The position numbers and the translations under genes were made by a program. A stretch of DNA of 64,000 bases, taken from positions 18,259,608 through 18,323,607 of the forward strand of contig NW_026943821.1 in assembly GCF_035594765.1 (NCBI RefSeq). Direction: 5' to 3'. Below the pieces are notes generated by a model. The model searched no databases and had not been told where the DNA came from. It saw only the letters and a program-made list of their open reading frames with translations. The stretch comes from Anolis carolinensis (lineage: Eukaryota). How positions within the stretch are numbered: the stretch's first letter is position 1; each line of letters opens with the position of its first letter. This document shows positions 1 through 64,000 of the stretch, one piece after another.

Positions 1-342
1 TGGATTGTGCAGGGACCAAAATAGGTTGGCAGGGAGTGAGGAGGGGGATTATGATTAGGAGCAGTAGTATCTGGAGGAGGAGGGAGCAAAACTTGTTTCC
101 AAAAGGGAGGTTCCTCATACATGGGGGCCCTCCCTGCCCTCCATCACCAGACCCACTTGGCTGTGGCTGCCTCCCTTCCTTCCTGATTGAGGGTCACTGC
201 CCTTTTCTCTTACTGCTGCTACCTTACCTACTCCTCTGGCCCCTTTTGTCTTGTTATCAGGAGTCTCAGGGAGATCTTTTCTTAGGTGGGGGAAAGGTGT
301 GCCTAAGGGAATCAGGGTGAGTTGACTGTTCTTCTCCATGGT

Positions 343-580
343 TTTTTTTCGTGTCAGGCGCGACTTAAGAAACTGCAAGTTGCTTCTGGTGTGAGAGAAT
401 TGGCAGTCTGCAAGGACGTTGCCTAGGGGATGCCCAGATGTTTTACCATCCTGTGTAAGGCTTCTCTCATATCCCCGCATGCGAAGCTGGAGCTGACATA
501 AGGGAGCTCACCCACTCCCTGGATTCAAACCGCTGATCTTTCGGCCAGCAGCCCTACCGTCACAAGGGTGACCCGGTGCA
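343..580 (-). mobile_element. tRNA-derived SINE family B (Anolis SINE2-like); other copies 14736-14985(-), 19262-19527(+), 23965-24465(+), 28934-29195(+)
   Basis: Shared body (gagaagcctcccacaaggatggtaaaacatc...ccttgcagacggccaattctctcac...cctgacacg) plus A-tail, with a tRNA-like head. Confidence 0.85.
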
Positions 581-2506
581 TTACTCAGCCTGCCTTTGTA
601 AAGGTCACGCCATGGAAAAAAATGACCCTTGTGTAGGTAGGAATGTGCTATTGTATGCCATGTTTCCCCAATACACTTCGTTTTGCTTGCGGAAACAAGA
701 AAAGGGGGTTATGCTCCATAAAATACAGCTTGTCCCTTCCTTCCGGCTTTCCTTTCTGAATGTTTTTTTTTTGGGGGGGGGGGGGAGAGATGATTGCAGT
801 GGAGGTACTGCTGCTGCTGGGGCCATGGCCTGTCCTCCCCCCTGCTCTGCTCCTCCTCCTCCTCTTGCGGTGAGCCGCCTGGCAGCCTCAGGGAGGTTGA
901 TCTCATCCTGCAAAAATGCTCCGTGGCGCAGGAAATGGTCTGGAAGGAATTGCTGGTGTCTCTCTCCTTGAACCACAGCAGCAGCAAGAGACAGCGCAGA
1001 GGGAGGCCAGGCGATTCCCCCAGAGGCCCCTCTTGCTCAATCCCAGGGCCTCTGGGGATGGGACTGGGCCTGACTCACTAACTGCCCAAACATGGGACTG
1101 AGCCGGGTTTGATCCTGTTGAATCCCAGGCACGCCAGCCCTTTGGGATTGACAGAGAGCCTTGTGCGGGAGCTCAGGGGAAGGCTCAGGGATTTCCAGTT
1201 GGAGTCTCAAAAGGCAGGAGACGTTGTTGGCGTTGGGCAGAGAGAACTGGACGGTTGGTCCCAGACAGCCTGGCTGTGCCCTTTCCCTGCTTCATGGGCT
1301 CATGGGGCCAGCAAGGGAAGAACCTGTCCTTTGCAACCATGGCTCAATGGCCTCCCTTTTCTGAGCTGCATAGGGCTCCCTGCCCTCCCTGCTATGGCTG
1401 GAGAAGAGGTAGGGTTTCTGCAGAAAGCTTGCCTGCAGTTTATAAACCTTGACTTTCAGGTGCTGCCATCTGGCGCTGTGTGTAGCAGAGGAGATCCTGA
1501 TACCTTCCTGTGTGTGTTTATGTTGCGGTTGAGCAGTAGCTCTTGGTGCAAATTGGAGTTTTAGGAAAGCCACTGTGCATCTGTGGCTGTTGTTTGTGTC
1601 CATCTTGGGTTCTGTCAGTGTGTCTGATCCCCACCCCCATTATGCTGGGTCCACTAGATTTCTGGAGCATAAGACAAAGCCTAAATTTAGTTTCTTGCCC
1701 AGGCCTGGGCAAACCTTGACTCTCCCTCCAGGTGTTTTGAGCTTTGACTCCCACAATTGTACAAGTTGAAGTTTTAGGGTCCCTGCCCCCACTGCTCCGG
1801 ATGGGGCAGGCAAAATCACTGTGTCCCTCAGGACTTGTCTCTACCTTTTTCTTCTCACTCAGCAGCTGCTGTTCAGTGTGGCTCTCTTTGGACCCAGCTC
1901 AGGATCTGTGTCTGTGCCAGGGACATTCCTCCCAGGAACGGTCCTTTGCTCCTTGTACTGCCCTACAAATGCCACCCTGACCCTGGCCTGGGGCCCAGGT
2001 GCTTTCACAAGGGCTGTCAGAAGGAATGGCCCTGGTCCCAAAGTGGGGTGGGAGGTGTAGTTGGCACAGGGCTTGTGAGGGGCTGCAATTGGACCCAGGT
2101 GGGTGAGGAGCCCCACTTCTCAAAAGCTCTTGCCTATCTGGGCAGCTGTGCAGAGAGAGGGGAATCTGATTCTGTACTCTGGCTCAATGGAGGGGGGCTG
2201 AAAGGTTGGAATTTCCTGGAAGGCATCACGAGGGCAGAGGCAGCTCCCTTGCCTCTCCAGTCTGCCCCAGGATGACGGGTCCAGTCTTGCTGCAACTACA
2301 GGAAGGGAAAAGGGAGAGGGCGGGGGGGGGGGGGGGCTTCTTGTTGCCTATCCGCCAAGGACTGGAGGGCCCCTCACTGATCCTGATGCCCCCCCATTCT
2401 CCGATTGCAAAGGGGTTTGGGAGGCCCTCTCCCCCTCCCTGCAGGCATGGTATGCAGTCCTTGCAAGGGGAGGCTATGAGTCCCTAGCCCTGAACCCAAG
2501 GAGGGC

Positions 2507-3035
2507 TGTGAGGTGGTGTTGGGGCTTTACTAAGTCCCTAGTATATTTTTCTTCCAGTTGTACTGACACTAGAGACAGGAGATCCAAGCTACAGCTTTAT
2601 TACTGGCCAGAGCAAAACTAAGGATGACCAGCAAAGAACGAAATGTGCCACAAGGCTGAGATGCAATTTAGCCCTTTTATAGTAGAGATTTCTTAAAGTT
2701 TTTAAAACATGTGCACAAGCCTTTTCCTCATTTACACTTCTCTTATCCACAACAGTTTCCCCCTCTCTTCCCCTCTTCCTTCACTCCCCCTCTCTTCTCT
2801 TCAGGTCTTAAAGCCCTTTTGAACCCCTTTACCTACTTTCATCTTTCTCAGTTGCCTATCTAAGGCTCCTGCATGCTCTGTTTTGTCTAGCAGAGATTGG
2901 CAAAGTGAGCTTTTTAGATCCTCTTCTCAAATCCTCCACCCCGCCCCATCTCAATCTTCCTTTTTAACTTTCTCAAAATTTCAGTCTTATAAAATCCACA
3001 AAAATTTCATCTTCTTTACTTGACCTCTTGAGACA
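2507..3035 (-). mobile_element. Possible solo LTR upstream of the FHL3 coding exons
   Basis: Compositionally distinct block with possible TG...CA ends; on the minus strand TATAAAA (~2680) lies ~80 nt before AATAAA (~2600). No TSD found. Confidence 0.4.
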
Positions 3036-3197
3036 ATGCCCTCTGTCTCCGCAGCCACTCCTAGGGCCTTGTGTGCATTGGTGCATATGTGTGTGTGTCC
3101 CTTTCACCTGGAGCTGAGACTAATCCTGCCCATGAGTCCATGACACTGAAGGCCCCCGTTCTCCTCTTCCCCCTTTCCTTCCAGAGAAGACACCAGG

Positions 3198-4949
3198 ATG
3201 ACAGAGGGCTTTGACTGCGCCGGCTGCAAGGAGTCCCTTTACGGGCGCAAGTACATCCAGGCGGAGGAGGGCCCCTTCTGCATCCCCTGCTACGACGCCC
3301 ACTTTGCCAACACCTGCGATGAGTGCAAGGAGCTCATTGGCCACGACAGCCGGGTGAGGCAGGTGGCACACACACACACACATATATATGCATGAGAAGG
3401 GTGGGATGGGTGATGCTGTCTTTCTGCCCCCTCCATACATCCCATTGCAAGTACAGGCTTCTTCCTGTCCTCTTTCCTCTGCATGGCATATGCTCAGCCC
3501 AACGCTCCCTCCAGGGGGAAGGACTGTGGCCTTCTGGCTGACCGGCTGGCCCTAAAAGCCTCCCCGCCCCCCAAAGGCATTGCTCACCATGCAGGGCTTT
3601 TGCTGGTTGTGGCTCAATGGAGGCCTGAATCAGGCTGTGCAGCAAAGCCCCATTTCTCTCTGAGCTCCCTTCCTCCAAAACACTGTGTCAGTACCACAGT
3701 CCTCTGCTTCTGCTGCCTCTCAATGTGCGTCGTCTGGTGCTGTGACCCAGGCTGAGGGTTCCAGAGTGTGGGGCAAAGAGGGCAGCAGCAGCCAGTCCTT
3801 GACCTCCCACCGTATCCCCCTCCACCCCCCTGCTTCTCTCCCCTTAGGAGCTGTACTATGAGGACCGACACTACCACGAGGGCTGCTTCCGGTGCTTCCG
3901 GTGTGGCTGCTCCCTGGCTGAGGAGCCCTTCACCTGCCAATCCGAGGAGCTGCTCTGCAACGCCTGCTACTGCCGCGAGTTTTCCTCCCAGTGTGTTTCA
4001 TGCCAGCAGGTGGTAATGCCAGGTGGGACCCCCACTCACTCCCGCCCAATGCCAAGAGGGCTCAATCCCACCTCATGGTGGCTGAGAGAAGGAAGACCCC
4101 AGTGGGCCTTTTCCACCCACCCCTTTCATGGACTCCTTCCATCTCACAGGATCCCGGAAGCTGGAGTACGGCGGTCAGACATGGCACGAGCACTGCTTCC
4201 TCTGCAGTAGCTGCCAGCAGCCCATTGGGTCCCGGTCTTTCATCCCCGATCAGAAGGACTACTACTGTGTCCCCTGCTATGAGAGCAAGTTTGCCCCCCG
4301 CTGCACCAGCTGCAAGAAGGTGGGGCATCCTTTGGGGGTGGGCAGAGGCGAAATGGGAAAGGAGATAGGGGCCTGTTAGCCCTTCAGGCAGAGGGAAGGT
4401 GGGGGTCCTGCTGGCAGCAGTGTTGCTAACCTTTCCCCCCTTCCCGCAGTCGCTGACCAAAGGCGGGGTGACCTACCGAGATGAACCCTGGCACAAGGAG
4501 TGCTTTGTATGCACCGGCTGCCGGGCCCCTCTGGCTGGGCAGCAGTTCACCTCCCAGGAAGAACAGCCTTACTGCCTCAAATGCTTTGGGAGCCTCTATG
4601 CCAAGAAGTGCAGTGGATGCACCAAGCCCATCACTGGTGAGCGGGAGGAGAAGGCTGAGCACCCAAAGCCAGTGCCCTGGGGGTCCTTGGGGCAGAGAGT
4701 GGGTCAGCCAAAGGAGGCTGGATGAATGAACAGCACCCTAGCTCTCTTGTGCAGAGGGAACTGCATCCTCACTCCTTCTTTCTCTCACTCCTTCCAGGCT
4801 TTGGTGGGGGCAAGTACGTCTCTTTTGAGGAGCGCCACTGGCACCAGCACTGCTTCAGCTGCTCCCGTTGCGCCACCTCCCTGGTGGGCAAGGGCTTCAT
4901 CCCAGAGAATGAGCAGGTCCTGTGCCGCGACTGTGCAACCAACCTCTGA
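3198..4949 (+). CDS. FHL3: Four and a half LIM domains protein 3, 5 coding exons, 279 aa
   Basis: Exons 3198-3353, 3848-4022, 4150-4319, 4450-4636, 4798-4949; all GT-AG, 840 nt in frame. Half LIM plus four LIM domains (MTEGFDCAGCKESLYGRKYIQ...GSRKLEYGGQTWHEHCF...GGGKYVSFEERHWH) match FHL3. An acceptor ending at 3184 implies an upstream non-coding exon. Confidence 0.96.
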
Positions 4950-5331
4950 AAGGCCCCACCTGGGCCACCCCCGCCCTCTGAAGGGCTCCTCAGTGTGCCA
5001 AAGCCCCTCCTGGAGCAGCAGCCCCCTCCCACCCATCCCTCGGAGCTGGGTCTCTCCTCCACAAGTGGGAGGGGTCCCTTTGCCCCGGGGCCACCTGTGC
5101 CTTTCCTGCTCCAGGCCCTGTTTCCCTGCCTTGGATGTTCACAACTGCCTCTCTTCCCTGGGCAGAATGTTATGCATGTGGCTTCTTACGAAACCTATAC
5201 ATGGGGGAATCTCTCTCAGTCTCTCTCTTTTCTCCTCCCCCTTTTATATGCTTCTGTGCAGTCTGTGTATGCGTGAAGGAGAGAGAGAAAGAAAGAAGAA
5301 AAGTGTGTGTGTGTCTTTTCTGGCTTTGTAT

Positions 5332-5337
5332 AATAAA
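5332..5337 (+). terminator. Probable FHL3 polyadenylation signal AATAAA
   Basis: AATAAA ~380 nt after the stop codon, followed by T-rich sequence. Confidence 0.6.
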
Positions 5338-6661
5338 CAACATTAATGACCCACTGTGCTTCTTCACTTTTTAAGTTGGGCATGGGGTTCTTTTTGCATC
5401 ACCTGAGCCTGCAAATTACCTTCCGAGACAGTTGTGCCCCAAATACCAGTCTCTTCCAATTCTACTCCTCTCCACTTGTGGCTTTCTGAGCCCAATGGGA
5501 CTGCCAACACCTTTTTCCTCTCCTGGGCATTTCTCCAAAGTAGGCAAACAGACATTTTTATTTCTCTTCCCTGGTTCAGAGTGGGAGAATGGGCCCCCAA
5601 AAGCAGGAGGTGCTTTTTCTAGGCAACACATCACTGTTGTACTCAGGGGGTTCGATCTCTCTGCCTCCCAGAGGGACTGTATGGATGTAATGGGGAAGCC
5701 TTGAGTCTCCTACAAAGGGCTCCTTTGCGATGGCCATTTTCCTCAGTTCTGTGAAGGGCCCCCCCAACTTGCTCAGCAGCGTTTTCTGCCCGTTTGGCCA
5801 ATGAACCGTTTCTCTGACTGTTGATGGTGGGAGGTGTTCTCTTTATTCCCACTGGGTTGGTTCTCACTGTCACAAAATTGTGAGGGAAGGAAGAGATTTA
5901 TGGGTTTGCCTGAGTTATGGGGATTTTTTTGTGTTGAGACGCAAGTGCCCCCCCTTCCTATTTCCCAAACTCTTGGTGCCTCTGGGAGGCTGCCCTTTCC
6001 CTCCCTCCCTCCCTCCCCTGCCATCAGTGGAGTTCTTCTCCAAAAAAGGGAAAAATGGCCCCGTGGCGGCTGGCCAACATCTGGATCCCATCCCAACATG
6101 AGTGGGCCGTGACTTACACTGCTGCCTGGAAGGAAGGGGAGGGCTGTGAGGTAATGTTGCATGGCTGGGAGGCCTATGTCATGTGTGTGTGGTGTGTCTG
6201 TATGTAAGCATGCAGAGGAGGGGTGGTCCTGGAGCCTGGGTTGCTCAGATTCAGAAATGGAAATGGTTTGGGAGGGGAGAAGTGGGCTGAATGGGGAGTG
6301 CAGGGGTGGGAGACGCAAGGAGGCTGCAGTGTTACCTGTGGGCTTGCCTTCTAGCAGTCTTGCGAGAGTGGTTTCTCTGTCCTCTTAAGTGATAGCCAAG
6401 CTCTTGGACACCATTTCATTCCCTCCCCAGACGTGGTAAATGGGAGGCCACAAGGCCAGCATAAGGAGGAAGCTATTTCTTGTCACCTTTTCATTTTTAT
6501 TATTAAATTTAATGTATTATTTATATTAAAATGATATAACAATTGCAACCAGTACAAACAGTGACAAACAAAACAAACAAAACAATGACCATGACAAACA
6601 CAAGAAACAACTATCCTTCCTTCCTCACACCACCTAGGGCTTCTGTTGCCCCTCACTGTGA

Positions 6662-6990
6662 AAGGTAAAAGTTTTCTCCTGACATTAAGCCTGGTCATGT
6701 CCGACTCTGTTGGTTGGTGCTCATCTCCATTTCTAAGCTGAAAAACCAGAGTTCTCCATAGACACCCCCAAGGTCATGTGGCCGGCATGAGTGAATGGAG
6801 CGCAGTTACCTTCCTGCCGAAGCGGTAGCTATTGATCTACTCACATTGGCATGTTTTTGAACAGCTAGTTTGGCAGAAGCTGGGGCTGACAGCGGGAGCT
6901 CACCCCACTCCCTGGATTTGAACCCTCGACCTTTCGGTCAGCACGTTCGGCAGCTCAGCAGTTTAATCCGCTGCGTTACTGGGGGCTCCT
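6662..6990 (-). mobile_element. Sauria SINE; other copies ~8216-8529(+), 10713-10960(+), 29505-29835(+), 35283-35613(+), 53518-53690(-), 56293-56585(+), 61066-61391(+), 62240-62518(-)
   Basis: tRNA-like head ggagcccccggtggc...ggttcaaatcc, conserved core and (ACCTTT)n tail. Confidence 0.9.
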
Positions 6991-7166
6991 ACTCACTGTG
7001 ATACTTATGCCATATAATAGTTACCCTTGTAAATTGCTTAAATTATTCCTCTTGCAGCTTCCCTAAAATCCACTTTTGCCTTCCTTTGCAAATGTACAAA
7101 AGCCAGAGTGCATGTGTTTACAAACTTTTCAATATTTTTACCCTGTCCATTTGACATATTCTAATA

Positions 7167-7489
7167 CAGTAGAGTCTCACTAATCCAAGCCTCGCTTATC
7201 CAAGCCTCTGGATAATCCAAGCCATTTTTGTAGTCAATGTTTCCAAAATATCGTGATATTTTGGTGCTAAAGTCGTAAATACAGTAATTACAAGATAACA
7301 TTACTGCATATTGAACTACTTTTTCTGTCAAATTTGTTGTATAACATGAAGTTTTGGTGCTTAATTTGTAAAATCATAACCTAATTTGATGTTTAATAGG
7401 CTTTTCCTTGATCAGTCCTTATAATCCAAGCTATTCGCTTATCCAAGCTTCTGCCGGCCCGTTTAGCTTGGATAAGTGAGACTCTACTG
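7167..7489. mobile_element. Tc1/mariner(pogo)-type MITE; other copies 27504-27826, ~30120-30438, 41002-41285, 43039-43375, ~53700-54027, ~54343-54992, 55639-55961, 55978-56285, ~56600-57065
   Basis: Terminal inverted repeats CAGTAGAGTCTCAC...GTGAGACTCTACTG flanked by TA; ~320 bp. Confidence 0.9.
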
Positions 7490-8005
7490 TAACTTAGCTT
7501 TCCCTTTTGCTGCTCCTGCAGAGGTTGCGATGCACAACCTTCGGCCCCCCCTCACTATATCCTGGCATTTATGGAGTGGACACCACCCCCTTGGTGTCTC
7601 TCCCCAGAGGCCCCAGTGAGCCCCAGGCCAGAGTGGTTAGAGCACTGGAGTGGGAGACCAGAGTCCAAATCCCACTGGGTGCCCTTAAGCAAGTCACACC
7701 TTCTCAGCTTTGGAGGGAGGTAAAGGCCACTCTTGCCAAAAAAGCCTTGTGATAGGTTCATCTTGGTGCCACCCGAGCCAGAAAGGAAGCCAACCACAAG
7801 CACAGCCTCCTGCAAAGGGGCTGCCAAGGCATCCGGTGAGGCTGCCCTATGCCACCTACCTGCCTCAGACAACACTGAGACGTTGCTTCCCAATGGCGGA
7901 AGAATGACCCCACTTTCGGCTACAGCCTCTTAAGCTTCAGACCTGACGGGCTGCAGCGACACTGCACTATAGATGCGGTTTGACACCATTGGAACGTGTT
8001 ATTGA

Positions 8006-9085
8006 AGGCTTTCATGGCCGGAACCACGGGGTTGCTGTGAGTTTTCTGGGCCATGTTCCAGAAGCATTCTCTCCTGACATTTTGCCCACACCCATAGCAG
8101 GCATCCTCAAAGGTTGTGAGGTCTGTTGGAAACTAGGCAAGCGGGGTTTATATATCTGGGGGGGGGGGGGGGGATAACTCTTGAGCCAAATGTGCATGCT
8201 GCAATTGGCCAGCTTGTGTGTTAAAGAGCTGAGCTGCTGAACTTGCGGACCAAAAGATCCCAGGTTCAAATCCCGGGAGCGGAATGAGCGCCCGCTGTTA
8301 GCCCCAGCTCCTGCCAACCTAGCAGTTCGAAAACATGCCAATGTGAGTAGATCAATAGGTACTACTCCGGTAGGAAGGTAACGGCGCTCCATGCAGTCAT
8401 GCCGGCCACATGACCTTGGAGGTGTCTACGGACAACGCCAGCTCTTCGACCTAGAAATGAAGATGAGCACCAACCCCCAGAGTCAGTCACGACTGGACTT
8501 AACGTCAGGGGAAACCTTTACCTTTACCTAGCCATGTTCCAGAAGCATTCTCTCCTGACATTTTGCCCACATCCATAGCAGGCATCCTCAAAGGTTATGA
8601 GGTCTGTTGGAAACTAGGCAAGCAGGGTTTATATATCTGTGGAAAGTCCAGAGGGGGGAAAATAACTCTTGTCTGCCTGAGCCAAATGTGAATGCTGCAA
8701 TTGGCCAGCTTGATTAGCATCGAATAGTCTGGCAGCTTTGTGGCCTGTCTGCTTCCTGGCTGAGGCAATCCTTTGTTGGGTGGTGTTAGCTGGCCCTGAT
8801 TGTTTCTTGTCTGGAATTCCCCTATCTCCTGAGTGTTGTTCTTTACTGTCCTGATTCTAGAGTTTTTTGAATATTGGTAGTCAGATTTTGTTCATTTTTA
8901 TGGTTTCGTCCTTTCTGTTGAAATTGTCCACACGCTTGTGGATTTCAGTGGCTTCTCTGTGTAGTCTGACATGGTGGTTGAGAGATGAGAGTGGTCCAGC
9001 ATTTTTGCGTTCTCAAATAATGTGCTGTGTCCAGGTTGGTTCATCAAGTGCTCTGCTATGGCTGACCTCTCTGATTGAGTTAGTT
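8006..9085 (-). mobile_element. Penelope-like element 3' fragment (GIY-YIG endonuclease C-terminus plus terminal repeat), interrupted by a Sauria SINE
   Basis: Minus strand ~9080-8850 reads SAIAEHLMNQPGH...HHVRLHREATEIHK...NFNRKDE with decay. The same terminal sequence recurs at ~55495-55610 and 57066-57112. Confidence 0.8.
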
Positions 9086-9089
9086 AGTT

Positions 9090-9257
9090 AGGAAGGAAGA
9101 GGCGGCGGAACCTTTCTGCGTGCGCTCCCAGGGGCGGGAGGAACTTCTTGCAAACGGACCGCGGCCGGAAATAAATAAATAAGGGGGGGTGTTTCTGCCT
9201 GAGGCGCGCGCGCAACTTCCGGCCGGGCTTCTTCTTCCTTTCGCCGCCAGCTCCGCC
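9090..9257 (+). promoter_or_regulatory. CpG-rich SF3A3 promoter/5'UTR
   Basis: CpG-rich with a GC box (GGGGCGGGA), ETS-like ACTTCCGG/CCGGAA motifs and a pyrimidine tract before a strong Kozak gccATGg at 9258. Confidence 0.7.
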
Positions 9258-12200
9258 ATGGAGACCATCCTGGAGCAGCAGCGGCGTTACCACGAAGAGC
9301 GGGAGAGATTGATGGACGTCATGGTCAAGGAGATGCTGACACGGAAGACCACGGTTAGTTAGTTATACAGGAGGCATAGGCTAAGGTAAGCATGGGCCAA
9401 CTTGGGCCTTCTCTCCAGGTGTTTTGGACTTCAACTCCCACCATTCCTCACAGCCTCAGGCCCTTTCCTTTTACCCCCCAGCCGCTTAAGCGGCTGGGGG
9501 GTAAAAGGAAGGGGCCTGAGGCTGTGAGGAATGGTGGGAGTTGAAGTCCAAAACACCTGCAGAGAAGGCCCAAGTTGGCCCATGCCTGCCTTACACTATT
9601 CAAAACTAACTGCACCTCGTTGAGGACTTGAAACTTGGGTTCCAACAGGAGGTACTCCCCACTGGCCCTTTCTCCTCTTCCCTCACTCTCACTCTCTTCC
9701 TCTTCTCTGCAGCTTCGGGACCAAATCAACTCGGACCACCGGACCCGAGCTATGCAGGACGTGAGTGGAGGCACCGCCGGGGAGCCTGGGGAGGGAGGAC
9801 ACCGTGGGACCGTGGGACCATCCAGTCCAGCCCCCGTCCCTCTCCTTCCCTCTTCCTTCCTTCTGTGGTCCAAGCCTTCCCGACAGCCTCGGCTCACAAT
9901 CCTCCCGAGAAAGAGGATTAGCACAGCGCAGTTACCTTCCTGCCGAAGCGGTAGCTATTGATCTACTCACATTGGCATGTTTTTGAACAGCTAGTTTGGC
10001 AGAAGCTGGGGCTGACAGCGGGAGCTCACCCCACTCCCTGGATTTGAACCCTCGACCTTTCGGTCAGCACGTTCGGCAGCTCAGCAGTTTAATCCGCTGC
10101 GTTACTGGGGGCTCCTACTCACTGTGATACTTATGCCATATAATAGTTACCCTTGTAAATTGCTTAAATTATTCCTCTTGCAGCTTCCCTAAAATCCACT
10201 TTTGCCTTCCTTTGCAAATGTACAAAAGCCAGAGTGCATGTGTTTACAAACTTTTCAATATTTTTACCCTGTCCATTTGACATATTCTAATACAGTAGAG
10301 TCTCACTAATCCAAGCCTCGCTTATCCAAGCCTCTGGATAATCCAAGCCATTTTTGTAGTCAATGTTTCCAAAATATCGTGATATTTTGGTGCTAAAGTC
10401 GTAAATACAGTAATTACAAGATAACATTACTGCATATTGAACTACTTTTTCTGTCTTTCTCTCCTTCCCTCTTCCTTCCTTCTGTGGTCCAAGCCTTCCC
10501 GACAGCCTCGGCTCACAATCCTCCCGAGAAAGAGGATTAGCACAGCAGGCTTAGAAAAATCCTACTGATTGAAAGGTTGCCAGTTTGAGCCCGGGTCGGG
10601 GTCAGCACCTGCTGTTAGCCCCAGCTCACCTGCCCACCTAGCAGGTTGAAAGCAGAAATTCGAGTAGATAAATAGGTACTGCTTTTAGTGGGGAGGTTTT
10701 TTTTTAATAAAGGCCCCTGGTGGCACAATGTGTTAAAGCGCTGAGCTGCTGAACTTGTGGACCAAAAGGTCCCAGGTTCAAATCCCGGGAGCGGAATGAG
10801 CGCCCGCTGTTAGCCCCTGCTCCTGCCAACCTAGCAGTTCGACAACATGCAAATGTGAGTAGACCAATAGATACCGCTCCATGCAGTCATGCCGGCCACA
10901 TGACCTTGGAGGCGTCTACGGACAACACCGGCTCTTTGGCTTAGAAATTGAGATGAGCAGTTGGAAGGGGCAGGGCTGCTTTGAAGACTAGAACTGGCAC
11001 GGGCTTTAAGATCTACCAGGAAGGCCCTCCTCTTGGTCCCACCTCTGTCTTAAGTGCGCCTGGTGGGACAAGACCTTTTCTGCCAGTTGAACATCCTTTG
11101 TCACTCCCTCAGCTGCTCCTCAGGGGGAGTCATAGTTTTCAAATCTTTCAAATCTTTGGCCATTTTGGTGGTCCTTCTCTGGACGTGGCCCCCTCCCGCT
11201 CCTGATATGGTCTGTAGACATTGTCATTTTTTCTTCCTGGCCTCTACTTGAGTAGATGAACTACTGCAAGCTTAAGGAAGCCAGCAAAACAATTTGCTTG
11301 ACAGCCAAAAAAAAAGACAACCAAAAAAAGCCATTCCTCTCCTTGCCAAAAGGGATATAAATTTTGCCACAGTTTGGAAAAGTTAAAGGCAGAACAGGAA
11401 CTACAGTTCCAAGACAGTAACATTTTCAAGCACTGGCTTTAGAGAATACTACAAATATTTTGAGACCCAGTTTTGGGGGAAAGGTGGGCATCTGCAGCTG
11501 GGCCTCGAGCCCACACAGCCCACTCTTTCGCCCCCCCCTGATGGCAGAGCCTTCCTTCTCTTGCAGCGCTACATGGAGGTGAGCGGCAACCTGCGTGACC
11601 TGTACGACGACAAAGACGGGTGAGAATGGAGGGGTCGACTGGCAGTTCCATGGGTGGGGAAGGGCAGGGGCATTGTGGCCTTTGGGGGAAAGAAGGGGTG
11701 ACTCCTTGGGGTTCCCCACAAATGCTCCCCAAACCTTTGCTGCAGTCAAGCCACCCTTGATGCTCTCCATGGGTACCTGGAAGAAGGGTCCAACAATCTC
11801 TGAATGTGCAGTTGGGCAGGAGAGCCAACACCCTTCTCTTCTCTCTGTCAAGCACACAATCCATTTCATTTCTCCACCTTTTTGTGGCCCCCCAGGCTCC
11901 GGAAGGAGGAGCTTAGCGCCATCTCAGGACCCAACGAGTTTGCCGAATTCTACAACCGCCTCAAGCAGATCAAGGAGTTCCACCGGAAGCATCCCAATGA
12001 GGTGAGGGCCTGCAGGACAGGCAGCTGCTCCCCGTTCTACCAATGGACACCCAATAAAGGCCTGAAACAAAACACCATGCGACACAATTTTTGTTCCTGG
12101 GTTATAAATGTCATTTCCTAATTGGTTCTGTCATAAAAACATGGAAAATGTTTATTAAACTGCAAAAACTTTGTCTATGTGGGAGGGACATTTTGCAGCA

Positions 12201-15200
12201 ACACATTTTACTCTAGTTTTTCAATGAATATCTCATGGAGTCCCAACCAGTTCAACAGAGTTTGTGGCAGCCAGAAAAACCAAGTTGTTTCTGGAGTAGG
12301 ACAACTACTTTCAAAGTAGGAACCACACAGTTAAACAGGAAATAACACTTTCAAACTAGGAACAGAAAAAAAATCAGATTTTATTACATAGTGAAATCAG
12401 AGCCATTTTAATTTATTGGTTACATTTGGGAGTGTTCTCTAAGTGGTTTGGGGCCAAATGTGTGGCGATGTAGCAGCTTTCATGCTTGTGTCAGGGCTCG
12501 TAGGGGTTGGCCAGGAATCTAGGAAACAATGAAAACCTGGCTGCCCCCAGTTGCCCCTCTTTCTTCCAAAGAATACAACAATATTTTGTGCTTTTCTATA
12601 GATCTGTGTGCCAATGTCAGTGGAGTTTGAGGAGTTCCTCAAGGCCCGGGAGAACCCCAGTGAAGAGGCCCAGAGTACGTTTGAGGCCTGAAAGGCTTTG
12701 TAATCACCCCTTGGCTTCCCTCCCTGCCCTGATGCCCATCTCTCTTCTCAAGATAATAATATTATAATGTAATACAATATTATACTAATTTATAACATAA
12801 TATAATATTAATTATATATTATGTATTAAATGTAATATTACTAATAATATTACCATAAAATTATATAGTACAATATAGTAATTTAATTGCTTATATTGTG
12901 CTATGCTAATAATATATTGTATGTACATTTGATTTGTAAGCCACTCTGAGTCCCCTTCGGGGTGAGAAGAGCGGCATATAAATGTAGTAAATAAATAAAT
13001 GAATAAGAGAATCTGGAGTGGATGGGCTGGGGTGCAGCAAAGCCAAGGAAGTGCAGACGGAGTGGAGAGAAAGGGCACTTCCTTCATGGGCAATTTTCCA
13101 GATGCATTTCTTTGTTTTTGGCAGACCTTGTAGAGTTTACTGATGAAGAAGGATATGGCCGCTATTTGGACCTGCATGACTGTTATCTCAAGTACATTAA
13201 CTTGAAGGCCTCGGAGGTGAGATAGATGCCTGCAGTTCCCTGGATGTGGGCAGGGAGCAGGGCATTGCTTGGCTTTTATTCCTTTCTTTCTGGTCCCTAC
13301 ACTGTTCCCCACCCTGAACTAAGAGTCTAGTGCTGTATAGAAAGGCAAATAATTTCTCTCTTGTCAATAATAACAGCGACAATAATAGTAATTATAATAG
13401 TGGTAATAGCGATGAATGATCTGTTTTGCAGAAACTGGACTACATCACGTACCTGTCTACTTTTGACCAGCTCTTTGACATTCCCAAGGAGAGAAAAAAT
13501 GCAGAGTACAGAAGGTGGGTGCAATCAGGCATTTTGGGGAGTGAGAGGAAAGGAAAGGCCTGGGCCTATGGTTTATGTGGCTCCTCTGGTGCTGCCAGGA
13601 GTCTTGCTCGTCTTTCATGATGCTTTCTCTATTGCATAGGCATACAGTCAACATGCTTAGTGTTTTCCCATTACAGGTACTTAGAGATGCTCCTGGAATA
13701 CCTTCAGGATTACACAGACCGGGTGAAGCCGCTGCTAGACCAAAATGAGCTCTTTGGCAAAATCCAGGCAGAGTTTGAAAAGAAATGGGACAATGGCACA
13801 TTCCCTGGATGGCCGGTGAGCAGGGATGGGCAGAGGGGCCTTTTTGGCAACTTGGAACAGAGACCTGGGGCAGACCCTTTTCCAGGCTTGTCCCTGCTGG
13901 GCTGCCCAATTAAGGTGGTTCTGGACCAAAGTGTACTGAGGGCCTTTGGCCAGTAACCTTTGTCTCTTGTGGTCTTTTGGCAGAAAGAGACCAGCAGCGC
14001 CCTCACCCATGCGGGGGCCCACCTGGACCTCTCGGCCTTCTCTTCCTGGGAGGTGGGTTTGCGTCCTTGAGTTTTTTCTTGTCAGAGGAAGGGGCAGGGT
14101 GGTGGTGATGGACCTACAATTATCCTTTCCCTCCATCCCTTGGCTTCTACTGAGTACATGGTTGCCCTGCAGAGGAGGTGCTAAGCACCAGTCTGACTCC
14201 CACTAACTCTGAGCTTTTATGTCTCAGGAACTGGCTTCCCTCGGATTGGATCGGCTGAAGTCTGCCCTGTTGGCTTTGGGTCTGAAGTGTGGGGGGTGAG
14301 TCATGAGCCGGATTCCCATCAGCCCAGTGGAGGGTTTTGGGACAGTTTAGCTGGACTTTAAGGTACAGTCCACCCCAAAGTACAGAGACTTAACTCTGTG
14401 GTCTTGCCTTTTCTTTCCCTCCTGAGCAGTACTTTAGAGGAACGTGCCCAGAGGCTGTTCAGCACCAAGGGAAAGTCCCTAGAGGCCCTTGACTCTTCCC
14501 TCTTTGCCAAGAACCCCAAGACAAAGGGGAGCAAGCGGTGAGTAGGCTCCATGTGCCCAACTTCCCATAATGGCTGTGGTCAGCTGTTTCTGGGCTCTGG
14601 GGGGCAGCCCTGGCATCTTGCCAGAGCAGCGCATCCATCACAGCACTGTTGTCTTTGCAGAGACACAGAGCGCAACAGGGACCTGGCCTTCCTGGAAGCT
14701 CAGATCTATGAATACGTGGAGACCCTCGGGGTGAGTTTTTTTTTTCGTGTCAGGAGCGACTTGAGAAACTGCAAGTCGCTTCTGTTCTGAGAGAATTGGC
14801 CGTCTGCAAGGACGTTGCCCAGGGGACGCCCGGATGTTTTTGATGTTTTTATCATCCTTGTGGGAGGCTTCTCTCATGTCCCCGCATGGAGCTGGAGCTG
14901 ATAGAGGGAGCTCATCCGCGCTCTCCCCGGGTGGGATTTGAACCTGGAAGCTTTCAGATCAGCAACCCAACCTTCAAGTCACAAGGCCCCTCCCTTATCC
15001 TTGCCTTGAGTCTCCTCTGGGTTGAGAAAGGTGGGATATAAATATGGTAAATTCCCTTGGTGCCTAGCCTTGTTTGGGACCTCATGGCCAGGACAGGACT
15101 GCCTTGCCAATGCCCGCACCCTTTGCCCCCTTCTGCAGGAGCAGCGGCAACTGACCCATGAGAACGTCCAGCGCAAACAGGCACGGACCGGGGAGGAGCG

Positions 15201-16824
15201 GGAGGAGGAAGAGGAGGAGCAGATCAGCGAGAGTGAGAGCGAGGATGAAGAGAACGAGATCATCTACAACCCCAAGAACCTGCCCCTGGGATGGGATGGC
15301 AAGGTGAGTCCCCTGCTGGTCACTGGAGGGATTGGGGGGTGGGGATGAGTGGGCCACTTTGGGGGCAGCGCAGGGTCACTCCTTTTCTCTTTTCCTTCTT
15401 GCAGCCCATCCCCTACTGGTTGTACAAGCTCCATGGCCTGAACATCAACTACAACTGTGAGATCTGTGGAAATTACACGTACCGGGGTCCCAAGGCCTTC
15501 CAGCGGCACTTTGCAGTGAGTGTCAGGCGAGAGAGGCATTGTGGTGGGCTGGGAAGAGGCGCAAGGCGAGCCAGAAGAGTCAGGGCGGTTTGGTTTACAA
15601 GGAGGCAAACCAGTGTGGGATGGGGAAGATGTGTCTCATGAGCTGGGGTTCTTTCTGTATTGTCCTTGACAAGGAGTGTGGGCCTGGATTGTGGGCTTGG
15701 CTGCCATGCAGAAGAGAGGAATATGAGGCCACTCTTCCTTGTGCCTCTTCATCAGGCCCTCTGTGGCTACCTGGAAACAACTTGGATGGGCCCTTCCTTC
15801 CTGACCCTCTTTTTGATGCCTTTCTCTGCTCTGCAGGAGTGGCGTCATGCTCATGGGATGCGGTGCTTGGGCATCCCGAACACGGCTCACTTTGCCAATG
15901 TCACACAGATTGAGGATGCTGTCTCCCGTAAGTGCAAGTTTCCCCCTCTTCCAGCTGCTTGGGGGTCCTGGAGCAGTTGCTGCCACCACTGCCATAAGCC
16001 TGTATTCAATTGCAGCAGCTGTGAGAGATTCTCTGAGGGCAACTGCTGTGTCTCTGGTTGCTCTTGACCCCCAGGTGCCATTTGGGGGGTAGTTTGGGTC
16101 AGGCAGCTAGACAATACAGGAACCCTGATTGGGATTGGGGGGCACACAGCCCCTCTTCTGCTGGTGTTGGAGGCAGCTGTGTTTCTGTCAGGGGGCAGTG
16201 GCCCTGACCCTCTTCTTGTGTCTCTTGCAGTCTGGTCAAAGCTGAAACAGCAGAAGGCTTCAGAGCGGTGGCAGCCAGACACAGAGGTCAGTTGGGGCTG
16301 TGGGGCAGGGATGGTGATTGCGAGTTGGTGGAATGTAGGAGTGTCTGCGCTCCTGTATCCCAAAGTCCCCTGTGGTCATCACAGCTGGGAGAATCTGATG
16401 AACTCTCTGTTAATAGGGGTGCCTATCAGTCTCTTGTCATGGCATGAAGGTCCTCCGATGGGAGGAAGGATGAGGACCTGTGCCTGACAGTCTGAAGGAG
16501 TAGCTGAAGCATGGCTCTGAGGACAAGCCTTGGGGTCCCTCGGAAGCAAAGGGATGGCTATTGGGTGGCCTTTCAGGAGGCTCGCTGGGGGCATCTGATT
16601 GCTCTTGGGCTCTGTAAGTCTTGGTGTGTTCCAGTCCTGCTGCCCTATCTAGGCCTCTTGCTCACACCCTCAATGACCTCCATGCTTGGACACCCAATAG
16701 ATGTATCCTTTCTTCCTTTCTCCTCTCACTCCTTTTTTCTCCTCAGGAGGAATATGAAGATTCCAGCGGGAATGTGGTCAACAAGAAGACCTACGAAGAC
16801 CTGAAGCGCCAAGGCCTGCTGTGA
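9258..16824 (+). CDS. SF3A3: Splicing factor 3A subunit 3 (SF3a60/Prp9), 17 exons, 501 aa
   Basis: Exons 9258-9353, 9713-9760, 11567-11619, 11896-12001, 12602-12674, 13125-13216, 13432-13514, 13677-13815, 13984-14052, 14228-14295, 14430-14537, 14661-14730, 15139-15303, 15405-15515, 15837-15927, 16231-16286, 16747-16824; 1506 nt. [14 protein letters not shown]...[12 protein letters not shown]...[19 protein letters not shown]...[12 protein letters not shown]. Confidence 0.98.
9387..9588. mobile_element. Fold-back (palindromic) hAT-type MITE; other copies 20083-20276, 30943-31076, 41864-42061, 61832-62033, partial ~57414-57505
   Basis: ~100-bp arms centred on GCCGCTT|AAGCGGC, with CAGGC(A/C)TGGG-type termini. 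Confidence 0.88.
9925..10455 (+). repeat. 531-bp direct copy of 6799-7329, flanked by an 88-bp duplication (9840-9927 and 10459-10546)
   Basis: Direct comparison by eye: same length and no differences seen, including unique sequence between the two TE fragments. Confidence 0.92.
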
Positions 16825-16966
16825 AGAAGGGTGGGCAATTGAGGGCTCCTCCGCATTCTTTCCCTTTCTGCCCTGGCTTTACTGCGTCCACCTGACCTGA
16901 GCTGTCAGGCATCCAGAGAGCAGGGCGGGGTCTCAGACATTTCTTTGTATGCAACTAATTCATAGA

Positions 16967-16972
16967 AATAAA
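16967..16972 (+). terminator. SF3A3 polyadenylation signal AATAAA
   Basis: AATAAA ~140 nt downstream of the stop codon. Confidence 0.65.
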
Positions 16973-18851
16973 CAACTGTTTTAAAGGCAGAAAGTAAGTG
17001 TCTTCAGCATGATTTGTGTTTCATCAGGCAGTGGCTGGTGCAGTTCAGGACCTTTTCTGCAGGTCTGACATATGCACAGATGAGTGTGTCAGAGTTTTAT
17101 ATTATTTAGGTCATTTCTTATGTGAAAATGGATAAGTGTTTGTAAGAATCATGTCCTATCCATGTATGACCAGCAGCAATCAAGACACCTGCTAAAGACT
17201 GAGGGCTATTAATAGAGACTGAGTAAATCTTGTGAATGTGAAGATGATGCTGGTGACGATGATGGTGTTGCTGTTGGAAAGCTGTTGAAGTGGAGCTGAA
17301 GAAAGCTTGAAGATAACATTTTGTTTCGCCAGTTGAAAGCTGCTGATAAAAGCCAAGGACTGTTATGTTTGTATATAGTTTTATATAAATCTTTCTTTAC
17401 TAAAAGACAGTTTGTTTTGGGGTTTTCTCCTTGGATGAAGGGTGCAACTTCCGCAGAAGGGGTTGAGAGTTTGGAACCCCAGTTTGATAGCTGCGACAGA
17501 GTGAAACACAGGGCATTGGTGGATTGGGGGGTAGGGGAGAAAGGGAGAGACTCGCTGCCCAGAGAACCAGAGAGTATGCTCCTCCTCTGGCTCCTCACCT
17601 GCCCTCAGCTGTATCTTCTAGTTGGTGCCGCCTCTTCCTGGGCGGGAGGCATCCTCTGTGCCAGTGCTGAAGGCTGGTGTTGCTCAGGCATCCAGGGCTA
17701 CCTGCAGGTGAGAAGCAAGCCAGGTAAGTGCCCAGGGAGTCAAGGTCTTTTGAAGAACAGGCTGAGGAAATGGGGAGAGGGAGAGGGTGGTCAAGTCAGG
17801 TTGCAGTGGGAAACCTCCGTCATGAGCCATGAACAACCCAAACGGCTCAGCCCCAGCCCTCTCTGCCTCCTCCTTAGTTGGAGGGTGACTGACTTTGGAT
17901 GTGAAGATGAGCCACAAAGAACCTCCAGGTTTGAACTATTTACGAGAAGAATGTTTGGAGAAAGTGCTCCCTGTGTTTAGCCTTCACTGAATGCACCCTC
18001 CTATTCTTTACCCCCTCCCTTCCTTTCACTCAGGGGTGTGTGTATATTCTGTGCTTGTATGTATTTGAATCCAGTCCTCAGGTTTGATACTGACTTGGAG
18101 CAGTGAATGCCCTTGAAGGAGTTGCCTCTGGAAGAGTCAGTGGTTTTCTGGGCATCTCTTTTCAGCGTATGACTTGCCTTGTTTTTCCCTGTATCTCAAA
18201 ATTGGTGGCTGAAGCAGGGGAAGGGCAAATGCTGGGTGGGAGGACCCCTTACCCTCCCTCAAAGCTGCAGAGGGCTTTGTTGGTCCTGAGTTGTCAAGAG
18301 GCAGGAAGGAGGCTGATCCAGTGCTTTCCCTGAAGTCTCTGCCAAATGCGCTGTTGCTGGGCCAACACTGGAGTCCCTGAGGGAGCTGCTCTGGGCCACT
18401 AACTTGTCTCTTTCCAGGCTCCATGGCAGCCACTAGTCCCATGGGGTCTTGTGAAGGATCCAGGGATTTGTTGGCAGCCTTCCTGAACTGGTCCATCTGT
18501 CCGTCCATCTGCCTGTCTTTGCTGGAGCCTCTCTGCTCAACGTCTCCGGGGATGGGAAGCAGCAGCCGTGGCCTTGCTGTGAAAGCACTTTCGTGGCCTG
18601 AAATGCAACCTTACCTTGGCAGGCTTATAAATAACTGTCTCTGCTTGTTAGATTTTATAGCACGGCAGTAATTAGCGGCCCTGTTTTGTGCTTCCCTTTT
18701 TAATGGTTTCGTAATTTAACCGTTTTCTACAATTGAGGCAGCCATCCAAGAACAAAAACACAGATGGCCTGCTTACAAATCTTTTAAGAAGTAACGATAG
18801 TAAGCGGATGTAAGCTGTTAAGTATCCTATTAATGAGAAGATCATAAAGTA

Positions 18852-19735
18852 CCGTATATACTTGAGTATAAGCCGACCCGAATATAAGCCGAGACACTAA
18901 TTTTATCACAAAAAAACTGGGAAAACATTGACTCCAGTATAAGCTGAGATACCAATAAAATTATATCAATTGAGACATCAGTAATTGAAATGTTTTTGAA
19001 TCATTACATCAAACTGTAATTTAAGATATGACTGTTCAACTGTGATTAAATCATTATTTTCATCTTCTTCAATGTAAATGTGCTTATGTATCCTTTTAAT
19101 AATAGAGTGAAATAATAAATGTAATAATAATAAATGCAGTGAAATAATAAATGTAATAATAGAGTAAAATAATGTATTAATAAAAATAAAAATAGAGTAA
19201 AATAAATGTAAAAGTAACAAAAATAATAGAGTAAAATAATAAATGTTATAATTATAATTATGGAGCCTCCGGTGGCCTAGGGGATAAAAGCCTAGTGACT
19301 TGAAGGTTGGGTTGCTGACCTGAAGGCTACCAGGTTTGAATTCCACCCAGGAAGAGTGCAGATGAGCTCCCTCTATCAGCTCCAGCTCTATGCGGGGACA
19401 TGAGAGAAGTCTCCCACAAGGATGGTAAAACATCAAAACATCCGGGCGTCCCCTGGGCAACGTCCTTGCAGACGGCCAATTCTCTCACTCCAGAAGCAAC
19501 TCCGGTTGCTCCTGACACGAAAAAAATTATAATTATAATTAATAGAGTAAAATAATAAATGTAACAATACCAATAATGATAGAGAAAAATAATAAATATA
19601 CCATATATACTTGAGTATAAGCCGACCTGAATATAAGCCCACCAGGACCCTCACCCGAGTATAAGCCAAGGAGGTTTTTTTTTTTCAGTCCTAAGAAAGG
19701 GCTGAAAAACTAGGCTTATACTCGCGTATATACAG
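18852..19735. mobile_element. TA-flanked Tc1/mariner-type non-autonomous element with a nested SINE
   Basis: TIR CCGTATATACTTGAGTATAAGCC ... GGCTTATACTCGCGTATATACAG, TA on both sides, extra internal TIR copy at ~19601. Confidence 0.8.
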
Positions 19736-20082
19736 TAATTGCAAGAAAGCTCTGGTAAAAGCAGATTGAGCAAGCGTCTTCCAAGGAGGGTTTCCCAAAG
19801 AAGAGAGTCTTAAGCCTTCAAAGGAGAAATGCAGTTGTGCTTTGTGTGCCTTCAAAGCTTGGCCTATAACTAAGGAAGGCCCATCTGCAGGAGAGGCAGA
19901 ACAGTATATGGGGAGACACTCTGAGAAGGATGGGAGACTAACAACAGTATTGCTAGCCATCTGGCATACGATACTCGTGCATCCCGGCAAGCCAAGGGCA
20001 AGTCAAGTCTGAGACAGTGACAGATGGATTCAGCACCTTGGAAAGCTCCCTCACAGCCAAAACCTGGTGGGAGAGGCTATAA

Positions 20083-20337
20083 CAGGTATGGGCAAACTTT
20101 GGCCTTCCGGGTGTTTTGGACTTCAACTCCCACCATTCCTAACAGCCTCAGGCCCTTTTCTTTTCCCCCGCAGCCGCTTAAGCGGCTGCGGGGGAAAAGA
20201 AAAGGGCCTGAGGCTGTTAGGAATGGTGGGAGTTGAAGTCCAAAACACCCGGAAGGCCAAAGTTTACCCTTGCCTGATCTAGGGCTTGAAAATATTCCAA
20301 TTTCAGTTCCTAAAGGGCTGAAGTTTGCACATGCCTG
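20083..20337. mobile_element. Composite hAT element with 8-bp TSD GGCTATAA
   Basis: GGCTATAA at 20075-20082 and 20338-20345; left TIR at 20083, right TIR-like ends at 20276 and 20337. Confidence 0.8.
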
Positions 20338-20340
20338 GGC

Positions 20341-20346
20341 TATAAA
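20341..20346 (+). promoter_or_regulatory. Candidate TATA box of the Cys-rich GPI-protein gene
   Basis: TATAAA 53 nt upstream of ATG 20394; overlaps the right TSD of a hAT element. Confidence 0.55.
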
Positions 20347-20393
20347 GTGCTCGCTTTGTGTGTTTGCCCCCTTCCTTATAGTTCTGCTTCACG

Positions 20394-23300
20394 ATGGTGC
20401 GGCCAATGTCTTGGATCCTTCCAGCTCAAGGTAAGAGACACTGTTCTGAACATATCGGAGAGGGAGGGCAAGAAAGACCATCCCTTTGGGGTTCAGGTCT
20501 AGGCTTTCCATCCTCTTCCTTCCTTCTCCAGGCCTTCTCCTCTTGTTCTGCCTTGCGCTGCAGTCGGACTCCTGGAACCCCAATGCGTCTGCGGGTGAGG
20601 AAAGGAACGAGGTGCACGAGGGCAAGGGAAGGCCTCTTCCTTCTGCCCCCAACTCAACGCCTTCTCTTTCAGAGCCCTTCACCAACATCACCCCACTTCT
20701 CTCCAGCAGCTCTGGGTTGTCAGCAGAGCTTGTGATGCCTGTAAGGAATACTAACCCTGACCAGAGTGGGGCAGGGAGGGGGCTCTGCCAAAGGGGCAGG
20801 GCTTTGGGTCAGGGTCCAGTGGCTTGGTAGTTCAGCCACTCTTGGTCTGAGACCAGATGGAAGCCCAGCTCCTCCTGCTCTCCTTGCAGCTGACCTGCCA
20901 GGCTTTCCAGTGTTTTGGCGAGAGATGCTACCAGGAGGCGGCAGTGGTGGTCCATGGAAACAGCTCATGGGAGTCCTGCCACAATGCCTCCCACTGCGAG
21001 GTAAGGGTCTGGGCCTTTGCCTTCCTGGGTGGGGGTAGTTTTTGCAGGGGGGGGGGGTCTCCTTAGATCCCTGAGCTACATCCCTGGAGTCAGAGGTGGG
21101 CCATGAAGGGACACATACTGCTATTCACAAAACATATTCACAAAAAAAATCACAAAATAATCATGAAACCATTCACAAAACATTCACATCTATATATATA
21201 AATGAGTGATGGCATCACAGCGACCAACAAAACAACAAAACTACAGGCCCCCCAATCTCGAAATTTGACAACACAATCCATCATCCATGCCTCTAGGTTG
21301 ATACAACAAAAAGAAAAGAAAAATAAAGTCCTAATTAGAGGGAAAGGAATAATTGTTTTTATCCAATTGCTGCCAGTTAGAACTCTGCCCACATGGTCTC
21401 CTAGCAACCAACTCAGCCCAGGGGGCAGGCAGACTTAGGCCTCTCTTAGGCCTCTTCCACAGATTATCTAATTTGCACTGGATTATATGGCAGTGTAGAC
21501 TCAAGGCCCTTCCACACAGCTATATAACCCATTTATAATGGACTTAATGTCAGGGGAAAACCTTGACCCTTTACCTTAACTACCACCAATTCCTCAATAG
21601 TTTATTTCCCATACCACCATACTTCGCCACAGCAACGCGTGGCCTGGCACAGCTAGTAAAATATATACACAAAAACATTTGCAAAACATATTCACAAAAA
21701 TATTCGCATAAAATATATACACAAAAATATTCGCATAAAATATATACACAAAAGTATTCGCATAAAATATATACACAAAAATATATACACAAAAATATTC
21801 GCATAAAATATAAACACAAAAATATATACACAAAAACATTTGCAAAACATATTCACAAAAATAATCATGAACCTATTCACAAAATGATCACAAAAAAATT
21901 ATTTATTTATTTTTATTAACAGCATTTATATTCCGCCCTTCTCACCCCGAAGGGGACTCAGGGCGGATCACATTGCACACATAAAGGCAAACATTCAATG
22001 CCATGACATAGAACAGAGACAGAGACAAGATGCAGGCACCGGGCTGGCCTCGAATTCATGACCTCTTGGTCAGAGTGATTTGTTGATTTGTTGCAGCTGG
22101 CTTGCTTTCCAGCCTGCGCCACAGCCCAGTCCTTTACAAAATTATATACACAATTGTATACACAAAAATGTTCACAAAAATATTTGCATAAAATATATAC
22201 ACAAAAGATTTGGAAATAATCATGAACCTCTTCACAAATATAATCACAAAAATAACAAAATATTTGCAAAATTATATACACAAAAACATTCACAAAAACA
22301 TTTGCAAAACATATTCACAAAAATAATCATGAAACTATTCACAAAAATATTCGCATAAAATATATACACAAAAATATTTGCAAAACATACTCACAAAAAT
22401 AATCATGTACCTATTCACAAAAAATAATCACAAAAATATTCACTAAAATCACAAAATATTTACAAAATTATATACTTAAAAATATTCACAAGAATAATCA
22501 TGAAACTATTCTCAAAAATATTCGCATAAAATATATACACAAAAATATTTGCTAAACATACTCGCAAAAATAATCACGAACCTATTCACCAAAAATAATC
22601 ACAAAAATATTCACTAAAATCACAAAATATTTACACATTTATATACACAAAAATATTCACAAGAATAATCATGAAACTATTCTCAAAAATATTCGCATAA
22701 AATATATACACAAAAAGATTTGTAAAACATACTCACAAAAATAATTGCAAACCTATTCACAAAAATATTCACAAAAATATTCACAAAATATTCACAAAAT
22801 TAAATACACAAACATATTCACAAAAACAATCATGAAACTATTCACAAAAATACATAAAATATATACACAAAAATATTTGCAAAACATATTCACGAACTCA
22901 CACACAAGTGGCCCTCCTTAAAATGGTCCTCTGCTAATGCTTCTCTTCCCTGCCCCACACCAGTTGATCCGTGTGAACAGCACCAGTTACGCAGCCGGGT
23001 GCAGCAGCGAGTGTGGGAACGGCAGCGCCGCAGTGATGTGTGGGGCCAACAGCCGTGTGAGCCTGGAGCCCTGCACTATGGAGTGTTGTGGTGCCCCAAA
23101 CTGTCTACGCCTCAATGCCACGGCATACGGTACTATAGTCGCCCAATGGGCTCTCCCATTCCATGCACCTGTGGCTCCTTGCACCCATCTCCTGATGCCC
23201 CCAAGGGCACCCACATCTCTCCAAGACTTCGACCAGCCTCTTTCTCTCTCTCTTCCAGGTGACCCATCGCCCATCACCACTACTACAGTTCTCACAACCG

Positions 23301-24093
23301 CCACCACTACCGCTACCACCACCACCACTACAGCAGCCCCCCAAAATGTAGGTGTTTCTTCCCTGGTTCTACAATGGCCTCAATGGCTACCACAGTGGGA
23401 ACACTGGCATCACTGGCATTGCCACCAATGGCTCCTGTATCCCTTCCTTTGGCTTCCTAGGGCAAAGTGTGCGGCCACTTCACCTGCCATGGAGAAGGGT
23501 GCTACCTAAGCCAGAGATCCTCCACGAGCTGCCATGTCGGCTATGATTTCTGTGAGGTAATGACACATTTGCCACCGACCCATCCCTTGACCCCGGCTAG
23601 GATTGTCAGAATGGCCTGCTCCAAACGCATCCTCCCCCTTCCCTTGTGGGCCTCAGGAGGGTGAAAAGCAGGGAAGCAAAGCCCACGGACTTACGAAATT
23701 CATAAGTCAACAGGTGATTTTGAAGGTACATACACACAACTTTAATATCACACATGGCAATATTCAAAAAACACTAGGAGAACATATCGTTCTCCCAAAG
23801 CTGGCTGTCAGATGAGGCCACTCCTCAACTAAACAACTTCAGGGACAGTAAAAAAATGGAACACGAACTCAGAAACTCAGCTCTGTGGCTGGGATGATAT
23901 CAGGGAGGCTTTCTATCTCAATACATTAAATAGGATTTTATTGAATAGATTCATGGCAAAGTTGGGAACCCCCGGTAGCGCAGTGGGTTAAACCCTTGTG
24001 CCAGCAGGACTACTGACTTGAAGGTTGGGTTGCTGACCTGAAGGTTGCCAGTTCGAATCCAACCCAGGGAGAGCGTGGATGAGCTCCTTCTAT

Positions 24094-24132
<39 letters not shown>

Positions 24133-25208
24133 TTTGCAGTATTTATATTCCGCTCTTCTCACCTCGAAGGGGACTCAGGGTGGATCACATTACACATATA
24201 AGGCAACCATTCGATGCCATAACCATAGAACAGAGACAGAGACAGACGCAGACACGGGTGGGCCTCGAACTCAGAGTGATTTGTTGCAGCTGGCTGCTAA
24301 CCAGCCTGCGCCACAGCCTGGCCTATCAGCTCCAGCTCCATGTGGGGACACGAGAGAAGCCTCCCACAAGGATAGTAAAAACATCAAAACATCCGGGCGT
24401 TCCCTGGGCAACATCCTTGCAGACAGCCAATTCTCTCACACCATGTCACTCCTGACATGAAAACAAAATGGCGAAGTGGTATTATAGTGTTTTATATATG
24501 TATTTTGAACGGCATGGTTCTAAATACTTTAAAAGCAATAAATCATGTTCGATCTGGACAGCTAAGCAGGGTCAGTCCTGGTTAACACTTGGATGGGAAA
24601 CTACCAACAAGGGCCAGGTGCTGTAGGCTATATTTCAGAGGAGGGAAATGGCAAAACTCTTGACTATTATTTCCCTAAAAAAACACCTATAAAATTCATG
24701 GGGGTCACTCTAAGTCAACAGGTAACTTGAAGGCACACACAGGAACTGAACCTGTTTTGAAAAACAATGCAATACCTTGGACAGATCCTTTGGGGTTCAG
24801 GCTAAAAATGAAACCCAGTGACCCCATTCTGCCCTGCCTTGTAAACGGGGACTGACTCCTTCCCTCCATACTGGCCTCCCTTGAACCAAGCCCTGGCTCT
24901 CCCTCTTTTGGGGCACAATGGGACCCCCAACATCTCTTTCGTCCTTCCAGATGAAGAAATCCGGGTCCACCTTTGTGGCCGGCTGCAGCAGAGTTTGCCC
25001 AGGGACGGGCACAGCCTGTGCGATGGGATCCAAGGGCCCTTGCTACCAAGAGTGCTGCTCAGCCAAACCCAGGGCCAGCTGCCTGCGACTGGATGGCAAG
25101 GTCCACCTCAATGGGGCAGGGGTTTTGGGGGCAGCAGCCCTGCCACCACTCCTGGCCCTCCTCAGCCTGACCTTTGCCTTCCCTCCCTTCCTCCTTGGGA
25201 ACAACTGA
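20394..25208 (+). CDS. Uncharacterised secreted/GPI-anchored glycoprotein with two tandem 12-Cys Ly6/uPAR(three-finger)-like domains and a Thr-rich linker, 8 exons, 295 aa
   Basis: Exons 20394-20430, 20532-20594, 20673-20740, 20890-21000, 22964-23129, 23259-23347, 23461-23556, 24951-25208; all GT-AG, phase-compatible, 888 nt with no internal stop. Hydrophobic N-terminus (WILPAQGLLLLFCLAL), duplicated Cys pattern, 7 N-X-S/T sequons, C-terminal NGAG followed by a hydrophobic tail. ATTAAA at 25390. Confidence 0.85.
21123..22900. repeat. A-rich, G-poor minisatellite (27-bp unit ~ACACAAAAATATTCGCATAAAATATAT plus higher-order variants)
   Basis: Visible tandem periodicity; interrupted by a Helitron (21189-21656) and a SINE (~21899-22129). 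Confidence 0.9.
21189..21656 (+). mobile_element. Non-autonomous Helitron
   Basis: 5' TC(TATATATATAAA), subterminal hairpin GCCACAGCAACGCGTGGC at 21626-21643, 3' CTAG; inserted between A and T with no TSD. Confidence 0.85.
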
Positions 25209-25629
25209 GACAGTACTAGTCAAGCACTGGGAAAATGTCCACAAAGCAACCACACCCCCACCCCAGTCAATGAGTATTGGGCCAGCCTTCAGTTGCTTCC
25301 ACTTGCTCCAGTATAACTCATTGAAATGTTTGGGGGTAGGTTTGATTTTAAGTTGCAACTGAATGTACTGAGCAATAGATATAATACACATTAAAATGCT
25401 AAAATATTAGTCACTTATGAACTCCTCTATAAGTCCTTTATTAAACTATGGAATCTGTTAGCAATCTGATATGTTTGAAAGGAGTGGTAGCTTCTTTTGC
25501 TGTAAATAGAAATACATCCACATACCAATTATTGTGCTTATTGTATATATCAGGGTCCCCAAACTAAGGCCCTCCAAGGTCATTTACCTGGCCCCTGGCC
25601 TAAACTTTATACTTAGGGTTGACCTAAGT

Positions 25630-26050
25630 CTACCTGGTCTTTGGAGGTCTCTTTGCTTACCTATGGCCTTATGAGATCGTCTAGATGGTCTTTGAAGATC
25701 TCTTTGCTTAGCTACGGCCTTATGAGACCATCTAGAAGGCTTTTGGAGGTCACTTTCCTTACCTATGGTCATATGAGACCGTCTAGATGGCCTTTGAGGG
25801 TCCCTTAACTTACCTATGGTTTTATGAGATTGTCTAGATGGCCTTTGGGGGACCCCTTTCCTTACTTATGGTCTTATGAAAACATCTGGATGATCTTTGA
25901 GGGTCCCTTTTCTTATCTATGGTCTTCTGATGGCCTGATGAGATCATCTAGATGGCTTTTGAGGGTCCCTTTCCTTACCGATGATCTAATGAGACCATCT
26001 AGATGATCTTTGGAGTTCTCTTTGCTTACCTATGGTCTTATGAGATCATC
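25630..26050. repeat. ~42-bp minisatellite (cttatgagaccatctagatggcctttgagggtccc...ttacctatggt)
   Basis: About ten degenerate tandem units following a hAT-like terminus at 25551. Confidence 0.8.
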
Positions 26051-26119
26051 CATATCATACCTCCATGCATGGACCAATTTGGGCTCATGAGAAAAGGTTG
26101 ATAGGAACTGGTTGGAGCC

Positions 26120-27105
26120 AGAAGGTGGAGCTCCCCAATGCTTCCTCCTTGTCCTGGAAAGAAGTGACGAGTGGAGTGCCATCAGCAGGGCTCCGTCCTG
26201 GTTCTGGTTCTGTTCAACATCTTCATTAATGACTTAGATGAAGGATTAGAAGGCATGATCATCAAGTTTGCAGACAACACCAAATTGGGAGAGAGAGCGA
26301 ATACTCCAGAAGACAGGAGCAGAATTCAAAGCGATCTTAACAGATTAGAGAGATGATGGGCCAAAACTAAAAAAAATGAGTTCAACAGGGACAAAAGCTA
26401 GAATACAGGATAGCAGTACTTGTGAAAAAGATCTTGGAGTCCTCGTGGGGAAAAAGTTAAATATGAGCCAACAATGCAATGTGGTAGCTCAAAAAGCCAG
26501 CGGGATTTTGTCCTGCATCAATAGGAGTCTGGTGTCTAGATCCAGGGAAGTCATGCTCCCCCTCTACTCTACCTTGGTCAGACCACACCTGGAATCACAC
26601 TGTGTCCCATTCTGGGCGCTGCAGGTAAAGGGAGATGTTGTCAAGCTGGAAAGCGTCCAGAGGAGGGCGACAAAAATGATCCAGGGTCTGGAGAACAAGC
26701 CCTATGAGGAGCGGCTTAAAGAGCTGGGCATGTTTAGTCTGCAGAAGAGAAGGCTGAGAGGAGACATGATGAGGGCCATGTATGAAGATGTGAGGGGAAG
26801 TCATAGGGAGGAGGGAGCAAGCTTGTTTTCTGCTGCCCTGGAAACTAGGACGTGAAACAATGGCTTCAAACTACAGAAAAGGAAGGAGATTCTACGTGAA
26901 CATGAGGAAGAACTTCCTAATAGTGAGAGTTGTTCAGCAATGAAACACTCTCTCTGCCTCGGAGTGCGGTGGAGGATCCTTCTTGGGAGACTTTTAAACA
27001 GAGGCTATTTGTCAGGGGTGCTTTGAATGCGATTTTCCTCCTTCTTGGCAGAATGGGGTTGGACTGGATGGCCCACGAGGTTTCTTCCAACTCTAGGATT
27101 CTATG
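26120..27105 (+). mobile_element. CR1 LINE 3' fragment (degenerate reverse transcriptase and 3' tail)
   Basis: GSVL..VLFNIFINDLDEG...KFADNTKL, EKDLGVLV, LYSTLVRPHLE, LFSL.KRRLRGD-type motifs; ATTCTATG tail. Shorter CR1 pieces at ~32520-32745, 39880-40340, 40880-41820, 42390-43010. Confidence 0.92.
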
Positions 27106-27113
27106 ATCAAGTT

Positions 27114-28260
27114 CAGGGGTCCTCAAACTAAGGCCCGGGGGGCGGATGCAGCCCTCCAAGGTCATTCCAGGATCACCCGCAATAAGTGAAAATCCGCAAA
27201 GTAGGTACGCTATATTTATTTTAATATTTATACATTATTTTAGTAGTTATACACTATTTTAAGTCTTTATCAACCAATCATGTGTTGATAAATTGCCTCC
27301 TTCTCCCGTTGACGCTTGGGCTCCTTTTCTCTCCCTTCGGCTTCTTCCTCCCTTCCTTAGGCTGTAAATTGTTATTTTATTATGATTTATAATATTCTTT
27401 TAGAGTTTATTGATAAACCGCAAAATGCGAACCGTGAAGTCGTGAGGGAACACTGTATTACTACTAATAACATGGTATTGTGGTATAGTACAATATAGTG
27501 ATACAGTAGAGTCTCACTTATGCAAGCCTTGCTTATCCAAGCTTCTAGATTATCCAAGGCATTTTTGTAGTCAATGTTTTCAATATATCGTGATACTTTG
27601 GTGCTAAATTCGTAAATACAGTAATTACTATGTAGCATTACTGCGTATTGAACTACTTTTTCTGCCAAATTTGTTGTATAACATGATGTTTTGGTGTTTA
27701 ATTTGTAAAATCATAACCTAATTTGATGTTTAATAGGCTTTTCCTTAATCCCTCCTTATTATCCAACATATTCGCTTATCCAACGTTCTGCCGGCCCGTT
27801 TATGTTGGATAAGTGAGACTCTACTGTATTTGCAAATTTAGCGCCAACTGGGATATAGGGCAGTGTGGACTCAGATAACCCAGTTCAAAGCAGATATTGT
27901 GGGTTATTCTGCTTTGATATTCTGGGTTATACGGCTGTGTGGAAGAGCCCCGAGTGAGACTCTACTGCATTGTGCTATCCTAATAATATAATATATTATA
28001 TGTGCATACAACTTGTAAGCCGCTCTGAGTCCCCTTTGGGGTGAGAGAAGGTGGAGTATAAAGGTAGCAAATAAATAAATAAATAAATAAATAAATAAAT
28101 GATTGTTGTTGGGGTTTTTTTTGCACTACAAATAAGATATATGCAGTGTGTATAGGAATTTGTTCATTGTTGTTTTTTTTTCCTCAAATGATAATTCGGC
28201 CCCTCAACAATCTGAGGGACCATGAACCGGCCCTCCACTTTAAAAGTTTGAGGAGCCCTG
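27114..28260. mobile_element. Non-autonomous hAT element with nested MITEs
   Basis: TIR CAGGGGTCCTCAAACT ... AGTTTGAGGAGCCCTG with perfect 8-bp TSD ATCAAGTT. Confidence 0.88.
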
Positions 28261-28476
28261 ATCAAGTTGGAAGAGACCCCAAGGGCCACCCAGTTATAAA
28301 GGAAGGTACCCCCCAAACCCTCCCGACAGATGGCCATCCAGCCTCTGCTTGATTCTCTCTGTTTGAGTCTCTCTGTCTGTGTGTCGGGGCCGTTCTTCCG
28401 GGGCGGGCTTGGCCTGTCCCGCGCTGACCCTCCTCCCCGGTCTCTCCCTCCTTCCTTCCTTCCTTCCGCCTCCGCC

Positions 28477-31400
28477 ATGGACCAGTCGGGCCCCGTCCAG
28501 GAGGCGCTGGCGCCGGGGGAGCGCTGCCTGGCCGTATCCTTGGTGCCGGGGCAAGGGGGGGGGGGGCAAGGGGGCGTGTCTGTGCGGAGGGGGGGCTTTT
28601 GCCTCTGCTCTTGGCTTCCTTGACGGCTCTCTCCTGGGGCGGCGCCGGCGGCGTTGGAGAGCGGGGAGGGCCGCCTCCTGGGCCTCGTCGAGAGCCGGGG
28701 AAGAACAGCGTAAGATGCGGGGAAAAGCGGGGAAGGCGCCGGGGGTCTCTTCCTCTCCCCTTTCCTTTCACCCGCCCCCTCCCCTTTGCAGGCCCAAAGA
28801 GGACTCAACTTCCAGGCCCCGCCCCCTTTTCCTGAATGGGCGGGGCGTGGACGTGGCCTGGGCCAGCGGTGGCTTCAGGACCAGGAAGAGCTCCTTGGCC
28901 CTGCGGAGAGAAGCAATCCTCTTAGGACAGTATAGGAGCCCCCGGTGGCCAAGGGGATAAAAGCCTCGTAACTTGAAGGTTGGGTTGCTGACCTGAAAGC
29001 TGCCAGGTTCGAATCCCACCCGGGGAGAGTGCGGATGAGCTCCCTCTATCAGCTCCAGCTCCATGCGGGGACATGAGAGAAGCCTCCCACAAGGATGGTA
29101 AAAACATCAAAAACATCCGGGCGTCCCCTGGGCAACGTCCTTGCAGACGGCCAATTCTCTCACTCCAGAAGCAACTCCGGTTGCTCCTGATACGAAATAA
29201 TAAAAATAATAATAATAAAAATCTTAGGACAGTGGTTCCCAACCATTTTTTTGACCAGCATAAGTACAGTAGAGTCTCACTTATTATTTATTTATTATTT
29301 ACTACATTTGTATCCCGCTCTTCTCACTCCGAAGGGGACTTAGAGCGGCTTACAAATCAAATGAACATACAATATATTATTAGCATAGCACAATATAATC
29401 ATTAAATTATATTGTTCTATATCATTATATGGTAATATTATTAGTAATATTACATTTAATATATAATATATAATTAATATTATTATATTGTATTATTAGT
29501 AGAGGGGGCCCCCGGTGGCACAGTGTGTTAAAGCGCTGAGCTGCTGAACTTGCAGACCGAAAGGTCCCAGGTTCAAACCTGGGGAGCGGAGTGAGCACCC
29601 GCTGTTAGCTCCAGCTTCTGCCAACCTAGCAGTTCGAAAACATGTCAATGTGAGTAGATCAATAGGTACCGCTCCAGCGGGAAGGTAACGGCGTTCCATG
29701 CAGTCATGCCGGCCACATGACCTTGGAGGTGTCTATGGATAAGGCTGGCTCTTCGGCTTAGAAATGGAGAGGAGCACCAACCCCCAGAGTCGGACACGAC
29801 TGGACTTAACGTCAGGGGAAACATTTACGTTACCTTTTTTACTATATCATTATATGGTAATATAATTACATTTAGTATATAATATATAATTAATATTATT
29901 ATATTGCATTATTAGTAGTATAATATTGCATTCCATTATAATATTATAATCAATATTATATGTATATACAATATATTATATATTTATAAATTATTATAAA
30001 TTATATATATATAGATGTATATAAAATTAGCATAGCATGTTGCTATGGCACAGGAGACAAGATGGAACGATCTTCCTGGCTCTCAGGTTGGTATGATGTC
30101 TTCCTGGCCCCCTCCTCCTTCTCTTATCCAACATTCCCTTATCCAACGCAGTCTGCCTTTTAGTAGTCAATGTTTTTGTAGTCAATGTTTTCAATACATT
30201 GTGATATTTTGGTGCTAAATTCGTAAATACAGTAATTACCACATAGCATTACTGCGTATTGAACTACTTTTTCTGTCAAATTTGTTGTATAACATGATGT
30301 TTTGGTGCTTAATTTGTAAAATCATAATCTAATTTGATGTTTATTAGGCTTCTCCTTAATCCCTCCTTATTATCCAACATATTCGCTTATCCAACGTTCT
30401 GCTAGCCCGTTTATGTTGGATAAGTGAGACTCTACTGTACCTTTGGACATGAAGATGTATTCATGTTCAATGCCCAACTATGTGATTGCACGTATACCTG
30501 AGATGTTGAATAATATCACGAATCCCATGAGATTGCCTATAATTCAGGCATGGGCAAACTTGGGCCCTGCAGGTGGTTTGGATTTCAACTCCACACAATT
30601 CACAACAGCCTCTAGGCCTACCAATGGCCCACGGCCCACAGGCTGGGAACCACTGCCTTAGGCCAAGAGGGTAAGAGGGGAGGGGATGGTAGGCCTCCCC
30701 TCCATCCGCCCCTTCTCCTCGGCCTCTCCCCCAGGCTCTGTGTCTTCTGTGCCCGCCGCCCGGCCATCTCCGCCCAGGACCTTCGCCTGGAGAGGGTCCT
30801 CCTTCTGCAGGAAGGCTTCTCCCTCGAGGAAGGTAATTGGAACCTGAACAGTGACAGTGTATTTGCTCTGAGAGTTTCAGAGGGCTGTGCCCCACTTTTG
30901 AGATGTCACTCAAGAATCCTTGTCAGGCTCAATGAGTTAACGCAGGCATGGGCAAACTTCGGCCCTCCGGGTGTTTTGGACTTCAACTCCCACAATTCCT
31001 AACAGCCGGTAGGCTGTTAGGAATTGTGGGAGTTGAAGTCCAAAACACCCGGAGGGCCGAAGTTTGCCTATGCCTGGGATTTTAAAACTTGTGTCATGTG
31101 TTTAATCTCTATTATGTGCATTTTAATAGGTGTGTTTCCAAAATTTTTGCAATTATTATTAATATTACTATTTTTGAAATGTACAAGGTGAGTGCTGATG
31201 ATGCCAATGGGGCATGGGAAGGTCTGGCTTATTATCAAGGCCATCGGTGTCCAGCAGGGTGGGTGACGGGGGGGGGGGGGGCTCAGAGCAGGACTCTGGG
31301 ACCACTGACCTTCGCCCTCCTCCCTCTCTCCTGCAGTTGCCTTGGACAGTGAGCCCCCCACCTTGGGTAAGTCACTCCTTTCCCCTGGCATTGGTTGAGA

Positions 31401-32949
31401 GCATTCCCTCAGAAGCACAGGGAGGGCTATCCGCTTCGGAGTCTGGTCCAAACTGCCCTTTCCTAGTTTTACGGAGGGGGTTCACTAAGGAAGTTACTCA
31501 CATGTTGTTTTGACTATATTCAAAGGCCCGGGCTGTGGCACAGGCTGGTGAGCAGCCAGCTGCAGCCAGCTGCAACAAATCACTCTGACCAAGAAGTCAT
31601 GAGTTCGAAGCCAGCTCAGAGCCTGCGTTTGTCTCTGTCTTTGTTCTATGTTAAGGCATTGAATGTTTGCCTTATGTGTGTAATGTGATCCGCCCTGAGT
31701 CCCCTTTGGGGTGAGAAAAGCGGAATATAAATGCTGTAAATAAATAAATAAATAAATATTCCCATTTGCTTTGATAGTTCTAGGAACTTAAAACTGCAGA
31801 CTCAGATTTGTTCATGAGGCTGTAAACAAGGACAGTTAATGTATTTCGAAAAAACAATCACTGTCAGATGTAATTAATCCTGTTTTCCACTGCCATTAAC
31901 AATGCCATGTTAAGGGACAGGAAAAAGATTCAATTTCAGGTTTTGTTGGTCTTGACTTTAGTAGCCAAGGATCTTGCTATTCCTGTTCTTGCTCAGAGAG
32001 GACAGGACACACTTGTTTGTGGGAAGAAGAATAACTAGTAAGATGCCTTGAATATTACTAGGACTTCTTCTCTTCTTTTTTCTCAGGCTCTGATGTGACA
32101 GTGCTGCTCCGCACGAGGGAAACCCCGGCGCTGCTCCTCCGGCTGCCCTTTGGCTCCCAGACCCAGAGCTTCCTGGCCCAGGTCCGCAGGCGATGCCCAC
32201 GAGGAGGAGGAGGAGGAGCAGAAGCAGGTAGGCCGAGGGGTAGGCCAAGGGCTGTCCCCAGAGCAGACCTGGGACAGGGCCTCCCAAGGCCCCCACAAAT
32301 CCCTCCCTCCCACTGCTGTGCTCCTAGGGCTTTCTGGGGATGAAGACCTCGCCCGGAAGGGGAGACCCTCGCTGCCCTCGCCCCCCATTGTCCCAGAGGG
32401 CACTCCCGAAGAGGCCAAGGCTAAGGCTGCAGCAGCTGCTGCTCCTAGGTGAGTAACCTGAGACAGCAGCCTTGTATTTGTGGGCAGAAGGAGGCAGAGG
32501 GGCTTCTGCCATGCCTCTGGCAAAAAGGAGATCCCACCTGAATATTAGGAAGAACTTCCTGACCATAAGAAAAGCTCTTCAGCAGTGGAATTATCTGCCT
32601 TGGAGTGTAGTGGAGGCTCTTTCCTTGGAAGGTTTCAAGCAGGAGGCTGAATGGCCATCTGTAGGGGGTGCTTTGATTGTGCTTTTCCTGCATGGCGAGG
32701 TTGGACTGGATGGCCCATGTGGTCTCTTCCAACTCTGATTCTATGCTCCCCCTTCCTCTTCCCCTTCCTGCTTTCTGCCCCAAGGGCCTCTCTTGAGGCT
32801 CCCATTGGGAGGATGAAGGGAGAACTCTCCAAGGTCCTGAACATGACTGAGTTCAGCAGGAGGAGGATTCCTGAGAGGCTGGGATGAACACGGGGGACCG
32901 CTGGCATCCCATGCCTGGCATCTGACAATCCTCCAGACAACATCATCCC

Positions 32950-33010
<61 letters not shown>

Positions 33011-36000
33011 TTTATTTTTATACCCCACCTCCATCTCCCCAGGGGGACTCGGGGCGGCTTACAGATATAAAACGAACATACAATAATACCAAATATCGAT
33101 ATTGCTTTCCACAGCAACCTTGCAAGGGGGCTTTCATTTGAGAGGGGGGGAAGGTGTGGGGATGCAGAAGGGAATGAGACTCATACTTGGGAAGGGCGTT
33201 GGTTTCTTCTTCCTTAACACAGGGAGGAGGATGCAAGCCTGTTAAGCGAGCAGAGCAGAGCAGAGCACAGCTTTCAGTTCAAGAGCCCTGCAGGTGGGGA
33301 GGGACACAAGCCAAGGGACTTGGACCCATTGGGTTCATCTTTGCAGAGACCTCTCTCTTGCCTCCTCTTCCTCCTCCTCCTTTCTAGGCCCACCAACCCC
33401 AGGAGTGAGGTGACAGGCGCAATGGTGCGCTCCTCTCAGGTGCTGGTGCAGGAGGCGGCGCAAGGGGCACCCGTCCATGCTTTTGGGCTGAGGGAGACTC
33501 TCATCCGCTCCCGACTCCTGCAAAGGGAGGAGGCCTACACCCACCTCCAGAGCTACAGGTGAATATGGGGCACCTCCCACCTGAGTGAGTAGAGAACCTG
33601 GGGAGATCCCAAGGCAGCCTCAGTGCACCTATCTCTCCGTGTTTCCTGACAGGTTTTTTGTCGGTTCCTACAACGTGAATGGCCAGTCGCCCAAAGAGAA
33701 CCTCCAGCCCTGGCTGAGTCAAGACCCTGACCCCCCTGACGTTTACTGTGTGGGGTACGTTAGTCCCCTGCCTACCCCTCCCCCACATAGCCTCGGCCTC
33801 TCACTCTGCCCTGGGCAGTGAGGGAGGTGGCTGGGTGGCAGGGCTCCCTCTGACCCCTTTGGGGTACAGCTTCCAGGAGCTGGACCTGAGCAAGGAAGCC
33901 TTTTTCTTCAATGACACCCCAAAAGAAGAGGAGTGGTTCCGAGCCGTGACAGAGAGCCTTCATCCGGGGGCAAAGTACGCCAAGGTCAGCCGGGCAGGGG
34001 CTGGTTCCTTGGCAGTGGAGGGAGGAGGGACATGTGAGGAAAAGGTTATGCTCAGTCTCCCCCTCCTTGGAAATGCCATTCCCCTCCCAGCACTGGTCTA
34101 CTGTCTGCATGTGTGTGCTGTGCTTTTGCAAAATAGATCAAACTGGTGCGCCTGGTGGGGATCTTGTTGCTGCTGTATGTGAGGACGGAGCTGGCGGCAA
34201 ACATCTCTGAGGTGGAGGCAGAGACAGTTGGCACCGGCATCATGGGGAGGATGGTGAGTAGCCCCCTTCCCAAGTGGCACTAGGCCGGAGAGGGGCAGAG
34301 AAGGAGGCCCCATGGAAGGGGTCCTGCAATGGCTGTCTGGGAGGCAGCCATGGCAGATTGTGTCCCCTCACAGACCAATGCCCCCTCTCCTCAGGACTGC
34401 AGGAATAGCTTTTCCTAGAGGGCCTCCACATCCCATTTGCTGCATGCAACTGAATGGGATCTCCAATCCTGGGGGAGGGCCAGGTTTTGTTTGTCTATCC
34501 CACCAGCTCAAGACTCAGGGCTGGTTCCTCTGCCTTGGTGTCCCATAGCTTCTTGTGTTCTCTTGGAGGGGATGTGGGGGCTGCATTCCCCGCTCAGTCT
34601 CCCCTCCTTCCCTCTCTCCTCTCAGGGCAACAAGGGTGGGGTGGGCATCCGCTTCAAGCTCCACAACACCTCAATCTGCCTGGTCAACGCCCACCTGGCT
34701 GCCCATGCAGAGGAGTGCGAGAGGCGCAACCAGGACTTCCGCGACATCAGTGCCCGCATGCTCTTTGGGCAGCTGGAATCCGGACTCCCTGCCCTCACCA
34801 TCGCCAAGCACGAGTGAGAGGTGGCCGGGGGAGATGGGAGGTGCTCTGCATGGCACTGGGTTCAGGGCTAGCTCCTGCCTGACAGTGTGGCTCACCGAGA
34901 GTCTTCCTGCCTGCTTTGCAGTGTGGTCTTGTGGCTTGGGGACCTGAACTACAGGCTGGAGGAGCAGGATGTGGAGCGGGTCAAGAAGCTGGTGGAAGCC
35001 AGGGACTTCCGCACCCTTCAGCAACATGACCAGGTGGGTACAGGCTGAGGGGCAGCAGCCTTTATTAGGCTGTAGGCCAGTGGACAGGCAGCGGGATACC
35101 TCAATTTTTTGCGGATGACGACACACACTTGTGGGTCCTGCCTTCCACTGGTCTTCAGCAGACTGAAAGGGGCAACAGCTACATCCAGTGTGATTTGTGT
35201 CTGACTTCAGGGCTCATCGAGTTTGGTGTTAGTATGTGTGTATTTTGGAGTAGGGAATAAAACAGTGCTATCAGTAAGTTTAGGGCCCCCGGTGGCACAG
35301 TGTGTTAAAGCACTGAGCTGCTGAACTTGCAGACCTAAAAAGGTGCCAGGTTCAAATCTCGGGAGCGGAATGAGCGCCTGCTGTAAGCCCCAGCTCCTGC
35401 CAACCTAGCAGTTCGAAAACATGCCAGTGCGAGTAGATCAATAGGTACCGCTCCGGCGGGAAGGTAACGGTGCTCCATGCAGTCATGCTGGTCACATGAC
35501 CTTGGAGGTGTCTACGGACAACGCCGGCTCTTCGGCTTAGAAATGGAGATGAGCACCAACCCCCAGTTGGTCACGACTGGACTTAACGTCAGGGGAAAAC
35601 CTTTACCTTTACCTATCAGTAAGTTTGCTTAGTTCTCAAGAGAGGCTGGAAAGAAGGCAAGTTGGTTGGGATACAAAATCTGGCGGCTCTTTCCTCTTCT
35701 TTGCCATTCCCGAGTCCTTGCCTCCAGGTTCTGGGCCTGGGGTGATGCCTTCATGCTTCTGGCATTCCCCAAATGGGGAAGACTGACCTGAAGGACCAGG
35801 AGGGAGGAGGACAAGAAGCCTGAACTCATGGCTGAGGGAGACAGGGGCTTGGCTGGGTCTGTCAGTCACTGAAGATTGTTCATCATTATCCCTTTGCTTC
35901 CCTGATTCCAAGTTGAAGCGTCAAATGGAAGCGAAGGCAGTCTTTGAAGGTTTCACAGAGGGAGAGATTACCTTCCAGCCCACATACAAGTACAATCCAG

Positions 36001-39000
36001 GCTGCAATGACTGGGATACAAGGTAGGCCACTCTGTGATCCTTTGTCTGTCATCTTTATCCCGGCTGCCCCCAACCTGCCTCTGCTTTGATTGCGCTGCA
36101 GTGAGAAGTGCCGTGTCCCCGCCTGGTGCGACCGGATCCTCTTCAAAGGGAGGAGTGTTTCCCAGCTGAGCTACCGAAGCCACCCAGCCCTGAAGATCAG
36201 TGACCACAAGCCTGTCAGTGCCTGCTTTGATGTTGGGGTAGGGACCTTTTTCCTTCACAAGGCTGGAGGGGACAGGAGGATGGGCAACTCCCATCTCATG
36301 CAATGCCTCTCCATGCCCTCCTAATAGAAAAGGCCCTAAATGCTGGGGAGTGGGGAGGATGGCCTGGATCCACCAGGTTGGTGGGAGGTCCTCAGCCTCC
36401 CCTGCCACCTGTCAATGTTCCCCCTCCCATTTCAGCAGAGGAGCCTCTCTTAGTGACATGGCTTTCTCCCTCCAGGTGAAGGTGGTGGACGAGGAGCTGT
36501 ATCGCCAAGTTTTTGAGGACATTGTGCGCTCCTTGGACAAAATGGAGAATGACAGCATCCCCTCTGTCACTCTCTCCAAGAGGGAGGTGAGGAGCAGCAG
36601 CAGTAGCAATGGTGGGAAGGGTCTTCTCCTTGAAGACACTAATGTCCTGAGGGATCCAGGGTGGGGTCCGTGTCATTCATGAGGGATGATTCACACAGCA
36701 GACCTCCTCTCCAAGAACCCAAGTCTTTCTTAGAAGGCAGGAGGGCTCTGGTTCTTGACCGGCAAAGCCTGCTGCCGCCTTGCTATTTGCTAGCCTAAAG
36801 GTGGGGATGAAATGGGTGCCTGGTATTTGATGGGAAGCAAAGATGAAGAAAATGGACCCCTGGCTTCCTGTCCTTCCACCCTTCTCCCTTTCCCCAACCA
36901 AACACCCCCAGTTCTTTTTCAGGGACGTGAAGTACATGCAGCTCCAGGTGGAGACCTTCTCCATCCGCAATGGGCCCGTTCCCTGTCAGTTTGCATTCAT
37001 CAACAAGCCAGATGAAGAGAGCTATTGCAAGCAATGGCTGACAGCAAACCCCAGCAAGGGCTTCCTCTTGCCAGGTGATTTGCCCGTGGGACATTCGTGC
37101 ATGCAGCCACCCACCCCTGCCCCAGTTTGCTGGAGGGGCTTGTGGCCGAGCTAGTAATACTTGGCCCAGGATGAGACCCTCAGCTTGGGGGTCTGCATCT
37201 TTGTACAAAGCTCTCTCTGCCTCCACCCCATCCATCCATTACAGAGTTGGTCATTGACATCCAACTCTGAGGCCCACTTCAATTGCCATTTGCACTTTAG
37301 CCAGTTGTCACCACAGTGCCTGTTTGTCTGTCTTCTTCCTGCAAAGACTCTGAGGTGATGGTTGAGCTGGAGCTCTTTGTGAATAAATCAACAGCCCCGG
37401 CCTTGAACTCCGGGGAGGATCGGCTGGAAGATATCTTGGTGCTTCATCTTGATCGGGGCAAGGATTACTTCCTGTCTGTTTTGGGGAACTACTTGCCCAG
37501 CTGCTTTGGCACCTCACTGCATGCACTCACCTTCATGAGAGAGCCCATCCAAGAGATGTCACCAGACACCATCCGGGAACTGGTGAGTGCTTCCCAATAG
37601 ACGGGCTCCATGTTAGCCTGCTTTATGCTAAGCTGTGTTCCACCTTGAGTGTGGTGTCGTTTTTTTTATTCAGAGCCTGCGGCCACTGAAATCTACAGAC
37701 AGTGAGACCTTTTGGGATGAGAAGCCCTTGGACATCCCCAAGGAGCTGTGGATGATGGTGGACCACCTCTACCGCCACGCCTCCCAACAGGTCTGAACCA
37801 GGCTCTCTCACTCAGGAGCCTGTCCTCTTATTGGGCGAAAGGCACCCTTTCCATCAGGCTTGGACTTTAGTAATTTATCTCTTGGAATTTTAAAGGTACC
37901 TTTAGCACAAAGTCTACAAAGGCTATAAGCAACATGATTTATAACCCTAATGAAGTAAAAGGCTGAATTTAGCTATGAAGTTGATGGGGATGAAATAGAC
38001 ATGAGTCAGGAGAGTCTTTTGTGGAGCTTCTGTTTTCAGCCGTAAGGCTTTGTCTGTGCTTTGCCACTGCAAAGAGAGTACAAGGGATACATGGGGAAGC
38101 AGCAGAAGATGGCTGAGTTGCATTTCTGAATAGGAATGAGGATACATGTTTCCAGCAGACCTTTTCCTTGCTCCTTCTCACAGTTCTGTGCTGCAATGCC
38201 TCTCTCTTTCTTTACAGGAAGACCTGTTCCAGCAGCCGGGTCTGCGGTCTGAATTTGAACAAATCCGCGATTGCCTGGACACTGGATTGATAGACATGCT
38301 GGGTATCCTTTGTGGGCAGTGCCAGAAGCATTGCATGGCCTCTCTGGGGCCCAAAAGCTGCCTTGTGCTTGGGGAGGTAGGACACCCAATGTTGTGTTTA
38401 CAAAAAGACAACTTCTTTGAATGACGAGACACTGCTATTTTATAACTTTGATGTAGAGGAGGCTAAAGGCTCTCAGGTCTTGACTGTCAAGGAGCAGTCA
38501 AAGATGCTGAGCCTATTTTGGGATATGGAGAGTCTCCTTTAATGTCTGGATTAGAACCTGGTGTAGATTTATTGCCCCAGCGTATGGACCTCCAGCACTG
38601 ATCCCTTTTCATGGATCCAGACCAGGATTTATGCCAGCTGGTCCTCTCAAAACGAATGTCTTCTTCCCCTCTGACCTCCACAGATGCCCGATTCCCATAG
38701 TTCAAAATTGTCCATTAATGCTTTTCAGTTTCTCTCAGTACGCTAGATTGTAGTGCTCTGTTCCAGAGAAAAGGAAAAATATCCCAGTTTGGTTGTTATG
38801 GGGACTGTCCCAAGAGCCCACCCTTTGAGCCATGCTTTCCGTCTGGGCCCTCCTCGCCTTTTCCTTAATCTTTGTCTTCCAGTGGGCAGCAACCATTCTG
38901 TGGCTGAAGCGCTGCTCCTCTTCCTGGAGAGCCTCCCTGAGCCGGTCATCTGCTCCAACCTCTACGACAACTGCCTGGAGTGTGCTGACAGCTACATCCT

Positions 39001-39492
39001 GAGCACGCAGGTGAGGCAGATGGCCCTGGGGGTGGGGTCAAGCCTGGGTCACAGAGTGCATGGCCACCTCAGTACACAATGGCTCCCTGCCCTTTCCTCT
39101 TCCTCTCAGGTGGTGTCCACTCTGCCCAGGTGCCACAGGAATGTCTTCAGTTACCTGATGGCTTTCCTACGGGAGCTGCTCCGACATTCTGCAAAAAACC
39201 ACTTGGACGTGAATATTCTGGGTAAAGGAACAAAAGTGTTTGGTCACTCAGTGCTGGGCCATGGCTCTGGATGAGGGAGACCCCACTCAGGATGATCTCC
39301 CTGTATGGCTTTTGGGTTTCTGTTGACTGTTGTCCTTCCTTCCTTCCTCCCCTTCCTTGCCTTGCAGCCAGCCTCTTTGGGGGCCTCCTGCTGCGCCCCC
39401 CTCCTGGGCACCCCAAGCCCGGCATTGCAGAGAAGCGTCAGGCCCAGCAGTTCATCCGGCAGTTTCTCCTGCGGGAAGGAGTTACCCTGTGA
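28477..39492 (+). CDS. INPP5B: Type II inositol polyphosphate 5-phosphatase (PH, 5-phosphatase, ASH, RhoGAP-like), >=22 coding exons, ~881 aa
   Basis: Exons 28477-28533, 28639-28709, 30735-30832, 31337-31366, 32087-32227, 32328-32448, 33388-33558, 33653-33754, 33870-33984, 34137-34253, 34626-34813, 34922-35033, 35913-36022, 36102-36237, 36476-36586, 36912-37074, 37347-37582, 37674-37790, 38218-38302, 38883-39010, 39110-39221, 39368-39492; 2646 nt. Motifs [40 protein letters not shown]; N-terminal MDQS start. N-terminal exons are more divergent. Confidence 0.93.
28534..28638 (+). other. U12-type intron 1 of INPP5B with apparent GT-GG ends
   Basis: Donor GTATCCTTG, branch TTCCTTGAC at 28616-28624, no AG nearby; the reading frame resumes at 28639. 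Confidence 0.65.
31525..31757 (+). mobile_element. SINE family C with L2-like tail; other copies ~21899-22129(-) and 24094-24322(-)
   Basis: Head gcccgggctgtggc...gagttcgaagcc; tail gccctgagtcccc...gcggaatataaat(AAAT)n. Isolated tails of this type also occur at ~12935, 28015, 29300, 33020, 40400, 42830, 48130, 54625. Confidence 0.75.
32950..33010. repeat. (TAA)n microsatellite; another at 40347-40396
   Basis: Perfect trinucleotide runs next to minus-strand L2-like tails. Confidence 0.95.
38303..38882 (+). other. U12-type GT-AG intron of INPP5B
   Basis: Donor GTATCCTTT, branch TTCCTTAAT at 38861-38869, AG at 38881-38882. Confidence 0.9.
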
Positions 39493-40342
39493 AGTCAGCG
39501 ACAGTATTTTGTAATTTTATATGCAGAATTTTGTATTTTCAGAGTATTAGCTCTGCCAGTATTATAACACAGAGGCAAGCACAAGGCTGCCTTAGTTCCA
39601 AGATGTGGCTTGAGAGAGAAAGAACTAGTAGCTGTGACACAATAGCCGCATTGCGACATTTGAAAGGCACATTACGTTTCCTAGGGAGCTTTTGTATTAA
39701 ACTGATCTATGCAGTCTGTGAACAGTGTACCCTTCAATTTCTATGTCCATCACAGAGCCAGCTGTCAAAGTTTATCTGGACATATCTGGGCCACCGATGG
39801 GCCCCAGAGAGGGCCACTCCAGCTGCCTTGGGCTAATATTGATGCCCTTTCCCTTCCGGGCCATGGGGCTCTTCTAGAGGAGCCAGCAATCACAGAGCTG
39901 AGAGCCCGGTTTAAATATTTGAAAGGAAGTCCCATTGAGAAGGGGACAGGCTTGTTTTTCTGCTGTTCTGGAGACCGAGACACAACGGAGCCATGGAGTC
40001 AACCTGCAGGGAAAAAGATTCCACCTGAACATAGAATCATAAAGTTGGAAGAGACTCCATAGGCCATCTAGTTCAACCCACTGCCATGCAGGAAAAGCGC
40101 AATTAAAGCACCCCTGACAAATGTCCACCCAGTCTCTGTTTAAAAGTTTCCCAAGGAAGGAGCTTCCACCAGACTCCGAGGCAGAGTTCCATTGCTAAAC
40201 AACTCTTCTTACAATCAGGAAGTTCTTGCTAATATTCAGGTGGAATCTCCTTTTCTGTAATTTGAACCCATTACTCCCAAGTCCTAGTTTCAAGGGCTGC
40301 AGAAAACAAGCCTGCGCCCTATTCCTTATGACATCCTTTCAC

Positions 40343-40397
<55 letters not shown>

Positions 40398-42094
40398 TTT
40401 ATTTTTATACCCCGCCCCATCTCCCCGAAGGGACTCGGAGCGGCTTACATGGGGCCTTGCCCGATAAACAATCAAATATCAAAACACAGCAATAAAACAG
40501 TTATCCAATAAAAACATCAATTACAGTAAAAACAATAGTTAAAATCAACATAAAACATACAATATTAACACTGGAGACTAATTCATAGAACCCAGGCAAA
40601 GTGCAACATGTGCCGAAATGGGCCGAAACGGGGAAGGTAATTTCACAGTTGAAATGGACAAAGTGTAATATAGCATTGGCAACACCTCGAGAATGGGGCT
40701 ATTATAAAATGGGCAGATAGATCAGTGAAGAACCCTGTAATGGAAAGTTCTCCCCAATCAGGAGTGGCCAATTGTGGACCTCCACTTGTCAATGGGGTGG
40801 AGGGAAGAATATCAGCTAGAGTTGATAGGAGTTGCAGGCTTAATTTATATAGGGAAAATACCTCTCTGATCCCTGATTCCATAAGAAATCTTCAGAGCTC
40901 TCTCCTCTCAACTTTCTCTTCTGCAGGCTAAACATACCCAGCTCTTTAAGATGCTCCTCATAGGGCATGGTCTCCTCTGGACACTTTCCAGCTTGTTAAT
41001 ACAGTAGAGTCTCACTCATCCAACATTCACGATTATCCAACGCAGTCTACCTTTTAGTAGTCAATATTTCTGTAGTCAATGTTTTCAATACATTGTGATA
41101 TTTTGGTGCTAAATTCATAAATACATTAATAACTACATGATGTTTTGGTGCTTGTGGTAATTTGTAAAATCATAACATAACTTGATATTTAATAGGCTTT
41201 TCCTTAATCCCTCCTTATTATTCAACATATTCACTTATCCAACGTTCTGCTGGCCCATTTATGTTAGATAAGTGAGACTCTACTGTACCTCTTTTAAACG
41301 GTGGTGCCCAGAATTGTGCATCTGAGCATAATCCCACAATTTATCCTTCCAATTTTTAATACTTTTTATTTTTAATACTTTCCAGTCACTGACAATCATT
41401 ATGCGTGCAGCTGCAAAACTATACAGGCAAATATCTCTTTCCAGCTGCACTAGTTCATCACTGAATAACCATGTTGACGTTTAGTGATCACGTTTAGTGA
41501 TTTCTTTCTAAGTGATTGCAGACTGACTCCTTAATAATCTGCTCCAGAATCTTTCCAGGTATTGATGCCTGGCTGACTGGATGGTAATTGTTTGGGTCCT
41601 CTTTTTTCCCCCCCTTCTTGAAGATTGGGACAACATTTGCCCTCCTCTGGAAATTCTCAAAGACAGCTTTCTGTTAAATATCTCTCTCCTGGAAGTCCAA
41701 TGGAGTCAGTCCCCTACCTTCTGTAGAGGCTTTCAAGAAGAAACTTGATGGCCATCTGTCAGGAGGGTTTTGATGGTGTCCTCCTGCCTGGCTGAAAGAA
41801 CCCCAAATTGGATGGCGTTTGGAATTCAGTTCCAAGTCTAGTTGAGAGTCTACTTCTTTACAGCAGGCCTGGGCCTACTTGGGCCCTCGAGGTGCTTTGG
41901 ACTTCAACTCCCATCATTCCTCACAGCCTCAGGCCCTTTCCTTTTCCCCCTCAGCCGCTTAAGCGGCTGAGGGGGAAAAGGAAGGGGCCTGAGGCTGTGA
42001 GGAATGATGGGAGTTGAAGTCCAAAACAACTGGAGAGAAGGCCCAAGTTGGCCCAGGCCTGCTTTAGAAGCTCCGTGGTTTTGGCCTTCAGAGA

Positions 42095-42329
42095 GCGAGC
42101 GGAAGTTCCTTTCGGGGGCGGGGCCTCAGCGGAATGTCAATCTTCCCAGGAGAGGCGTGCCCGGAAGCGGCTCCCTCCCGGCGTGCGCTGCGCGGGGCGG
42201 AAGCGGAAGCGGAAGCGCGGCCGCTCGTACGACGAGGGAAGGGGCGACTCGAGCGGGGCGCCATGGAGGCCGGGCACCGGAGGGCGCTGCTCATGCCGCG
42301 GATGCTGCTTCTCCTCTTCCCGGGAGCCG
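42095..42329 (+). promoter_or_regulatory. MTF1 CpG-island promoter and probable first (leader) exon
   Basis: Tandem CGGAAG ETS/GABP-like motifs and GC boxes; donor ccg|GTGACT at 42330; next acceptor ends at 43582. Confidence 0.7.
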
Positions 42330-43620
42330 GTGACTGATTTTTCCTGTGCCTCCCATTCAACCCTCTCCCCTTTATCTTCGAGTGTAGCGACCATTCAGAT
42401 TTCAGCTGGCCATCTGTCGGGAGGGTTTGGGTGGTGGCTTCCTTTATGACTGGGTGGCCCTTGGGTCTCTTCTAACTTCATTATAGAATCATAGAGTTGG
42501 AAGAGACCTCCTGGACCATCCAGTCGAACCCCATTTTTCCAAGAAGCAGGAAAATCGCATTTAAAGCACCCCGACAGATGGCCATCCAGCCTCTGCTTAA
42601 AAGTTTCCAAGGAAGGAGCCTCTACAACATTCTACTGCTGAATTCCCGACAGATGGCCATCCAGCCTCTGCATAAAAGTTTCCAAGGAAGGAACCTCCAC
42701 ATTCTGGGGGCAGAGAGTTCCACTGCTGAACAGCTCTCACCGTTAGGAAGTTCTTCCTCATGTTCAGGTGGAATCTCCTTTGTTCCATGTTCTAGTCTCT
42801 AGGGCAGAACGGAATTGTTTCCTACTTGTAAGCCGCTCTGAGTTGCCTTCGGGGTGAGAAGGGCGGGATATAAATGCAGTAAATAAATAAATTGTTACAT
42901 AGTCATATAGGCTGCTTGGGGGTTCAGTGGAGCTTCTTTCCATCTCTGGAGGTTTTCAACAGAGGCTGGATGGCGATCTGTCTGGGGAGCTTGGATGGTG
43001 TCTTCTTTTATGGCCGACAAGTTTGTTAGAGTTTGTTACAGTAGAGTCTCACTTATCTGACATAAACGGGCCAGCCGAACGTTGGATAAGCGGATATGTT
43101 GGATAATGAGGGATCAAGGAAAAGCCTATTAAATATCAAAGTACATTATGATTTTACAAATTAAGCACCATAACATCATGTTTAACAACAAATTTGATAA
43201 AAAGTAGTTCAATACGCAGTAATGCTACGTAGTAATTACTGTATTTACAAATTTAGCACCAAAACATCACAATGTATTGAAAAGATTGACTACAAAACAT
43301 TGACTACTAAAAGGCAGACTGCGTTGGATAACCCAGAATGTTGGATAAGCGAATGTCGGATAAGTGAGACTCTATTTACAAAGTGTCTGTAAAAGATTTA
43401 GAGCAGACATGATCAAACTTTGGCTTTACAAGTGTTTTGGACTTAAAGTTCAAGAGCCACCCAAATGTAGACGTGCCACTGTTTAATATCAGGATAATAT
43501 CAGGAGTGCAGAGGGTCTGTTGAGAAGCAATTCTCCTTTTGCGGGACTCTCCTCACTGTGTTCCTGCCTCATCCCCCTGTAGATGCGCCGCCCGTGAGCC
43601 TCGCTGAGCGCCGCTGAGCC

Positions 43621-49826
<6,206 letters not shown>

Positions 49827-52800
49827 GGAGGCCCTTCCAGACTCAGGAAGGCGGAAGGAGCAGGTTGAGCGAGAGGCCTGGATCTTTCCCAGGCGGAGAA
49901 GAAGGAAAAGGCCACGGCCAAAGGAAAGAGGCCCAGCTGGACTCTTCGGTCATTTTGGCCCTTTACAGTGCCTCTGGGCATGGAACCGGTCACTTTGAGA
50001 GGGGGATGTTGTGGGATGTCTTCCCTTGAGTTGCTCCTTGCTGCTGCAGAGGGGGTGCTGACTTTGGGGAGGATATGCAAGGATCTTCTTACAGCTCCTG
50101 GACGTCTCTTCACAGTCAGTGTGCGCTAGAAAAGGTGAAGGGGAAGGGTATGTGGGGACCCTCATGGGAGGGGCATCTGCACTTTGTGGGGTGGTTGGTG
50201 TTGGTGGTGTCCCAGCTTCAGCGGCAGGGAGAGGGGCAGCGGCAGCCCCGTGGGCATCTCTCTCTCCAGGGCTCCTCCACTGGCTCGCTCTCAGGAGGCT
50301 GTTTGGCCAGCCTGGTGCCTCCTCTTTTTTGCACATAGGCCCACAGCTTGGTTCAATGTTGCTGCTGGGTATCCTCTGCTTGGTAGGTCTCTGGCCGAGA
50401 GGCAGGGCCCTGCTGCCTCTTCAGAGCGGCCACCTGGGTGTTTACGTGAATAGCCCAGGGCCTCAGAGGGTTTGCACTGCCACAGCTTTGTTAGAACTGC
50501 TCACCCAGTGCAGTGGGCAGCGGCACAGAAGAAGGGAGGCTCCTGTACAAGCTTGGCAGGAGTTTGCTCTCAGCGGGCGGAGGTCCCTATGGCATGCTAG
50601 TCCTGATCAAGGGGAGCTGGTCTTGCCATGGGGAACAGTTTGCCTAGTGAAGGTGTGGCAGTTCCCTTGGGCCTGTGATGCCCTTGCTTCATCTCTGAGC
50701 GAGAGTCTCCCCTTCCCTTTGCACCGTGCAGATGGATGCTCGCCAGACTGTCTTGTGGCCCTTCCCAGGGCCCTTTCTGATCCTGCTGAGCACTGGCCTC
50801 TGCATTCAGGTTGATGAATTCAAGAGCGCATTTTTTAATCTTCTAACTTTACTCAGGGTAAACTCCTAACATAGCCTCCCCTTGCCCCACCCAGAAGCCT
50901 GTAAGGTCTTGAGAAGTCTTTTAAAAATGCTTTATTTATCTGCCATTTTCTTAGTTGTTGTTTGAAGAAGTTTGATGCCATTGCTCCTGTTACTCCTTAT
51001 GTGATTAGGCAGCTGCCCCTTTGATGTTCTGAGAAGAGAGCCTTCCCCGACAGTGCGGTCAGGGTCTTGCCAAGCAGCTGCAACCAAGAAGAGTCCTGCT
51101 GGATGGTGTGAGGCATTGGTTGGCACAGCGGGGGCCTTGCTGAGTATGTGTGCGTGTTTGTTGGCTGTCTTGCTGTCCTTTGGCCTTTTTGTCTCCCAGG
51201 CCTTGGTACTTCCCTTCCTGGTGTGTGCCGATGCTTAGTCCTCCCTAGAGGCTTCCTAGCAGACAGAAGGTGATTTCCCTTGGCCTTCCTTTGTGCTCAT
51301 GAGACAAACATTGCCTGAGATCGGTCTTGGTTTGGCATGAAAGCCCCGTGTTGGGCCAGTGGCCTTGGAGTGGATGCTGAAGGCCTTGCTTGGGGTGTGG
51401 AGGAGGCGTTATCACTTTCCTCTGATGCAATGAGGCTCCCTCCCACCTTTATGTTAGGGTTCAAGGAGCGCTGTCTCAGTTGTGTTGAGAAACCAGGGCC
51501 TGGATAGCCCTGTTGGGAGGGTTTGGAGAGACTTCTACTCGGCCCAGATTTGAGGAGGAAGAGAATACCTGGAGTCTGTTGCATTGGGTGGAAGCTGCTG
51601 CTGGAAACTAGCGAAGGGAAGTAGTTTTTTTGCTGTTCCTTCGACACTAACTGGGCTCTGAAATGCACTTTAGTTCTCTTTTTGATTGCTGCAATTTCCT
51701 TTGTAAATAACTGTGCAGAGTTCTTAGGGTGGTTTCCCCATTGCTCTGATAGAAGTTAAGGCGGGTGTGCAAGGAAAGAAGAGAAAAGGAAAAAGAGCAC
51801 TTAATCTCTGTGCAATATGTGTAGCTAGAAGGGGCGCCCCTGTTCACCTGTCTCTCTGTGTGCCGGGGAGCCCTGGAATAATTTGGGTGGGAGCCCTGGC
51901 CTCCTCCGCTGCTCCCCTCTGACTTATGCATTGTGAAGCCAACGCCCTGTCTATGCAAAACCCCTGTGAGGAGCAAAACTGAATGGGTCCAGCTGCTCTT
52001 TCTAAGGCAGGAGAGGTCTCTGCTCAGGCCCAGAAGCAACACACGGCAGATGCCTGGGAGCAGGAACAGTGATGCGGATATAGTATGAATTAAGGTGTGA
52101 GGGTTTTTTTTTTTAAGTAAGGGTGTTATTTCTCAACCATTTCCTTTGAAATCATATTGGCACACTTGCTTTCGTTTCCCTTTCACCTCCCCCTTTGATA
52201 TGGGTCACGGCTGTGTTGGGGCTTGAGCTCTGGCTCTGCACTGAGAAAAGCCAAGGAAACTGGATATATGTTTGCCCTGTGTGTCTGGGTGTGTTTGTGG
52301 GAATGGTGTCTCACCCACAGAGTGTTTTCAGTCATGCGCACGCTGGCCAGAACTGGCTTCTATGCAGTGGACATTCACTCTAGCAAAGGCCGTTCATACG
52401 TAGCAACACATGCGTGTTTGGGCCTTGTGTTCTTCTCAGTGAAGAGTGCGTTGTTCATGGAAAGAGGCTCCTCCACTGTCTCTTTTTGAGGGCTTCATGT
52501 GGGGGGACGTCAAGAGGGGCTGCCCTTCACTTTAGCAGTTATGTGGGGTATGAAGGCTCTGCCATGTCTTGGAGGAGAGATTTCTCAACCTTTCCTATGT
52601 GGAAGCAAAATGGGAAAAGGGCATTTGGCAGGTGCCCCCGATAGAGTGGGGCAATTTCACTAGTGTTTAAGACCCCACAGGTGAGATTGGAGGTTGGGCC
52701 GGAGAAGGAGAAATGGGCAGGTGGGGGGGCCAAACGCTCCTCCCCTCAGCACCACCTTCCACATGAGACGTGTGGTTCCATCCCAGCGTGGGGCAGTGTA

Positions 52801-53200
52801 GGCTCCCAAAGGTGCTCAGAGACCTTTTGCAAAGTGCCTTTCGGGACCCCCGCATCCCATCACTAGGGGAGAGGGGTGTTGCGGGTGGTGCCCCCCACTT
52901 GCCCCCCTCCCTCCTTTCCGAAGGGCCAAGAGGAGACAATGAAGAGGCGAAACTGCCAGTTTCTCTCAGGAGTTGTGTGTGTCGCATTGAAGCGTGTGCT
53001 AATTTAACCGAAACATGGGAACAAATGTCCTTGCATTGAGCGAGATATGTGAAGATGTGAGTTACAGGTACCGTACTTCCAAAGGAAGAGCTTCTCCAAA
53101 CCCCTTAGAGCATAATACACACATGGATTTGTATTTTTTTGAAGAATGTAAAATGTGAAATAACAGTGTTTGCTTAACGGCTCCGTTTTGTATTAAAAGA
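49827..53200 (+). other. Probable long MTF1 3'UTR
   Basis: ~3.4 kb with no recognisable transposons, ending in AT-rich sequence with ATTAAA at 53192-53197. Confidence 0.5.
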
Positions 53201-54391
53201 TTAATATTGTACTTTGAGATATACATACCAGGAAGTGGGAATTGATTTTTTTAAAATCAGAAGCAATATTAATACCAATGGGATCTAATTAAACGCTTGT
53301 TTAAACTCGGTGCCTTGGGAGGAATTATTTCTAATGGGGATGGCCCAGCAGACAGTTGGGATGGTGCTTTTCAATTGCAGGCAGGGAAAGAAACGGGCTT
53401 GATTCTCATTGCATGACGTCCCTCTTAGTATTGACTGAACTATAGGGATGACGTCCCTTAATGTTAAACTAATGGCACAGTGTGCCTCTTAACTGGATCT
53501 TCGCTGCCATATAAAAAAGGTACAAGGTTTCCCCTTGACATTAGATCTAGTTGTGTCTGATTCAGGCGGGTAGTGCTTATTTCCATTCCTAAGCCAAAGA
53601 GCTGGCGTTGTCCATAGACACCTCCAAGGTCATGTAGCCAGCATGACTGCATGGAGTGGCTTTACCTTACCATCGGAGCTGTACTTAATGATTTATTTAT
53701 AAACGGGTCGGCAGAATGTTGGATAAGCGAATATGTTGGATAATAAGGAGGGTTTAAGGAAAAGCCTATTAAATGTCAAATTAGGTTATGATTTTACAAA
53801 TTAAGCACCAAAACATCATGTTTAATAACAAATTTGACAGAAAAAGTAGTTCAATAGGCAGTAATACTACGTAGTAATTACTGTATTTACAAATTTGGTA
53901 CCAAAGCATCACAATGTATTGAAAACATTGACTACAAAAACATTGACTACTAAAAGGCAGAATGCATTGGATAATTGGATAATCCAGAATGTTGGATAAG
54001 CAAATGTTGAATAAGTGAGACTACTATATTTCTCCTCCGCTCTTCTCATCCTGAAGGAGACTTAGAGAGCGGCTTACAGTTTGGCCGCTTCAGTGCCACA
54101 TTGCAAATACGCAGCGTATAAAGATAATAAATAGATAATAAACACCTGGAGGGCCGAAGTTTGCCCATGACTGATCTAGACACTAGACTCCTATTGATGC
54201 AGGCCAAAATCTCTCTGGGTTTTTATGCTGCCGCATGACACTGTTGGCTCATGTTCACTTTCCTGTACACTTGAGGACTCCAAGATCTTTTTCACACATC
54301 CTGCTGTTGAGCCAGGCATTGTCCCCATTCTGTATCTTTGTACAGTAGAGTCTCACTTATCCAACATAAACATGCTATGCTAGTTTTTATT

Positions 54392-54431
<40 letters not shown>

Positions 54432-54994
54432 ATAATTTACAATAATATATAATTAAAACATATTGTATATACATATATTATATTTTAATATGATATAATA
54501 ATAATACAATATAATATTTATATATTATATTTTACATGTAATATTATTGATATAGTACAATATAGTAATTTATTGCCAGTATTGTACTATGCTAATAATA
54601 TAATATTGTATGTAAATTTAATTTGTACGCTGCTCTGAGTCCCCTTTGGGGTGAGAAGGGTGGGATATAAATTTAGCAAATAAATAAATAAACTGGCCGG
54701 CAAAATGTTGGATAAAGGAATATGTTGGATAATAAGGAGGATTACGGAAAAGCCTATTAACATCAAATTAGGTTATGAATTTACAAATTAAGCACCAAAA
54801 CATCATGTTTGACAAAATTGACAGAAAAAGCATTTCAGTACACAGCAATGTTATGTAGTAATTACTGTACTTACGAATTCAGCACCAATGTATTGAAAAG
54901 ATTGACTACAAAAACACTGACTACTAAAAGGCCGACTGCGTTAGATAATCCAGAACGTTGGATAAGCGAATGTTGGATAAGTGAGACTACTGTA

Positions 54995-55084
54995 TTTCGT
55001 TTCACTTCCTGGTCTGTCAGCATGGGGCGGAAGTGACGACACCCGGGTCGAAGTGACGTCGCCCGAGGCGGAAGCGGCTTCCTC
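54995..55084 (+). promoter_or_regulatory. Compact YRDC promoter with ETS-CRE composite motifs
   Basis: CACTTCCTG, GGGGCGGAAGTGACG, GAAGTGACGTC and GCGGAAGC directly upstream of ATG 55085. Confidence 0.65.

Positions 55085-64000: not shown

Follow-up and report, generated by a model that had tools for sequence, protein, structure and literature searches.

Proteins with LU domains act as modulators of nicotinic receptors, Wnt signalling, complement, lipases and fertilisation. In the cited passages, LU domains are said to carry "invariably" an Asn right behind the last cysteine and "generally" to be encoded by two exons, with phase-1 introns and the domain interrupted at the loop 2 tip (PMC6600238), and a hydrogen bond formed by this Asn is described (PMC7582953). 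For LYPD6, LYPD6B and Lynx2 (LYPD1), six disulfides with the same cysteine order as in the repeats reported here are described (PMC7582953); the six-disulfide LU domain and the three-finger fold are already known, and neither is new here. The multi-LU proteins of the uPAR type are characterized by a first domain with 8 Cys, in which the 7-8 bond is absent (PMC6600238, PMC6337849), and for the 2D-TFP group Cys counts of 8/6, 10/8, 10-12/8 or 11/9 are given (PMC11659521).

We analyzed a window of 64,000 nucleotides from Anolis carolinensis (NCBI RefSeq assembly GCF_035594765.1, contig NW_026943821.1, positions 18,259,608 to 18,323,607). It contains LOC103280538, a gene of eight coding exons on the + strand that encodes two 12-Cys repeats (Table 1). 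The predicted 295-aa protein is identical, letter for letter, to RefSeq isoform X2; isoform X1 has 321 aa and retains intron 2 in frame. AG/GT borders are present on all four domain exons (exons 4, 5, 7 and 8). A contig of run X9 spans both 23347 to 23461 and 23556 to 24951 (GT..AG), and the latter junction shows that the split within domain 2 is really spliced. Splice-spanning contig support covers exons 6-8, runs X4, X7 and X9 being without contigs on exons 1-4. The contigs of run X10 were unspliced throughout and have no bearing on the gene model either way. Contigs of runs X4 and X7 end at 25410, 20 bases beyond the ATTAAA, and one X9 contig reaches 25444; the ends near 25410 give a weak hint that this poly(A) signal is used.

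Table 1. Features of LOC103280538; positions are counted from the first letter of the window.
Feature	Position	Strand	Remarks
Coding exon 1	20394..20430	+	Start codon, early part of predicted signal peptide; phase 1 at its end; matches RefSeq X2
Coding exon 2	20532..20594	+	Hydrophobic core of predicted signal peptide, A-S-A end; phase 1 to 1
Intron 2	20595..20672	+	78 nt, open in frame; present in X1, spliced out of X2
Exon 3	20673..20740	+	Ser/Pro-rich spacer; phase 1 to 0; opens module 1
Exon 4	20890..21000	+	Cys1-Cys5 of domain 1; symmetric, phase 0 to 0
Domain-1 intron	21001..22963	+	Phase 0, one codon past Cys5; contains AT-rich tandem arrays
Exon 5	22964..23129	+	Cys6-Cys12 of domain 1 and CLRLNATAY; phase 0 to 1
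Exon 6	23259..23347	+	Thr-rich linker; phase 1 to 0; opens module 2
Exon 7	23461..23556	+	Cys1-Cys5 of domain 2; symmetric, phase 0 to 0; both junctions in X9 contig
Domain-2 intron	23557..24950	+	Phase 0, one codon past Cys5
Exon 8, coding part	24951..25208	+	Cys6-Cys12 of domain 2, conserved LDGxVHxN, candidate GPI site N-G-A, hydrophobic tail, stop
Candidate poly(A) signal ATTAAA	25390..25395	+	Sequence; weak hint from contig ends

The initial annotation had described a shared pattern, C-x2-F-x-C-x-GE-x-CY ... AGCS-x2-C ... PC-x2-ECC ... CLRL[N/D], and 12 Cys per repeat, divided 5+7 over two exons by a phase-0 intron right behind the same C-E, and all of this was found in both lizard repeats. 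The Cys gaps are 4,4,16,5,13,3,8,10,3,0,4 in domain 1 and 4,4,9,6,12,3,6,7,3,0,7 in domain 2. Global alignment of the two domains gave a score of 121, compared with a mean of −3.9 (SD 11.7, maximum 38) for 500 shuffles. The proposed duplication stands, while its proposed unit, a two-exon module, was rejected as the intron phases do not close: the two LU exons alone go from phase 0 to phase 1, so the duplicated unit must include the Ser/Thr-rich exon and comprises three exons with phases 1-0, 0-0 and 0-1. A tree dates the domain duplication before the lamprey split and shows it to be ancient.

Cys1-7 and Cys10-12 correspond to the ten ancestral LU positions, whose disulfide network is 1-5, 2-3, 4-6, 7-8 and 9-10 in LU numbering, and the two extra Cys lie in loop III. 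By analogy with LYPD6 and Lynx2, the disulfides would be 1-5, 2-3, 4-6, 7-10, 8-9 and 11-12; paired cysteine losses, a hint to disulfide pairing, were not found among 179 domains. Many rows apparently missing Cys4 reflect an alignment shift, the total still being 12 Cys. A CC-x3-8-C near the domain end is invariant across the family, and the domain starts with C-x4-C where the canonical LU domain has C-x2-C. The residue after the last Cys is Leu in 156 of the 179 domains, Met in 16 and another in 7, and in none of them Asn. The CLRL[N/D] ending does not hold as a family rule, being mostly a lizard and bird trait.

No existing LU-type Pfam family (PF00021, PF16975, PF00087, PF02988 and PF01064) was matched. 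At the curated cut-off these were absent for four exon translations and three whole proteins, at E ≤ 1 no LU-type match was obtained for any of the 25 alignment members, and the bat, platypus, lamprey and coelacanth proteins were likewise without one. The departure from the canonical LU signature was also borne out in the absent terminal Asn and the phase-0 introns: the split lies one codon past Cys5 in phase 0, compared with phase 1 and 7-9 codons past Cys5 in all 11 canonical first LU exons of the Anolis genome that were inspected. The terminal Asn is also missing in two PLI-gamma-like exons of this genome, which end in C-R. Kept from the canonical plan are two exons per domain, 5 Cys in the first of them, and an intron within loop II.

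When modelled alone, domain 1 reached a pLDDT of 72.9 and a pTM of 0.64 with 69 sequences. Its structural matches comprised 41 chains with Z ≥ 2, 39 of them three-finger, with the first unrelated row at Z 2.9 and Lynx1 as the best match (Z 7.0, rmsd 2.8, 69 aligned). The whole-protein model gave 43 structural rows, the top 39 of which were three-finger, and uPAR, superposed on domain 2, was the best match (Z 7.0, rmsd 4.8, 84 aligned). The structural scores are all middling, with Z at most 7.0. Foldseek returned best E-values of 0.023 and 0.045 and nothing below 0.001, and the PDB sequence search gave no significant match (best E 0.32 and 0.97). The language-model neighbours that have a Pfam family are LU-type, at scores below 0.9, and are leads only. 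The models make it very probable that both repeats adopt the three-finger (LU) fold. A common fold by itself says nothing of function. The LU-like label thus fits the prediction, whereas the "distinct six-disulfide domain family" of the initial annotation stands as a family of its own and falls as a new domain type: because both repeats are predicted to be three-finger, the LOC103280538 family is a distinct LU-fold family rather than a new domain type.

Membership in the LYPD6, uPAR-cluster and 2D-TFP groups was considered and rejected. LYPD6, LYPD6B and Lynx2 share with the repeats an identical order of the 12 Cys, the extra loop III pair being nested in 7-10, and a GPI-type tail, and are found among the structural matches of domain 1 (LYPD6B, Z 5.8, rmsd 4.8, 83 aligned; Lynx2, Z 5.5, rmsd 3.4, 77 aligned). 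However, they have one domain, which starts with C-x2-C and ends with C-N. Anolis LYPD6 and LYPD6B further differ in having three exons (Cys 4+4+4) with one phase-1 and one phase-0 intron, and in their Cys gaps (2,8,8,6,18,5,4,10,2,0,4), and the family HMMs did not score against either even at E 100, so functions are not transferable from them by sequence. Matches at the sequence level were absent in both directions. The group of uPAR (PLAUR), C4.4A (LYPD3), LYPD5, CD177, TEX101 and PINLYP resembles the family in its tandem LU-fold domains, mostly GPI-anchored, with matches of Z 5.4 to 7.0, but its genes form a single cluster near ETHE1/XRCC1, whereas LOC103280538 lies between SF3A3 and INPP5B and encodes 12 Cys in both domains, separated by a Thr-rich linker of 32-75 residues. 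The PLI-gamma/SPF 2D-TFP have two three-finger domains as well, and the first may end without Asn (the two Anolis C-R exons). Unlike LOC103280538, they are mostly secreted and multi-copy, with phase-1 introns in 6/6 Anolis exons inspected, and neither PF02988 nor PF00021 was among the matches of the 25 family members at E ≤ 1.

The seven sequons read earlier from the lizard sequence (N30, N38, N80, N88, N98, N112 and N144) were confirmed, as was their absence from domain 2. N30 is probably within the signal peptide, N144 sits just beyond the final domain-1 Cys, and isoform X1 carries an eighth sequon. The asymmetry is conserved: of 60 two-domain proteins, 57 are richer in sequons in domain 1 than in domain 2 (medians 6 and 1). 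In most orthologs domain 1 bears five to eight sequons; in bats it has one and the Thr-rich linker is absent. The claim of a basic domain 2 applies to the lizard (9 K+R vs 5 D+E) and was rejected as a family rule, as it holds for 35/60 proteins and is mostly a lizard and bird trait. Non-Cys identity was 0.366 for domain 2 and 0.308 for domain 1 over 253 species pairs, domain 2 being higher in 188; the gap is small and is reversed when Anolis is set against certain species (gecko, Emydura, pigeon and skate). Sauropsid orthologs show 41-69% non-Cys identity to Anolis and retain small residues at −3/−1 of the predicted signal peptide end in exon 2. The N- and C-terminal segments are hydrophobic (11-residue Kyte-Doolittle peaks of 2.4 and 2.4), and at least 90% of 25 aligned sequences have Asn at the candidate anchor site. 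Lys/Arg occurs at Cys5+4 in 147/156 distinct domains and Tyr/Trp/Phe at Cys6−4 in 156/156, and the predicted models place this basic and aromatic pair on paired strands of loop II. The pair is common to both domains and may be structural.

Relatives were found from lamprey to platypus and bats. The gene adjoins INPP5B in the lizard, in fishes and in a monkey. A paralog search with the protein indicated a single locus in the lizard genome, with one other match (E 0.1) that falls on the signal region; the exon-wise paralog searches are insensitive. Single-domain forms occur in Xenopus laevis and as teleost paralogs. The domain 1 of jawed vertebrates carries 12 Cys, and that of lamprey is without Cys7. 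The N-termini of fishes, frogs and birds are long, variable and Ser/Thr-rich. The automatic names "integumentary mucin C.1-like" and "apomucin" mirror this type of composition. Gene models of whale, hippo and monkey look broken, and the gene is apparently broken in whales. A search of the open-access literature with locus identifiers, the SF3A3/INPP5B neighbourhood and Ly6 loss found no description of the gene, and one may exist under another name; the text and six supplementary files of PMC10421932 contained no INPP5B, SF3A3 or Anolis identifiers.

The reading that we favour, with a probability of about 40%, is that of a GPI-anchored cell-surface modulator. The protein has a signal-peptide-like start, two 12-Cys repeats of predicted LU fold, a Thr-rich linker and a predicted GPI tail. 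At the cell surface, the membrane-proximal, glycan-poor domain 2 would bind a neighbouring membrane protein and modulate it. The sequon-rich domain 1, pointing outward, would serve as a spacer covered in glycans or as a second binding site. The best candidate contact would be the cross-strand Lys/Arg and aromatic pair of loop II. Which domain binds, and its partner, we only infer. As a precedent, LRP6 or nicotinic receptors are described as targets of GPI-anchored LU proteins of like Cys count (PMC6600238, PMC9410279). The bat orthologs, with one domain-1 sequon and no Thr-rich linker, imply that the idea of a glycan shield fails for bats.

The same architecture could belong to an epithelial or mucosal barrier glycoprotein, heavily glycosylated, shed from its anchor and attaching, chiefly via its glycans, to microbes or to structures on their surface. 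The five to eight domain-1 sequons, the Ser/Thr-rich N-termini and the mucin-like names that reflect them fit such a role, and the patchy mammalian loss suits an environment-facing gene. The model would be LYPD8, described as an LU-family protein that carries a GPI anchor, is heavily N-glycosylated and binds flagella (PMC5725809); the likeness is by description, and LYPD8 is described as mammalian whereas the present family spans lamprey to bats. We regard this reading as unlikely, as bats retain both domains yet have lost most glycan sites, and as the lizard has one copy, next to INPP5B as in fishes and a monkey. Defence gene families, in contrast, expand rapidly. Loss limited to certain lineages, frequent among reproductive genes, would also agree with a surface protein of gametes or the reproductive tract, and TEX101, which has a reproductive role, is among the structural matches (Z 6.3). 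Bouncer is described as a LU-fold GPI protein with such a role (PMC6600238). Nevertheless, the sauropsid sequences are well kept, unlike fast-diverging gamete-recognition proteins, making this explanation improbable.

A co-receptor or decoy for a secreted growth factor or enzyme, with the two domains seizing one dimeric ligand, is slightly more doubtful still. The structural matches include TGF-beta receptor ectodomains, GPIHBP1 and uPAR (Z 3.0 to 7.0), which bind soluble ligands, and the 32-75-residue linker could let the domains reach two sites, but the TGF-beta receptor rows rank under the Ly6-type rows, the dense sequons of domain 1 speak against two equal binding sites, and single-domain forms exist. 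Least credible, and in our view very unlikely, is a separate six-disulfide family of independent origin that only resembles LU. The missing Pfam LU match in 25/25 members, the non-significant PDB sequence match, the intron phase and position differing from 11/11 canonical exons, and the absent terminal Asn would be expected from it. Against it stand the predicted strand order and three-finger matches of both domains, the cysteine order equal to that of LYPD1/LYPD6, the 5 Cys in the first exon, loop II intron, signal peptide and GPI-type tail as in LU proteins, and the LU-type language-model neighbours, as leads.

A bolder reading is an ancient LU-fold receptor family overlooked by Pfam and the LU surveys consulted. 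Its one gene would predate jawed vertebrates and be assembled from a mucin-plus-LU module of three exons, with phase-0 introns and no hallmark Asn. It would have persisted from lamprey to bats, with independent losses in whales, hippo and primates, and its conserved loop-II surface would bind a specific vertebrate receptor or ligand. We put this forward tentatively, at somewhat less than even odds. The family is open to study in zebrafish or Xenopus. LU surveys begin from Pfam profiles or human genes, and a family invisible to LU profiles is a gap in the catalogue. Its members occur in every main group of vertebrates and look decayed in certain mammals, providing a case of repeated mammalian gene loss, and the family indicates that the three-finger fold probably does not need its hallmark Asn.

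Anolis carolinensis LOC103280538 has eight exons with intron phases 1, 1, 0, 0, 1, 0 and 0, and the 295-aa product of this model is identical to RefSeq isoform X2. In isoform X1 (321 aa), intron 2 (20595-20672, 78 nt, without stops) is retained in frame, which inserts 26 residues behind the predicted signal peptide. The exon joins 6-7 and 7-8, with GT..AG ends, were seen in one contig of sequencing run X9 (depth 3.5), which we guess to be an RNA run; the domain-1 intron is based on RefSeq and homology. Within positions 20341-20393, a TATAAA lies 53 bases 5' of the start codon, but a pyrimidine tract with AG at about 20381 also resembles a splice acceptor. An older RefSeq model of the gene had an extra exon upstream. 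Repeats were also present, namely AT-rich tandem arrays of periods 27 and 171 in intron 4 (21657-22893), a high-copy interspersed repeat with very deep contig cover in intron 7 (23960-24450), and a 51-base minisatellite immediately 3' of the gene (25628-26050). A reading frame at 26349-26855 resembles the end of a reverse transcriptase of CR1-type LINEs.

Exons of LOC103280538 (window positions)
Exon	Position	Strand	Splice sites
exon 1	20394-20430	+	canonical splice site
exon 2	20532-20594	+	canonical splice sites
exon 3	20673-20740	+	canonical splice sites
exon 4	20890-21000	+	canonical splice sites
exon 5	22964-23129	+	canonical splice sites
exon 6	23259-23347	+	canonical splice sites
exon 7	23461-23556	+	canonical splice sites
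exon 8	24951-25208	+	canonical splice site

The initial annotation had described two repeats of 12 Cys, with five before and seven after a phase-0 intron following C-E, and this pattern was indeed seen in both. The repeats align to each other with a score of 121, the maximum over 500 shuffles being 38. The reported seven N-glycosylation sequons hold for isoform X2, as does the description of domain 2 as basic and without sequons. In a set of 60 proteins in which the pattern matched two domains (redundant, and including one domain-1 tandem), domain 1 carried more sequons than domain 2 in 57 and an equal number in three, with medians of six and one, respectively. Domain 2 had none in 21 and was net positive in 35, and in the skate it is strongly acidic. 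The linker between the domains spans 32-75 residues, and conservation is slightly higher in domain 2 (0.366) than in domain 1 (0.308). Lys or Arg was found at Cys5+4 in 147 of 156 domains and an aromatic residue at Cys6-4 in all 156; in the predicted model the two face each other in register across the loop-II hairpin.

The proposed duplication of a two-exon module had to be revised, since the LU (Ly6/uPAR three-finger) exons alone start at phase 0 but end at phase 1 and cannot be duplicated in frame by themselves. Adding the Ser/Thr-rich exon (phase 1 to 0) gives a unit that begins and ends in phase 1; this three-exon unit occurs twice, as exons 3-5 and 6-8. Judging indirectly from the relatives' sequences, the phase-0 split looks conserved across the family. 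Where the models are fragmentary or read into introns, Val follows 7 of the 20 listed first-exon motifs, as an in-frame GT donor would give, and an unpaired Gln, expected of a CAG acceptor, precedes 25 of the 51 second-exon motifs listed, orca and hippo included; many of the remaining rows are intact domains that the pattern failed to match. In one bichir isoform, the first exon of domain 1 is left out without a frame shift. In a 50-domain tree (24 species with both domains plus two single-domain teleost paralogs; 83 columns; newt omitted as the pattern failed), all domain 1 and all domain 2 rows were separated at 100/99, including those of lamprey, whose branches are long. This separation makes it likely that the duplication is older than the divergence of jawless from jawed vertebrates.

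Six disulfides were rejected as a novelty because LYPD6, LYPD6B and Lynx2 already have six, with the loop-III pair inside the seventh-to-tenth bond (PMC7582953). The 12 Cys of lizard LYPD6 and LYPD6B, read from the genome, follow the order seen in this family, and by analogy we infer the same pairing as in LYPD6/LYPD6B/Lynx2. The family nevertheless remains distinct in the final Asn, Cys spacing, profiles and exon plan. According to PMC6600238, Asn invariably follows the last Cys of LU domains, whereas it does so in 0 of 179 family domains (isoforms and near-copies included); this loss has a precedent in two Anolis second exons of the LU-type Pfam family PF02988, which end C-R. The Cys1-Cys2 spacing is four in all 144 twelve-Cys domains, the family profiles fail to detect Anolis LYPD6/6B, and the repeats are split 5+7 rather than 4+4+4 as in LYPD6/6B. 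LU domains generally have two exons flanked by phase-1 introns, with the split falling at the loop 2 tip (PMC6600238). In Anolis, all seven intron-bearing first exons of PF00021, also of LU type, and all four of PF02988 have a phase-1 end located 7-9 codons beyond Cys5 (one further PF00021 match is intronless and outside the seven), so that the phase 0 of the family differs from all 11 first exons checked.

Of the two outcomes that would have refuted the initial annotation, neither was seen: exon and protein Pfam scans found no family with this Cys pattern, and the predicted fold is not unrelated to three-finger proteins. With the whole-protein model (pLDDT 57.8), three-finger chains formed the top 39 of 43 structural rows, matched through domain 2, the best being uPAR (Z 7.0, rmsd 4.8, 84 aligned). 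Domain 1 folded alone (pLDDT 72.9, pTM 0.64) gave three-finger chains in 39 of 41 rows, led by Lynx1 (Z 7.0, rmsd 2.8, 69 aligned), and the first unrelated chain scored 2.9. Foldseek returned no match under E 0.001. Despite the middling scores, these uniform lists from predicted models make an LU fold for the repeats very likely; the LU-like label is thus retained, and a non-LU domain appears highly improbable.

Relatives were collected by three protein searches; a further profile search, run against 1.84 billion representatives, gave 116 matches at E<=0.001. Names were checked for 29 of these and the query; 29 of the 30 were named, all vertebrate: two lampreys, chimaera, skate, bichir, paddlefish, gar, teleosts, coelacanth, lungfish, newt, frog, birds, platypus, two Phyllostomus bats, orca, dolphin, hippo and Plecturocebus. 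Invertebrate members may be among the other matches. Two of the protein searches added turtles, snakes and other lizards. In the bats, both 12-Cys domains are present along with a hydrophobic tail, but the Thr-rich linker is missing. The predicted orca, dolphin and hippo proteins miss several Cys and show frame changes or intron read-through, which suggests that the gene has decayed there. In frogs and salamanders, domain 2 (P0020-P0028, P0033-P0035) has a thirteenth Cys, placed shortly ahead of the final one and possibly a free thiol or an inter-chain link. Lamprey domain 1 (P0073, P0127, P0152) has 11 Cys and lacks Cys7, resembling mammalian multi-LU proteins, whose first domain loses the corresponding bond. 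Single-domain teleost paralogs (P0088, P0094, P0099, P0102, P0126; shad and trout among those named) are domain-2-like with a long Ser/Thr-rich N-terminus. The Xenopus laevis model P0018 is without domain 1; X. tropicalis has both.

By protein search, a single locus was matched in the whole Anolis genome. Pfam matches on window frames give the order FHL-type LIM exons, SF3a60, the gene, INPP5B (PH, phosphatase and RhoGAP pieces), followed by a C2H2 zinc-finger gene, Sua5/YrdC and a C1orf109-like gene; from human gene order we assume FHL3 and MTF1 among these neighbours. Gene models of trout and another fish are fused to the INPP5B PH domain, and the titi monkey model P0132, likely a primate remnant at the same locus, has the first exon of domain 2 intact and joined to the start of INPP5B; the neighbourhood is therefore old. 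On the contig of the lizard gene, some 5.3 Mb from it, lies a cluster of PLI-gamma-like two-domain genes (L021-L026, C12:12.5-13.0 Mb). Another lizard locus, L020 (C6:14965602-14965832), is an intronless 10-Cys LU gene with a signal and a GPI-type tail, a single-exon form that we would liken to Bouncer/SPACA4.

With the fold, signal peptide and GPI anchor all predicted, the product may sit at the cell surface, where its inner domain, poor in glycans, would bind a membrane partner in cis, the outer domain being glycan-coated on an O-glycosylated stalk. This cis role is proposed by comparison with LYPD6, which binds LRP6, and with Lynx2-like proteins, which act on nicotinic receptors (PMC6600238, PMC9410279); we give the whole mechanism a probability of about 0.4. 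A barrier glycoprotein like LYPD8 is unlikely, a gamete surface protein distinctly so, and a catcher of soluble ligand is slightly more doubtful again.

No description of the gene was located in the open literature searched, which included PMC10421932 with supplementary files, PMC6337849 and PMC11659521. The PMC11659521 set was drawn from PF00021, to which the family gives no match, and in the list of human LU genes given by PMC6600238 every multi-LU gene belongs to the 19q13 cluster. LOC103280538 represents a genuine variant of the LU superfamily, unnamed and spread across the vertebrates, and not a new fold, and its product may act as a surface modulator with a cis-binding inner domain.

Follow-up and report, generated by a model that had tools for sequence, protein, structure and literature searches.

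What is encoded between SF3A3 and INPP5B in the lizard Anolis carolinensis, where a preliminary description of the 64,000-nucleotide stretch analysed here (the window) had placed an unrecognised gene? It is very probable that the gene is ancient among vertebrates, apparently present in a single copy, and that it codes for a cell-surface glycoprotein of GPI type, whose parts would follow in the order signal peptide, variable Ser/Thr-rich stalk, first cysteine-rich domain (D1), Thr-rich linker, second cysteine-rich domain (D2) and GPI signal. The modelled fold of these domains places the protein in the Ly6/uPAR (LU) fold family, as a divergent branch that has no name. A tblastx comparison with the Sceloporus locus, whose genes carry Pfam labels, puts the flanking SF3A3 at about 9255-16824 and INPP5B from about 28459 onwards. 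In RefSeq the gene is LOC103280538, labelled "uncharacterized", and the 295-residue isoform X2 (XP_062818579.1) contains every exon peptide in order, so that the gene has already been predicted publicly and yet is uncharacterized. The word unrecognised is thus mistaken if it means unannotated. No characterised named gene matches.

The coding part consists of eight exons on the plus strand, and all seven introns, as read within the window, are of the GT..AG type; of the 17 nt upstream of every acceptor, 14-17 are pyrimidines. The intron phases are 1,1,0,0,1,0,0, and the joined coding sequence of 888 nt (295 aa and the stop) has no internal stop. Exons, splice sites, phases and open frame are all borne out by recomputation, and a chance chain of exons is ruled out, since the orthologues have the same chain. 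Coding exon 1 (20394-20430) carries the ATG and the start of the signal peptide and ends in phase 1, an equivalent short first coding exon being found from lamprey to bat, and exon 2 (20532-20594) supplies the hydrophobic core and the end of what, judged by sequence, is probably the signal peptide. Intron 2 measures 78 nt and is kept in frame in RefSeq isoform X1. Exon 3 (20673-20740) encodes the short Ser/Thr-rich N-terminal stalk, which in birds and fish is far longer and resembles a mucin. D1 is divided between exon 4 (20890-21000; five Cys, two N-glycosylation sequons, phase 0/0) and exon 5 (22964-23129; seven Cys, three sequons, ending CC-x4-C-L-x-L-N); a long repeat lies inside intron 4. 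The Thr-rich linker, probably O-glycosylated and modelled with a pLDDT below 50, is encoded by exon 6 (23259-23347). D2 is made up of exon 7 (23461-23556; five Cys, phase 0/0) and the 5' part of exon 8 (24951-25097; seven Cys, zero sequons), the latter with a conserved K, AGCS, QECC and C-L-x-L-D-G. The 3' part of exon 8 (25098-25208) encodes the GPI-type signal, a hydrophobic stretch lacking a charged cytoplasmic tail, with a candidate omega site Asn at 25110-25112 (N-G-A), 31 residues before the C-terminus, and the stop codon TGA at 25206-25208. The two tandem 12-Cys domains that had been proposed are therefore present by count (5+7 in both), and their halves are related: exons 5 and 8 are homologous (score 79; none of 5000 shuffles as good), and exons 4 and 7 weakly so (12 of 5000). 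Four read runs over 22900-25600 are uninformative on splicing, as their contigs cross the introns and look like DNA, no GT-AG joint occurs among the contigs shown and the listed runs bear no RNA label.

Moreover, a ninth exon, non-coding and first, probably exists on the plus strand at 17615-17723, with its 5' end undefined. It is suggested by an acceptor-like site before the ATG together with a conserved upstream donor (CAG/GTAAGT at 17723/17724), which is invariant in three lizards; there is an alternative donor at 17708, and an older RefSeq model joined 17707 to 20382. The putative exon has 85% identity to Sceloporus. The upstream TATA that had been offered as a candidate promoter element (TATAAA at 20341) is probably intronic and hence probably wrong, since it reads CGTAAA in Sceloporus and lies between the conserved upstream exon and, about 40 nt downstream, the acceptor-like site, which stands ahead of the ATG in those orthologues that were inspected. 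At the 3' end, the expected ATTAAA polyadenylation-like signal is found twice on the plus strand, at 25390 and 25440 (25390-25445), and A. sagrei and Sceloporus have ATTAAA or AATAAA at a comparable distance.

To which family do the two domains belong? Queries from the window were single exons or natural open frames, while full-length searches and fold predictions used the proteins of other species, with Sceloporus (P0003) as the lead and a bat (P0051). Pfam gave no match for the exons, for 21 orthologues or for 108 domains, the best score within the uPAR_Ly6_toxin clan being Toxin_TOLIP at E 2.9, in 3 of the 108 domains, and sequence profile searches of the PDB also gave no match. AlphaFold modelled D2 with a pLDDT of 91 and a pTM of 0.81, and the top 39 of 42 matches to this model in the VIA structural search were Ly6/uPAR, three-finger toxin or TGF-beta-receptor ectodomains. 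Lynx1 and GPIHBP1 matched best, at a moderate Z of 7.3 (rmsd 3.0-3.5, 67-73 residues aligned), against 2.9 for the best unrelated match, and D1 aligned to Lynx1 with a Z of 7.2; all of these lie below 8, a range in which, VIA warns, scores can reflect a common arrangement. The Atlas structure search gave TM values of 0.59-0.67 to LU clusters, with feature scores of 0.80-0.89 that serve as leads only. Foldseek returned nothing at E <= 0.001 (best E 0.085). The model of both domains together has a pTM of 0.52 and a low-confidence linker. Overall, both domains are predicted, with moderate support, to adopt the three-finger fold, and the architecture, in which a signal peptide leads into two Cys domains joined by a Thr linker and ending in a GPI-type tail, is likewise supported; likeness of fold by itself shows no function.

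The domains can be held against the rules of the LU family. From first to last Cys they span 73-82 residues, within the 60-90 of the LU three-finger size range (for the predicted fold), and their 12 Cys map to the ten plesiotypic LU Cys and a loop-III pair, ending CC-xn-C, with spacing off consensus. Canonical LU disulfides pair 1-5, 2-3, 4-6, 7-8 and 9-10. LYPD6 has 12 Cys in a six-disulfide order, the additional pair lying in loop III (PMC7582953), and the number and order of Cys here match these 12. By order and fold, six disulfides are most likely in each domain, the five of LU proteins and one more in loop III, as in LYPD6, LYPD6B and Lynx2. LU domains carry an Asn directly after the tenth Cys (PMC6600238); here the residue after the last Cys is Leu in 52 of 59 D2 and 46 of 49 D1, otherwise Met, Phe or Thr, and never Asn. 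LU domains also take two exons each, generally flanked by phase-1 introns (PMC6600238); two exons per domain are found here as well, but from skate to bat the introns before and inside each domain are in phase 0 and the one following D1 is alone in phase 1, the lamprey being an exception with phase 1 at the 5' flank of D1. D1 has a mean of 4.5 sequons and none of the orthologues is without any, whereas D2 has a mean of 0.46 and 66% have none. In D2, K36, G44, Q66, E67, A71, L80, D81 and G82 are kept in at least 88% of 59 orthologues. An omega-like small-residue motif occurs in 51 of 59 orthologues, and the tail after LDG has a median of 37 residues and a best 12-residue hydropathy of 2.3, a pattern that, by inspection, may point to GPI anchoring.

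Relatives occur in lamprey, sharks, fish, amphibians, reptiles, birds, platypus, opossum, bats and mole, and the intron pattern is common to all from lamprey through bat. The gene adjoins INPP5B wherever any neighbour is visible; at the skate, horn shark and lamprey loci no neighbour was seen within 10 kb. From sharks to bats the 12+12 Cys are retained, D1 having 12 in all jawed vertebrates scored and 11 in lamprey. No lineage expansion was seen, and the gene is apparently single-copy; a quick tree served for the D1/D2 split only. Two matches of the orthologue search (P0008, P0016) were set aside as unrelated, repetitive Cys-rich sequences. The suggestion that the gene is non-mammalian fails, because opossum and platypus have intact proteins and bats and mole have intact 24-Cys orthologues at the same locus. 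The alternative wording, mammal-lost, is partly right: the copy of the false killer whale is broken, and none of the named matches in the bat-orthologue search came from a primate, rodent, carnivore or ruminant (two matches carry no species name). Absence from human and mouse refers to this protein search and to published lists. Patchy loss among placentals is therefore likely, and the gene appears to be broken or absent in most placental mammals. Purifying selection, proposed earlier as a check, is evident from an overall dN/dS of 0.24-0.44 (lizards 0.24-0.35, bats and mole 0.41-0.44), below 1 in every four-exon interval. In lizards D1 has 0.14-0.28 versus 0.33-0.41 for D2 with the GPI tail, and this lower D1 value does not point to D2 as the binding domain. 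The GPI tail raises the D2 figure.

How might such a protein act? By analogy, it is quite possible, and we propose it tentatively, that the product is a GPI-anchored modulator which binds a membrane partner through the conserved D2, as an accessory subunit in the manner of Lynx1, LYPD6 or GPIHBP1. D2, membrane-proximal, mostly unglycosylated and with conserved non-Cys residues, would bind a conserved partner, perhaps a receptor, a channel or a captured secreted protein, while D1 and the mucin segments, densely glycosylated, would serve on the outside as a spacer or shield. The domains would be arranged as beads on a string and not as a uPAR-like cup. Glycan bulk could instead account for most of the function, in an epithelial barrier or glycocalyx protein, LYPD8-like, that coats or is shed from mucosa or skin and binds microbes or matrix. 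The mean of 4-5 sequons in D1 and the Ser/Thr-rich stalk and linker of highly variable length fit this, as do the two-LU epithelial GPI proteins C4.4A and Haldisin (PMC6600238) and LYPD8, which PMC5725809 describes as a GPI-anchored colonic protein keeping the microbiota off the epithelium. It is nevertheless an unlikely reading, as in bats and mole the stalk and Thr linker are largely gone with both domains still under selection, no lineage expansion was seen, and the conserved D2 surface residues speak for a constant partner in the host more than for a microbial target. A role in gamete or cell-recognition adhesion, comparable to Bouncer/SPACA4 or TEX101, is improbable: several GPI-anchored LU proteins function in fertilization (PMC13719153), TEX101 is among the fold matches (Z 6.6) and the patchy placental retention might follow reproductive or developmental change, but dN/dS is clearly below 1 and gives no hint of rapid divergence, and a gene kept by bats and mole yet not by whales fits no nameable reproductive trait.

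Tandem three-finger domains, and the uPAR, C4.4A, CD177 and PLI-gamma clusters among the fold matches, could also suggest a ligand trap in which D1 and D2 share a cavity for a protease or phospholipase. Yet a Thr linker of about 25-75 residues parts the domains, D1 keeps the 7-8 bond Cys that the first domain of human multi-LU proteins has dropped (PMC6600238), and two-domain superpositions on C4.4A, TEX101 and CD177 give rmsd above 9 (pTM 0.52), all of which makes a shared cavity quite improbable. Finally, an independent small disulfide-rich beta fold, merely resembling LU and not descended from it, would account for the missing Pfam and PDB sequence matches, the lack of Asn after the last Cys in all domains scored, the 0/0 rather than 1/1 intron phases and Z values below 8. 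We regard it as very improbable, given 12 Cys in LYPD6-like order, the G-C motif at Cys6, the terminal CC-xn-C, two exons per domain, the GPI context and the fact that all good structural matches fall in one fold family.

Comparison with known systems sharpens this placement. The LYPD6/LYPD6B/LYPD1 (Lynx2) group resembles the family in 12-Cys six-disulfide order, GPI context and fold (Z 6.0-6.5), but has a single LU domain, 14-17% identity over the aligned part, and x2 where the family has C1-x4-C2 and C-x3-CC; the Asn after the last Cys is absent here. C4.4A/LYPD3, Haldisin/LYPD5, TEX101 and uPAR have in common with it a signal peptide, tandem three-finger domains, a GPI signal (putative here) and two exons per domain. 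The first three belong to a chromosome 19q13 cluster. In multi-LU proteins of the uPAR cluster the first domain lacks the 7-8 disulfide (PMC6600238), whereas here both domains keep all Cys, with a Thr linker between them, phase-0 introns, the SF3A3-INPP5B locus and no UPAR_LY6 Pfam match. Likeness to Lynx1 and GPIHBP1 lies in the three-finger fold (predicted here) and the GPI anchor (putative here); these accessory binders at the cell surface have a single 10-Cys domain with 14-18% identity, and the acidic N-terminal region of GPIHBP1 is absent here. Reptile PLA2 inhibitor gamma/PINLYP, which had been named for comparison, is related in fold alone (two three-finger domains, Atlas TM 0.63-0.64): PLI-gamma is secreted into plasma and its domains adjoin one another, whereas the present family reaches lamprey and matches neither PLA2_inh nor UPAR_LY6 in Pfam, so orthology was rejected. 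Snake three-finger toxins are secreted, unanchored single domains of advanced snakes only, so that a pan-vertebrate protein with two domains and a hydrophobic tail is at most their fold relative. TGF-beta receptors carry an LU-like ectodomain followed by a transmembrane helix and kinase; the present protein ends 31 residues past the omega site without a kinase, and Z is only 3.5-5.5.

Ly6/uPAR catalogues have been built on human and mouse genes and Pfam profiles (PMC4839075, PMC13719153), and since this family escapes both, they seem to lack a member that is ancient in vertebrates. Its fold, as predicted, would tolerate doing without the 'invariable' terminal Asn and without exon flanks in phase 1, in a two-domain form that probably retains all disulfides. 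Present in Xenopus and teleosts and broken or absent in most placentals, the gene is a candidate marker for some function that disappeared as placentals evolved. A fuller scenario, which we hold to be doubtful, is that of a separate, undescribed three-finger branch that duplicated before the lamprey/jawed split, has remained single-copy over about 500 million years, serving as accessory subunit of a conserved receptor or channel, and was repeatedly lost in placentals; the placental record in that scenario is one of retention in bats and moles, breakage in whales and absence from the human and mouse protein sets. If it were true, the repeated loss would point to a cell type or signalling function of vertebrates that most placentals have abandoned. 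A literature search by 12 identifiers of the gene and its orthologues, and by the flanking genes, found no paper; the gene is known as a database prediction, and as an ancient member of the three-finger family it seems to have been overlooked. Its orthologues elsewhere are labelled uncharacterized or carry names such as mucin-5AC-like, endochitinase A, DAN4 and pfl2, with no assigned domain, the misnaming being due to the Ser/Thr-rich stalk and linker of widely variable length.

LOC103280538, which lies between SF3A3 and INPP5B, belongs to a real and ancient vertebrate gene family that is unnamed but present in automatic annotation. Its eight coding exons lie on the forward strand at 20394-20430, 20532-20594, 20673-20740, 20890-21000, 22964-23129, 23259-23347, 23461-23556 and 24951-25208 of the window, exactly where the preliminary description had placed them. 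Every intron runs from GT to AG and has a pyrimidine tract, the phases (1,1,0,0,1,0,0) are compatible, the window sequence contains zero N, and the exons sum to 295 codons and a stop. All eight exon peptides occur in the same order in the RefSeq protein XP_062818579.1 (isoform X2, 295 aa), while the predicted isoform X1 retains the 78-nt intron 2 in frame. The gene had been called unrecognised; RefSeq in fact already predicts it, with all records named uncharacterized. A literature search, with most subscription papers outside its reach, found no paper naming the family. The window was searched exon by exon, and full-length searches and folds used the proteins of other species; exon 5, within its natural open frame, recovered LOC103280538 at 100% identity together with the A. 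sagrei and Sceloporus orthologues. Contigs from four read runs were unspliced, and these runs are not on record as RNA. Introns 2 (20595-20672, 78 nt) and 5 (23130-23258, 129 nt) are both in frame and stop-free.

The range of the family, drawn from named members and a profile search, extends from lampreys through horn shark, skates, rays, bichir, paddlefish, sturgeon, gar, teleosts, coelacanth and lungfish to frogs, salamanders, turtles, gharial, birds, lizards, snakes, platypus, opossum and bats. Exon 8 alone matched 35 clusters, 33 of which carry the family motifs. The gene sits between SF3A3 and INPP5B in the window, two other lizards, two bats, the mole and the false killer whale, and immediately upstream of INPP5B in Xenopus and sardine; no paralogues were seen in the non-exhaustive family searches. 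From skate to bat, the introns in and around the domains follow one and the same pattern, and lamprey comes close to it. Both Cys-rich units, D1 (exons 4 and 5) and D2 (exons 7 and 8), split their cysteines five in one exon and seven in the next, and nearly all members keep the 12 (11 in lamprey D1, 13 in amphibian D2). Homology between the units is clear in their second halves (0/5000 shuffles) and weak in their first halves (12/5000). A quick tree of 90 columns, with lamprey among the sequences, separates D1 from D2 across a single branch (SH-aLRT 99), so the internal duplication is probably older than the divergence of lampreys. In amphibian orthologues, among them that at locus L006, the thirteenth cysteine forms a second CC near the end of D2, and could be free and available for dimer formation. 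The chicken models P0107 and P0108 stop after D1 and the linker, lacking D2 and the tail, unlike quail, guineafowl and prairie chicken, where both domains are present; the short models could be an annotation error or a true truncation.

Neither Pfam nor the PDB sequences gave a match to the exons, the orthologues or a 108-domain alignment. The two tandem three-finger-like domains proposed earlier are nevertheless borne out by structure prediction, with moderate scores. The AlphaFold model of Sceloporus D2 (pLDDT 91, pTM 0.81) is nearly all beta, and a structural search of 48,161 PDB chains gave it 42 matches, of which the top 39 were Ly6/uPAR (LU) domains, TGF-beta-receptor ectodomains or three-finger toxins of snakes, with Lynx1 and GPIHBP1 ranking first (Z 7.3; best unrelated match 2.9). 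D1 matched Lynx1 at Z 7.2, Atlas TM-scores were 0.59-0.67, and Foldseek ranked the same families first without significance, so that the scores, though moderate, are mutually consistent. The two-domain model (pTM 0.52) shows low confidence in the linker, so a fixed packing of D1 against D2 is not predicted.

The set of 12 cysteines matches the LYPD6/Lynx2 type, in which loops I and III carry additional bonds (PMC7582953). The protein would work structurally like an LU protein, yet it departs from several stated LU marks: the Asn directly after the last cysteine (PMC6600238) is absent in every domain scored, most flanking introns are in phase 0, against the mark stated in the same source, the Pfam clan profiles for LU gave zero matches, and D1 retains cysteines 7-8, which the first domain of human multi-LU proteins lacks (PMC6600238). 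We therefore regard it as a divergent branch within the three-finger fold family, assigned to no named LU subfamily; it adds a variant form to the three-finger/LU kind. Identity as a snake toxin was rejected, given the hydrophobic anchor signal and the spread of the gene across vertebrates.

By inspection, the N-terminus is signal-peptide-like and the C-terminus GPI-signal-like; an omega-like small-residue motif, present in 51 of 59 orthologues, precedes a hydrophobic stretch that lacks a charged tail. N-glycosylation sequons average 4.5 in D1 vs 0.46 in D2, and several non-Cys residues of D2 are kept in ~90% or more of orthologues. The best reading of these sequence features, though held tentatively at somewhat under even odds, is an accessory subunit at the cell surface, in which D2 would bind a conserved membrane or secreted partner while D1 and the Ser/Thr segments would act as a glycosylated spacer. 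A barrier protein resembling LYPD8 is a weaker but still appreciable candidate; a role in gamete interaction or recognition is improbable, a two-domain trap like uPAR slightly more so, and a convergent fold outside the LU family quite unlikely.

Exon-wise Nei-Gojobori dN/dS over the four domain exons was 0.24 (95% 0.14-0.37) for A. carolinensis vs A. sagrei, 0.29-0.35 for anoles vs Sceloporus, 0.41 (0.23-0.74) between two bats and 0.43-0.44 for bats vs mole. A bat-protein search returned only 13 proteins, from bats, mole, opossum, toothed whales and hippopotamus, plus a fragment and two full-length records that carry no species name; no named primate, rodent or carnivore protein was among them. 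As the query reached opossum at 48% identity, annotated orthologues from those groups would be expected to surface. No gene at 1p34 appears in the Ly6/uPAR lists published for human and mouse (PMC4839075). In the false killer whale (L009:7500-9920) the copy is broken: the first D1 exon carries two single-base indels, AT stands in place of the intron donor after the linker exon, the first D2 exon has lost a single base, and cysteines are missing. The gene is thus not non-mammalian, and the suggestion that mammals lost it survives in part: many placentals probably did, repeatedly, but monotremes, marsupials and some laurasiatherians retain it. All seven exons of the whale locus can still be aligned to bat exons, and the models for orca, dolphin and hippopotamus look degraded as well.

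At the 5' end, a pyrimidine tract and AG precede the ATG by ~10-50 nt in lizards, bats, frog, sardine and skate, a block at ~17615-17730 (85% identity to Sceloporus) has an invariant CAG|GTAAGT donor at its end, and a splice from 17707 to 20382 features in an older RefSeq model. LOC103280538 therefore likely has an additional non-coding first exon. The TATAAA at 20341, put forward earlier as a candidate TATA, is shared with A. sagrei, but Sceloporus reads CGTAAA, and it is probably intron sequence. At 20372-20393, A. carolinensis is without ~30 nt, including the CAG acceptor, found before the ATG in A. sagrei and Sceloporus; a TAG at 20379-20381 replaces the missing segment. A spacer-free palindrome of two 103-nt arms, 95% complementary, lies at 20077-20282, ~110 nt before the ATG, and resembles a MITE-type insertion within the probable first intron. 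Intron 4 (21001-22963) measures 1963 nt, compared with 193-195 nt in A. sagrei and Sceloporus; an AT-rich tandem repeat (27-bp and 171-bp units) and repeat-like fragments make up the difference. Directly downstream of the polyadenylation signals, a 51-bp minisatellite of 8 copies (25628-26045) is followed by a LINE reverse-transcriptase-like fragment.
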